Below, piece by piece: positions 1-64,000 of a stretch of DNA of 64,000 nt (position 1 is the stretch's first letter; each line of letters opens with the position of its first letter). The DNA comes from Escherichia phage HY01. The notes beneath the pieces are model-generated. The model was not told the origin of the DNA, searched no databases, and worked only from the letters and a program-made list of their open reading frames with translations. A program made the translations under genes and the position numbers. The stretch is taken from the sequence record NC_027349.1. The stretch is one strand, 5' to 3'.

Positions 1-1545
1 CCTACCGCAAAAATTATCGCTAAAGCGAAAGAAGTAGGCGAATATCCAGCATTAGGTTCTAACTGGACCGCGGAAATTTCTTCGTCTTCCTCTGGTTTAG
101 CTGCAGTAATAACTCTTGGAAAAATTATTACTGATTCTGGTATTTTATTAGCTGAAATTGAAAATGCTGAAGCTGCTATGACAGCTGTTGACTTTCAAGC
201 AAATCTCGAAAAATATGGAATTCCAGGAGTAGTAGCTCTTTATCCAGGCGAGTTGGGCGATAAAATCGAAATTGAAATCGTATCTAAAGCTGACTACGCA
301 AAAGGTGCTTCTGCATTACTTCCAATTTATCCAGGTGGCGGAACACGCGCATCTACTGCCAAAGCAGTGTTTGGATATGGACCACAAACTGATTCACAAT
401 ACGCTATTATAGTTCGTCGCAACGATGCTATTGTTCAAAGCGTTGTTCTTTCAACGAAGCGAGGTGAAAAAGATATTTACGATAGTAACATCTATATTGA
501 CGACTTTTTCGCAAAAGGTGGTTCAGAATATATTTTCGCAACTGCACAAAACTGGCCAGAAGGCTTCTCTGGAATTTTAACTCTGTCTGGTGGATTATCA
601 TCAAATGCTGAAGTAACAGCAGGAGATTTGATGGAAGCTTGGGACTTCTTTGCTGACCGTGAATCTGTTGATGTTCAGTTGTTTATTGCGGGTTCTTGTG
701 CCGGTGAATCTTTAGAAACAGCATCTACTGTCCAAAAACACGTCGTTTCAATTGGGGATGCTCGCCAAGATTGCTTAGTACTGTGCTCACCGCCGCGCGA
801 AACTGTAGTTGGAATTCCTGTAACTCGTGCTGTTGATAACTTAGTCAATTGGAGAACCGCAGCAGGTTCATACACTGATAATAACTTTAATATCAGTTCA
901 ACCTACGCAGCAATTGATGGTAACTACAAGTATCAGTATGACAAATATAATGATGTAAATCGTTGGGTTCCATTAGCAGCTGATATTGCTGGTTTATGCG
1001 CGAGAACCGATAACGTTTCTCAGACTTGGATGTCTCCAGCTGGTTATAATCGCGGCCAGATTTTGAACGTTATTAAACTTGCTATTGAAACTCGCCAGGC
1101 GCAGCGCGACCGTTTATATCAAGAAGCTATCAACCCAGTAACTGGTACAGGTGGTGATGGTTACGTACTGTATGGTGATAAAACAGCTACTTCTGTTCCT
1201 TCTCCATTTGATCGTATTAACGTTCGTCGTCTGTTTAATATGTTGAAAACGAATATCGGACGTAGTTCAAAATATCGTTTATTTGAATTAAACAACGCGT
1301 TTACTCGTTCATCGTTCCGCACAGAAACATCCCAGTACTTACAGGGAATTAAAGCTCTCGGTGGAATTTATGAATATCGTGTAGTTTGCGATACAACAAA
1401 TAACACTCCGTCAGTAATTGATAGAAATGAGTTTGTTGCAACATTCTACATCCAACCGGCGCGCAGTATAAATTATATTACTTTGAATTTCGTCGCAACT
1501 GCTACTGGTGCAGATTTCGATGAGTTAACTGGTCTTGCAGGTTAA
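1..1545 (+). CDS. 18: Tail sheath protein gp18, 5'-truncated at window edge (frame open from nt 1; about 145 codons missing upstream)
   Basis: Open frame from position 1 through stop at 1545; protein matches T4 gp18 C-terminal 2/3 as I recall it; position upstream of 19. Confidence 0.9.
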   Translation, partial: PTAKIIAKAKEVGEYPALGSNWTAEISSSSSGLAAVITLGKIITDSGILLAEIENAEAAMTAVDFQANLEKYGIPGVVALYPGELGDKIEIEIVSKADYAKGASALLPIYPGGGTRASTAKAVFGYGPQTDSQYAIIVRRNDAIVQSVVLSTKRGEKDIYDSNIYIDDFFAKGGSEYIFATAQNWPEGFSGILTLSGGLSSNAEVTAGDLMEAWDFFADRESVDVQLFIAGSCAGESLETASTVQKHVVSIGDARQDCLVLCSPPRETVVGIPVTRAVDNLVNWRTAAGSYTDNNFNISSTYAAIDGNYKYQYDKYNDVNRWVPLAADIAGLCARTDNVSQTWMSPAGYNRGQILNVIKLAIETRQAQRDRLYQEAINPVTGTGGDGYVLYGDKTATSVPSPFDRINVRRLFNMLKTNIGRSSKYRLFELNNAFTRSSFRTETSQYLQGIKALGGIYEYRVVCDTTNNTPSVIDRNEFVATFYIQPARSINYITLNFVATATGADFDELTGLAG

Positions 1546-1580
1546 TACGGTGCATTCTAAAGGCCTGTTTCGGCAGGCCA

Positions 1581-1588
1581 TATAAATA
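1581..1588 (+). promoter_or_regulatory. T4-type late promoter TATAAATA upstream of gene 19 (second copy at 1640-1647)
   Basis: Exact TATAAATA octamer after hairpin GGCCTG-TTTCGG-CAGGCC. Confidence 0.5.
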
Positions 1589-1661
1589 CACTATATCCTT
1601 AATTCTTTAATTCTATATGCCCTAGGTTAAACATAGGGATATAAATACTACAGAGGCTAAT

Positions 1662-2153
1662 ATGTTTGTAGATGATGTAACACGAGCGTTTGAATCCGGT
1701 GATTTTGCTCGACCTAACTTATTCCAAGTAGAAATTTCTTATCTTGGACAAAATTTTACGTTTCAATGTAAAGCCACTGCTTTACCAGCTGGTATTGTAG
1801 AAAAAATTCCAGTCGGATTCATGAACCGTAAAATTAACGTAGCAGGCGATCGTACATTCGATGACTGGACTGTTACAGTAATGAACGATGAGGCACATGA
1901 TGCTCGCCAGAAGTTTGTTGATTGGCAAAGCATTGCTGCTGGGCAAGGAAACGAAATTACTGGTGGAAAACCAGCAGAGTATAAAAAGAGCGCTATTGTA
2001 CGCCAATATGCTCGTGACGCTAAAACTGTAACAAAAGAAGTCGAAATTAAAGGCCTGTGGCCTACTAACGTGGGTGAACTTCAATTAGATTGGGATTCAA
2101 ACAATGAAATCCAAACCTTTGAAGTAACTCTTGCTCTCGATTATTGGGAATAA
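1662..2153 (+). CDS. 19: Tail tube protein gp19 (163 aa)
   Basis: Length and order identical to T4 gp19; SD GAGG before ATG 1662. Confidence 0.9.
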   Translation: MFVDDVTRAFESGDFARPNLFQVEISYLGQNFTFQCKATALPAGIVEKIPVGFMNRKINVAGDRTFDDWTVTVMNDEAHDARQKFVDWQSIAAGQGNEITGGKPAEYKKSAIVRQYARDAKTVTKEVEIKGLWPTNVGELQLDWDSNNEIQTFEVTLALDYWE

Positions 2154-2185
2154 AATGAATGGGGAGAAATCCCCATCCTGCTTAA

Positions 2186-3810
<1,625 letters not shown>

Positions 3811-3811
<1 letters not shown>

Positions 3812-4059
3812 TGGAAGGTTTAATTGAAGCTATTAAATCAAACGACCTCGTAGCCGCTCGTAAATTATTTGCTGAAGCCATGGCTGCAAGAACGATTGAT
3901 TTAATTAAAGAAGAAAAAATCGCTATCGCTCGTAATTTCTTAATTGAAGGTGAAGAACCTGAAGACGAGGATGAAGATGATGACGAAGATGGTGATGATA
4001 AAGACGACAAAAAAGACAAAGACTCTGACGAAGATGACGAAGACGAGGATGATGAATAA
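3811..4059 (+). CDS. 67: Prohead core protein gp67 with poly-acidic C-terminus
   Basis: TAATG overlap with gene 20 stop; acidic D/E tail; size and position as T4 gp67. Confidence 0.8.
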
Positions 4060-4484
4060 TGCTTCTGATCCCTGAAACTCATGAATTAGTTCTCGAGAAT
4101 GTCGAAGCACTTATTCCTGAAGCACAGGGTCGCTTTGACGAATTGTCTTCTGCTTTAAATAAAGACGATATAAATACAATTGTCGAGAATATGCTTGATG
4201 ATGAAACTGATTTAGCAGTTGCATTAGCTTCTATTAATGAAAATATGCCGTTAAATGAATTCATCGTTAAACATGTTTCTGCCCGTGGTGAAATTACTCG
4301 CACTAAAGATCGCAAAACCCGCGAACGAAATGCATTTCAAACCACCGGGCTGTCTAAAGCAAAACGTAGACAAATTGCTCGCAAAGCTACCAAAACGAAG
4401 ATTGCCAATCCAGCAGGTCAATCTCGTGCTCAGCGTAAGCGTAAAAAAGCTCTTAAACGCCGTAAAGCATTAGGATTAAGCTAA
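4059..4484 (+). CDS. 68: Prohead core protein gp68 (141 aa), basic C-terminus
   Basis: Start overlaps gp67 stop (TAATG); size/position as T4 gp68. Confidence 0.75.
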
Positions 4485-5122
4485 TGAATGAACCCCAATT
4501 ACTAATTGAAACTTGGGGTCAACCTGGCGAAATTATTGATGGTGTGCCAATGCTTGAATCCCACGATGGAAAAGACTTAGGTTTAAAACCGGGTTTATAC
4601 ATCGAAGGAATATTCATGCAAGCAGAAGTCGTCAATAGAAATAAACGTCTTTATCCAAAACGCATATTAGAAAAAGCGGTAAAAGACTATATTAATGAGC
4701 AAGTTTTAACTAAACAAGCTCTCGGAGAATTAAATCATCCTCCACGCGCTAATGTTGACCCGATGCAAGCCGCTATCATTATAGAAGATATGTGGTGGAA
4801 AGGAAATGACGTATACGGACGAGCTCGTGTTATTGAAGGTGACCATGGTCCTGGAGATAAATTAGCAGCTAATATTCGTGCCGGATGGATTCCAGGAGTT
4901 TCTTCTCGTGGATTAGGTTCATTGACTGACACAAATAAAGGTTATCGTATCGTAAACGAAGGATTCAAATTAACTGTAGGTGTTGATGCAGTATGGGGTC
5001 CAAGTGCTCCAGATGCATGGGTAACTCCTAAGGAAATTACCGAATCACAGACGGCGGAAGCCGATACAAGTGCCGATGACGCCTATATGGCTCTCGCAGA
5101 GGCCATGAAAAAAGCGTTATAA
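4484..5122 (+). CDS. 21: Prohead core protease gp21 (212 aa)
   Basis: Size, order and sequence as T4 gp21. Confidence 0.9.
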   Translation: MNEPQLLIETWGQPGEIIDGVPMLESHDGKDLGLKPGLYIEGIFMQAEVVNRNKRLYPKRILEKAVKDYINEQVLTKQALGELNHPPRANVDPMQAAIIIEDMWWKGNDVYGRARVIEGDHGPGDKLAANIRAGWIPGVSSRGLGSLTDTNKGYRIVNEGFKLTVGVDAVWGPSAPDAWVTPKEITESQTAEADTSADDAYMALAEAMKKAL

Positions 5123-5152
5123 ATATTATTATCTAAACAACAGGACTACAAA

Positions 5153-5962
5153 ATGCTTAAAGAACAACTGATTGCCGAAGCGCAGAAAATTGATGCTTCC
5201 GTTGCTCTTGATAGTATTTTCGAATCAGTTAATATTTCTCCGGAAGCAAAAGAAACTTTCGGCACTGTATTCGAAGCTACCGTCAAGCAGCACGCCGTTA
5301 AATTAGCTGAATCTCATATCGCTAAAATTGCTGAAAAAGCAGAAGAAGAAGTAGAAAAAAATAAAGAAGAAGCCGAAGAAAAAGCTGAGAAGAAAATCGC
5401 TGAGCAAGCTTCTAAATTCATCGACCATCTTGCGAAAGAATGGCTCGCTGAAAATAAATTAGCAGTTGATAAAGGCATCAAAGCCGAACTGTTTGAATCC
5501 ATGCTTGGTGGATTAAAAGAGCTCTTTGTTGAACACAACGTTGTTGTTCCAGAAGAATCAGTTGATGTTGTAGCTGAAATGGAAGAAGAGCTGCAAGAAC
5601 ATAAAGAAGAATCAGCTCGTCTGTTCGAAGAACTCAATAAGCGTGACGCATATATCAATTATGTGCAGCGTGAAGTGGCATTGAGCGAAAGTACTAAAGA
5701 TCTGACTGAGTCTCAAAAAGAAAAAGTCTCTGCTCTGGTCGAAGGTATGGATTATTCAGATGAATTCTCAAGTAAATTGAGTGCCATCGTAGAAATGGTG
5801 AAGAAGTCTAATAAAGATGAAAGCACTATTACTGAGGGTATAAATACTCCTGATACTGAAGCAGCCGGACTGAATTTCGTCACTGAAGCTGTAGAAGATA
5901 AAGCTGCACCTGGTGCAGAAGATATTGTAAGTGTATATGCGAAAGTCGCATCTCGTTTCTAA
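5153..5962 (+). CDS. 22: Prohead scaffold protein gp22 (269 aa), charged coiled-coil rich
   Basis: E/K-rich helical protein between 21 and 23; size as T4 gp22. Confidence 0.9.
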   Translation: MLKEQLIAEAQKIDASVALDSIFESVNISPEAKETFGTVFEATVKQHAVKLAESHIAKIAEKAEEEVEKNKEEAEEKAEKKIAEQASKFIDHLAKEWLAENKLAVDKGIKAELFESMLGGLKELFVEHNVVVPEESVDVVAEMEEELQEHKEESARLFEELNKRDAYINYVQREVALSESTKDLTESQKEKVSALVEGMDYSDEFSSKLSAIVEMVKKSNKDESTITEGINTPDTEAAGLNFVTEAVEDKAAPGAEDIVSVYAKVASRF

Positions 5963-5980
5963 TTTTAAAGGTTAACACAA

Positions 5981-7546
5981 ATGACTATCAAAACTAAAGC
6001 TGAACTTTTGAACAAATGGAAGCCATTACTGGAAGGTGAAGGTTTACCGGAAATTGCTAATAGCAAACAAGCGATTATCGCTAAAATCTTTGAAAACCAG
6101 GAAAAAGATTTCCAGACAGCTCCGGAATATAAAGACGAAAAAATTGCTCAGGCATTTGGTTCTTTCTTAACAGAAGCTGAAATCGGTGGTGACCACGGTT
6201 ACAATGCTACTAACATCGCTGCAGGTCAGACTTCTGGCGCAGTAACTCAGATTGGCCCGGCTGTTATGGGTATGGTACGTCGTGCTATTCCTAACCTGAT
6301 TGCTTTCGATATTTGCGGTGTTCAACCGATGAGCAGCCCAACCGGTCAGGTATTCGCACTCCGCGCGGTATATGGTAAAGATCCGATCGCTTCCGATGCT
6401 AAAGAAGCATTCCACCCAATGTATGGTCCAGACGCAATGTTCTCTGGTCAGGGTGCTGCTAAGAAATTCCCAGCTCTGGCTGCTAGCACACAAACCGTTG
6501 TAGGTGATATCTATACTCACTTCTTCCAGGAAACTGGTACTGTGTATCTGCAAGCTTCCGCTGTAGTAACAATCGATGCTAGTGCTACCGATGCAGCTAA
6601 ATTAGATGCTGAAATTAAGAAACAAATGGAAGCTGGTGTACTGGTAGAAATCGCTGAAGGTATGGCTACTTCTATCGCTGAACTTCAGGAAGGCTTCAAT
6701 GGTTCTACCGACAACCCGTGGAACGAAATGGGCTTCCGTATCGATAAACAAGTTATTGAAGCTAAATCTCGTCAGCTGAAAGCTGCTTACTCTATTGAAT
6801 TAGCACAAGACCTCCGCGCTGTTCACGGTATGGATGCTGATGCTGAACTGTCTGGTATTCTGGCTACCGAAATCATGCTGGAAATCAACCGCGAAGTTGT
6901 TGATTGGATTAACTACTCAGCTCAGGTTGGTAAATCTGGTATGACCCTGACTCCGGGTTCTAAAGCTGGTGTATTTGACTTCCAGGATCCGATTGATATT
7001 CGTGGTGCTCGCTGGGCAGGTGAATCCTTTAAAGCTCTGTTGTTCCAGATTGACAAAGAAGCAGTTGAAATTGCTCGTCAGACCGGTCGCGGCGAAGGTA
7101 ACTTCATTATCGCTTCCCGTAACGTAGTTAACGTTCTGGCTTCAGTTGATACTGGCATTTCTTATGCTGCACAGGGTCTGGCTACCGGCTTTAACACTGA
7201 TACTACCAAGTCAGTATTTGCTGGTGTTCTGGGTGGTAAATACCGTGTATATATCGACCAGTATGCTAAACAGGATTATTTCACTGTAGGTTATAAAGGT
7301 CCGAACGAAATGGATGCTGGTATTTACTACGCTCCATATGTAGCTCTGACTCCGCTGCGTGGTTCCGATCCGAAGAACTTCCAACCAGTAATGGGATTCA
7401 AAACTCGTTACGGTATCGGTATCAACCCATTTGCAGAATCCGCTGCTCAGGCTCCGGCTTCTCGCATCCAGAGCGGTATGCCTTCTATTCTGAATAGCCT
7501 TGGTAAAAACGCTTACTTCCGCCGTGTATATGTTAAAGGTATCTAA
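5981..7546 (+). CDS. 23: Major capsid protein gp23 (521 aa)
   Basis: Sequence matches T4 gp23 (MTIKTKAELLNKWKPL...); biased highly-expressed codon usage. Confidence 0.95.
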   Translation: MTIKTKAELLNKWKPLLEGEGLPEIANSKQAIIAKIFENQEKDFQTAPEYKDEKIAQAFGSFLTEAEIGGDHGYNATNIAAGQTSGAVTQIGPAVMGMVRRAIPNLIAFDICGVQPMSSPTGQVFALRAVYGKDPIASDAKEAFHPMYGPDAMFSGQGAAKKFPALAASTQTVVGDIYTHFFQETGTVYLQASAVVTIDASATDAAKLDAEIKKQMEAGVLVEIAEGMATSIAELQEGFNGSTDNPWNEMGFRIDKQVIEAKSRQLKAAYSIELAQDLRAVHGMDADAELSGILATEIMLEINREVVDWINYSAQVGKSGMTLTPGSKAGVFDFQDPIDIRGARWAGESFKALLFQIDKEAVEIARQTGRGEGNFIIASRNVVNVLASVDTGISYAAQGLATGFNTDTTKSVFAGVLGGKYRVYIDQYAKQDYFTVGYKGPNEMDAGIYYAPYVALTPLRGSDPKNFQPVMGFKTRYGIGINPFAESAAQAPASRIQSGMPSILNSLGKNAYFRRVYVKGI

Positions 7547-7561
7547 TCTTTGACGATTTAA

Positions 7562-7590
7562 GGGACCTTCGGGTCCCTTTAGTTGTTTTT
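7562..7590 (+). terminator. Intrinsic terminator after gene 23
   Basis: GGGACC-TTCG-GGTCCC hairpin followed by T-rich run. Confidence 0.7.
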
Positions 7591-7594
7591 ATGG

Positions 7595-7602
7595 TATAAA
7601 TA
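7595..7602 (+). promoter_or_regulatory. Late promoter TATAAATA for gene 24
   Basis: Exact octamer about 28 nt upstream of ATG 7630. Confidence 0.55.
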
Positions 7603-7629
7603 AATCATATAAACCAAAAGGAAAGCGCA

Positions 7630-8913
7630 ATGGCTAAAATCAACGAACTTCTGCGCGAATCAACCACAACGAATAGCAACTCAATCGGTCGCCCAAATCT
7701 CGTTGCTTTGACTCGCGCTACCACTAAATTAATATATTCTGACATTGTAGCAACACAAAGAACTAATCAACCTGTTGCTGCTTTTTATGGTATCAAATAC
7801 CTTAACCCAGATAACGAATTTACGTTTAAAACTGGTGCTACTTACGCTGGCGAAGCTGGATATGTAGACCGAGAACAAATCACAGAATTAACAGAAGAGT
7901 CTAAATTAACTCTCAATAAAGGCGATTTATTCAAATATAATAATATCGTTTATAAAGTATTAGAAGATACACCATTTGCTACCATTGAAGAAAGCGATTT
8001 AGAATTAGCTCTTCAGATTGCAATTGTTCTTTTAAAGGTTCGTCTATTTTCTGACGCAGCGTCAACGAGCAAATTTGAAAGCTCTGATAGCGAAATTGCT
8101 GATGCTAGATTCCAGATTAATAAATGGCAAACCGCAGTTAAATCTCGTAAACTTAAAACTGGCATTACGGTTGAATTAGCACAAGATTTAGAAGCAAATG
8201 GATTCGATGCTCCTAATTTCTTGGAAGATTTGCTTGCAACTGAAATGGCAGATGAAATCAATAAAGATATTCTGCAGTCTTTGATTACAGTATCAAAACG
8301 TTATAAAGTTACAGGAATTACTGATACTGGATTCATTGATTTGAGTTATGCATCTGCACCTGAAGCTGGTCGTTCATTATACCGAATGGTGTGTGAAATG
8401 GTTTCGCATATCCAAAAAGAATCAACTTATACAGCAACGTTCTGTGTTGCTTCAGCTCGTGCTGCTGCGATTCTTGCTGCATCAGGTTGGTTAAAACATA
8501 AACCAGAAGATGACAAATATCTTTCACAAAATGCCTACGGGTTCTTAGCTAATGGTTTACCGCTTTATTGCGATACTAACAGCCCATTAGATTATGTAAT
8601 CGTTGGTGTAGTAGAAAATATCGGTGAAAAAGAAATTGTTGGATCAATTTTCTATGCTCCGTATACAGAAGGTCTTGACTTAGATGACCCTGAACATGTA
8701 GGTGCATTTAAAGTTGTAGTTGATCCAGAAAGTTTGCAGCCATCTATCGGTTTATTGGTTAGATATGCTTTATCTGCAAATCCTTACACTGTAGCAAAAG
8801 ATGAAAAAGAAGCAAGAATAATTGATGGTGGAGACATGGATAAAATGGCGGGTCGTTCAGATTTGTCTGTTTTATTAGGTGTTAAACTGCCAAAAATTAT
8901 CGTTGATGAATAA
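7630..8913 (+). CDS. 24: Capsid vertex protein gp24 (427 aa)
   Basis: gp23 paralog, size and position as T4 gp24; late promoter upstream. Confidence 0.9.
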   Translation: MAKINELLRESTTTNSNSIGRPNLVALTRATTKLIYSDIVATQRTNQPVAAFYGIKYLNPDNEFTFKTGATYAGEAGYVDREQITELTEESKLTLNKGDLFKYNNIVYKVLEDTPFATIEESDLELALQIAIVLLKVRLFSDAASTSKFESSDSEIADARFQINKWQTAVKSRKLKTGITVELAQDLEANGFDAPNFLEDLLATEMADEINKDILQSLITVSKRYKVTGITDTGFIDLSYASAPEAGRSLYRMVCEMVSHIQKESTYTATFCVASARAAAILAASGWLKHKPEDDKYLSQNAYGFLANGLPLYCDTNSPLDYVIVGVVENIGEKEIVGSIFYAPYTEGLDLDDPEHVGAFKVVVDPESLQPSIGLLVRYALSANPYTVAKDEKEARIIDGGDMDKMAGRSDLSVLLGVKLPKIIVDE

Positions 8914-8919
8914 AACAAA

Positions 8920-8943
8920 GGGACCGAAAGGTCCCTTTTTATT
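8920..8943. terminator. Bidirectional terminator between convergent genes 24 and rnlB
   Basis: GGGACC-GAAA-GGTCCC hairpin flanked by A-run and T-run. Confidence 0.65.
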
Positions 8944-9947
8944 TAACTTACCAATTCAATCCAAGCCGGACGAAGTACATCTTGTACCATTTTAACTAAT
9001 TCCTTCTTAATCAAAGAAGGATTATCCGCTTGAGTTAGAGTAATACCTTCACGAGAAGTTTCTTCCAAAATATCTTGAACAGTTAGTCCCATCACCTTTC
9101 CAAAATCTTTTGGACCAATTTCGCCAATTTTAGAAATAACGTTATTTACTCGGTTCAGTGTAACGTAGCAAGCTAAAATTCCCAGCAATTTATTATCAGC
9201 TTCTGACAACTCAACTTTAGCTTTAATAGGTTTATCAGACTTTTTCTTTTCACTAAATTTAGAGTTCTTGCATTTGATGGCTACGCGATTGCCATTAGGC
9301 ATCCAAGAAGGATAACAAGGTTTTAATACATATCCTTCAGCGGTAAATACTTCGCCTTTTGCTTCGGCATTCCAAACGCATTTATTTGCATCAACTAATC
9401 CAGCATGGTCTACTGTAAAATTATAATCTTGGACAACAGAATCTAAATCGTTTGGCAATTTAATAAGCTCTTCAAATTTACCGCGACCTAAAAGTGGAGC
9501 CATTTTAAATTTAAATGTATTACAGAATGATTCCATCATATAATCATCGACATAAGTCACATCACCGCTTTCGGTAGTAACAATAATGTCAAATACATAA
9601 AAATCTTTATCGCCATAATCGACATTCTTCTGAATGCCAGGTCCAGCAAATTCACCGAAGACTTGATAAGATACAACTGCTGAAGTTTCCATAATATCTT
9701 GTACTGCTTTAATGGAATCAGCGTAATTCTTTAGAATAATTTCATACCCAAAGAAATCTTCAGCAGGAAGAATAGGACCAGTACGTTTAGCACAAGTTGC
9801 TTTATCGCGTTCAATAATCAGTGAGAAATTTGTGCCATGAATCTTTTCACGAGCTACCCATTCGCCACCAGTCAATCCTAAACTGTAGAGTTTTTCAATG
9901 AATTTAGAATTGTAATGATTTTCAAGACTGCTATACTTTTTAAACAT
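8943..9947 (-). CDS. rnlB: RNA ligase 2 (334 aa)
   Basis: Nucleotidyltransferase lysine motif REKIHGTN near N-terminus; size/position as T4 Rnl2. Confidence 0.85.
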
Positions 9948-9956
9948 AATTAATCC

Positions 9957-10235
9957 TCAAAATGTAATTTCTAACCAATCACCATCACGCTGATCACTAT
10001 TGACTTTAAAGCTAAATCCTTCTTTTCTCAGCCAATCACCAATTTCTTCAGTAATCAATTTATCGCGAGCAGTACAATAATAACTAAAATATGTTTTACC
10101 TTGTTCAGCTGCTTTATTAGCAAGTTCCGAAAAATCTTTAATAAAACACTCTAGTTTAAACTGTTTACTTTTAAGTGCTTTTTCGCGTAATTGATTAGCG
10201 AAAGATTCATTTTCATAAAGATCATACTGTTCCAT
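9957..10235 (-). CDS. Hypothetical protein (24.2 position)
   Basis: ORF in operon with rnlB; position equals T4 24.2. Confidence 0.5.
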   Translation of the reverse strand: MEQYDLYENESFANQLREKALKSKQFKLECFIKDFSELANKAAEQGKTYFSYYCTARDKLITEEIGDWLRKEGFSFKVNSDQRDGDWLEITF

Positions 10236-10437
10236 TTTTCACCTTTTTATTAATATGTCTTTTTCTATAGACAACTTTTTCTCGAGTCTCAAATTTATTC
10301 TTAGCAGTCATAGCTCGAGCCCATAATACAGCCACTTCTTTCGCCTGCAAGTTCAATTCACGAGCAATTTCAATGAATGACTTTCCAGACTCATGAAGAG
10401 TAAACACCACAACCTCAGTTCTCATAATCAATCTCAT
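10222..10437 (-). CDS. Small helix-turn-helix protein (24.3 position)
   Basis: HTH-like segment GKSFIEIARELNLQAKEVAVLWAR; position equals T4 24.3. Confidence 0.5.
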   Translation of the reverse strand: MRLIMRTEVVVFTLHESGKSFIEIARELNLQAKEVAVLWARAMTAKNKFETREKVVYRKRHINKKVKNGTV

Positions 10438-10490
10438 GTTATCGAGTTGATGCCATTATATACAACGTTTTCTGATTGTGTTTTGCGTGC

Positions 10491-10520
10491 TTTCAAAATG
10501 AAGAAAGGGGCCGAAGCCCC
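10491..10520 (-). terminator. Terminator after hoc
   Basis: GGGGC-TTCG-GCCCC hairpin followed on minus strand by TTTCTTCATTTT. Confidence 0.5.
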
Positions 10521-10525
10521 TGATA

Positions 10526-11656
10526 TTATGGATAGGTATAGATGATACCAGTTTCTAAAGCAGTTTTATGAATGATGTATCCATTACGCGATTCTTGAAC
10601 ATCAACTTCTGGATAGTCTTTCATCATCTTCTGAAGAGTGTAACGATGCAAGTAGTACTTACTATCTGGGTCGTCAGTTTTCCAGTCTTTACCTTCTTCA
10701 GTCATTTTTTGGATTTCATCCATAACCCACCAACCGCACCAGATATAAGCTGAAGTACGATGTGGAAGAGGATGAACATAAGGTAATTCACCTTCTGGTT
10801 CCGGAGCAACTTTATCAGTTACCTGAACTTGACCTTCTGCTGTGATAGTTTTGCTATCATAATCAGTAGCGGTAACAGTTGCAGTAACTTCAATAGTTTG
10901 ACTTCCAACAGATGAGGTATCGACAGTATATACGTTAGTTGACCCTTCTACAGGAGAAGAATCTTTCTTCCACGAGTAAGTAATTTGTGCTGCCTCAGGT
11001 GCGCCAGTAACATTAGCAGTAAATGTAGCCGAAGCATCTTGCTGAACATTAATAGAAGGAGGAGTCAATGTAACCTGTGGATTCATTGTCTTCTTATTAA
11101 CAGTCAGTGATACTTCATTAGAAGTAACGCTCAGTGCATCATAATCTGCCGCGGTTACTTGAGCTACACACTTAATTTTTTTAACTCCGCTTGTAGTAGG
11201 AGTGTAATTGAATGTAGCACTAGTTGCTTCGCTCACAGGAGAACCATCTACATGCCACTGATACGTAGCAGATGCGCCTGATGGTTGAGAAGCTAAGGCA
11301 GCAGTAAATTGAACTGGGGTTCCAATTACTCCAGCAGCAGGACTAGCAGGAGTTACAGCTAAGGTAGTTGTCTGTGTCTTGTTTTGAACTGTGATAGTTG
11401 TAGTAGCTTCTGCTGTTTCAGCATCAGTATCTGGAACTGTGTTTGTTGCAACTACTTTAATAGTCTTTTGACCAGCAGGTCCTTTTAGTACATAACTAAA
11501 AGTTGCTTCAGTTCCATCTTGCGGAACATCGTCTACAGTCCAAGCATAGGTAATAGTTCCACCTCCAGTTTCACCACTGGGTGTAGCAGTAAACTGCTGA
11601 GTCTGATCTATAACTCCAGTAGGGGTTTTAGGAGTTATATCAACTGTAAAAGCCAT
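10526..11656 (-). CDS. hoc: Highly immunogenic outer capsid protein Hoc (376 aa)
   Basis: T/V/S-rich Ig-like repeat region plus conserved C-terminal module; size/position as T4 Hoc. Confidence 0.85.
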   Translation of the reverse strand: MAFTVDITPKTPTGVIDQTQQFTATPSGETGGGTITYAWTVDDVPQDGTEATFSYVLKGPAGQKTIKVVATNTVPDTDAETAEATTTITVQNKTQTTTLAVTPASPAAGVIGTPVQFTAALASQPSGASATYQWHVDGSPVSEATSATFNYTPTTSGVKKIKCVAQVTAADYDALSVTSNEVSLTVNKKTMNPQVTLTPPSINVQQDASATFTANVTGAPEAAQITYSWKKDSSPVEGSTNVYTVDTSSVGSQTIEVTATVTATDYDSKTITAEGQVQVTDKVAPEPEGELPYVHPLPHRTSAYIWCGWWVMDEIQKMTEEGKDWKTDDPDSKYYLHRYTLQKMMKDYPEVDVQESRNGYIIHKTALETGIIYTYP

Positions 11657-11665
11657 AAGTTATCC

Positions 11666-12346
11666 TTATTTTAATGTTACGAAAGAAGAGTTGCGTGTTT
11701 CACGAATTAGAACTGATCCGTCACGGTTAATGTAGTAAATTAAGCTAAATAAAGTTTGGTGTGCCGACGCGTGTTCAAAACTAGTTGGGTGAGATTTCCA
11801 ATCCGGAGTTTCAGCAATCCACTGGTAAATCCACCAAGGAACAGTGCAGAATCCTGGATTTTTTCCAATCAGCTGAAGATTCGGACTAAAGTTTTCCGGA
11901 AGAGTAAATACAGACGGCTTTTCAGATTCAATAATCTCAGCTACGGCCTGCTCGAATTTTTCTTCAACAAAAGGAGTATCTTCAATCAAAACATCGGTAT
12001 TTTCAGGAATTTTATCCTTTTCTACTACTTCAATTTTAATGTCAGATTTAACCGGAGAATCAATCAGAAGTGCTGCTTCTGGATTGACTTCTTCATCGTC
12101 ATATTTTAATCCTTCTGCAGCATCAGCAGCATTAATTAAGTCTTTAATAGATAACCCATCAGTCTCTGGCATAGGTTCACTAGCGAGCTTCTGGAGGGCT
12201 TCTTCAATATCAACAACGATATTATCAAAAGATTTATTCTTTTTGACCTTTATACCAAACTGTTCAGCATATTCAGCTAATTTAGCTTTAGCTTCTTTAT
12301 TATCATCAAGAGCCTTCAGCTCTGCAATATAATCTTTATCTATCAT
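11666..12346 (-). CDS. inh: Inh, inhibitor of prohead protease (226 aa)
   Basis: Size and position downstream of hoc as in T4. Confidence 0.7.
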   Translation of the reverse strand: MIDKDYIAELKALDDNKEAKAKLAEYAEQFGIKVKKNKSFDNIVVDIEEALQKLASEPMPETDGLSIKDLINAADAAEGLKYDDEEVNPEAALLIDSPVKSDIKIEVVEKDKIPENTDVLIEDTPFVEEKFEQAVAEIIESEKPSVFTLPENFSPNLQLIGKNPGFCTVPWWIYQWIAETPDWKSHPTSFEHASAHQTLFSLIYYINRDGSVLIRETRNSSFVTLK

Positions 12347-12359
12347 AATATTTCCTCAG

Positions 12360-12367
12360 TATAAATA
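12360..12367 (+). promoter_or_regulatory. Late promoter TATAAATA upstream of uvsW
   Basis: Exact octamer 30 nt before ATG 12397. Confidence 0.5.
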
Positions 12368-12396
12368 TAGATATATTTATTACATGGTATTTAGAC

Positions 12397-13908
12397 ATGA
12401 CTGACATTAAAGTACATTTTTATGATTTTAGTCACGTGAGAATTGATTGTGAAGAAAGTACATTTCATGAACTCCGTGATTTCTTTAGCTTTGAAGCTGA
12501 TGGGTATCGTTTTAATCCGAAGTACAAATATGGTCATTGGGATGGGCGAATCCGTCTTTTAGATTATAATCGACTTCTTCCATTCGGCTTAGTCGGGCAA
12601 ATTAAAAAGTTCTGTGATAACTTTGGCTATAAAGCCTGGATTGACCCGCAGATTAACGAAAAAGAAGAATTATCAAGAAAAGATTTTGATGAATGGCTTT
12701 CTAAATTAGAAATCTATTCAGGAAATAAAAGAATTGAACCGCACTGGTATCAAAAAGATGCAGTGTTCGAAGGATTAGTTAATCGTCGTAGAATTCTTAA
12801 TCTTCCAACATCCGCAGGTAAATCTTTAATTCAAGCTTTGCTTGCACGTTATTATTTGGAAAATTATGAAGGTAAAATTCTTATCATTGTTCCAACAACT
12901 GCTCTGACAACTCAGATGGCTGATGACTTTGTTGACTATCGTTTATTCAGTCATGCAATGATAAAGAAAATCGGTGGTGGAGCATCAAAAGATGATAAAT
13001 ATAAAAATGATGCACCAGTAATTGTTGGTACATGGCAAACTGTAGTAAAACAACCAAAAGAATGGTTCTCGCAGTTTGGAATGATGATGAACGATGAATG
13101 CCATCTTGCCACAGGAAAAAGTATTTCATCTATCATATCAGGTTTAAATAACTGCATGTTCAAATTTGGTCTATCGGGTTCATTACGTGATGGCAAAGCT
13201 AATATCATGCAGTATGTTGGAATGTTTGGTGAAATATTTAAGCCAGTAACGACTTCTAAATTAATGGAAGATGGACAAGTAACTGAGTTAAAAATTAATA
13301 GTATTTTTCTTCGCTATCCTGATGAGTTCACTACTAAATTAAAGGGAAAAACTTACCAAGAAGAAATAAAAATTATTACTGGGCTCAGTAAAAGAAATAA
13401 ATGGATCGCTAAATTAGCTATTAAGCTTGCGCAAAAAGATGAAAACGCTTTTGTCATGTTTAAACATGTATCACATGGTAAAGCTATTTTCGATTTAATT
13501 AAAAATGAATACGATAAAGTTTATTACGTATCAGGGGAAGTTGATACCGAAACCCGCAATGTAATGAAAACCTTAGCTGAAAATGGTAAAGGAATAATTA
13601 TAGTAGCTAGTTATGGTGTATTTTCTACTGGTATTTCAGTTAAAAATCTGCATCATGTTGTTTTAGCGCACGGTGTTAAATCTAAAATTATTGTATTGCA
13701 AACAATAGGTCGCGTATTACGTAAGCATGGTTCTAAAACAATCGCAACAGTCTGGGACCTCATAGATGATTGCGGTGTTAAGCCAAAATCTGCTAATACG
13801 AAAAAGAAATACGTTCATTTGAACTATCTTTTAAAACACGGCATTGATCGTATTCAGCGCTACGCAGATGAAAAATTTAATTACGTAATGAAAACAGTTA
13901 ATTTATAA
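12397..13908 (+). CDS. uvsW: UvsW DNA/RNA helicase (503 aa)
   Basis: Walker A (LPTSAGKS) and DECH box (MMNDECH); late promoter TATAAATA upstream. Confidence 0.9.
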   Translation: MTDIKVHFYDFSHVRIDCEESTFHELRDFFSFEADGYRFNPKYKYGHWDGRIRLLDYNRLLPFGLVGQIKKFCDNFGYKAWIDPQINEKEELSRKDFDEWLSKLEIYSGNKRIEPHWYQKDAVFEGLVNRRRILNLPTSAGKSLIQALLARYYLENYEGKILIIVPTTALTTQMADDFVDYRLFSHAMIKKIGGGASKDDKYKNDAPVIVGTWQTVVKQPKEWFSQFGMMMNDECHLATGKSISSIISGLNNCMFKFGLSGSLRDGKANIMQYVGMFGEIFKPVTTSKLMEDGQVTELKINSIFLRYPDEFTTKLKGKTYQEEIKIITGLSKRNKWIAKLAIKLAQKDENAFVMFKHVSHGKAIFDLIKNEYDKVYYVSGEVDTETRNVMKTLAENGKGIIIVASYGVFSTGISVKNLHHVVLAHGVKSKIIVLQTIGRVLRKHGSKTIATVWDLIDDCGVKPKSANTKKKYVHLNYLLKHGIDRIQRYADEKFNYVMKTVNL

Positions 13909-13933
13909 GGGCTTCGGCCCTTTGGAGAAAAAG

Positions 13934-14164
13934 ATGTTACTAGAATTTAAACAATTTCTTTATGAAGCTTCTATTGATGAATTTATGGGTAAAATTGCAT
14001 CATGCCAAACATTAGAAGGTCTAGAAGAACTTGAAGCTTATTATAAGAAAAGAGTTAAAGAAACTGAATTAAAAGATACTGATGACATCTCTGTGAGAGA
14101 TGCTTTGGCAGGAAAAAGAGCTGAATTAGAAGATTCAGACGATGAAGTAGAAGAAAGCTTTTAA
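13934..14164 (+). CDS. uvsW.1: UvsW.1 small acidic protein (76 aa from ATG 13934; track ORF uses TTG at 13922)
   Basis: GGAG SD 6 nt before ATG 13934; size equals T4 UvsW.1. Confidence 0.6.
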   Translation: MLLEFKQFLYEASIDEFMGKIASCQTLEGLEELEAYYKKRVKETELKDTDDISVRDALAGKRAELEDSDDEVEESF

Positions 14165-14219
14165 ATTAAAAAAGGCCCAACCAAAAAGGAAGGGCCAAAA
14201 CTATAGACTAAAGGTCACA

Positions 14220-14387
14220 CTATAGCAAAAGTTGTGTTTCATTTAATTGTTCTTCCGAACTTTCTGAAACTGGTAGTTCTTTAATGTAATTATAACAAGG
14301 CCCAGGATGTACAGGACCTTTGTCTGTTTCAACAACCAATGCAGAATCGATTGGAGTTTTACAGACAACACAAATCTTATCTGACAT
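14220..14387 (-). CDS. Small Cys-containing protein, 55 aa (uvsY.-2 position), absent from ORF track
   Basis: ATG 14387 preceded by AGAGGAGA SD; MSDKICVVCKTPIDS...; stop TAG at 14220-14222. Confidence 0.45.
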   Translation of the reverse strand: MSDKICVVCKTPIDSALVVETDKGPVHPGPCYNYIKELPVSESSEEQLNETQLLL

Positions 14388-14415
14388 GATTGTCTCCTCT
14401 AAATTATATATCTAT

Positions 14416-14640
14416 TTATATAACTCTCATATGCATATCAATGCCCATATCTTTAGAATAAAAATATTCATCAAGATATCCGGCAAATTTTCCTTTAATA
14501 TAAAGGACATCTTCACCGCATGGATGGTCGGCCAGGATACGAATATCCTGACGCTTGAGATTATACTTTTTCATTAAGAATTGAATTTCCGTTTCGAATT
14601 CTTCTTCATAATTAAAAGCATCATCAATGCTATATTTCAT
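14416..14640 (-). CDS. Hypothetical protein (uvsY.-1 position)
   Basis: ORF immediately downstream of uvsY, overlapping ATGA. Confidence 0.55.
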   Translation of the reverse strand: MKYSIDDAFNYEEEFETEIQFLMKKYNLKRQDIRILADHPCGEDVLYIKGKFAGYLDEYFYSKDMGIDMHMRVI

Positions 14641-15053
14641 TATTTTCCAGCCTCAAATGCTCGCATGTCTTGAATATGCTTAATAGCAAATCCACGTGAT
14701 TTTATAGCATCAAGAGCTCCGCTACAGAAATCCAATAAAATTCCCCAATATTGTAATGAAGTATCAACTTTTAAAACATCCTTATCAGCTGATAGAACTG
14801 TCTTCATTTCTGATTTCTCATAACGATCCATACTAAATTCATCACCATCTCCTCGTCCCGAGTAGTAGTCTAATTTAGCTTTAAGAGCAACTTTTTTCTG
14901 TGCGTCAATTCTAAGCATTTCCTTTTTAATACTTGAATGCTTATTAAGCCATTTACTATATAACATCACATTATTAGCTGCTTCATACTGTAATTTAGTC
15001 GAATCTATAAACACATCTTTCTTCAATTCTTCTTGAAGATCTTCTAATTTCAT
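14640..15053 (-). CDS. uvsY: UvsY recombination mediator (137 aa)
   Basis: Sequence as T4 UvsY (MRLEDLQEELKK... vs MKLEDLQEELKK here). Confidence 0.85.
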   Translation of the reverse strand: MKLEDLQEELKKDVFIDSTKLQYEAANNVMLYSKWLNKHSSIKKEMLRIDAQKKVALKAKLDYYSGRGDGDEFSMDRYEKSEMKTVLSADKDVLKVDTSLQYWGILLDFCSGALDAIKSRGFAIKHIQDMRAFEAGK

Positions 15054-15119
15054 ATTGTTCTCTATTCAATTGTTATTGGATGGACTTAGATTCATTATAC
15101 CACGTTTATACGTGAAGCA

Positions 15120-15518
15120 TTATACTCTATTACTGGAAGCCAGCTGTAGTTTTATCTGCTCAATATCATCAGGGTTATCGATGACCGAAAAGCGTATTTC
15201 TACTATCAGAGTATAATCATCATAAACTGGTATTACATTAACTGCTAATTTATCAATACGTGGCTCGTAGTTTCTTACTGCGCTTTCAATGTTACGCTCA
15301 ACAGTATCAGCAGTAAGAGGAGTCATATTCTCAAAAAGCTGATCAGATAAATCGCATCCAAATTCTGGGTCAAATGGCCTTGACCCTTTTCTGGTTGTAA
15401 TAATTCCTAAAAGACTATTTTTAATTGACCTTAATCCAAGAGACCTGGAAACGTCTTTGTCCCAATCCATTTTCATTTCTGGGTCAATGTCAGAATAAAG
15501 CTTATTAATATTTGCCAT
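15120..15518 (-). CDS. 25: Baseplate wedge protein gp25 (132 aa)
   Basis: Size/sequence as T4 gp25. Confidence 0.85.
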   Translation of the reverse strand: MANINKLYSDIDPEMKMDWDKDVSRSLGLRSIKNSLLGIITTRKGSRPFDPEFGCDLSDQLFENMTPLTADTVERNIESAVRNYEPRIDKLAVNVIPVYDDYTLIVEIRFSVIDNPDDIEQIKLQLASSNRV

Positions 15519-16144
15519 TACAATAGCTCAAAGAATTCTTTGAGTCCTCTTATTACATGAGCGTGAGTTTTTCCACACTCTGGACACTTAATTGGAACAG
15601 CCAAATAAACAGTAGGCTTTAAAAGCATATCTTTTATAGCTACAATATCTGACTCTGTGATGATAGAATATAAATCTTCCAGTTCTTTTTCATTTAAGTC
15701 TTCAACTGGAATGCTTTCACCGTTAGCATGAATCGTTTCTATACATGATACTATCATGTGGGCTATATTTTTATCATCAAAAATTTTAGGGTAATGGAAC
15801 TTAATTTTAATGTCACCCAGTGTATACCAGAGGTCTTCTGGTGCATCTATTTGTGTATGTAATAGATTTATATGAGTTGGTATTTCAGTTCCACAGGTGC
15901 ACTTCCAGGAGTTTTCGTGATTAACTTCTCCAAGAGAATGTGCCCATAAATGAATCAGCAGTAGTTCTGATTCTTGGCGGTTTAAATCTTTTGCATTTGT
16001 GCAGTCTTTAATTAGCTTTTTAACGATCTCTTCTACTGAACCGTTCTTTTTAGCAGTAATAAGTTCTAGATATTCTTTAAGAGTAAATGCGCGACAGTTG
16101 ATTATTTTAGAACCAACTCTCACATCAAATTTGTATTCATACAT
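15518..16144 (-). CDS. 26: Baseplate hub protein gp26 (208 aa)
   Basis: Size/position as T4 gp26; Cys pairs (CTCGTE, CPECGK). Confidence 0.8.
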
Positions 16145-16165
16145 ATTTAGCTCCTTTATTTATCA

Positions 16166-16177
16166 TATTTATAAATA
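16166..16177. promoter_or_regulatory. Overlapping divergent late promoters (TATAAATA on both strands) for genes 26 (-) and 51 (+)
   Basis: Sequence TATTTATAAATA reads TATAAATA on each strand. Confidence 0.5.
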
Positions 16178-16194
16178 GAATAAAAGGAGCATCT

Positions 16195-16944
16195 ATGGCA
16201 AACATTATTCGTTGTAAATTACCAGATGGTGTTCATCGTTTTAAACCATTTACGGTAGAAGATTATCGAGATTTTTTGTTAGTTCGAAACGATATAGAAC
16301 ATCGGTCACCACAAGAACAAAAAGAAATAATTGCTGATTTAATTGCCGATTATTTTGGAGACTATCCGAAGACTTGGCAACCATTTATATTTTTACAGGT
16401 ATTTGTAGGGTCAATAGGCAAAACTAAAGTACCGGTCACATTTGTATGCCCAAAATGTAAAAAAGAAAAGACAGTTCCATTTGAAATATATCAAAAAGAA
16501 TTAAAGGAACCTATTTTTGACGTAGCTAATGTTAGAATTAAATTAAATTTTCCTTCTGAGTTTTATGAAAATAAAGCAAAGATGATTACTGAAAATATTC
16601 ATTCTGTTCAAGTAGATGAAATATGGTATGATTGGAAGGAAATTAGTGAATCAAGTCAAATAGAACTTGTTGACGCCATTGAGATAGAAACATTAGAAAA
16701 AATTCTCGATGCAATGAATCCTATTAATTTAACACTGCATATGTCGTGTTGTAATAAGTATGTAAAAAAATACACTGATATAGTAGATGTGTTTAAGCTA
16801 TTAGTTAATCCAGATGAGATATTTACTTTTTATCAAATTAATCACACACTTGTAAAAAGTAATTATAGCTTAAATTCAATAATGAAAATGATTCCTGCTG
16901 AGCGCGGATTCGTATTAAAACTGATTGAGAAGGATAAACAATAA
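16195..16944 (+). CDS. 51: Baseplate hub assembly protein gp51 (249 aa)
   Basis: Size/position as T4 gp51; CPKC and CC Cys motifs. Confidence 0.8.
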
Positions 16945-18119
16945 TGAGTATGTTGCAACGCCCCGGATATCCAAATCTCAGCGTTAAATTATTTGAGAGT
17001 TATGACGCTTGGAGTAATAATAGATTTGTTGAATTAGCTGCTACTATTACCACATTAACTATGCGGGATTCTCTTTATGGTCGAAATGAAGGAATGCTAC
17101 AGTTTTATGATTCTAAAAATATCCATACAAAAATGGATGGGAACGAAATAATTCAGATTTCTGTAGCTAATGCAAACTATATTAATAATGTTAAAACAAG
17201 AATTTATGGATGTAAGCATTTTTCTGTATCTGTAGATTCAAAGGGCGATAACATCATTGCTATTGAATTGGGAACTATTCATTCCATAGAAAATCTTAAA
17301 TTTGGCAGACCGTTTTTCTCTGATGTAGGTGAATCTATAAAGGAAATGCTTGGCGTCATTTACCAGGATCGCACATTATTAACTCCAGCGATAAATGCTA
17401 TAAATGCTTATGTTCCTGATATTCCGTGGACTAGTACATTTGAAAACTATTTGTCATATGTCAGAGAAGTTGCTCTAGCTGTAGGAAGTGACAAATTTGT
17501 GTTTGTGTGGCAAGACATCATGGGAGTTAACATGATGGACTATGATATGATGATAAATCAAGAACCATATCCAATGATTGTTGGTGAGCCATCTTTAATA
17601 GGTCAATTCATCCAAGAATTAAAATATCCATTAGCATATGATTTCGTTTGGTTGACTAAATCGAATCCTCACAAACGTGACCCAATGAAAAATGCTACTA
17701 TCTATGCTCATTCATTTTTAGATTCTTCATTGCCAATGATTACTACAGGAAAGGGCGAAAACTCTATTGTAGTGTCAAGGTCAGGTGCTTATTCTGAAAT
17801 GACTTATAGGAATGGCTATGAAGAAGCTATTCGTCTTCAAACTATGGCGCAATATGACGGCTATGCTAAATGTTCTACTGTCGGTAATTTTAACTTAACC
17901 CCTGGCGTTAAAATTATTTTTAATGATAGTAAAAACCAATTTAAAACAGAATTTTACGTTGATGAAGTCATCCATGAATTATCAAATAATAATTCAGTAA
18001 CTCATCTATATATGTTCACTAATGCAACGAAACTGGAAACAATAGACCCAGTTAAGGTTAAAAATGAATTTAAATCTGATACTACCACTGAAGAAAGTAG
18101 TTCTTCCAATAAGCAATAA
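16944..18119 (+). CDS. 27: Baseplate hub protein gp27 (391 aa)
   Basis: Size/position as T4 gp27. Confidence 0.85.
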
Positions 18120-18597
18120 AGAAGTTTCTATTCCTAAAATGGGTCTTAAACATTATAACATTTTAAAAGATGTTAAAGGACCCGATGAAAATTTAAAACT
18201 TTTGATCGATTCTATTTGTCCAAATTTATCACCGGCAGAAGTTGATTTCGTTTCTATTCATTTATTGGAATTTAATGGAAAGATTAAATCTCGTAAAGAA
18301 ATAGATGGTTATACTTATGACATTAATGATGTTTATGTATGCCAAAGATTGGAATTTCAATACCAAGGAAATACATTTTATTTTAGACCTCCTGGAAAAT
18401 TTGAACAATTTTTAACTGTGAGCGATATGTTATCCAAATGCTTGCTTAAGGTCAATGATGAAGTTAAAGAAATTAATTTTCTTGAGATGCCAGCATTCGT
18501 TTTAAAATGGGCAAATGATATTTCTACAACTTTAGCAATTCCTGGCCCTAATGGTCCAATAACTGGAATTGGTAATATTATTGGATTATTTGAATGA
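18064..18597 (+). CDS. 28: Baseplate hub distal protein gp28 (177 aa)
   Basis: Overlaps 3' end of gene 27 in another frame; size as T4 gp28. Confidence 0.75.
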
Positions 18598-20366
18598 AAA
18601 AGCCACAAGAAATGCAAACGATGCGTAGAAAAGTTATTTCAGATAATAAACCAACACAGGAAGCGGCTAAATCCGCTTCTAATACTTTATCTGGACTTAA
18701 CGATATATCTACGAAATTGGATGATGCTCAAGCTGCTTCTGAATTAATTGCTCAAACTGTCGAAGAAAAATCGAATGAAATAATTGGAGCAATTGACAAT
18801 GTAGAAAGCGCAGTGAGTGATACTACTGCTGGTTCTGAGTTAATTGCTGAAACTGTTGAAATTGGCAATAATATTAATAAAGAAATCGGCGAATCGCTCG
18901 GGAGCAAATTAGATAAATTAACGAGTTTACTAGAGCAAAAAATTCAGACAGCTGGAATTCAACAGACTGGAACTAGTTTAGCCACGGTTGAAAGCGCTAT
19001 TCCTGTTAAAGTTGTTGAGGACGATACAGCTGAATCTGTGGGTCCTTTATTACCGGCTCCTGAAGCAGTTAATAATGATCCTGATGCTGATTTTTTCCCT
19101 ACCCCTCAGCCAGTTGAACCCAAACAAGAATCGCCAGAAGAAAAACAGAAAAAAGAAGCATTTAATTTAAAATTATCTCAAGCTTTAGATAAATTAACAA
19201 AGACTGTTGATTTTGGATTTAAAAAATCCATTTCAATTACTGATAAAATATCAAGTATGTTATTTAAGTATACTGTCAGTGCTGCTATTGAAGCCGCTAA
19301 AATGACTGCAATGATATTGGCTGTTGTTGTTGGAATAGATCTGCTGATGGTTCACTTTAAATATTGGTCAGATAAATTTTCGCAGGCTTGGGATTTGTTT
19401 AGTACAGACTTTACTAAATTCTCTAGCGAAACCGGAACATGGGGTCCTTTATTACAGAGCATCTTTAGTTCTATTGATGAAATTAAAAAATTCTGGGAAG
19501 AGGGAGATTGGGGCGGTTTGACGGTAGCTATTGTAGAAGGGCTTGGAAAGGTTCTTTATAATTTAGGAGAACTTATTCAGCTTGGAATGGCTAAATTATC
19601 TGCTGCAATTCTTCGAGTCATTCCTGGTATGAAGGATACTGCTGATGAAGTAGAAGGAAGAGCGCTGGAAAATTTCCAAAATTCTACTGGAGCATCTCTC
19701 AATAAAGAAGACCAGGAAAAAGTTGCAAATTATCAAGATAAAAGAATGAACGGAGACCTTGGTCCGATAGCAAAAGGATTAGATAAAATTGCTAATTGGA
19801 AAACCCGTGCATCTAACTGGATTCGTGGCGTTGATAATAAAGAAGCACTAACTACCGACGAAGAACGTGCAGCAGAAGAAGAAAAATTAAAGCAACTTTC
19901 GCCAGAAGAAAGAAAAAATGCTTTAATGAAGGCTAATGAAGCCCGCGCCGCGATGATTCGTTTTGAAAAATATGCTGATTCAGCTGATATGAGTAAAGAC
20001 TCAACGGTTAAATCAGTTGAAGCTGCCTATGAAGACCTTAAAAAACGGATGGATGACCCGGATTTAAATAATTCACCGGCAGTTAAAAAAGAACTTGCTG
20101 CTAGATTTTCTAAAATTGATGCTACTTATCAAGAGCTCAAGAAAAATCAGCCTAATGCCAAACCTGAAACTTCTGCTAAATCGCCAGAAGCAAAACAAGT
20201 CCAGGTAATAGAAAAGAACAAAGCACAGCAAGCTCCTGTTCAACAAGCATCTCCTTCGATCAATAATACTAATAATGTTATTAAGAAAAATACTGTCGTT
20301 CATAATATGACACCCGTAACGAGCACGACTGCTCCTGGTGTATTTGATGCGACTGGAGTTAATTAA
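18594..20366 (+). CDS. 29: Tail length tape-measure / baseplate hub protein gp29 (590 aa)
   Basis: Size/position as T4 gp29; long helical regions. Confidence 0.85.
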   Translation: MKKPQEMQTMRRKVISDNKPTQEAAKSASNTLSGLNDISTKLDDAQAASELIAQTVEEKSNEIIGAIDNVESAVSDTTAGSELIAETVEIGNNINKEIGESLGSKLDKLTSLLEQKIQTAGIQQTGTSLATVESAIPVKVVEDDTAESVGPLLPAPEAVNNDPDADFFPTPQPVEPKQESPEEKQKKEAFNLKLSQALDKLTKTVDFGFKKSISITDKISSMLFKYTVSAAIEAAKMTAMILAVVVGIDLLMVHFKYWSDKFSQAWDLFSTDFTKFSSETGTWGPLLQSIFSSIDEIKKFWEEGDWGGLTVAIVEGLGKVLYNLGELIQLGMAKLSAAILRVIPGMKDTADEVEGRALENFQNSTGASLNKEDQEKVANYQDKRMNGDLGPIAKGLDKIANWKTRASNWIRGVDNKEALTTDEERAAEEEKLKQLSPEERKNALMKANEARAAMIRFEKYADSADMSKDSTVKSVEAAYEDLKKRMDDPDLNNSPAVKKELAARFSKIDATYQELKKNQPNAKPETSAKSPEAKQVQVIEKNKAQQAPVQQASPSINNTNNVIKKNTVVHNMTPVTSTTAPGVFDATGVN

Positions 20367-20374
20367 GGAATAAT

Positions 20375-21469
20375 ATGGCAATTGTTAAAGAAATAACTGC
20401 TGATTTAATTAAAAAGTCCGGTGAGAAAATTTCAGCCGGACAGAGTACTAAATCAGAAGTAGCAACTAAAACATACACTGCCCAGTTTCCAACTGGGCGT
20501 GCTAGTGGTAATGACACTACAGGGGACTTCCAGGTAACAGATCTATATAAGAATGGATTATTATTTACTGCATACAATATGTCATCTAGGGATTCTGGAA
20601 GTCTTAGATCGATGAGATCTAACTACTCTTCTTCATCTTCGAGTATTTTAAGTACAGCTAGAAACACTATTAGTAGTACAGTATCAAAACTATCAAATGG
20701 ATTAATATCAAACAATAATTCAGGAACAATAAGTAAAGCTCCTGTCGCAAACATTCTTTTACCGAGATCTAAATCTGACGTTGATACATCATCACATAGA
20801 TTTAATGATGTTCAAGAAAGTCTTATCAGCAGAGGCGGAGGTACTGCTACTGGTGTGTTAAGTAATATTGCTTCAACTGCAGTATTTGGGGCACTGGAAA
20901 GTATAACACAAGGTATAATGGCTGATAATAATGAACAGATTTATACGACAGCCAGAAGTATGTATGGTGGTGCTGAGAATAGAACTAAAGTGTTTACATG
21001 GGATTTGACTCCACGTTCAACAGAAGATTTGATGGCTATTATCAATATCTATCAATATTTTAACTATTTTTCTTATGGTGAAACTGGTAAATCTCAATAT
21101 GCTGCTGAAATAAAGGGGTATTTAGATGATTGGTATCGTTCTACGTTAATTGAACCTTTATCTCCGGAAGACGCAGCTAAAAATAAAACACTATTTGAGA
21201 AAATGACATCGAGTTTAACTAACGTTCTAGTAGTTTCAAACCCGACAATTTGGATGGTGAAAAACTTTGGTGCAACATCTAAGTTTGATGGAAAAACGGA
21301 AATATTTGGCCCATGTCAAATACAGAGCATCAGATTTGATAAAACGCCTAATGGTAACTTTAACGGATTAGCTATTGCTCCAAACCTCCCTAGTACATTT
21401 ACTCTTGAGATTACTATGAGAGAAATTATCACGTTAAACCGTGCTTCTTTATATGCGGGGACTTTTTAA
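20375..21469 (+). CDS. 48: Baseplate-tail tube junction protein gp48 (364 aa)
   Basis: Size/position as T4 gp48. Confidence 0.85.
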   Translation: MAIVKEITADLIKKSGEKISAGQSTKSEVATKTYTAQFPTGRASGNDTTGDFQVTDLYKNGLLFTAYNMSSRDSGSLRSMRSNYSSSSSSILSTARNTISSTVSKLSNGLISNNNSGTISKAPVANILLPRSKSDVDTSSHRFNDVQESLISRGGGTATGVLSNIASTAVFGALESITQGIMADNNEQIYTTARSMYGGAENRTKVFTWDLTPRSTEDLMAIINIYQYFNYFSYGETGKSQYAAEIKGYLDDWYRSTLIEPLSPEDAAKNKTLFEKMTSSLTNVLVVSNPTIWMVKNFGATSKFDGKTEIFGPCQIQSIRFDKTPNGNFNGLAIAPNLPSTFTLEITMREIITLNRASLYAGTF

Positions 21470-22434
21470 TGTATTCTTTAGAGGAATTTAATAATCAAGC
21501 AATAAACGCAGATTTCCAGCGTAATAATATGTTTAGCTGCGTTTTTGCGACAACTCCATCAACTAAAAGCTCTTCGTTGATAAGTTCAATTAGCAACTTT
21601 TCTTATAATAACTTGGGCCTAAATTCAGATTGGTTAGGATTGACTCAAGGCGATATTAATCAGGGAATTACCACGCTAATTACCGCTGGCACACAAAAAC
21701 TGATAAGAAAATCAGGGGTTAGTAAATATCTTATTGGTGCCATGAGTCAACGTACAGTTCAAAGTTTATTGGGCTCATTTACAGTTGGTACATATTTAAT
21801 TGACTTCTTTAATATGGCATATAATTCATCTGGATTGATGATATACTCTGTAAAAATGCCAGAGAATAGATTATCCTATGAAACTGACTGGAACTATAAT
21901 TCTCCTAATATTCGTATAACTGGGAGAGAATTAGACCCTTTGGTTATTTCATTTAGAATGGATTCAGAAGCTTGTAACTATCGTGCGATGCAAGACTGGG
22001 TTAACGCTGTTCAAGACCCAGTAACTGGACTGCGTGCTTTGCCACAAGATGTCGAGGCAGATATTCAGGTTAATCTTCATGCTCGTAATGGATTACCTCA
22101 TACTGCAGTGATGTTCACCGGATGCATTCCAGTGTCAGTGAGCGCTCCTGAGTTATCATATGATGGAGATAACCAAATAACTACATTTGATGTTACTTTT
22201 GCGTATAGAGTCATGCAGGCTGGGTCGGTTGATAGACAAGCTGCGCTTGAGTGGCTTGAATCTGCTGCTATAAATGGCATTCAAAGCGTTCTCGGAAATA
22301 GTGGAGGTGTTACTGGATTATCTAATTCGCTTTCACGACTTAGTAGATTAGGGGGAACTGCTGGAAGCATTTCAAACATTAATACTATGACAGGAATTGT
22401 CAATTCGCAAAGTAAAATATTAGGAGCAATATAA
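21469..22434 (+). CDS. 54: Baseplate tail-tube initiator gp54 (321 aa)
   Basis: Size/position as T4 gp54. Confidence 0.85.
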   Translation: MYSLEEFNNQAINADFQRNNMFSCVFATTPSTKSSSLISSISNFSYNNLGLNSDWLGLTQGDINQGITTLITAGTQKLIRKSGVSKYLIGAMSQRTVQSLLGSFTVGTYLIDFFNMAYNSSGLMIYSVKMPENRLSYETDWNYNSPNIRITGRELDPLVISFRMDSEACNYRAMQDWVNAVQDPVTGLRALPQDVEADIQVNLHARNGLPHTAVMFTGCIPVSVSAPELSYDGDNQITTFDVTFAYRVMQAGSVDRQAALEWLESAAINGIQSVLGNSGGVTGLSNSLSRLSRLGGTAGSISNINTMTGIVNSQSKILGAI

Positions 22435-22438
22435 CAAT

Positions 22439-22468
22439 GGGGACCGAAAGGTCCCCATATTTTTATTT
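22439..22468. terminator. Terminator after gene 54 (bidirectional)
   Basis: GGGGACC-GAAA-GGTCCCC hairpin plus T-run. Confidence 0.65.
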
Positions 22469-22753
22469 ACGGAATGAAATAAAAGCAGCAACTGAAGCAA
22501 CTAAACTGTCTTCAATATAAACTTCAATTTTTACCGGAGCTTCTGACTCAAATTTACCTGTTACTACACCTTGGAAAATGCTTTCAGTCTGTTCTGGCTT
22601 TGAAAAATTTTCAGAAGGAAAAATTCCGAACTTTTTATCTGTTCCAAAAATTTTGATAAATTCATCATAAACTGCTTCATTAAAAGCGTTATCAGCAGGA
22701 ATAACGCCTTCAACTACAAGTTCTTGACCTAAAAAGCGTAAAGAAGATTTCAT
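22463..22753 (-). CDS. Hypothetical protein, 96 aa
   Basis: ORF with GAGGA SD, driven by the repeated early-promoter cassette at 22761-22814. Confidence 0.5.
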   Translation of the reverse strand: MKSSLRFLGQELVVEGVIPADNAFNEAVYDEFIKIFGTDKKFGIFPSENFSKPEQTESIFQGVVTGKFESEAPVKIEVYIEDSLVASVAAFISFRK

Positions 22754-22760
22754 TTTGTGT

Positions 22761-22814
22761 TCCTCATGTTATGTCAGTAAGATTATTATAACACAACACG
22801 AGGGACTTGTAAAC
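22761..22814 (-). promoter_or_regulatory. Early-promoter cassette copy A (-35 GTTTACA, 17-nt spacer, -10 TATAAT, leader with GAGGA SD)
   Basis: Minus-strand GTTTACAAGTCCCTCGTGTTGTGTTATAATAATCTTACTGACATAACATGAGGA. Confidence 0.55.
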
Positions 22815-24871
22815 TACATCTTGAACTTTTTAGACATTCCGTTGATGTTAACCAAAGAAGCCAAGATTTGAGAAACTTCGTTTTCCTCTTCTTTTGATTC
22901 TTCTACAAGGAATTGATTAAACCCAGCCATTGGACGAACTTCACCAGTTTCCATTAGATGATCGCCATCATATACCGATTCTTCTAATTGTTCAGAAGGA
23001 GGAACGATTGTGCCTTCAATTAGATACTTGTTATAAGCAGTTTCTTTCATCATGTACGTGCTTACTTTATTAATCTTCAACAAAATTCCACGCGGTAGAA
23101 TAACTTCAGCTTCTGATGGAAATCCCGATAAATGACCTGGAACGATAACTTTGATTCGCTCAGCCCCTTTAATTACCATACCTACGCTAGTTTCAGCATC
23201 TTCATTCGCATAAGCAGAATGACTGCCCATATGCATTAAATCTTCAGCATCAACAGAACCTTCTCCTTCACCAGAAAATACTGCGCCGGAATCATCTAGA
23301 GCCATATAGTTTTTACCATGCTCACCGAAGATATTTGGTTTAAGCGATGTTGATACGAAGTTCTTGAAATAGAACATTTTATTTTCAATATTATGGCGTA
23401 AAGTTTTAAAAGTAACTTCTTGTCCACGATAAAGCGTAGTTCCTGGAGGAAGAACTGAACCTTTGGCAAAGGCAGAATCCAGCGTCTCGATGTGTTTAAT
23501 AGCTCGTTCCATATATTCTTCACGGGTAGAATCTGGTTTACCCAAGAGGAACGAGTTCATTTCAACATATGAATCTGCACAATAATCTTCAATTACATCA
23601 GACTCAGCCTGAGTCAGTCCTTTTGGAGTTACTTCGGTGCTTGCGTATTCATATGCCTGAGCAGCAGATTCATTAATCAATTTATAAATGCCATTCATGA
23701 CAAATTGAATAATAGCTACCTTTTCGTCTGGCGTGGCTTTAGAACCTTTAACTAAATCATTGATAATTTTCTTAATAACATCAAAGCTATTAGAAATATT
23801 AATGTCAGCGAGATCGCTCAAAATTTTATCGGTTTTATAATCAAAGAATTCTTTATTCTTTAAATATTCTTGAGAACCTTGATGTGTTATATCGCTCTGC
23901 AGTCTGATAGACGGATCACGTAAACGTGCATGGGCCAATGCAATATGATTTCGGAAGCTTTCTAGTTCATAATCGTTAGATTTAAAACGAGAAGCACTTC
24001 TCATACCACCGATAGCTCCTTTACCGAAGTTTGAACCAATCTGAATAACGCCAGAGTTCATTGGTCCTTCTGCTTTATATACCGGAACTTTAGATTCAAA
24101 CTCTTGATATTTCTTAGCGGCAAAGCTATCACCCTGAAGCGAAGCATCGACAGTAGAATATTGAGCTTGCGCTGCTAATCGACGACTAATTTTAGTTTTC
24201 TGAATAACAGCTTGATCCGTGCGCTTATCATTTTCTAAAGCAATAGAAGCGGCAACAGCAACAGCTTTAGGAACAGCATTACCTGTTTTAACATCTACAT
24301 AAACATCACCAACCTTTGATTCAACTTTTGTGAATAACTCAGTTGAAATAGGAGGTACACCTGGAATGTCTTCTAAATTAGCATTTTTACGGTAAACCAT
24401 AATATATGCGTACTTTTTATCGTAATCCCAGATTTCCTTTAAAAGAACATATCGACCTGCTCCTTTAGTACGTACTAAACGGTCGGCAATAACTTGCATT
24501 TGACGAGCTGCACCATTTGTTTTACTCTTTAGTACGCGGAATAAGCATGCGTCAATTTTGTATTGTTTCATTGTCTGAAGAGCAGTATCAAAAACCGCAT
24601 TAATGACACCAATTGGATTTCCACCCAAGTTTTTAAGTTTAACTAATGATAGTTTCTCATTAACACCTATCATTACGATATGCATCATTTTATCGCCTGG
24701 CTTAACGTTTTTATTTGTATCACCGCCAGAGGTGTATGTACAAAATCTAAATCCAGGAAGCACGCTTTCTTCACCGGCTTGAATAGCAAAAATTTGAGGT
24801 ATTTTATGCTTAGGATTTAAGTTAACAACCGGCGCCGAAGCGCCGTCAAATAATTCTGTAATAAGTTCCAT
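22814..24871 (-). CDS. Alt-like ADP-ribosyltransferase paralog (685 aa)
   Basis: N-terminal about 220 aa and C-terminal ART domain homologous to the adjacent alt; R-S-E motifs (YRGQ, FVSTSL, EAEVILPRG); central region diverged. Confidence 0.8.
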   Translation of the reverse strand: MELITELFDGASAPVVNLNPKHKIPQIFAIQAGEESVLPGFRFCTYTSGGDTNKNVKPGDKMMHIVMIGVNEKLSLVKLKNLGGNPIGVINAVFDTALQTMKQYKIDACLFRVLKSKTNGAARQMQVIADRLVRTKGAGRYVLLKEIWDYDKKYAYIMVYRKNANLEDIPGVPPISTELFTKVESKVGDVYVDVKTGNAVPKAVAVAASIALENDKRTDQAVIQKTKISRRLAAQAQYSTVDASLQGDSFAAKKYQEFESKVPVYKAEGPMNSGVIQIGSNFGKGAIGGMRSASRFKSNDYELESFRNHIALAHARLRDPSIRLQSDITHQGSQEYLKNKEFFDYKTDKILSDLADINISNSFDVIKKIINDLVKGSKATPDEKVAIIQFVMNGIYKLINESAAQAYEYASTEVTPKGLTQAESDVIEDYCADSYVEMNSFLLGKPDSTREEYMERAIKHIETLDSAFAKGSVLPPGTTLYRGQEVTFKTLRHNIENKMFYFKNFVSTSLKPNIFGEHGKNYMALDDSGAVFSGEGEGSVDAEDLMHMGSHSAYANEDAETSVGMVIKGAERIKVIVPGHLSGFPSEAEVILPRGILLKINKVSTYMMKETAYNKYLIEGTIVPPSEQLEESVYDGDHLMETGEVRPMAGFNQFLVEESKEEENEVSQILASLVNINGMSKKFKM

Positions 24872-24874
24872 GAT

Positions 24875-26971
24875 TTATCCTTGAACGAACTTGTAAGGCA
24901 TGTTTGTAATATCTATGCAAGACGCAATAATTCCGAGAGATGATTCTGCTTTCTGTTTAACATTTGATGAAACAAATGATGCAAAGTCAACTCTGTCTTC
25001 TATTTCAATATCACCTGTCATTGCAACTACTTCGCCGGTTTCCATTAAACGGTCACCGTCATAAATTACTGATTCGGTGAGTTCTTCCGTAGTCATAACT
25101 TCAGCTTGAATGAGTTTTGTATTATTAGATGTTGTTCCGTCATTATTAGAAGCATCAGTTATTTTATTAACTTTGACCATCAATCCGCGTGGTAGAATAA
25201 CTTCAGCTTCTGTTGCTATTCCGAGACTTCCTGGATATACAACATTAACTTTATGAGCTCCATCAATTGCCCATCCTATTTGAACTTTAACGTATTCAGG
25301 ATTTTCTTTATACGCTCTTATTTCGTTTGGATTAATAGTTATTCCTTCTTCATTTTTATCAACTGTCAATTCATTACGAGCTTCTGGTTCTAAAAGACCA
25401 ATACCAGCATGTGTAATTCCAAAACGTCCAAAAATGATAGGAGTTAAAGAAGTAGATACAAAATTTCTGAAATAGAATACTTTATTTTTAACTAGTGCTT
25501 CGTATATAGGAGCAGTCATACTTTGAGCACGATAAACTGTAATGCCTTCTGGTATACGGTCGCCATTTTCAAAAGCTGAATCTAAGTTATTTATAGCAGA
25601 TTCAATTTCTTTTTCACTCATTACATCATATCGTTCTGGATTGTAGCGTCCTAAAAGAAGATTATTGATGTCAGTATATCCTGAACCGCAATACTCTCTA
25701 ATGCCACGCTTTTGTGATGGAGTATATTTAGAACCATCACGGGCAATAGTAATATCAATCATTGGACCTGCACCAATTCCAGAAAAACTATAAATCATTC
25801 TTTTGAGGAATTTAGTTTTTGCTGCGTTCCAGGAATTTTTAGTTATTTCTTCCCAGACTTCATCTGGCTGTCCTTTACGGGTTTTATTATGTTTATCAAG
25901 CCAATTATCTTTATATTCTTCAAAGAGTTGATTAACAGCTGCTGCGTATTTCTCTAAACATTTTATTGAAGTAGTTGGTTCATTTTTAATCGCATTAAGA
26001 ATTACATCTTTAATTTTTTCAGAAACTTCATTAACCTCACTTTTTGAAAAGAATTTATAATCATAGTGAAGTTCATCTGCAGTTCCTTCGGCAATAATTT
26101 TTGCTGTCTTAGTTTTAGAAGCTAATGAATTAATTCCAAGTTTCATTTCTTCTGCTTCAGGAATTAAAGGAGCTGTAGCATGTTTATTAAAATTGGCTGC
26201 GGTAGATTCATACTTCTGGAATAATTCGCTTTCAAATCTAGAAGATTCTAATGACTGGCTTTGTGCAATTGCTCTACGGGAAATTTTAACTTTAACGATT
26301 ACAGCTTGGTCAGAACGTTTATCATTTTCTTGTGCAATAGATGCTGCAATTGCCTCATTTTTAGTTACTTGAGCTCCGGTATCTTTATTGATATAAACAT
26401 CACCGACCTTCGATTCAACTTTAGTAAAGAGCTCGGTACTAATTTCCGGAACTCCTGGAATGTCTTCTAGTGATACATTTTTGCGATGTATAAGAATATA
26501 TGCATACTTTTTATCATAATCCCAGAGTTCCTTAAGAAGGACGTATCTGCCACCTGAACGACTACGGATAAGTCTATCAGCAATAACTTGAATTTGTCGA
26601 GCTTGACCAGCAGTTTTAGACTTAAGAATACGAAGCATGCAGGCATCAATTTTATACTGACGCATCGTCTGCATTGCAACAGTAAAAACTGAATTGATGT
26701 AATTAATTGGACTTGGACCGAGACCTTTTAATTTAGCAATTGAACCTTTAGCAGTTAGTGTAAAAGGAACAATGTGCATCATTTTATCGCCCATCTTTAA
26801 ATCGCGATTAGTATCACCTCCAGATGTATAGGTACATAAACGAAAGCCTGGTTGTTCAATTGCGTCATCAACATGAACTGAAAAAATTTGTGGTATTTTC
26901 TTCTTTGGATTTAAGTTTGTAATCGGAAGAGTAGTATCTTCGTCAAATAATTCTGTAATAAGTTCCATCAT
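24875..26971 (-). CDS. alt: Alt ADP-ribosyltransferase (698 aa; start may be second ATG at 26968)
   Basis: R-S-E ART motifs (YRAQ, FVSTSL, EAEVILPRG); late promoter TATAAATA and SD upstream; matches T4 Alt as recalled. Confidence 0.85.
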   Translation of the reverse strand: MMELITELFDEDTTLPITNLNPKKKIPQIFSVHVDDAIEQPGFRLCTYTSGGDTNRDLKMGDKMMHIVPFTLTAKGSIAKLKGLGPSPINYINSVFTVAMQTMRQYKIDACMLRILKSKTAGQARQIQVIADRLIRSRSGGRYVLLKELWDYDKKYAYILIHRKNVSLEDIPGVPEISTELFTKVESKVGDVYINKDTGAQVTKNEAIAASIAQENDKRSDQAVIVKVKISRRAIAQSQSLESSRFESELFQKYESTAANFNKHATAPLIPEAEEMKLGINSLASKTKTAKIIAEGTADELHYDYKFFSKSEVNEVSEKIKDVILNAIKNEPTTSIKCLEKYAAAVNQLFEEYKDNWLDKHNKTRKGQPDEVWEEITKNSWNAAKTKFLKRMIYSFSGIGAGPMIDITIARDGSKYTPSQKRGIREYCGSGYTDINNLLLGRYNPERYDVMSEKEIESAINNLDSAFENGDRIPEGITVYRAQSMTAPIYEALVKNKVFYFRNFVSTSLTPIIFGRFGITHAGIGLLEPEARNELTVDKNEEGITINPNEIRAYKENPEYVKVQIGWAIDGAHKVNVVYPGSLGIATEAEVILPRGLMVKVNKITDASNNDGTTSNNTKLIQAEVMTTEELTESVIYDGDRLMETGEVVAMTGDIEIEDRVDFASFVSSNVKQKAESSLGIIASCIDITNMPYKFVQG

Positions 26972-26991
26972 ATCCTCTCTAGTGTTTATTC

Positions 26992-26999
26992 TATTTATA
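26992..26999 (-). promoter_or_regulatory. Late promoter TATAAATA upstream of alt
   Basis: Minus-strand TATAAATA between terminator hairpin and alt SD. Confidence 0.45.
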
Positions 27000-27000
27000 A

Positions 27001-27023
27001 AATTAAAGGCCCGAAGGCCTTTA
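27001..27023 (-). terminator. Terminator hairpin downstream of ligase operon ORF
   Basis: AAAGGCC-TTCG-GGCCTTT followed by AATTTTAT on minus strand. Confidence 0.5.
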
Positions 27024-27209
27024 ATAATCTAGTGGTAAGAGAGTACGGTATATTTCAAACTTTGGCCCTTTTTCATAGGCATCAAATGTTTCTGTAAATT
27101 TATTATAAGCATACGCATCTACAAATTCGAGAATGACTTGCGATACCGAAGTAGAAACATCTCCACCTTCTTTTTGAGCTATAACAATTGTTTCTAAGTA
27201 AGCTTTCAT
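27021..27209 (-). CDS. Hypothetical protein, 62 aa
   Basis: ORF overlapping ligase stop (ATGA), followed by terminator hairpin. Confidence 0.4.
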   Translation of the reverse strand: MKAYLETIVIAQKEGGDVSTSVSQVILEFVDAYAYNKFTETFDAYEKGPKFEIYRTLLPLDY

Positions 27210-28666
27210 AGACCAGTTACCTCATGAAAATCACCAAATACATCCTCGAATGTATTAGCTTTAGTTTTATCTTCACGTAAACGAATCACAATCGGAAGAA
27301 ATAATTTAACGTAATCAGTGCGGCCATCAGATTTTAACCAACCATTGCATTCGCACTCTAGAATTTTTCCAATATAATAATTTTGGTTTTCCATAATGCG
27401 AGTACGGTCAAGTTCATGCGATTTTACACCGGCTTTATCTTTTAAACCTGAACCAGCATTTACTTTAATTTTTCCACACTCTGATTCAAGAATAAATCCA
27501 CCTGCTTTAGTAGGGTCTTTACGGTGAGGATAAATTCCTACAATTTTTAAATCAACATCAATTACTTCTTTAAATTTATAAAGATTTTTTGAACGAGCAT
27601 TTTCCCACAATCCATCGGTATTTTTGAGAATAATACCTTCAAGACCTTGGTCAATATACTTTTTATAAATTACCTTAGCTTCATCTAGGTTATTTACTAC
27701 TTGGTTTTCAATTAAAATTACTTTATCATATCCTGATGTCATTTGTTCTAGTTTAGAAAACCGTACATCATATTTTAAACGAAACGCCGGAAGACCGTAT
27801 ATTTCTACTAACGGGACATAATCCCAGACCTGAAACTTCATACATTGAGCTTCTTTTTCTGAAATAGTTCCCTTTAAAGATTTATTGGCAATTCCATTAG
27901 AAGTAGTACGAGATTCCGCTACTTCGGCAAACTCTTTAGCTTTACTGATTTCAGGAGCATCAAAAAGAAAATCTAGGCCTTCTGGTTCCTTTTTAACTTG
28001 CTCATGGTATACCAATTCGCCATCAATTAACACACCTTCTGGATGAATCTGGCGGGCTTCTGCGGTCATTTTGATTAATTCTTCTTTAAGAAGATCTAAT
28101 CCTAGATATTCATTACCAGCTCGTGATAAAAGACGAACATCATCTAATTCATCACCTCTAACTTCAGCAAAACACCGGGCTCCATCTGCTTTTAACTGTG
28201 CAAAGGCTGGAAATTTGATATTCTTACTAATGCCTTTTTCATCATAAGAACTTGCCAGCATTTGAGGTTGTTCAGGAATTAAACCTGGCCAAACTTTATT
28301 TGCAATAGATACCGAAGCACCGCATTCGAGGTCTCGCATCATAACTCGACGCAAAACTTCAACATCATCCTTTTTACCATCAGTGATATATCCAGTTAAT
28401 TCCTCAATTGCAGCATTTCCAGTCAATTTCCGAGTAGCTAACGTGAATTCAATGAAGTCAAGCATATCGGTAATAGTCAGCATTCCAAAACTCTGAGTAG
28501 CAATACCAGGTTTAGGCCATTTCTTGATATAATACTGTAACCCACGAGAATAAGTCAGACGATATACTCGTTTAAGCAATTCGTTATCTTTATTCCTTTC
28601 AAGAATTGCTTGCTTCTGCTTAGTTGATCCAATAGATGCTATTTCATTCAGAATTTTAAGAATCAT
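27206..28666 (-). CDS. 30: ATP-dependent DNA ligase gp30 (486 aa)
   Basis: Adenylation motif KADGAR; size/sequence as T4 DNA ligase. Confidence 0.95.
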   Translation of the reverse strand: MILKILNEIASIGSTKQKQAILERNKDNELLKRVYRLTYSRGLQYYIKKWPKPGIATQSFGMLTITDMLDFIEFTLATRKLTGNAAIEELTGYITDGKKDDVEVLRRVMMRDLECGASVSIANKVWPGLIPEQPQMLASSYDEKGISKNIKFPAFAQLKADGARCFAEVRGDELDDVRLLSRAGNEYLGLDLLKEELIKMTAEARQIHPEGVLIDGELVYHEQVKKEPEGLDFLFDAPEISKAKEFAEVAESRTTSNGIANKSLKGTISEKEAQCMKFQVWDYVPLVEIYGLPAFRLKYDVRFSKLEQMTSGYDKVILIENQVVNNLDEAKVIYKKYIDQGLEGIILKNTDGLWENARSKNLYKFKEVIDVDLKIVGIYPHRKDPTKAGGFILESECGKIKVNAGSGLKDKAGVKSHELDRTRIMENQNYYIGKILECECNGWLKSDGRTDYVKLFLPIVIRLREDKTKANTFEDVFGDFHEVTGL

Positions 28667-28932
28667 TGTTCATCCTTCAGAGTTTGATTTACATTTCTAT
28701 TATAAATCAATTCATCATTAAGCTCAGGCAAAGACCTGTGATATGTAGTTCTAACTTTATTTCCTTGCATCCAATGCTTGATATAAATGAAACCTTGCTC
28801 TACACATTTTTTAAAAATTCGTTCGTCTTTTTGAGCTCGGAATTCTGGATTGCATCTAAAAAATTGATTTACGTGACCGTAATCACGTGTAGTATTACCT
28901 TCATTTTCATAAATAGTGTGAACGACAAACAT
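28663..28932 (-). CDS. Hypothetical protein, 89 aa (30.1 position)
   Basis: ORF in ATGA-overlapping early operon. Confidence 0.5.
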   Translation of the reverse strand: MFVVHTIYENEGNTTRDYGHVNQFFRCNPEFRAQKDERIFKKCVEQGFIYIKHWMQGNKVRTTYHRSLPELNDELIYNRNVNQTLKDEQ

Positions 28933-29795
28933 TAGAATGCTCCTTGGAAAATATTATCACCACTAGTAAATCTATTAAAATACCCTGCATCACCAGGCTT
29001 AGTATAACTCCACGTATGGAATGGATTCATATGATACGGGTGTGTATAATATGGATTATATGGATGTGTATAATATGGATTATACGGATTAAATCCAGGA
29101 GTTCTCCAGGTAGTGTTCCAAGGAAAAGAATCGGTTTTAACCATCTTCTCAATTACATCTTTTATAGCTTTTTCACTATCAAAACTTTCTTTATTTTCCT
29201 TCGGTGAAAAAAGCTTATTTTCTACATCATTCCATGTATAAACTCGCTGAGCGGTTTTTGGAATATTATCACGCTCTCCTCGAGCCATCCAATAAACAGG
29301 AACATTTAATATTTCACTCGCGTGGTCGCAGTGGTGAGCGAGATCGTCAATATAACAAATTACGTTATATTTCTCTTTTGCCTTTTTGAACAACTCTTCT
29401 TTTGAAGAATCATGACCACACATCATTACTTCTGAGAAGGCACCAGGAAAAAGAGCATTCAAATTAAATTGACGATTTAATAGAGCATCAATAGAATCAC
29501 CCAATGCTGTAACAGCTACAAAATTATAATCTTCTTTTAATTTGTTAATTACACACAGGGCATCTTTATATGGAGACAAGTAACGAATAAAATCTGATCG
29601 ATTGTATTTTTCAATTAACTTGACACCAAGTTCTTCATCACAATTAAAGAGTTTACCTGGAGAAATAAATTTCTCATCTTGGATCATTTTTAAAATATGT
29701 TCTAACGGAAGATTATATTTCTGAGCAAAATAAGGAAGACCTGATTGCCAGCTTAAACATACTCCATCAATATCAGTTAAAATAGTAGGCTTCAT
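28932..29795 (-). CDS. HAD-like hydrolase-fold protein with C-terminal Tyr/Pro-rich tandem repeat (287 aa; 30.2 position)
   Basis: N-terminal ILTDIDGV (DxDG motif I of HAD phosphatases); YIDD; repeated NPYYTHPY encoded by 24-bp tandem DNA repeat. Confidence 0.6.
   Translation of the reverse strand: MKPTILTDIDGVCLSWQSGLPYFAQKYNLPLEHILKMIQDEKFISPGKLFNCDEELGVKLIEKYNRSDFIRYLSPYKDALCVINKLKEDYNFVAVTALGDSIDALLNRQFNLNALFPGAFSEVMMCGHDSSKEELFKKAKEKYNVICYIDDLAHHCDHASEILNVPVYWMARGERDNIPKTAQRVYTWNDVENKLFSPKENKESFDSEKAIKDVIEKMVKTDSFPWNTTWRTPGFNPYNPYYTHPYNPYYTHPYHMNPFHTWSYTKPGDAGYFNRFTSGDNIFQGAF
29042..29089 (-). repeat. 24-bp tandem direct repeat inside the 30.2-like gene (encodes NPYYTHPY twice)
   Basis: GTGTATAATATGGATTATA occurs twice 24 bp apart. 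Confidence 0.7.
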
Positions 29796-30256
29796 AGAGA
29801 GTCTCTTAATAGGTTTAACACATCAATAAATTCAGCTTCAGTTAGTATTGTATCATCTTTTGTTAGACCACTAGCCATGCTGTGCTTCAAAACTTTTCCT
29901 TTCGAGGCTTGTAATGCATCGCGAAAGCCCCTGTTTTGGAACGCTGCTTCAAAATATGCATTTGTGTATAGCTCTTTCCACGCCGGGGAGTATCTTGAAA
30001 ACGGAACTCCAAGCCAGAACAATGTGCCACGGTCCTGAGCTCTTGCATAAGCTCGTCCAGCTTTTTGTGCGTCCAACCCGGACATCCCAAATATACGTCT
30101 TTGCTGTTCAACATTTTTCACCTTACATCCTTGGAGGAATCCTTCGAGACCTCCAAATTGGATACCATCCATAACGAAAGGCCATTGGGCAAAATTGCTT
30201 AATGCACATGATGGCCATCTAAAATTGCTTCTAATCTCTAACTCAGACATTTTCAA
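29792..30256 (-). CDS. Conserved hypothetical protein, 154 aa (30.3 position)
   Basis: ORF with translational coupling to neighbours. Confidence 0.55.
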   Translation of the reverse strand: MKMSELEIRSNFRWPSCALSNFAQWPFVMDGIQFGGLEGFLQGCKVKNVEQQRRIFGMSGLDAQKAGRAYARAQDRGTLFWLGVPFSRYSPAWKELYTNAYFEAAFQNRGFRDALQASKGKVLKHSMASGLTKDDTILTEAEFIDVLNLLRDSL

Positions 30257-30449
30257 TACTTATAATTTCAACATCAGCCCAATGACCATAGCAAGGAAGA
30301 CGAAATTCAACTGGCCAGTTAGGGTCCTTTTCTAATATAATAGACTTAACTTGTGGTTCTTCATGTTCATCGGTATACGGACCTTTATACGTTACTTTAT
30401 ATGTGACCTTAATGTACTGAATTCCAAAAATCTTATTAATTATATTCAT
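30243..30449 (-). CDS. Hypothetical protein, 68 aa
   Basis: ORF in early operon. Confidence 0.45.
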   Translation of the reverse strand: MNIINKIFGIQYIKVTYKVTYKGPYTDEHEEPQVKSIILEKDPNWPVEFRLPCYGHWADVEIISIENV

Positions 30450-30643
30450 ACTAATTCCTTTAATCCATAGATAGGAGATAATTCATCACCCATACGAAGG
30501 TCTTCATTTCCATCTACCCAGGAAACAATATAAGCTTCTTTTATTTGAACGTCTCTCCATTTAAATGCAGGCAAAACCTTAGAAATTAATCCAGGTATAC
30601 CGACTCCCTTTAATTCAACAGTTTGACCTAAAAAGAATTTCAT
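30446..30643 (-). CDS. Hypothetical protein, 65 aa
   Basis: ORF in early operon, ATGA overlap. Confidence 0.45.
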   Translation of the reverse strand: MKFFLGQTVELKGVGIPGLISKVLPAFKWRDVQIKEAYIVSWVDGNEDLRMGDELSPIYGLKELV

Positions 30644-30930
30644 TAGAACCTCATCTGAAAACCATGCGATTTAACATTACCACCACCAATGTCAGAAATA
30701 TTAATTTCACGCGCAATTGAAGGGTCAATGTCAATTTCACGGTTGAGTTTAGTGATAGCTAGAGTATCACGCCCATTTACAGTACGGAACTCTAAAGGGC
30801 AGACTACATTGACGTAGTTTTTAATCGATTCACTGGTAGGCTGCAAATGAACAGGAAGGTCTTTAGGCGCCTTTGAGAAAACCACTTCACAGAAATTTTT
30901 GCGGGTATCAAAATAAGTAGTCATAAACAT
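30643..30930 (-). CDS. Hypothetical protein (95 aa from ATG 30930; track ORF extends to 30981)
   Basis: GAGGA SD 9 nt upstream of ATG 30930; track extension would run through an intergenic hairpin. Confidence 0.45.
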   Translation of the reverse strand: MFMTTYFDTRKNFCEVVFSKAPKDLPVHLQPTSESIKNYVNVVCPLEFRTVNGRDTLAITKLNREIDIDPSIAREINISDIGGGNVKSHGFQMRF

Positions 30931-30970
30931 AGTATTTTCCTCAGTAAGGGGCCGAAGCCCCTGTTTTATT

Positions 30971-31348
30971 TTAAATATCAAATTCGTTAAGAACTACATC
31001 AAAGATTGCTTCAAGATGCTCAGGTTTAGCTCTGTTACTCAAAATATGACGAATCCAAGTTTTAACCAGAAGCTTACGATTGACGCCATTCCAGCAAGGA
31101 TGAGTACCTAAATCACGTTGACGGAAATCATCATCCAGAGCGATTTTGAAGTTGGAGCCTTCCATTGTGATTGAAACCGTGATGCCATTTTCAAATCGCA
31201 TATAAACGTAGTTAGGAGTCATATACTGTTCAATTTCGCATACTGATCCATTTTGATGTTTCCAAAGGCAAATAGTATCAATAGAACCTGCAATACCATT
31301 AGAAACATATTTACGTTCAAAGTTGATGTAGTTCATTTTATTCTCCAA
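30971..31348 (-). CDS. Hypothetical protein, 125 aa
   Basis: ORF in early operon. Confidence 0.5.
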   Translation of the reverse strand: MENKMNYINFERKYVSNGIAGSIDTICLWKHQNGSVCEIEQYMTPNYVYMRFENGITVSITMEGSNFKIALDDDFRQRDLGTHPCWNGVNRKLLVKTWIRHILSNRAKPEHLEAIFDVVLNEFDI

Positions 31349-31403
31349 GATGTTTAATTGCGGTACAGGTATATAATATCATATCCTGTACCAAAGTAAA
31401 CAA

Positions 31404-31736
31404 TTATTTTACTACTTTCCAATGCTTCATGTCAAGTTTGCCAACTTTTTTCATCTTCTCAATTAAGCGTTCAGCACGTTGGCGAGCTGTAACATAATAC
31501 CATTCACCTAATTCATTTTGTTCAATTTTTCCAACGATTACTGTATTCAATTCATAAATCCAACCAGTAAAGAAATTATGAACTTGAATTGTAAAGGTGA
31601 AATCTGTTCCCATACCTTCTGTTGTTTCTACTTCAATAATATCACCTTCAACTGCCATTAAGAACCACATAGTTTCATCATATTTACCATTGAAGCATTT
31701 AGTTTTAACTGTAGCGTTCAGATTAATCGTTTTCAT
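31404..31736 (-). CDS. Hypothetical protein, 110 aa
   Basis: ORF in early operon. Confidence 0.5.
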   Translation of the reverse strand: MKTINLNATVKTKCFNGKYDETMWFLMAVEGDIIEVETTEGMGTDFTFTIQVHNFFTGWIYELNTVIVGKIEQNELGEWYYVTARQRAERLIEKMKKVGKLDMKHWKVVK

Positions 31737-31813
31737 TTTATTCTCCTTTGTTTGTGTAAGATAATACTATCACAAAGGAACTATACTGTAAACAACTTTG
31801 TGCAATCTTTGGA

Positions 31814-31841
31814 AAATAAAAAAGGACTCCCGAAGGAGTCC
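31814..31841 (-). terminator. Strong intrinsic terminator after the small basic-protein gene
   Basis: GGACTCC-TTCG-GGAGTCC followed by TTTTTTATTTT on minus strand. Confidence 0.65.
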
Positions 31842-31846
31842 TCAAC

Positions 31847-32065
31847 TTATGCTTTCTGCTTACCAAAACGAGAAGCATCATCTCGAAGAACCGCACGTGC
31901 TCGGCGCATGATCTTCTCAACAGTTTGATTGATACGAGAGTTCGACCCACGCTTGTAACCAGCGCGTTTAGAATCACCAACTTTCTTTTCAACTGCTTTC
32001 TTTGCTTTAGCTTGTTTTGCCATTATAAATTCTCTTTTAAATGAAAATGCAGGACTTATTGGCAT
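31847..32065 (-). CDS. Small Lys/Arg-rich basic protein (72 aa, or 58 aa from ATG 32023); encoded on minus strand although ORF track labels it +
   Basis: Reverse-complement translation gives MAKQAKAKKAVEKK...RFGKQKA; followed by strong intrinsic terminator. Confidence 0.45.
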   Translation of the reverse strand: MPISPAFSFKREFIMAKQAKAKKAVEKKVGDSKRAGYKRGSNSRINQTVEKIMRRARAVLRDDASRFGKQKA

Positions 32066-32142
32066 TGCCTGCGCAAGCCCTCAAGGGGAACATAGGTTTT
32101 GTATATTTACCGACAGGATAACCATAAACCTCGTCAACATAA

Positions 32143-32391
32143 TTACTTCAGTGTTACCACAAAGTGACGAACTGCTTTTCGTGCAGCAGAAGCCAGAGGC
32201 TTAGCATACTTAAGTTCATCTTTTTCCTGAAGCTCAGCGGCTAATGCAGTTTGAGCAGGATTCAGATGTTTGAAATAACGCAGGATTTCAAGAGCTTCGG
32301 CTTCAACATCAATAGATGCGCCATAGTTTTCGTGACCATTATTCCATGCGTTTCGTTGCAGTTCAAGAGCGTGTTGTAATTGTTTAATCAT
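32143..32391 (-). CDS. rIII: rIII lysis-inhibition accessory protein (82 aa)
   Basis: Size and position between 31 and the 30.x genes as in T4. Confidence 0.65.
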   Translation of the reverse strand: MIKQLQHALELQRNAWNNGHENYGASIDVEAEALEILRYFKHLNPAQTALAAELQEKDELKYAKPLASAARKAVRHFVVTLK

Positions 32392-32538
32392 TTAAAAATT
32401 CTCGTTAGAGATTAAAACTCGGTAGTCACGTTCTTCTGAATTTCATCTTCTTTCGACAGATCTCTCAGTTGTAGACTACCACATAGAATTGTTCGGTTAA
32501 CTTATTATTCCGACACCCAATTCATATTATTATTTATA

Positions 32539-32877
32539 TCACTTATAAAGACATGGAATAGCTTTATAGTGACAGGTAACGAATTTTTGTTTAATTTCTT
32601 TTGGCTGCTTAAGACCCAGAGCTACAAAAGGATGCGGAACGTTTCGAATTTGACCAACTGGCAGAGAAGTCAAATCACCAACTTCGCAGAAACCTTCAGG
32701 AACATCAGGACCAACAGAGTGAATTACACACAGTTCAGGAACTTCACCTTGAACACGTTTACCGATAATAAGTCCTGATTCTGTAACTTCTTCATCACCG
32801 GCTTGTGCAGGTTCAGAAACTAAAATAACATATTCACCGACAGCACGAATTGGTAGTAGCTGTTGTACTTCAGACAT
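32539..32877 (-). CDS. 31: gp31 co-chaperonin (GroES analogue, 112 aa)
   Basis: Size/position/sequence as T4 gp31. Confidence 0.85.
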
Positions 32878-32933
32878 CGTTTTTCCTTTTTGTTAACAGA
32901 TGAATTAATAATAACAAATAATTCTTAAAGCAT

Positions 32934-33242
32934 TTATTTACCAATAAATTGAAGCAAATGCTCAACTTTCATACCATTAACAGAAATCAATTTGTCAATA
33001 GAAAAACCTCGCCATACACCAAGCTCAACATCAAATACTGGAATCATATCAGTAGATTCTTTCCGAGTAGATTCAGTCAATTTACCGGTTTGCATGGTTG
33101 GCATAAAGTCTGCATCACGAGTACCTTTCATAATACGAATAGTACCATCAGACTTTTCAAAAACCACGTTTGAAATACCCATGGACAATTTAGTTTTCAA
33201 AATTTCACGAATTGCTACTTTCTGTTCAGTCGTCAGTTTCAT
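32934..33242 (-). CDS. Hypothetical protein (31.1 position)
   Basis: ORF. Confidence 0.5.
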   Translation of the reverse strand: MKLTTEQKVAIREILKTKLSMGISNVVFEKSDGTIRIMKGTRDADFMPTMQTGKLTESTRKESTDMIPVFDVELGVWRGFSIDKLISVNGMKVEHLLQFIGK

Positions 33243-33479
33243 TTATTTACCTATCACAGTTTTAATATGAGTTGTTCCACGTTCTTTAAGAGTGGAAAGC
33301 AATTTTTGGCATTTTTCTAAATCAGATTTCCAACTATACGGTCTATCAATACAAACCCAGTTTGACTTATAATACTGCTTCCATTTAGAGAAAAAATACT
33401 TCTTATACTCTACAGCAAATGAAATGTTCTCGTTGGAATAAGAACTAATTGCTGTGAGTTGTACCAAACGAAATTTCAT
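33243..33479 (-). CDS. Hypothetical protein (31.2 position)
   Basis: ORF. Confidence 0.5.
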   Translation of the reverse strand: MKFRLVQLTAISSYSNENISFAVEYKKYFFSKWKQYYKSNWVCIDRPYSWKSDLEKCQKLLSTLKERGTTHIKTVIGK

Positions 33480-34060
33480 TATTCACCACAGAATTCGTTG
33501 ATATTTTCCCAATTTAACTTATTCAAGTTTTTCTTAGGAACATTAAACACTTCAATACCCGCATTTCGCAGAATATCATCCCATCCAGGTTTATTTTTAT
33601 CGTATGTTTCGCAATAAACCAGCTTTTTAATTCCAGATTGAGCTATCGCTTTTGCACAATCCTGGCAAGGAGAAAGTGTTACATACATAGTAGCACCTTC
33701 AATTGAAGAACCGTTTCGTGCAGCAAACAAAATTGCATTTAGTTCAGCATGAATTTCATTTTTAGACGACCATTCAGAGTGAGCGCTACGGTGTTCTTTC
33801 GCCAAGACAAAACGATCAGTTGAACCAAACGATACACATTCGGATTTATGACCTTGAATGATAGTATGTTTAGGTTTATTCAACAACCAACCTTGCTCAG
33901 CAGCATAATCACAACAGTTCACACCACCTGCCGGAGAACCGTTATATCCAGTAGAAATAATACGTCCATTCTTTTCAATTACTGCTCCTACCTTCCAGGA
34001 GCAACATTTGGATTCTTGTGATACTAAATATGCAATTTGAAGTACTGTACTCGCTTTCAT
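33479..34060 (-). CDS. cd: dCMP deaminase (193 aa)
   Basis: Cytidine/deoxycytidylate deaminase zinc motifs HAELNAI and PCQDCA. Confidence 0.9.
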   Translation of the reverse strand: MKASTVLQIAYLVSQESKCCSWKVGAVIEKNGRIISTGYNGSPAGGVNCCDYAAEQGWLLNKPKHTIIQGHKSECVSFGSTDRFVLAKEHRSAHSEWSSKNEIHAELNAILFAARNGSSIEGATMYVTLSPCQDCAKAIAQSGIKKLVYCETYDKNKPGWDDILRNAGIEVFNVPKKNLNKLNWENINEFCGE

Positions 34061-34395
34061 TTCATAATCACCAGATAAGCAGATTTAGCAGTTTCAACAC
34101 GATAAATTTCGTGACGAAGTTTAGTTATACTTTTAATAACAGAACTAATTATATTCTGCCCGTCTTTAAAGCGGTTTTTCTTATCAATAAAAATTGCACC
34201 AGCCATCTTTTTGTGAAGCTCAACCGGATACTTCGTCACAATAATAGCATCATACACAGAAGGATGAATACTGTTCACCAGAGTATCATTCATTAAAGTT
34301 ATTCTAATGAACTGTGCTGTGTCAGAGTCAAGCGCTCTATGATCGCCAGTATCATTTTCAAGACAATTATCAATTATATCAGTTAAATTCATCAT
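34057..34395 (-). CDS. Hypothetical protein, 112 aa
   Basis: ORF in cd-pseT interval. Confidence 0.5.
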   Translation of the reverse strand: MMNLTDIIDNCLENDTGDHRALDSDTAQFIRITLMNDTLVNSIHPSVYDAIIVTKYPVELHKKMAGAIFIDKKNRFKDGQNIISSVIKSITKLRHEIYRVETAKSAYLVIMK

Positions 34396-34628
34396 AGTAC
34401 GCCATACACCCTTTGTGCTTCAACTAATCCATCAAAATCCAGTTTAAGATGTGTTATTTGGTCACCATCACCTGGATTCACAATTACTAATACTGAACGA
34501 GGAGTTTCGGTAATAACACGAACCGATGTTTCAGGAAATCGTTCAGAAACCTTATTTACCAATTCTTGAGCAAATAGTTTAACTTTTTCTTGGAATTCTT
34601 TAACAGTAATTGGTTTTTCACTTAGCAT
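34392..34628 (-). CDS. Hypothetical protein, 78 aa
   Basis: ORF. Confidence 0.5.
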   Translation of the reverse strand: MLSEKPITVKEFQEKVKLFAQELVNKVSERFPETSVRVITETPRSVLVIVNPGDGDQITHLKLDFDGLVEAQRVYGVL

Positions 34629-35149
34629 GTTGATCCCAGCTCCTTACTTTCAACGTTTTTAACTAATTTGACAGAAACTAATTCAGCATCTTGAGTAATC
34701 ATTACCGGACCTTCTTCATACTCTTCAAGATATTCTAGAGCTTTCTTTTTAGCTTCTTCCTTCGTATCAGTTTGAGCATAGATATAGAACATACAACCAG
34801 TAATACCTACTACTTTCCACTTAATTTCTTTATCAGTTTTAATTTCAAATTTACTGACAGAACCATCTTTTTGAACTTCTTCGAAAAAAGAATATTCTAG
34901 CATATAAGCAATTGAAAATAACGGACTAACTTTATAGGATTCACCCATTACATCAACAGCTTTATACCAGCAATCATCAATTTCGCGTTTAATGCTAATA
35001 ACATTTTTCGCAGGATCTATTTTTACTTTAAATGAATTTTCCCCAATAAACTGGGCAATTCGTTTATTAGCCCCGCAAGTTTCATTAAAAATATCTTTAT
35101 ATCCAGCTTTAAAGCGATAAACCTTATCTTCTTCAAACCATTCGCTCAT
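34622..35149 (-). CDS. Hypothetical protein, 175 aa
   Basis: ORF. Confidence 0.5.
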   Translation of the reverse strand: MSEWFEEDKVYRFKAGYKDIFNETCGANKRIAQFIGENSFKVKIDPAKNVISIKREIDDCWYKAVDVMGESYKVSPLFSIAYMLEYSFFEEVQKDGSVSKFEIKTDKEIKWKVVGITGCMFYIYAQTDTKEEAKKKALEYLEEYEEGPVMITQDAELVSVKLVKNVESKELGSTC

Positions 35150-35211
35150 TTCAATTTCCTCATTTGTTTTGGTAGAGCTATAATATCACAACTCTACCGT
35201 AAAGTAAACTA

Positions 35212-35487
35212 TTAAATTGCTTTGAATTCTGATGTCTGTGATTCAAAACGAATATCGCCTTTGATGACTAGCTCAGCATCAAGACCGAATACGACAATGA
35301 TATGCGCGGAACCTGGATACAGCGTAATAGCAATAGAATCCACCTGGTCTGGAAGCAAAGTGTTCAATACATGAGTCACTTGAGCATGAATTCGAAGCTC
35401 AGCTGCATTATCAAGCTTTTCAAACATGTTATTAGCGATAATTTGACTAAACACTACTTCTACGATTTTAGAATAAGTCGGAAACAT
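35212..35487 (-). CDS. Hypothetical protein, 91 aa
   Basis: ORF preceded by early-type promoter. Confidence 0.45.
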   Translation of the reverse strand: MFPTYSKIVEVVFSQIIANNMFEKLDNAAELRIHAQVTHVLNTLLPDQVDSIAITLYPGSAHIIVVFGLDAELVIKGDIRFESQTSEFKAI

Positions 35488-35489
35488 AT

Positions 35490-35690
35490 TTACCTCACAT
35501 AATTTTCTTCAAGCCAATCAATAACATCCAACGCATTATCAAAAGTTGAACCATCTACTTTGTCTTCTGTTTCATAATCAAGAACATCTAAACCCACTCT
35601 TCCATCAACAATAGGCCATAAACAAAATAGATATTTCTTTTCTTTTTCAATTTTATCACAAAGTCGATAAATCTTTTCTATGTTATTCAT
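35490..35690 (-). CDS. Hypothetical protein, 66 aa
   Basis: ORF. Confidence 0.45.
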   Translation of the reverse strand: MNNIEKIYRLCDKIEKEKKYLFCLWPIVDGRVGLDVLDYETEDKVDGSTFDNALDVIDWLEENYVR

Positions 35691-35879
35691 AAGTTTTCCA
35701 TGGTAAAGGCAGTTTAGTTTTCTTTACTGTTAGTTCAACATCAGGATTCTTTTCTCTTAATTTAAGACATTCCTCCCAAGCCCTAATTTCACTAGTGAAT
35801 ACACAAAATTGCCCATTACTAGTACCAACTAAACCGCTATTTACAATAACAATAGCCCAAGTTTCATGATGCAAAGCCA

Positions 35880-35880
<1 letters not shown>
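35683..35880 (-). CDS. Hypothetical protein, 65 aa
   Basis: ORF. Confidence 0.45.
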
Positions 35881-37101
<1,221 letters not shown>

Positions 37102-37105
<4 letters not shown>

Positions 37106-37332
37106 TTATTTTTCTCAACCAATGATTGAATATAATCATGCAGGTCTTTAGATGCTTTACCCCACTTATTTTGATATTCATTTTTAAGATTAGCCCGAGA
37201 TTGAGCTAATAAAACATCATTAGTTGGAGGTAAAGATTCTAATCTTTGAATCTGACGTCCATAAATCATTGCAGCCATCTCAGATTCATAAATCAATCCT
37301 TTGAGATGTTCAAATTGATGCCATGAAATCAT
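37102..37332 (-). CDS. Hypothetical protein, 76 aa
   Basis: ORF. Confidence 0.45.
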
Positions 37333-37628
37333 TTACATTTATCCTCTTTTAGCTCTTGACGATAATAACATATCATAGTTTTTTGGTCATGTACATATCG
37401 TTTTACATCATTAAGCCAAATACGAAATTCCTGGGAATCTTCAAATGGCATACCGACCCAAGCTTTACCATCAATAACTTTAACTTGCCAAGAAAGTTTA
37501 GCTTCATCGTATGACTTTATTTGTACTGGCCAATTAGGATGAACTGTTTCTTTCTTTACTTCTAGAGGCTTTGTCGAACAACCAACTAGAAGACCAATAG
37601 ATAATATTACTGCTGATAGTTTAATCAT
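37329..37628 (-). CDS. Outer-membrane lipoprotein, probable o-spanin (99 aa)
   Basis: Signal peptide with lipobox LLVGC|S; adjacent to i-spanin-like gene; T4 spanins map to pseT.2/pseT.3. Confidence 0.6.
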   Translation of the reverse strand: MIKLSAVILSIGLLVGCSTKPLEVKKETVHPNWPVQIKSYDEAKLSWQVKVIDGKAWVGMPFEDSQEFRIWLNDVKRYVHDQKTMICYYRQELKEDKCK

Positions 37629-37978
37629 TTAGAAAGGTCCTGGATGTCTTCTGCGAACTTGTTGAAGGAGTTGTTGATTTGTTTTTCAACCAATCCTGGC
37701 TTATGAGCCACCACATCCGCCTTCTTTGCATCTTTGCGCAGTTTTTCATTTTCACGCTCAATAGCAGCAATTGCCTCACGATTTTTATTATTCATCGCAT
37801 CAATATAATTATACTGAATTCGCAAATTATTTAATGCTAAAGCGTTTTCATTGGCCGTTTTTGTAATTTCTACAACAGACGTTTCTAATCTTTCAATTTT
37901 ATTTTTTAAAATTAAAGAAGTTCCGCCCAATGCAATTACAATTAATAACAAGCCTGTTGTCGTATTACTTAATTGCAT
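37625..37978 (-). CDS. Inner-membrane coiled-coil protein, probable i-spanin (117 aa)
   Basis: N-terminal TM helix GLLLIVIALGGTSLIL followed by helical charged domain; overlaps o-spanin start. Confidence 0.6.
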   Translation of the reverse strand: MQLSNTTTGLLLIVIALGGTSLILKNKIERLETSVVEITKTANENALALNNLRIQYNYIDAMNNKNREAIAAIERENEKLRKDAKKADVVAHKPGLVEKQINNSFNKFAEDIQDLSK

Positions 37979-38472
37979 AAAGTTTTAATAACCTCTATAA
38001 TATCGTCTTGAGAAAGACCGTTAATTAAAATATGATGTTCAGCCGGAGATTTAGAAATTTTAAAGCATGCCTCAACATCTTCTGCCATATCCGATGCGCT
38101 ACGATTTGGATTACTAATTCCAAGACGATGTTTTCCCGTTAAAGGATTAACGATGATATAGCATTTACAGTTATTAATATGAACATTAGGTTGAGTCTGA
38201 TTAATGAATACATCACAATCATATTTCGCAAGCTGATTTTCTAAAAAGACTTTCATCTCCTCAACTGCATCAGGAAGCATATCACGGGCTTGCTCAAGAC
38301 GACGATTTCGATATTCTTTAATGGTCGTTTTCCGCTTGACTTGCTTAGCTAAATCTTTCTTAAGATCGGTGATATATCCAACTCGACGATTTCCTTTAAA
38401 TACAGAAATCCCATCTGTAGTATCACCGTATGCTTCAACGACCATCTCAGTAGTAATAAGCTGCAAATCCAT
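37969..38472 (-). CDS. alc: Alc, host transcription terminator on dC-DNA (167 aa)
   Basis: Size/position as T4 Alc. Confidence 0.7.
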   Translation of the reverse strand: MDLQLITTEMVVEAYGDTTDGISVFKGNRRVGYITDLKKDLAKQVKRKTTIKEYRNRRLEQARDMLPDAVEEMKVFLENQLAKYDCDVFINQTQPNVHINNCKCYIIVNPLTGKHRLGISNPNRSASDMAEDVEACFKISKSPAEHHILINGLSQDDIIEVIKTLCN

Positions 38473-38479
38473 TATAAAG

Positions 38480-38533
38480 TCCTCATGTTATGTCAGTAAG
38501 ACTACTATAACACAACACGAGGGACTTGTAAAC
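38480..38533 (-). promoter_or_regulatory. Early-promoter cassette copy B upstream of alc (52/54 identical to copy A)
   Basis: Same 54-bp sequence with two C/T differences that turn -10 TATAAT into TATAGT. Confidence 0.5.
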
Positions 38534-38536
38534 AGC

Positions 38537-40124
<1,588 letters not shown>

Positions 40125-40151
40125 AATAAAATGGGCCTTGCGGCCCACTCC

Positions 40152-41330
40152 TTAAAAATATTTTTTAAAACTCATCATAACTTTATCATCAACATCATTA
40201 TCAATCTGTGCTACAAGATAAGATGACAGTTCTACTTCTTGTGGCGCGGATTGAACATTATCAGAATTAAGGTATTCACGAATCCAAGGATACGGGTGTT
40301 TAACCGGAGCATCGGTAATTGGGCATGGAAGACCACACTGTTTCATACGAGATACAGTTAAGTAATCAATAAAGCTCCACATGCTATTTGTATTTAATCC
40401 AGGAACATCGCCATCTTTAAATAAATGAACTGCCCAGTCTTTTTCTTGACGGTTAACTTCCATGAAAATATCAACTGCTTCTTGTTCACACTCTTGAGCA
40501 ATTTTAACCCATTCATCACCGTCAGTGCCAAGTTGAAGTTGACGAATAATATATTGAGTGCCTTTAAGATGAAGTTGTTCATCACGTGCAATGAACTTCA
40601 TAATCTTGGCATTACCTTCCATGATTTCCATGTTCTTATGGAAGTTAAAGGTACATGCGAAAGATACATAAAAACGAATAGCTTCCAATGCATTGATTAC
40701 ATGGAGGCAAAGATAAAGAGATTTCATTAGTGCTCGTTTAGCTTCGGCTTCTTGTTTAATAGCTCGATTTAAACGAAAATCAGCATCAGGAGATTCTTTA
40801 GCTAGTTCTACAAATTCTTTAGCATTTTCCCATTCACGGGTCTTCTTAAGAACATCATCGTAATAGCGACCAATGGACTCAGCGCGTTTCATAATATCTT
40901 CATCTAATACAATCTCATCAAATACCTTTGACGGATCAGTATAAAGATTTCGCATGATATGGGTATATGAACGGCTGTGAATAGTTTCACTAAAAGTCCA
41001 TGTAGCAACCCACGTATCAAGGCTTGGGTCTGAAATTAACGACATAAGTACAGCAGACGGTGCACGACCCTGAATGCTATCCAAAAGTGATTGATACTTC
41101 AGGTTATTAGTAAAAATATCTTGCTGATACTGAGGAAGCTTGTTAAATTGTGCAGCATCCATCATTAAGTTTACTTCTTCAGGACGCCAGAAAAATGACA
41201 ACTGCTTTTCGGTTAAATCTTCAAAAACTTTATGACGTTGAATATCATAACGCGCAATACCAAGACCTGATCCGAAGAACATAGGTTCTTTTAAAACATC
41301 AACTGGATTTGTATTAAAAACTGTGCTCAT
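40152..41330 (-). CDS. nrdB: Ribonucleotide reductase small (beta) subunit, uninterrupted (392 aa)
   Basis: Di-iron ligand helices (EAIRFY, ARDEQLH); contiguous ORF, no intron. Confidence 0.9.
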   Translation of the reverse strand: MSTVFNTNPVDVLKEPMFFGSGLGIARYDIQRHKVFEDLTEKQLSFFWRPEEVNLMMDAAQFNKLPQYQQDIFTNNLKYQSLLDSIQGRAPSAVLMSLISDPSLDTWVATWTFSETIHSRSYTHIMRNLYTDPSKVFDEIVLDEDIMKRAESIGRYYDDVLKKTREWENAKEFVELAKESPDADFRLNRAIKQEAEAKRALMKSLYLCLHVINALEAIRFYVSFACTFNFHKNMEIMEGNAKIMKFIARDEQLHLKGTQYIIRQLQLGTDGDEWVKIAQECEQEAVDIFMEVNRQEKDWAVHLFKDGDVPGLNTNSMWSFIDYLTVSRMKQCGLPCPITDAPVKHPYPWIREYLNSDNVQSAPQEVELSSYLVAQIDNDVDDKVMMSFKKYF

Positions 41331-41381
41331 AAATTTTCCGCTTAGTTAATAGATAGTGACTCGTCCGTGAGTCAAATTATA

Positions 41382-42371
41382 TCATAATTTACAGGATGAA
41401 CAATCTTCAGCTTTTGGAGTTTCTATTTCATAATCATCAGTACCAGAACCGTCGCGGGTATTATGATAATAGAAATTTTTTCCGCCAAAATACCAAAAGT
41501 ACAAAAGGTCATCAATCATTACAGACATTGGAACCTTTCCTTTTGGAAAAATCTGCGGGTCATAATATGTATTCGCTGAAGCTGATTGACATACCCATTT
41601 CAGCATAATAGCTACCTGCGTAAGATAAGGTTTATTACCTTTCTTAGCTAATTTCCATGTATAATCATAGAGGTCTATGTTATGTTCAATATTGGGCACG
41701 ACTTGATTAAAGGAACCCTCTTTTGATTCTTTAACCGAGACTGGTCCACGTGGAGGCTCGATGCCGTTTGTACTGTTAGAAACTTGGGAAGATGACTCAC
41801 ATGGCATAAGTGCTGATAATGTGCTATTACGGATGCCAAAGAGCTTAAGGTCTTCCCGCAGCTCCGACCAGTCACAAACGTATTTTGGAGCTGCGATTTG
41901 GTCAATCTTTTTATTGTACCAGTCGATAGGTAATTCGCCTCGAGACCAACGAGTGTCTGAATAATATTCGCAAGGTCCTTTTTCTTTGGCGAGCTTAATG
42001 GATGCTTTAATGAGCCCATACTGTAATCTCTCAAATAGTTCATGTGTTAAATCGTTAGCATCTTCATAAGAAGCAAAGTTACTTGCCAGCCAAGCTGCAT
42101 AGTTAGTAACACCTACGCCAAGGTTTCGACGCTTTTTAGCTTTTTCTGCTTCAGGAACTGGATATCCTTGGTAATCCAAAAGATTATCAAGAGCGCGAAC
42201 TTGAACTTCTGCCAATTCATTAATTTTATCTTGGTCTTGCCAATCGAAGTTATCTAGCACAAATGCAGAGAGAGTGCAGAGGCCCACTTCACCTTTGTTT
42301 TCAATAACTTGTATTGTTGTATACTCATCATCTTCGTAAAATTCATCTACAAATTCATAATCAATATTCAT
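41382..42371 (-). CDS. nrdA: Ribonucleotide reductase large subunit, C-terminal fragment (329 aa)
   Basis: Contains GEVGLCTLSAF class I RNR region and C-terminal Cys pair; own ATG overlapping HNH stop. Confidence 0.8.
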   Translation of the reverse strand: MNIDYEFVDEFYEDDEYTTIQVIENKGEVGLCTLSAFVLDNFDWQDQDKINELAEVQVRALDNLLDYQGYPVPEAEKAKKRRNLGVGVTNYAAWLASNFASYEDANDLTHELFERLQYGLIKASIKLAKEKGPCEYYSDTRWSRGELPIDWYNKKIDQIAAPKYVCDWSELREDLKLFGIRNSTLSALMPCESSSQVSNSTNGIEPPRGPVSVKESKEGSFNQVVPNIEHNIDLYDYTWKLAKKGNKPYLTQVAIMLKWVCQSASANTYYDPQIFPKGKVPMSVMIDDLLYFWYFGGKNFYYHNTRDGSGTDDYEIETPKAEDCSSCKL

Positions 42372-43071
42372 TTAATTCTTCTACCTTTTTTCGAGATATT
42401 CCTAGAGCTTTAGATGCTCGATGTATTGATTGATATTCTATACCGTTTATTTTTACAGCAATTAAGTTATGGGGTTTTAATCCCTTTGGATGAGGTTTAC
42501 TGACGTATTCTTGATTATCGTTTTCAGAGATATTATCAAGCTTTCGACACTTAAAGCCTTTATGTTGAGACCTTTTGCCTTTGCATACGGCCGACATTGC
42601 CGAAGCATTGAGTGAATGTAGTTCGCAAAATTCTCTTAGGCCTTTATGGATTTCTTCATGACCGTCCGGGAAAGTAAATACCCAAGTTGTTTGAAGTTTT
42701 TCTCTATGCTCGTCAGTTACCGGAATACCTTTGTTCCAAGCTGGTTTGCCTTTATTATTTTCAGATACAGAAATAGCCAATTTTCTTCTAAGCCACCCAT
42801 GGCGTTTATTGGTGTTCTTTCGTTCAATATTATCTTCAGAATAAACACACATCATATTAGCGGCAAATACCAATTTATGATTATCTGGATATATCTTTAC
42901 TAATAATTGATGAGCTATGTAATGCTCTTCGGGTGTCAAATCTACCAGGTTTTCCTTTGTATCAGAACCACCAATACACAGAGGTATAATATGGTGTGAT
43001 TCGGTATAGCAATCTAATTTTCTGTTCTTAGCTTTAGAAATAAGGTTATTGTAAATTTTAGAATAATCCAT
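42361..43071 (-). CDS. HNH homing endonuclease (236 aa) inserted within nrdA
   Basis: HNH motif ESHHIIPLCIGGSDTKENLVDLTPEEHYIAH; C-terminal HTH-like region. Confidence 0.8.
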   Translation of the reverse strand: MDYSKIYNNLISKAKNRKLDCYTESHHIIPLCIGGSDTKENLVDLTPEEHYIAHQLLVKIYPDNHKLVFAANMMCVYSEDNIERKNTNKRHGWLRRKLAISVSENNKGKPAWNKGIPVTDEHREKLQTTWVFTFPDGHEEIHKGLREFCELHSLNASAMSAVCKGKRSQHKGFKCRKLDNISENDNQEYVSKPHPKGLKPHNLIAVKINGIEYQSIHRASKALGISRKKVEELNEY

Positions 43072-43116
43072 AACTTTTCCTCTTGTTATGGATTATTTAT
43101 TAACGGTCTGTGTACT
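42361..43116 (-). mobile_element. Homing-endonuclease gene insertion splitting nrdA
   Basis: Interval between the conserved nrdA N- and C-parts, occupied almost entirely by the HNH ORF. Confidence 0.65.
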
Positions 43117-44550
43117 TTATTTGCTTTGAATTATACCGCCAGGATTAGCTTCATAAAACTTAGCTACATCCGACTTCTTAATTTTGATTAAACGGGTTTG
43201 TTGGCTATTCACATCATTTGTTGGAATAGCAATTTCACAGCACAAATTACTCTGACGAATAGGTGCTTTTTCACGAATAAACGGAGTATAGTTATTCGTA
43301 TTATCAATGAACTGCACATAAATCCTTGCTGTTCCTGATCGTTCAGTCATGAGTAGTTCAAACAGTTCACGTGCTTTAATACGCTTTTTACGAATATTAG
43401 GGTCTTTTTCTGCGGCTTCGTATAATTCACGGAAACGGTCTTGGTCTTTAAAATAAGAATAATAAAGCTCGCCACCCATTTCATGCGGACTGAACAAAGT
43501 AATGTAGTCGTTCTTTCCAAAACGTTCCATCATCAAATCATTCAGCTGGACGCCATAATCCATATGACGGATACGGTTTTCTTCTACGCCTTTGTTATTT
43601 TTCAAAACGAGAAGATTTTCAACTTCCAAATGCCAAATAGGATAATAAGCAGTAGCAGCGCCGCCACGAATTCCGCCCTGTGAACACGATTTAACAGCAG
43701 TCTGAAAATGTTTCCAAAAAGGAATAACACCAGTATGACGCACTTCACCTGTGCCAATCTTAGAACCTTCGGCACGAATCATACCAACGTTAATACCAAT
43801 TCCAGCGCGTTTGGAGATATATTCAACAATTGAAGCAGAAGCCTTATTGATAGACTTCAGCGAATCACCTGCCTCAATAACAACACATGAACTAAACTGC
43901 CGAGTTGGAGTACGACAACCAGCCATAATAGGAGTTGGCAATGAAATCTGTCGAGTAGATACTGCTTCATAAAAACGAATAACATGTTTTAATCTATCAA
44001 CAGGTTCATCTTGATGCAATGCCATTCCAATAGTCATAAATGCAAACTGTGGAGTTTCATAAATTTGACCGGTGGTTTTATCTTTAACTAGATATTTTTC
44101 TTTTAATTGCATCGCCCCGGAATAAGTAAATTCCATATCCCGCTCGTGCTTAATTTTTGATTCTAAAAATGTAATTTCTTCTGCTGAATATTTTGACAAC
44201 AGTTCAGGGTCGTATTTACCTTCATTTACACAGTAAGAAATATGGTCAATAAATGAACGTGGTTCATACTGACCGTAAACATGCTTACGAAGAGCGAACA
44301 TTAAACAGCGCGCAGCTACGTATTGATAATCAGGCTCTTCAACTGAAATAGAATTCGCAGCAGCCTTAATTACAATAGTTTGAATGTCATCAGTGGTCAT
44401 TCCATCACGGAGATATGATTTAATATTTTCATATAATTCATAAGGATCTACAGATGTTCCTTCAGCTGCCCAAGATAAAACTTTAATAATTTTTTGCGGG
44501 TCAAAGCTTTGAGAAACACCACTACTTTTGATAACATTAATTAATTGCAT
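43117..44550 (-). CDS. nrdA: Ribonucleotide reductase large subunit, N-terminal fragment (477 aa)
   Basis: ATP-cone N-terminus, class I RNR active-site region ending SNLCCEIAIPTND, then 31 non-conserved residues and stop. Confidence 0.85.
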   Translation of the reverse strand: MQLINVIKSSGVSQSFDPQKIIKVLSWAAEGTSVDPYELYENIKSYLRDGMTTDDIQTIVIKAAANSISVEEPDYQYVAARCLMFALRKHVYGQYEPRSFIDHISYCVNEGKYDPELLSKYSAEEITFLESKIKHERDMEFTYSGAMQLKEKYLVKDKTTGQIYETPQFAFMTIGMALHQDEPVDRLKHVIRFYEAVSTRQISLPTPIMAGCRTPTRQFSSCVVIEAGDSLKSINKASASIVEYISKRAGIGINVGMIRAEGSKIGTGEVRHTGVIPFWKHFQTAVKSCSQGGIRGGAATAYYPIWHLEVENLLVLKNNKGVEENRIRHMDYGVQLNDLMMERFGKNDYITLFSPHEMGGELYYSYFKDQDRFRELYEAAEKDPNIRKKRIKARELFELLMTERSGTARIYVQFIDNTNNYTPFIREKAPIRQSNLCCEIAIPTNDVNSQQTRLIKIKKSDVAKFYEANPGGIIQSK

Positions 44551-44867
44551 AAGTCCTCAACTTGAAAATCGTCTTTAAACAATCGGTTAACTATATGAGC
44601 TATTATATCACCATGACACGGCTTTGGTTTACATGTGCATCCTAGCCTCATTCCACGTAAAGGTTCTAAATGTGCTTTAGTTATTTCTCCGGATTTAATT
44701 CGACGTATAAAATCTTTTTTGAATAATTCAATGGCAGCCTCCCGGCTGCCAGCATCTTTACCGACGTAATTTCCCCAAAATGTACCACGGTGAATATTAA
44801 CATCAAAGTCGGATTTATATTTATTCACTACTTGGCATAGACGGCCCGCGCGGTGATAATTCGTCAT
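44541..44867 (-). CDS. Small Cys-motif protein, 108 aa
   Basis: ORF overlapping nrdA start; C-terminal [11 protein letters not shown] motif. Confidence 0.5.
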
Positions 44868-45084
44868 ATTGTTTTTCCGTTAAAACAGTAATATCATAAT
44901 AACAATCTGAAGAAGTTTTAACCGTAGAAATTTTATTATCAAAATACTCACGAGTCATTTTATGAGTATAATATTTTTTGCCATAAATTATAATAGGCTG
45001 ATTTGGTCCTGGAACTTCTAACTCGCTTGGGTTAGGAAGTGTAAAAAGAACTACACCAGAAGTATCTTTAAATCGTAAAATCAT
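44821..45084 (-). CDS. Hypothetical protein, 87 aa
   Basis: ORF; overlaps next ORF by 47 nt. Confidence 0.4.
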
Positions 45085-45107
45085 ATATCCTCACAATTAA
45101 TAATTAA

Positions 45108-45968
45108 TTACACCGCCATTTTTCCTTTAATAGGAGGGTGAGATACATAGTTGTTAAGAACAAAATTATGCGGCTTTGCGAATTGACTCAACCAAAATAC
45201 CTGTGATTCTGTGTCCCATTCATCAAATTCATCTGGAAATTTTAATTGTAATTCGCATAAATCCATAGGTTCACGACGTAAAATTTCTTTACATTGTTCT
45301 ACGTGATTCATATAGATATGAGTATTACCACCAGAAAATATCAAATCTCCTGGAATAAGATTACACATCTTAGCTACAATATGAACTAATGCAGCATATG
45401 ATGCAATGTTGAATGGCAAGCCCAAGAACACGTCAACACTTCTTTGATACCACTGCAAATCCAAATAGCCATTACGCACATTAAACTGATAGAACATATG
45501 ACAAGGCGGTAATGCCATATATTTAAGTTCAGCTGGATTCCATGCAGAAACAATTTGACGCCTATCATTCGGCAGTTTTTTAATACGATCAATAACTTCT
45601 ATAATTTGGTCTACACCGCCAAAATCACGCCATTGTTTTCCATAAATTGGACCAAGTTCACCACTATGATATCCTAAATCTTTTGCTTGATTTTCGTAAT
45701 TTTCATCCCAGACTGTTTTGCCTTGAATTAATGAATCATGTTGAATTAATCGTAAATCATTGACATTTGTGCTTCCCGATAAAAACCATATTAGCTCAGC
45801 AATGCAAGCTTTCCAGGCGAGCTTCTTAGTTGTTACTGCAGGAAAACCTTTAGTTAAATCCCAGCGTAATTTAGTACCGAACAAAGCAATTGTTCCTGTG
45901 CCCGTTCGGTCATCGGTTTCATAGCCATTTTCAAAAATGTCTTTAATTAAATCTTGGTATTGTTTCAT
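45108..45968 (-). CDS. td: Thymidylate synthase, uninterrupted (286 aa)
   Basis: Conserved TS motifs (PCH, catalytic Cys region); contiguous, no intron. Confidence 0.9.
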   Translation of the reverse strand: MKQYQDLIKDIFENGYETDDRTGTGTIALFGTKLRWDLTKGFPAVTTKKLAWKACIAELIWFLSGSTNVNDLRLIQHDSLIQGKTVWDENYENQAKDLGYHSGELGPIYGKQWRDFGGVDQIIEVIDRIKKLPNDRRQIVSAWNPAELKYMALPPCHMFYQFNVRNGYLDLQWYQRSVDVFLGLPFNIASYAALVHIVAKMCNLIPGDLIFSGGNTHIYMNHVEQCKEILRREPMDLCELQLKFPDEFDEWDTESQVFWLSQFAKPHNFVLNNYVSHPPIKGKMAV

Positions 45969-46013
45969 TTAGTACCTTATATAAATTATAATACATTTTA
46001 TGAAGCTAAATAA

Positions 46014-46361
46014 TCAATACGGTTTAGCATCAAATTTTCTTTCAATTTCAGGCGTGAAATATAATTCTTTACCACGCTTGGAAAAGCGACCAATAATATG
46101 ATAATTATTCTCATCAAACGTGATATTGCCAATATCCATAGCTTTCAACCAAATATCGATATTTCTATCCAGTTTTATATCAAAATTCCAATACGGAGAA
46201 CTATTACCGAAAATACTGCAAGCGGATTCAGTGAAACAACTGCTATAAATCTTGTCTTTAGGAACTACTAATTGATAGACGCCTTTAATAAACTGAGGAC
46301 CCTGCCATTTTGGCTGTTTCGCGCCTTTTTCTAATAGAATAGGGTAATAATTAAAGTTCAT
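46014..46361 (-). CDS. Hypothetical protein, 115 aa, between frd and td
   Basis: ORF filling a 414-bp frd-td spacer. Confidence 0.5.
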   Translation of the reverse strand: MNFNYYPILLEKGAKQPKWQGPQFIKGVYQLVVPKDKIYSSCFTESACSIFGNSSPYWNFDIKLDRNIDIWLKAMDIGNITFDENNYHIIGRFSKRGKELYFTPEIERKFDAKPY

Positions 46362-46381
46362 ATTTTCTGCCGCGCGTTATT

Positions 46382-46969
<588 letters not shown>

Positions 46970-47224
46970 TCAAAACCCCCTTTCAATAAACCATTCAGTG
47001 GCTTTATTAGCATCAAAGAATAATTCTTCATATGTCTTTTCTTTGTTTTCAAAAACTGTCACACAAACACGTTGACAGTCTCCGCAGTATTCTTCTGACA
47101 TGCTCAAAGCGTCAGAAAACATTTCATTAAATTCATTTAAATCAGGATTATGTAATGCATTAAAAATTGCATAATCGAATTCATCATTCATAAATTCAAA
47201 TACAAAAATCATATTACCTCCCAC
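46970..47224 (-). CDS. Hypothetical protein, 84 aa
   Basis: ORF. Confidence 0.45.
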   Translation of the reverse strand: MGGNMIFVFEFMNDEFDYAIFNALHNPDLNEFNEMFSDALSMSEEYCGDCQRVCVTVFENKEKTYEELFFDANKATEWFIERGF

Positions 47225-47568
47225 TGAAAAGGGTCAGAAGCATATCCGCTAGCTTTAATCATTTTAACTAAAGTTACCATGCCTTTGTTAACTGCTTGCG
47301 CAATTTCATTAAAAACTTCATCACTATCATCGTAAAGGTCATTAAAAAGTTCTAACACGTTCTTCTGAACTTTTAATTTACGGCCGACAATTTCGCCTAC
47401 AGTAAATTCGTTTCCGCCAAATCCAGCGTAAAATGTAATTACACCCATTAACTGGCTTTCGCGAGAATCTATGTCATGTGATAAATTAATAAAAGCCGTC
47501 CCAGGCGCGGTTTTAAGTCGACAACGAATTCTTACTTGGATAATTCCAGTTATATGAATGTCAGACAT
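47209..47568 (-). CDS. Hypothetical protein, 119 aa
   Basis: ORF. Confidence 0.45.
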   Translation of the reverse strand: MSDIHITGIIQVRIRCRLKTAPGTAFINLSHDIDSRESQLMGVITFYAGFGGNEFTVGEIVGRKLKVQKNVLELFNDLYDDSDEVFNEIAQAVNKGMVTLVKMIKASGYASDPFQWEVI

Positions 47569-47578
47569 AATATTTTCC

Positions 47579-47821
47579 TCAAACAGACTTTTTCACAATT
47601 TTCCAATCAGCTTTAAACTGTTCAACGTCAGAATGATAAATCCAAAATCCTGCGCTTTCTCCATCCTCATAAAGAGGGCATCCATCGCATTCATCTTCCC
47701 ATCCCATATCACGTAAAAGATGTTCAGCTTTTTCAACAAGTTCAGAATCTTTACCAATGATATTAAAATACCATTTACCTCTAACTTCTGAATCTTTAAT
47801 GCTCTGGCGTTGTAATCTCAT
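47579..47821 (-). CDS. Hypothetical protein, 80 aa
   Basis: ORF with GGAG SD and early-type promoter upstream. Confidence 0.45.
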   Translation of the reverse strand: MRLQRQSIKDSEVRGKWYFNIIGKDSELVEKAEHLLRDMGWEDECDGCPLYEDGESAGFWIYHSDVEQFKADWKIVKKSV

Positions 47822-47875
47822 TTTATTCTCCTTAGTTGATAGGGTAATAGTATCACACTACTACCCTGTTGTAAA

Positions 47876-48277
47876 CTACTTTTTGAAAGTTTTTCGCAAA
47901 AGTTCAATGATTTCATCTACATTGTTTTCGTCTACAATGCAGTGAATTTTTGTTACGCCAGAAATCTTGTCTTCGACTTCATCTTCTTCAGAAGTCGGTT
48001 CTTTATACTCGCGGAAACAATAAAACTCTTCTTCACTAAGTTCAAAATAATCATCACCCATGCCATCATCATTATAGATTTCGCCATTAGCACAAATGAT
48101 TTCAGTTACATAATCAAAGCCATCTAAATTTGATATTGATTTAACTTCAAACCAACCACCATTTTCTTGAATGATGCCGACCATATTAGCATTTGATGAA
48201 CTAATATCAATGAAAGATTTAATACGATGTGGATTTAACTCATATTTTTTGCCGATTTCCATTTTGATTTTCCTCAT
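47876..48277 (-). CDS. Hypothetical protein, 133 aa
   Basis: ORF. Confidence 0.45.
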   Translation of the reverse strand: MRKIKMEIGKKYELNPHRIKSFIDISSSNANMVGIIQENGGWFEVKSISNLDGFDYVTEIICANGEIYNDDGMGDDYFELSEEEFYCFREYKEPTSEEDEVEDKISGVTKIHCIVDENNVDEIIELLRKTFKK

Positions 48278-48307
48278 TTTGATAGGGGCTTGATAGCCCC
48301 TTAATAA

Positions 48308-48556
48308 TTATTGTTCAATCAGTCCCATGTAAAATTCTACATCTTCAGAATCCATACCATCACAATATTCATTAGCCATAAAGCGGGTGAGGTCTTCAAG
48401 AGGGCCTTCAATAACGATTTGAATACTCCAAAACTTAGAATCTTGCACGCTTGTGATACTAAGTTCAGGATAATGATTACGAATAATTTCTTCAATATAT
48501 TCAAAATCAACGATGTCAATATCAACTTTAGCCATATTGTTTTCCTCTTTAATCAT
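48308..48556 (-). CDS. Hypothetical acidic protein, 82 aa
   Basis: ORF with early-type promoter upstream. Confidence 0.45.
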
Positions 48557-48619
48557 CAGCAGTATTGCCGATAGTTGTATAGTACCATAGTCCTTGTGGT
48601 ATGTAAACTGTTTTGTGAA

Positions 48620-48647
48620 AAAATTTTAAAATAAAAAAGGGGACCTC
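48620..48647 (-). terminator. Terminator after gene 32
   Basis: GGGGACCC-TAGA-GGTCCCC hairpin followed by TTTTTTATTTT on minus strand. Confidence 0.65.
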
Positions 48648-48679
48648 TAGGGTCCCCAATTAATTAGTAATATAATCTA

Positions 48680-49588
48680 TTAAAGGTCATTCAAAAGGTC
48701 ATCCAGGTCCGTGTCATCAGCACTAGATGAACTGCCAGAGCTTGAGCTCATAAAATCATCTTCAGTTTTTGTTTTGAAGTCATCAACATTAAATGCATCC
48801 AAATCATCAGCAACTTTATCGGCTTTCTTAGCGGCAGTTGCTGCGGCACCACCCATAGCAGCAGTTCCCATAACTTGACTGAACTTAGTGCTCAGTTCTT
48901 CAAACGATTTGAATTTATCTTTAGAAGTCATTTCAGAAAGGTCAACCATTTGTTCGAACAGTTCTTTCTGGAAAGATTCATCATCAATGTTTGGAATCGC
49001 AGATTGATTCAGGAATTTAGATTCGTCGTAGTTACTAAAACCAGAAACTTGTTTAACTTTCAGTACAAAGTTAGCACCTTCCCACGGACAAGTTACATCA
49101 ACCGGAGTTTCACCCATTTCAACATCAACTGCAATCATTGCATTGATTTTATCCCAGATTTTCTTACCGAAACGGTATTTAAATACTTTACCTTCATTTT
49201 CTGGAGCAGCTGGGTCTTTTACTACAAGAATGTTAGCCCAGTAAGAAGTTTTACGTTTAACAAGACCGTACTCTTTATTGTCAGTATTATACAAATCATT
49301 TTTACTGATGTACTGACATACTGGGCAAGAATCGTAATCACCGTAGGTAGATGAGCATGTTTCGATATACCATTTACCATTTTTCTTGAAACCGTGATTT
49401 ACAAGAAGTGCGAATGGTGCTTGTTCATCATTTTTAGACGGAAGAAAACGAATTACTGCTTGACCGTTACCCGCATTATCGAGTTTCAGTTTCCACTCGC
49501 CTTTATCTTCAGAAGAAAAACCACCTTTATTTCCAGCCAGTTTAGCCATTTGTGCAGCGAGTTCAGCAGTAGATTTACGTTTAAACAT
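48680..49588 (-). CDS. 32: Single-stranded DNA-binding protein gp32 (302 aa)
   Basis: Sequence as T4 gp32; acidic C-terminal tail; autoregulatory leader upstream. Confidence 0.95.
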
Positions 49589-49625
49589 TTTTATTTCCTT
49601 TTTAATTTAATTAACAGTTGGTGCT
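49589..49625 (-). promoter_or_regulatory. gene 32 autoregulatory translational operator (AU-rich unstructured leader)
   Basis: Minus-strand TTAATTAAATTAAAAAGGAAATAAA immediately before ATG, as in T4 gene 32 leader. Confidence 0.6.
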
Positions 49626-49638
49626 ATGACACTTTACC

Positions 49639-50271
49639 TCATAGCTGGCATAATTCACAATACTCTGGGTCTTCGAGAGGTATCCAACCTGAGTTGAAAT
49701 ACTTTACCATCGATTTAGCAGTTGTATCAGTTATATTTATATTACCTTTAACTCTTCGCCATCCAGGAGTTTTACCGTACAGATTAGAGGATAATAATAA
49801 CACATAATTCTCGTAAGCAATATGAGATAATTTCCAAGACTCTATATTAGCTCGTGATGTTTTCCAAGGTCTAAAATCGTCACGGTTCATATAATTAGCC
49901 AATCTCATATGCTCTCTAACTTCCGGGTCTTTGGCTGGATGAGTTTCACCACTCACACCAAATCCGCCGCCAGCATATACCAGATTAAAATAGTCTGGAT
50001 TATCTCTGGCATTTACTTCAAGTTGGTATTTTCGCTCTGCTTCAATAACATCCAAATCATCATCAATTTGAATTATTTTAACGCTCGGTTTTTGAAGCAT
50101 TACCGCATTTAAAAATCTTTTTTGTTTACACGAACTCCAGTATTCCTTTCCGGAAGAGTCATATATTATTCCATTCTCAAATGAGCAATTTAATTTACTG
50201 CCGATATAGTAGTACGGCGGAGTCTTATTTTTGACACGGTCTTCAAATGTAAACCAATATACTATATTCAT
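49639..50271 (-). CDS. GIY-YIG homing endonuclease, Seg-like (210 aa)
   Basis: N-terminal IVY...YYIGS and ERKYQLEVNARDN resembling I-TevI/Seg catalytic motifs; sits where T4 segG lies. Confidence 0.6.
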   Translation of the reverse strand: MNIVYWFTFEDRVKNKTPPYYYIGSKLNCSFENGIIYDSSGKEYWSSCKQKRFLNAVMLQKPSVKIIQIDDDLDVIEAERKYQLEVNARDNPDYFNLVYAGGGFGVSGETHPAKDPEVREHMRLANYMNRDDFRPWKTSRANIESWKLSHIAYENYVLLLSSNLYGKTPGWRRVKGNINITDTTAKSMVKYFNSGWIPLEDPEYCELCQL

Positions 50272-50272
50272 A

Positions 50273-50926
50273 TTAATACTTACAGGATTTCACAGTTTCA
50301 ATGAAAACACTTTTAGCTTTCTGTGAATCAATATTTAAAATTTTTCTATAAGCTTTTAACTTTATAGAATAATTATTCCAGACTAAATTATCAGTCTGTT
50401 CATCATGTTTATCAATTATATTTAAAAACGAATCAAGCAAGATAAACGTCTCAAACGAAATTATATTCGATTGAAGTAGTTTAAAAATATAACTTGATTG
50501 AACTTTTGGATTATACTCAAAGATTTCTTTAAAAGCAGAAACTTCAACTTTTTTACTAAAATAATAAATGTTGCGAATATCTTCTTCAAACTTAAATTTA
50601 ATTTGCTTTAAGCGTCCGATATATTCACGATAAAACACAAGTGCATCAGCGTCAGAGATGTCACCAATCCAAGCATCTTGGTTAGCAACAAGATTGCTTA
50701 TAAAGATTAAAGCAAGTTCCTTTAATTTATATTTTTCTGATAACTTCTGGAAAAAATACTTATCCCTTCGCTTTTGATAAGCGGCATCAGACACCCGCAT
50801 GCACCAATTATACTTAATTACATCATACTTTCCATTCATATGTTGTTTTATCATTAAGTATAATTTATAAACTGATTTACCATCAATGTATCTTTCACCA
50901 CCAGCAGGCATGCGGAGTTTAATCAT
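50273..50926 (-). CDS. 59: gp59 helicase loader (217 aa)
   Basis: Sequence as T4 gp59. Confidence 0.85.
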   Translation of the reverse strand: MIKLRMPAGGERYIDGKSVYKLYLMIKQHMNGKYDVIKYNWCMRVSDAAYQKRRDKYFFQKLSEKYKLKELALIFISNLVANQDAWIGDISDADALVFYREYIGRLKQIKFKFEEDIRNIYYFSKKVEVSAFKEIFEYNPKVQSSYIFKLLQSNIISFETFILLDSFLNIIDKHDEQTDNLVWNNYSIKLKAYRKILNIDSQKAKSVFIETVKSCKY

Positions 50927-51270
50927 AGTAGAAAATCTAATGTATTAGTTTTTTCACAACGAACAACAGAAGGACGTAAAAGATTTTCGTCAATAGCTTC
51001 TGACTGAATTTTTTCAATTATACCCGAAGGAATAAATTTAGCAAATTGAGTTTCAGGAATAGAATTTTCTTCTAAGAATGCTGTTGTAGCTTCAAGATAA
51101 CTCATTCCAAACTCTTCTACCATTTTTTCAATGATAAATCCATTTTCTTGACGATCAAGAAGCTTTGCAATTTCATCCTTTTCTTTCTTAATTGAAAGTT
51201 CTTTTTCTGAAAGACCGGTCTCATCGACCGGACGAATATCATTTAGAGAAAACTGTGTCATAAAGTTCAA
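50923..51270 (-). CDS. 33: gp33 late transcription co-activator (115 aa)
   Basis: Size/position as T4 gp33. Confidence 0.75.
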   Translation of the reverse strand: MNFMTQFSLNDIRPVDETGLSEKELSIKKEKDEIAKLLDRQENGFIIEKMVEEFGMSYLEATTAFLEENSIPETQFAKFIPSGIIEKIQSEAIDENLLRPSVVRCEKTNTLDFLL

Positions 51271-51508
51271 CTACCTCTTCGGTTTCAGCTTCAAACACAT
51301 CACGGTTATCTTTATGATACAAAGCTAACAGACGATTAAACATCTTTCCATCAACACCAAGTTCATCTTTGGCGCGAATTCGAATATCTTTAATCAATTC
51401 ATTATAACCAGAAATTTTCAGTTTATGATCAGATGCTTCTTTGATAAATTTAGCTAAGTCTTCGCCATGGATAGCTTCATCAAATTCAACCATTTCTTTT
51501 TTAGCCAT
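51239..51508 (-). CDS. dsbA: DsbA double-stranded DNA-binding protein (89 aa)
   Basis: Size/position as T4 DsbA. Confidence 0.7.
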   Translation of the reverse strand: MAKKEMVEFDEAIHGEDLAKFIKEASDHKLKISGYNELIKDIRIRAKDELGVDGKMFNRLLALYHKDNRDVFEAETEEVVELYDTVFSK

Positions 51509-51516
51509 TATTCACC

Positions 51517-52434
51517 TCAAAATTCATTAATGCTATTAGTTAATTTAGAAAGACCCGCTTTTACAAAATATGAATAAATTTTGCCACGCGGTGGTAATTT
51601 ATATGAATTATAGTAATTCACAATGTTTGAAGCAATATTATCAGGAATATAATCAAAATCAATTAGAACTAAATTTTCTTTATATCGATTATATTCAGAT
51701 TCAGTGAGAAGCACCTTAGCTTGCTCACGGTCATTAGCAATAGCTTCAACAATAGATGTTTTCATTGAAGGAGTTCGTTCACCTTCAACTCTGGTAAACC
51801 AAAAGTCAGATCGTACTTTAACTGAAGCGACGTTATCCTTTTTATCACCTTTAAGAATTTTAGTCATACAGTCAATTTCAGCAGAACCGCTTTTAATTTT
51901 AACCCATTTCTTGTGCATCGGTGACCATTGCTTAACATTTGGGTATTTGTGAAGTTGAGTAAAGTCACCATCCGACGAAATGATTAAAATCTTATGTCCT
52001 TCTAAAGAGAACTTTTTAACAAGAACAGCAATGTGGTCATCTGCTTCATACTTATCAATATCCATAACAATGTATGGCATATAAGCTTTCAATTCATCTA
52101 TAACTTTATGGCTGGATTCAAAATAACCTTCCCAGTCCCAAGTAGATTCTTCTCGTGCTTTTCCACGGTTTTTCTTATAGTAATAAGCGAAATCACGGCG
52201 CCAATATCCTGATTTTGCGTTATCGATACACAGTACAATTTTAGTGTATCCAAGAGTTTTTGCTTTTTTGACATTAAACTTAATTGAGTTCAATATCAAA
52301 TGACGAACCATTGATAAATTAATTTTTTCTTTATCTGGAAAGTTTACTAGAGCAGTCGAAAGTGCAATTTGACTAAAGTCAATTAAGCAAATTCCTTCTT
52401 TGTAATCTTCATCCAGCATCATTTCTAAATCCAT
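51517..52434 (-). CDS. rnh: RNase H / 5'-3' exonuclease (305 aa from ATG 52434; track ORF extended to 52449)
   Basis: FEN-family acidic motifs; matches T4 RNase H (MDLEMMLDEDYKEG...). Confidence 0.85.
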   Translation of the reverse strand: MDLEMMLDEDYKEGICLIDFSQIALSTALVNFPDKEKINLSMVRHLILNSIKFNVKKAKTLGYTKIVLCIDNAKSGYWRRDFAYYYKKNRGKAREESTWDWEGYFESSHKVIDELKAYMPYIVMDIDKYEADDHIAVLVKKFSLEGHKILIISSDGDFTQLHKYPNVKQWSPMHKKWVKIKSGSAEIDCMTKILKGDKKDNVASVKVRSDFWFTRVEGERTPSMKTSIVEAIANDREQAKVLLTESEYNRYKENLVLIDFDYIPDNIASNIVNYYNSYKLPPRGKIYSYFVKAGLSKLTNSINEF

Positions 52435-52463
52435 ATGAACCTCGTTCAATTAGTGAGATTTCT

Positions 52464-52493
52464 ATTATATACTATCCAAATCTTAAAGTAAAC
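52464..52493 (-). promoter_or_regulatory. Early-type promoter for rnh (-35 GTTTAC, -10 TATAAT)
   Basis: Minus-strand GTTTACTTTAAGATTTGGATAGTATATAAT. Confidence 0.45.
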
Positions 52494-52496
52494 AAG

Positions 52497-52504
52497 TATA
52501 AATA
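52497..52504 (+). promoter_or_regulatory. Late promoter TATAAATA for gene 34
   Basis: Exact octamer 35 nt before ATG 52539. Confidence 0.55.
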
Positions 52505-52538
52505 CTTATTATTGAAAACACAATAGGAGCCCGGGAGA

Positions 52539-55500
52539 ATGGCCGAGATTAAAAGAAAGTTCAGAGCAGAAGATGGTCTGGACGCAGGTGGCGATAAAAT
52601 AATCAACGTAGCTTTAGCTGATCGTGCCGTAGGAACTGACGGTGTTAACGTTGATTACCTAATTCAAGAAAACACAGTTCAACAATATGATCCAACTCGT
52701 GGATATTTAAAAGATTTTGTAATCATTTATGATAACCGCTTTTGGGCTGCTATAAATGATATTCCAAAACCAGCAGGAGCTTTTAATAGTGTACGCTGGA
52801 GAGCATTACGTACTGATGCTAATTGGACAACTGTTTCATCAGGACCTTATCAATTAAAGTCAGGCGAATCAATTTCAGTTGATACTGCAGCTGGTAATGA
52901 CATTACATTTACTTTGCCATCTTCTCCAATTGATGGAGATACTATCGTTCTTCAAGATATTGGTGGAAAACCTGGTGTTAACCAAGTTTTAATTGTAGCT
53001 CCAGTGCAAAGTATTGTAAACTTCAGAGGCGAACAAGTACGTTCAGTACTAATGACTCATCCAAAATCGCAGATAGTTTTAATTTTTAGTAATCGTCTGT
53101 GGCAAATGTATGTTGCTGATTATAGCAGAGAAGCTGTGGTTGTGACGCCGGCAAGTCTTTATCAAGCGCAATCTAACGATTTTATCGTGCGCAGATTTAC
53201 TTCAGCCGCGGCGATTAATATTAAACTTCCGAGATTTGCTAATCACGGCGATATTATTAATTTCGTCGATTTGGACAAATTAAATCCACTTTATCATACA
53301 ATTGTTACTACATACGATGAAACGACTTCAGTACAAGAAGTTGGAACTCATTCCATTGAAGGCCGTACATCGATTGATGGTTTCTTAATGTATGATGATA
53401 ATGAAAAATTGTGGAGATTGTTTGACGGGGATAGTAAAGCACGTTTACGTATTATAACAACTAATTCAAATATTCGTCCAAATGAAGAAGTTATGGTATT
53501 TGGAGCGAATAACGGAACAACTCAAACAATTGAACTTCAGCTTCCAACCGATATTTCCACTGGTGATACTGTTAAAATTTCCATGAATTATATGAGAAAA
53601 GGACAAACAGTTAAAATCAAAGCTGCCGGTGAAGATAAAATTGCTTCTTCAGTTCAATTGCTGCAATTCCCAAAACGTTCAGAATATCCACCTGAAGCTG
53701 AATGGGTGACTGCACAGGAATTAGTTTTTAACGGTGAAACTAATTATGTTCCAGTTTTACAACTTGCTTATATCGAAGATTCTGACGGAAAATACTGGGT
53801 TGTACAGCAAAACGTTCCAACAGTTGAAAGAGTCGATTCTTTAAATAATTCTACTAGAGCAAGATTAGGCGTAATTGCTTTAGCTACACAAGCTCAAGCT
53901 AACGTCGATTTAGAAAATTCTCCACAAAAAGAATTAGCAATTACCCCAGAAACATTAGCTAACCGTACTGCTACAGAAACTCGTAGAGGTATCGCAAGAA
54001 TAGCAACTACCGCCCAAGTGAATCAGGATACTACATTCTCTTTTGCTGACGATATTATCATCACTCCTAAAAAGCTGAATGAAAGAACTGCTACAGAAAC
54101 TCGTAGAGGTGTTGCTGAAATTGCTACGCAACAAGAAACTAATACAGGTACTGATGATACTACGATCATCACTCCTAAAAAGCTTCAAGCTCGTCAGGGT
54201 TCTGAATCATTATCTGGTATTGTAACCTTTGTATCTACCGCAGGAGCTACTCCAGCTTCTAGTCGTGAATTAAATGGTACAAATGTTTACAATAAAAACA
54301 CTAATAATTTAGTTGTTTCGCCTAAAGCTCTGGATCAGTATAAAGCTACTCCAACACAACAAGGCGCAGTAATTTTAGCAGTTGAAAGTGAAGTAATTGC
54401 TGGACAGAGCCAAGAAGGATGGGCAAATGCGGTTGTAACACCAGAAACGTTACATAAAAAGACATCAACTGATGGAAGAATTGGTTTAATTGAAATTGCT
54501 ACGCAAAGTGAAGTTAATACAGGAACTGATTATACTCGCGCAGTCACTCCTAAAACTTTAAATGACCGTAAAGCAACTGAAAGTTTAAGTGGTATAGCTG
54601 AAATTGCTACGCAAGTTGAATTCGACGCAGGCGTCGACGATACTCGTATCTCTACACCATTAAAAATTAAAACCAGATTTAATAGTACTGATCGTACTTC
54701 TGTTGTTGCTCTATCTGGATTAGTTGAATCAGGAACTCTCTGGGACCATTATACCCTTAATATTCTTGAAGCAAATGAGACTCAGCGTGGTACACTTCGT
54801 GTAGCTACACAAGTTGAAGCTGCTGCAGGAACATTAGATAATGTTTTAATAACTCCTAAAAAGCTTTTAGGTACTAAATCTACTGAAGCACAGGAAGGTG
54901 TTATTAAAGTTGCAACTCAGTCTGAAACTGTAGTTGGAACGTCAGCAAATACTGCTGTATCTCCAAAAAATTTAAAATGGATTGTACAGAGTGAACCTAC
55001 TTGGGCAGCTACTACTCTGGTAAGAGGTTTTGTTAAAACTTCATCTGGTTCAATTACATTCGTTGGTAATGATACAGTTGGTTCAACACAGTCATTAGAA
55101 TTATACGAGAAAAATAGCTATGCAGTATCACCATATGAATTAAACCGTGTATTAGCAAATTATTTGCCGTTAAAAGCAAAAGCCGTAGATAGTAATTTAC
55201 TGGATGGTCTAGATTCATCTCAGTTCATTCGTAGGGATATTGCACAAACGGTTAATGGTTCACTAACCTTAACCCAACAAACGAATCTGAGTGCCCCTCT
55301 TGTATCATCTAGTACTGCTACGTTTGGTGGATCAGTTTCAGCAAATAGTACACTAACCATTTCTAATACTGATGGAACAGCAACTCGTCTGATTTTTGAG
55401 AAAGGACCTCAAACTGGAACGAACCCGGCTCAAACGATGACAGTCAGCGTGTGGGGGAATCAATTTAGTGGGGAATCAAACACAACACGTTCTACCGTAT

Positions 55501-56411
55501 TTGAAGTTAGTGATGAAACATCTTATCACTTTTATTCTCAACGCGATAAAGATGGTAATATAGCATTTAGCATTAATGGTACTGTAATGCCAATAAATGT
55601 GAATGCTTTAGGTTCTTTGAACGCGAACGGCGTTGCAACATTCGGTAGTTCAGTTACTGCTAATGGCGAATTTATCAGTAAATCGTCGAATGCTTTTAGA
55701 GCAATAAACGGTGATTATGGATTCTTTATTCGTAATGATGCTGCTAACACCTATTTTATGCTTACTGCATCTGGCGATCAGACTGGTGGATTTAATGGAT
55801 TACGTCCATTATCAATTAATAATCAATCTGGTCAAGTAACGATTGGTGAAAGCTTAATCATTGCCAAAGGTGCTACTATAACTTCAGGTGGTTTAACTGT
55901 CAACTCGAGAATTCGTTCTCAGGGTACTAAAACCTCTGATTTATATACTCGTGCGCCGACATCTGATACTGTAGGATTCTGGTCAATCGATATTAATGAT
56001 TCAGCCACTTATAACCAGTTCCCGGGTTATTTTAAGATGGTTGAAAAAACTAATGAAGTGACTGGACTTCCATACTTAGAACGTGGCGAAGAAGTTAAAT
56101 CTCCTGGTACATTGACTCAGTTTGGTAACACACTCGATTCGCTTTACCAAGATTGGATTACTTATCCAACGACCCCAGAAGCACGCACCACTCGCTGGAC
56201 ACGCACATGGCAGAAAACCAAAAACTCTTGGTCAAGTTTTGTTCAGGTATTTGATGGGGGTAACCCTCCTCAACCGTCTGATATCGGTGCTTTACCATCT
56301 GATAATGCTATAATGGGGAATCTTACTATTCGCGATTTCTTACGAATTGGTAATGTTCGCATTATTCCTGACCCAGTGAATAAAACGGTTAAATTTGAAT
56401 GGGTTGAATAA
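52539..56411 (+). CDS. 34: Long tail fibre proximal subunit gp34 (1290 aa)
   Basis: Size/position as T4 gp34; internal 39-40 aa repeats; late promoter upstream. Confidence 0.9.
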   Translation: MAEIKRKFRAEDGLDAGGDKIINVALADRAVGTDGVNVDYLIQENTVQQYDPTRGYLKDFVIIYDNRFWAAINDIPKPAGAFNSVRWRALRTDANWTTVSSGPYQLKSGESISVDTAAGNDITFTLPSSPIDGDTIVLQDIGGKPGVNQVLIVAPVQSIVNFRGEQVRSVLMTHPKSQIVLIFSNRLWQMYVADYSREAVVVTPASLYQAQSNDFIVRRFTSAAAINIKLPRFANHGDIINFVDLDKLNPLYHTIVTTYDETTSVQEVGTHSIEGRTSIDGFLMYDDNEKLWRLFDGDSKARLRIITTNSNIRPNEEVMVFGANNGTTQTIELQLPTDISTGDTVKISMNYMRKGQTVKIKAAGEDKIASSVQLLQFPKRSEYPPEAEWVTAQELVFNGETNYVPVLQLAYIEDSDGKYWVVQQNVPTVERVDSLNNSTRARLGVIALATQAQANVDLENSPQKELAITPETLANRTATETRRGIARIATTAQVNQDTTFSFADDIIITPKKLNERTATETRRGVAEIATQQETNTGTDDTTIITPKKLQARQGSESLSGIVTFVSTAGATPASSRELNGTNVYNKNTNNLVVSPKALDQYKATPTQQGAVILAVESEVIAGQSQEGWANAVVTPETLHKKTSTDGRIGLIEIATQSEVNTGTDYTRAVTPKTLNDRKATESLSGIAEIATQVEFDAGVDDTRISTPLKIKTRFNSTDRTSVVALSGLVESGTLWDHYTLNILEANETQRGTLRVATQVEAAAGTLDNVLITPKKLLGTKSTEAQEGVIKVATQSETVVGTSANTAVSPKNLKWIVQSEPTWAATTLVRGFVKTSSGSITFVGNDTVGSTQSLELYEKNSYAVSPYELNRVLANYLPLKAKAVDSNLLDGLDSSQFIRRDIAQTVNGSLTLTQQTNLSAPLVSSSTATFGGSVSANSTLTISNTDGTATRLIFEKGPQTGTNPAQTMTVSVWGNQFSGESNTTRSTVFEVSDETSYHFYSQRDKDGNIAFSINGTVMPINVNALGSLNANGVATFGSSVTANGEFISKSSNAFRAINGDYGFFIRNDAANTYFMLTASGDQTGGFNGLRPLSINNQSGQVTIGESLIIAKGATITSGGLTVNSRIRSQGTKTSDLYTRAPTSDTVGFWSIDINDSATYNQFPGYFKMVEKTNEVTGLPYLERGEEVKSPGTLTQFGNTLDSLYQDWITYPTTPEARTTRWTRTWQKTKNSWSSFVQVFDGGNPPQPSDIGALPSDNAIMGNLTIRDFLRIGNVRIIPDPVNKTVKFEWVE
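53967..54185 (+). repeat. Tandem coding repeats within gene 34 (period about 117-120 bp)
   Basis: ACTGCTACAGAAACTCGTAGAGGT at 53967 and 54087; ATCATCACTCCTAAAAAGCT at 54055 and 54165. Confidence 0.7.
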
Positions 56412-56419
56412 GAGGTATT

Positions 56420-57535
56420 ATGGAAAAATTTATGGCAGAGTTTGGACAAGGATATGTCCAAACGCCATTTTTATCGGAAAGTAATTCAGTAAGATATAAA
56501 ATAAGCATAGCGGGTTCTTGCCCGCTTTCTACAGCAGGACCATATGTCAAATTTCAGGATAATCCTATCGGAAGTCAAACATTTAACGCAGGTCTTCATT
56601 TAAGAGTTTTTGACCCTTCTACGGGAACATTAGTTGATAGTAAGTCATATGCTTTTTCGACATCAAATGATACTACGTCAGCTGCTTTTGTTAGCTTCAT
56701 GAACTCTTTGACGAATAATAGACTTGTTGCTATATTAACTAGCGGAAAGGTTAATTTTCCTCCTGAAGTAGTATCTTGGCTAAGAGCCGTGGGAACGTCT
56801 GCTTTTCCATCTGATTCTATATTGTCAAGATTTGACGTATCATATGCTGCTTTTTACACTTCTTCTAAAAGAGCTATTGCATTAGAACATGTTAAATTAA
56901 GTAATAGAAAAAGCACAGATGATTATCAAACTATTTTAGATGTTGTATTTGACAGTTTAGAAGACGTTGGAGCTACAGGATTTCCTAAAAGAACATATGA
57001 AAGCGTCGAGCAATTTATGTCAGCGGTCGGTGGAACTAATAACGAAATTGCACGTTTACCAACTTCATCCGCGATAAGTAAATTATCTGATTATAATTTA
57101 ATTCCTGGCGATGTTCTTTATCTTAAAGCACAGCTATATGCTGATGCCGATTTACTTGCGCTTGGAACTACAAATATATCTATCCGTTTTTATGATGAAT
57201 CGAATGGATATATTTCTTCAACACATGCTGAGTTTACTGGACAAGCTGGGTCATGGGAATTAAAGGAAGACTATGTAGTTATTCCAGAAACCGCAGCGGG
57301 ATTTACAATATATGCACAAAGAACTGCTCAAGCTGGTCAAGGCGGCATGAGAAATTTAAGCTTTTCTGAAGTATCAAGAAATGGCGGAATTTCAAAACCT
57401 GCCGAATTTGGCGTCAATGGTATTCGAGTTAATTATGTCTGTGAATCTGCTTCACCTCCGGATATAATGGTACTTCCTACGCAAGCATCGTCTAAAACTG
57501 GTAAAGTGTTTGGACAAGAATTTAGAGAAGTTTAA
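56420..57535 (+). CDS. 35: Long tail fibre hinge protein gp35 (371 aa)
   Basis: Size/position as T4 gp35. Confidence 0.85.
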   Translation: MEKFMAEFGQGYVQTPFLSESNSVRYKISIAGSCPLSTAGPYVKFQDNPIGSQTFNAGLHLRVFDPSTGTLVDSKSYAFSTSNDTTSAAFVSFMNSLTNNRLVAILTSGKVNFPPEVVSWLRAVGTSAFPSDSILSRFDVSYAAFYTSSKRAIALEHVKLSNRKSTDDYQTILDVVFDSLEDVGATGFPKRTYESVEQFMSAVGGTNNEIARLPTSSAISKLSDYNLIPGDVLYLKAQLYADADLLALGTTNISIRFYDESNGYISSTHAEFTGQAGSWELKEDYVVIPETAAGFTIYAQRTAQAGQGGMRNLSFSEVSRNGGISKPAEFGVNGIRVNYVCESASPPDIMVLPTQASSKTGKVFGQEFREV

Positions 57536-57540
57536 ATTGA

Positions 57541-57574
57541 GGGAGCCTTCGGGTTCCCTTTTTCTTTATAAATA
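57541..57574 (+). terminator. Terminator after gene 35 followed by late promoter TATAAATA (57567-57574) for gene 36
   Basis: GGGAGCC-TTCG-GGTTCCC plus T-run, then TATAAATA. Confidence 0.6.
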
Positions 57575-57597
57575 CTATTAAAATAAAGGGGCATACA

Positions 57598-58254
57598 ATG
57601 GCTGATTTAAAAGTAGGTTCAACAACTGGAGGCTCTGTCATTTGGCATCAAGGAAATTTTCCATTGAATCCAGCCGGTGACGATGTACTCTACAAATCAT
57701 TTAAAATATATTCAGAATATAATAAACCACAGGCAGCTGATAACGATTTCGTTTCTAAAGCTAATGGTGGTACGTATTTAAATAAAGTAATTTTTAATAA
57801 AGGAATGACTGTTCCTGGTGCAGGGTCAGGTGACAATGGTATTTTTGCTGGTCCTGGTGATAATGCCACGTATGATACTACAAATATGGATATTGTTTCG
57901 TGGTATGGTATTGGTTTTAAATCATCACAAGGAACAGCAGGTAGAACTGTAGTAATTAACACACGAAATGGAGATATTAGCTCAAAGGGTGTAATTGAAG
58001 CATCACAAATACGCGCAACTTCATTATCACCAGTAAATAATTATGACCTTACACGGAAAGATTATGTTGATGGAGCAATAAATATCGTTACAGCAAACGC
58101 AAACTCTAGAGTATTACGCTCTGGAGACACTATGACAGGAAATTTAACTGCGCCAAACCTTTTTTCACAGAATCCTGCATCTCAACCCTCGCATGTTCCA
58201 CGATTTGATCAAATTGTTATTAAGGATTCTGTTCAAGATTTCGGCTATTATTAA
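57598..58254 (+). CDS. 36: Long tail fibre distal connector gp36 (218 aa)
   Basis: Size/position as T4 gp36; late promoter upstream. Confidence 0.85.
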   Translation: MADLKVGSTTGGSVIWHQGNFPLNPAGDDVLYKSFKIYSEYNKPQAADNDFVSKANGGTYLNKVIFNKGMTVPGAGSGDNGIFAGPGDNATYDTTNMDIVSWYGIGFKSSQGTAGRTVVINTRNGDISSKGVIEASQIRATSLSPVNNYDLTRKDYVDGAINIVTANANSRVLRSGDTMTGNLTAPNLFSQNPASQPSHVPRFDQIVIKDSVQDFGYY

Positions 58255-58262
58255 GAGGACTT

Positions 58263-61812
<3,550 letters not shown>

Positions 61813-61842
61813 TTTGAATAAATATCCTTAAAAGGAGGGTCT

Positions 61843-62499
61843 ATGGCAGCACCTAGAATATCATTTTCGCCCTCTGATATTCTGTTGGGTGTTCTAGATC
61901 GCTTGTTCAAAGATAACGCTACCGGGAAGGTTCTTGCTTCCCGGGTAGCTGTCGTAATTCTTTTGTTTATAATGGCGATTGTTTGGTATAGGGGAGATAG
62001 TTTCTTTGAGTACTATAAGCAATCAAAGTATGAAACATACCGTGAAATTATTGAAAAGGAAAGAAATGCACGCTTTGAATCTGTCGCCCTGGAACAACTC
62101 CAGATAGTTCATATATCATCTGAGGCAGACTTTAGTGCGGTGTATTCTTTCCGCCCTAAAAACTTAAACTATTTTGTTGATATTATAGCATACGAAGGAA
62201 AATTACCTTCAACAATAAGTGAAAAATCACTTGGAGGATATCCTGTTGATAAAACTATGGATGAATATGCAGTTCATTTAAATGGACGTCATTATTATTC
62301 CAACTCAAAATTTGCTTTTTTACCAACTAAAAAGCCTACTCCCGAAATAAATTACATGTACAGTTGTCCATATTTCAATTTGGATAATATCTATGCTGGA
62401 ACAATAACCATGTACTGGTATAGAAATGATCATATAAGTAATGACCGCCTTGAATCAATATGTGCTCAGGCGGCCAGAATATTAGGAAGGGCTAAATAA
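61843..62499 (+). CDS. t: Holin T (218 aa)
   Basis: Single N-terminal TM helix (VAVVILLFIMAIVWY) and large C-terminal domain; sequence as T4 T. Confidence 0.85.
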   Translation: MAAPRISFSPSDILLGVLDRLFKDNATGKVLASRVAVVILLFIMAIVWYRGDSFFEYYKQSKYETYREIIEKERNARFESVALEQLQIVHISSEADFSAVYSFRPKNLNYFVDIIAYEGKLPSTISEKSLGGYPVDKTMDEYAVHLNGRHYYSNSKFAFLPTKKPTPEINYMYSCPYFNLDNIYAGTITMYWYRNDHISNDRLESICAQAARILGRAK

Positions 62500-62772
62500 T
62501 TATTTGTTTGTATACATCTCTAGATATCGATATACACCCTCAAAACCCTCGTTGAATTCGTCGATGAGGGTTTTCTTATCTTCTTGAGTTAATTCAGAAA
62601 CAATTTTACGGAATGAATTCTGATTTAACTTTCTACCTTCATGCGTTACTCCAATCTCATTCAGAAATGCAATAAAATTAGCACGATTCTCAACAATATC
62701 TTCTCTGGAAAATTTAATCAAAATAGACGCAACAGTAATAATTTCACGAACTGTATCAATATTTTTATTCAT
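62500..62772 (-). CDS. asiA: AsiA anti-sigma70 factor (90 aa)
   Basis: Sequence as T4 AsiA as recalled (MNKNIDTVREIITVASILIKF...). Confidence 0.8.
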   Translation of the reverse strand: MNKNIDTVREIITVASILIKFSREDIVENRANFIAFLNEIGVTHEGRKLNQNSFRKIVSELTQEDKKTLIDEFNEGFEGVYRYLEMYTNK

Positions 62773-62781
62773 TAACTATAC

Positions 62782-62937
62782 CACTCAATTAGTTGACTTT
62801 ACTATAATATCATCAGACGCTTGATTTGTAAACTGGTCTGTGGTATTTTCTTCAAAAATTTTTTCTACGAATTCCTTGAACGACTTACGTTCCTGAGCTA
62901 TATTATGCTCGATTACTTTTTCAAGATTATGACTCAT
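62782..62937 (-). CDS. Small ORF, 51 aa, absent from ORF track
   Basis: ATG 62937 overlaps upstream stop (ATGA); contains the asiA early promoter. Confidence 0.3.
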
Positions 62938-63212
62938 TCGAAATAATCTTCAATTTCATAATCAAGAACATAAATCATTATAGTTTTTAATACATCATCA
63001 ATACTTTTTCCTGGAGCTGGAATTACGTAAAAATATCCCGCCTTTGAGGTATCTTTATAAGTTCCAACCAAGAAATCATTATTTTCAAGATGCAGTTCTT
63101 CAACCAATTCATTAACAATTGAGTGGTATAAATTTGGTAGAAACTTATATAGCTTTTCTAAAATATCAATTTTGATTGTATATTGAACCACAGATTGAGA
63201 ATCAATAATCAT
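62934..63212 (-). CDS. Small acidic protein, 92 aa (possibly Arn anti-restriction protein)
   Basis: Acidic 92-aa ORF at the position where T4 arn lies; identity not confirmed from sequence. Confidence 0.4.
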   Translation of the reverse strand: MIIDSQSVVQYTIKIDILEKLYKFLPNLYHSIVNELVEELHLENNDFLVGTYKDTSKAGYFYVIPAPGKSIDDVLKTIMIYVLDYEIEDYFE

Positions 63213-63295
63213 AGACCTTCCCCTTATGTTTCTGTTTGCGATTAGATTCTTTGAACGCTTTCCTTTTATCCTTATGGACAGAAGCTCTATTAAAA

Positions 63296-63514
63296 TTATG
63301 TTTTGCGACTAAATTGTTCATAATGCTGAATTACCTCTCTTAAACATTTGCATGTGAATGAAAACTTTTTAGCTACACCACATTCAAATATATGTTCTCT
63401 TAAATCACGTGTATCAGTATATCCCATCTCAACAATAAAATGCCGTATTAGATTTTTATCTTTATCATTGAGAGAATTAAAATAATCGGATTTTGAATTA
63501 ATTTCCCTGGCCAA
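63296..63514 (-). CDS. Hypothetical protein, 72 aa
   Basis: ORF. Confidence 0.4.
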   Translation of the reverse strand: MAREINSKSDYFNSLNDKDKNLIRHFIVEMGYTDTRDLREHIFECGVAKKFSFTCKCLREVIQHYEQFSRKT

Positions 63515-63794
63515 ATTGAATCACCTTCAGTTGACGTTTTAGTTCTTTTATCATTTCTTCGTTCATCGCAATATAAAGATCACGTAAAGCAGGTTTTAGC
63601 ATTCCATTTACTGGAGAACTAAATGGACATACATAATCTTTTCCTACAAGCTTTTTAGTTAATTCCATGTCACAAAACTGAAATGCTGGTTCATTGGCAT
63701 AAATTCCCCAATTAGTTGACATCATTTTATTGGCATATTCCAATGCCTGGATTTGATTCATAATTCCATCAATTTGAAACTTTTTAATATTCAT
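63498..63794 (-). CDS. Hypothetical protein, 98 aa
   Basis: ORF. Confidence 0.4.
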   Translation of the reverse strand: MNIKKFQIDGIMNQIQALEYANKMMSTNWGIYANEPAFQFCDMELTKKLVGKDYVCPFSSPVNGMLKPALRDLYIAMNEEMIKELKRQLKVIQFGQGN

Positions 63795-63988
63795 TAGTAA
63801 AGGTCCTCAGAGTAAAGTTCTTTTTCACTACCACCGCGTTCAATACGTACTTGTCCAGCGTAAGTTGCAATAATCATTGCTTCTTCACGTGTCCAATAAT
63901 TACTATATTGGTCAATAAACCCTTGATCATCATCACAAACTTGCTGAGTAACTAATTGAGGTTTAACTACATCTAAAACTTCGGCCAT
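63794..63988 (-). CDS. Hypothetical acidic protein, 64 aa
   Basis: ORF. Confidence 0.4.
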
Positions 63989-64000
63989 GTCTTTAGAATA

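Follow-up and report, generated by a model that had tools for sequence, protein, structure and literature searches.

Background

It is known that phage T4 carries the gene for a 210-aa protein, SegG, between genes 59 and 32. As cited in PMC2330249 and PMC2988022, Liu et al. (2003) described SegG as an endonuclease that makes site-specific double-strand cuts, and the quotations of this study in PMC535899, PMC2330249, and PMC2988022 state that T4 SegG cleaves gene 32 of T2, starts gene conversion, and explains the local marker exclusion. The promoter of segG lies within the 3' part of the preceding gene, and the middle and late promoters of gene 32 sit in segG (review, PMC2988022). The T4 gene 32 operator, including gp32 binding and translational repression, has likewise been described (PMC535899, PMC3014915); its pseudoknot is placed 67 nucleotides upstream (PMC3014915) and overlaps segG (PMC535899), and RNase E processing takes place at −71 (PMC3014915). 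SegG, its role in gene 32 marker exclusion, and the pseudoknot overlap are all already known from T4, in descriptions that date from 1988 to 2004. Since everything essential is found in this T4 literature, the locus described here is a known and ordinary finding, which adds little beyond annotation. A further system for comparison is the intron-encoded I-TevI, the prototype GIY-YIG homing endonuclease, represented by its catalytic domain (PDB 1ln0).

We analyzed a stretch of 64,000 nucleotides of Escherichia phage HY01 (NC_027349.1), referred to as the window, whose numbering is used throughout. The features of the locus are collected in Table 1.

Table 1. Features of the segG–gene 32 locus of HY01 (positions in the window).
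Feature	Position	Strand	Basis or remark
Gene 59 (helicase loader), upstream neighbor of segG	50273..50926	minus	ORF list, T4 annotation
Middle-promoter consensus GCTT-N14-TATAAT, 3' end of gene 59	50415..50438	minus	read from sequence
segG CDS	49639..50271	minus	210 aa + TGA stop; ORF list
N-terminal GIY-YIG nuclease domain, ~aa 1–100	49972..50271	minus	
Putative middle promoter in segG: MotA-box-like AATGCTTCA, 12 nt, −10 element TAAAAT	50075..50101	minus	pattern match only
C-terminal all-helical domain, ~aa 116–210	49642..49926	minus	presumed DNA-binding/target-recognition module
Late-promoter consensus TATAAATA in segG, 146 nt upstream of gene 32 AUG	49734..49741	minus	exact match
Candidate RNase E processing site in segG, just 5' of pseudoknot	49652..49656 (~49654)	minus	homology only
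Gene 32 mRNA H-type pseudoknot, T4 type, 28 nt	49623..49650	minus	identical to T4, stems pair
segG stop codon TGA	49641-49639	minus	
Unstructured A+U-rich operator part	49589..49622	minus	UUAAA/UAAA repeats, Shine-Dalgarno GGA at 49598-49596
Gene 32, gp32 single-stranded DNA-binding protein, 302 aa	48680..49588	minus	ORF list, T4 + PEC04 annotation
Gene 32 codon 77, strongest segG-associated gene 32 marker	49358..49360	minus	

Identity and Neighborhood of the Endonuclease Gene

The ORF upstream of gene 32 is almost certainly segG (formerly ORF 32.1), a free-standing GIY-YIG homing endonuclease gene in the canonical 59–32 slot of Tequatrovirus. An earlier note on this DNA had reported a 210-aa ORF with the motifs IVY, YYIGS, and ERKYQLEVNARDN, which are indeed present at residues 3–5, 21–25, and 79–91, and had pointed to T4 SegG as the counterpart in the same slot. 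The alignment that it proposed revealed 209 of 210 residues to be identical to T4 SegG (AAD42455.1), without gaps and with L57V as the sole change. PHROG 7504, 'homing endonuclease', was matched over positions 1–210 of 210 (E 1.9e-133). Taken together, the identity and the end-to-end match identify the gene as segG itself and not merely as a 'Seg-like' gene, so that the gene identification and functional guess of the note were right and even understated, with the enzymatic activity of the HY01 protein predicted from this resemblance. At the nucleotide level, the gene differs from that of T4 at 12 positions, 11 of them synonymous.

The neighborhood agrees with this assignment. On the minus strand, gene 59 is preceded by rnh, dsbA, and gene 33, and gene 32 is followed by frd.3-like ORFs; the annotation of the matching region in T4, rnh-dsbA-33-59-SegG-32-frd.3, shows the same gene order. 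The segG ATG follows 1 nt past the stop codon of gene 59, and 50 intergenic bases (49589–49638) separate the segG stop codon from the gene 32 ATG (49588); the '51 nt' of the earlier note are the same distance, counted from end to start. The gene has the full length, the high identity to T4 SegG, the 59–32 slot, and the orientation expected of a SegG orthologue. A megablast search with the 901 nt from 49500 to 50400 returned 499 phage records, every one T4-like (Tequatrovirus) of enterobacteria; over this region PEC04 is 100% and T4 96.9% identical. One record with 99.4–99.5% identity, OR584013.1, belongs to Pseudomonas phage PsgM02F (host Pseudomonas coronafaciens), a host assignment that is unusual for a T4-type coliphage.

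Regarding annotation, the PEC04 record (KR233165.1, 1801–2262, corresponding to window 49639–50100) gives an endonuclease of 153 aa that starts from the internal Met58. The start at Met58 leaves out more than half of the GIY-YIG domain, even though the reading frame is open over all 210 aa. That the GenBank product is truncated and lacks most of the nuclease domain is a modest practical point for annotation.

In LHE83 (Escherichia) and in KP179 and ATCCa (both Klebsiella), a 'homing endonuclease' with ~66–70% nucleotide identity is found between genes 59 and 32, which indicates that diverged relatives also occupy this slot. The divergent genes of KP179 and LHE83, and the existence of homologues with swapped C-terminal domains, would be in line with a distinct Seg-like endonuclease that has another target and merely shares the slot with segG. 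For HY01 we consider this exceedingly improbable: the single difference from T4 SegG is the conservative L57V, the C-terminal domain is identical, and an identity of 209/210 refutes a distinct enzyme. We therefore treat the gene as segG in the following.

Domain Architecture of SegG and Selection on the Protein

The earlier note had made its reading depend on a GIY-YIG fold in structure prediction, and the GIY-YIG alpha/beta fold was indeed found for the N-terminal domain, by fold search only and not by sequence-profile methods. Pfam and NCBIfam, searched with SegG up to an E-value of 10, returned no match; a single-protein phmmer search against PDB sequences gave nothing informative, and a profile of 27 homologues recovered no GIY-YIG chain from the PDB. 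In an hhalign comparison with T4 I-TevI, only the C-terminal parts were aligned, with a probability of 1.7%, and the SegE_GIY-YIG model was touched by just one of the 27 homologues (E 0.035). As Pfam and NCBIfam miss the GIY-YIG domain, automated pipelines call SegG 'hypothetical', and this blind spot of the curated models is a practical point for annotation.

The motif residues are nevertheless conserved. In the alignment of 27 homologues, Y5 is nearly invariant, and Y22, I23, G24, E79, and N96 do not vary at all, even in homologues with as little as 28% identity, which supplies the GIY tyrosine, the YIG triplet, the catalytic glutamate, and the structural asparagine. Judged from order and spacing, these residues would be equivalent to Y6, Y17, E75, and N90 of I-TevI. 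For the catalytic arginine there are several candidate positions, comprising an invariant K26, a nearly invariant R12, which lies before the YIG motif, and a variable R52. Compared to the I-TevI catalytic domain, SegG shows 17% identity and no detectable sequence-profile similarity, and its GIY-to-YIG spacer is longer and holds an inserted helix. Furthermore, the C-terminal domains differ, SegG is free-standing whereas I-TevI is intron-encoded, and SegG cuts at a site hundreds of bp away from where its gene is inserted (PMC2988022).

A flexible linker of low confidence (aa 101–115) separates the nuclease domain from the helical C-terminal domain, which presumably recognizes DNA. Some homologues combine a SegG-like N-terminal nuclease (44–56% identity over about half of the protein) with unrelated C-terminal regions that contain CxxC motifs, NUMOD1/NUMOD3, or an I-TevI-type DNA-binding domain. 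The swapped C-termini suggest that phage homing endonucleases have exchanged domains.

Among the nine segG-positive phages compared, the gene is 633 nt long and uninterrupted in every case. Seventeen variable codons are synonymous-only and three are amino-acid-changing, spread along the whole gene, which points to purifying selection on the SegG protein. A decaying pseudogene was rejected in view of the identity and the substitution pattern.

The Gene 32 Pseudoknot and Operator

It was suspected in the earlier note that the ORF leaves little room for the pseudoknot upstream of gene 32. As a plain minimum free energy (MFE) fold cannot represent a pseudoknot, we checked both stems by hand and complemented this by pair counting. 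Contrary to the suspicion, the pseudoknot is present and intact and shares sequence with the 3' end of segG; what holds of the concern is an overlap of 12 nt. All 28 nt are the same as in T4 by alignment. Stem 1 (UGCC/GGUA, 4 bp) and stem 2 (GCUAUGA/UCAUAGC, 7 bp) are connected by loop 1 (A) and loop 2 (AAGUG), and all 11 pairs are canonical or G-U. With its first 12 nt, TGC CAG CTA TGA, the pseudoknot takes in the final three sense codons of segG plus its stop codon, an overlap that is shared with T4. Relative to the AUG, the structure lies at −62 to −35 here and at −67 to −40 in T4.

Comparative data support the pairing. In seven phages of three lineages (T4-type, T2-type AR1, and Mosigvirus-type), all ten pairs that can be aligned are paired throughout (100%), so that the T2-type and Mosigvirus-type operators keep all of them. 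We observed a compensatory change from U-A to C-G in stem 2 and a G-U/A-U change in stem 1; sliding the 3' partners by one to three columns as a control left only 20–57% paired. Rfam, searched at a permissive E-value, returned chance-level hits only (DUF2815 RNA, 19 bits against a gathering score of 41) and no gene 32 pseudoknot match.

The second part of the operator is likewise retained, as the earlier note had stated: its AU-rich sequence TTAATTAAATTAAAAAGGAAATAAA was found at 49614–49590, and the A/U-rich tract from 49589 to 49622 is unpaired in the MFE fold. The HY01 leader thereby shows the composition of the T4 operator, i.e., a two-stem H-type pseudoknot and an adjacent A/U-rich repeat tract over the Shine-Dalgarno sequence, with the pseudoknot sequence of T4 and the tract and Shine-Dalgarno sequence downstream of it. 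As both parts of the operator are intact, translational autoregulation by gp32 should work as in T4.

A 200-nt stretch spanning the segG stop codon differs from T4 at two places only, by a synonymous C>T at 49657 and by the absence of one AATTA unit. The missing 5 nt correspond to one AAUUA/UUAAA repeat and are located 3' of the pseudoknot (spacer of 50 nt compared to 55 nt in T4). The short form of the leader is also present in AR1 and the other segG-less loci with a readable leader, nine in all, with 1-nt differences in C2-3 and IsfPm2; the segG-less Ozark contained no search anchor. HY01 thus differs from both T4 and T2 operators in joining a T4-type pseudoknot to the repeat number of the T2-type (segG-less) form. 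Leaders with at least 99% identity to that of the window occur in twelve records. Across segG-positive phages, the spacer from stop codon to ATG amounts to 49 nt (Sso113, SH_GT), 50 nt (the HY01 window and PEC04), 54 nt (OE5505, RB3, ES19), 55 nt (T4), 59 nt (e11/2), or 64 nt (Ptacy1496), and the number of AAUUA/UUAAA units ranges from two to five. The spacer length is therefore a common repeat-number polymorphism and no sign of encroachment.

These data also bear on the scenario implied by the earlier note, in which encroachment of the endonuclease gene on the leader abolishes or weakens the pseudoknot and makes gp32 autoregulation unlike that of T4. The spacer shorter than in T4 and the 12-nt overlap between ORF and structure speak for it. 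However, the pseudoknot is base-for-base that of T4, which has the same overlap (PMC535899), the deleted repeat lies 3' of it in a form that the examined segG-less phages carry as well, and spacers vary from 49 to 64 nt even among phages with segG. The structural claim is refuted by the intact pseudoknot, and we regard the scenario as a whole as highly improbable compared to a T4-like operator.

Linkage of segG Presence to Gene 32 Markers

Whether segG is present varies among close relatives: the megablast query was covered to at least 80% in 139 of ~499, and in the sampled rows of the others, gene 59 runs directly into the leader of gene 32. As IMG/VR, scanned for an exact pattern of the leader, yielded two loci only, too few for a census, we used GenBank phage records. 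The resulting set for association analysis comprises 19 Tequatrovirus loci, nine with and ten without segG.

The type of the pseudoknot was strictly linked to segG. The T4-type (UGCC...GGUA, loop AAGUG) was found in 9/9 segG-positive loci, and the T2-type (UGACC...GGUCA, loop UACAUCG) in 9/9 readable segG-negative loci, which indicates that the 5' arm and loop 2 move together with segG. Within gene 32, segG-associated sites were identified at nt 52–66 (0.78–0.89), nt 111 (0.70), nt 230–231 (0.90), and nt 246 (0.67), and from nt 264 onward every site was below 0.4, i.e., without segG association in the 19 loci. The strongest marker, codon 77 (nt 230–231), is ACA (Thr) in all nine segG-positive loci and AAT or AAC (Asn) in nine of the ten segG-negative loci (Fisher exact p = 1.2e-4, a value that ignores relatedness and the ~90 variable sites). 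It adjoins Cys78 of gp32 (Cys77 in T4 numbering), which we take to be a zinc ligand. Measured from the 3' junction of the inserted segG, the linkage block ends at a distance of ~309–327 bp. This is suggestively close to the cleavage-to-insertion distance of 332 bp that Liu and co-workers are said to have reported in 2003.

Gene 32 of HY01 itself combines T4-like, AR1-like, and private sites in a fine-scale mosaic. In this patchwork, segG and the pseudoknot are of the T4-type, the operator and gene 32 nt 52–66 are of the segG-less type, and nt 111–231 are again of the T4-type. The first ~70 nt of gene 32 thus carry non-T4 alleles, and because of the segG-minus-type alleles in operator and nt 52–66, the HY01 flank is not a simple T4-type tract. 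On the protein level, gp32 has A18 and Y82 instead of N18 and H81 in T4 (window 49523–49537 and 49343–49364), and its length of 302 aa compared to 301 aa in T4 results from an extra Gly codon, GGT, at 49525–49523.

The linkage of segG to 5' markers of gene 32 fits co-conversion driven by homing. During co-infection, SegG would cut gene 32 of a segG-less phage a few hundred bp away from the site where segG is inserted, and the break would be repaired from the segG-positive genome. This repair would convert gene 32 markers, and less often segG, to the donor type, i.e., marker exclusion. As SegG of HY01 is 99.5% identical to the T4 protein, the same mechanism is expected here; the enzymatic activity and the target site in HY01 are predicted from this identity. 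Owing to the small sample and the uncorrected relatedness, the linkage is only suggestive of co-conversion. We further consider it conceivable, though rather doubtful, that the pseudoknot together with the gene 32 alleles up to nt ~231–246 represents a population footprint of segG, that Thr/Asn77 could be part of what determines SegG recognition or immunity, and that the repeat number may tune gp32 autoregulation. Such a population-level footprint in 19 isolates may not have been explicitly published, and the linkage block over the first ~250 nt of gene 32 is a modest practical point.

Promoters, RNA Processing, and Termination

Several elements that act on gene 32 are located within segG, which houses the late promoter, the RNase E site, the 5' arm of the pseudoknot, and probably the middle promoter; use of the promoters and of the RNase E site is predicted from motifs and homology. 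The late-promoter consensus is also embedded in T4 segG, and the site homologous to it is an annotated late promoter in phage SA20RB. The position of the MotA-box-like site agrees with the statement that the gene 32 middle promoter sits in segG (PMC2988022). The middle-promoter consensus in gene 59, whose homologue in SA20RB is annotated as a middle promoter, is likely the promoter of segG. Due to the 5-nt deletion, the equivalent of the T4 RNase E site at −71 is found at −66 here, and the pseudoknot starts at −62 instead of −67. The flank of the RNase E site is identical to T4 apart from the synonymous C>T at 49657.

The presence of these elements raises the alternative that the ORF encodes a Seg remnant without enzymatic activity, kept only for the gene 32 cis elements listed above. 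Embedded promoters favor the keeping of such genes (PMC2988022), and both a late-promoter consensus and a pseudoknot arm lie inside this ORF; moreover, Pfam and NCBIfam find no GIY-YIG match, the spacing between GIY and YIG is unusual, and several candidates exist for the catalytic arginine. On the other hand, the ORF has its full length in 9/9 phages, 17 variable codons are synonymous-only compared to three amino-acid-changing ones, and Y5, YIG, E79, and N96 are (nearly) invariant even in homologues at 31–40% identity. In addition, the 99.5%-identical T4 protein was reported to be active (Liu et al. 2003, as quoted in PMC2330249 and PMC2988022), and the neighboring gene 32 markers track the presence of segG in natural isolates. 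A dead remnant is therefore very unlikely, if slightly less so than the other alternatives considered above, and a functional segG that also carries gene 32 elements is the reading we prefer.

Downstream of gene 32, a strong hairpin resembling an intrinsic terminator (GGGGACC...GGTCCCC followed by a T run; 48639–48657, minus strand) lies 23 nt past the stop codon, and the annotations of OE5505 and e11/2 place a terminator at the equivalent site.
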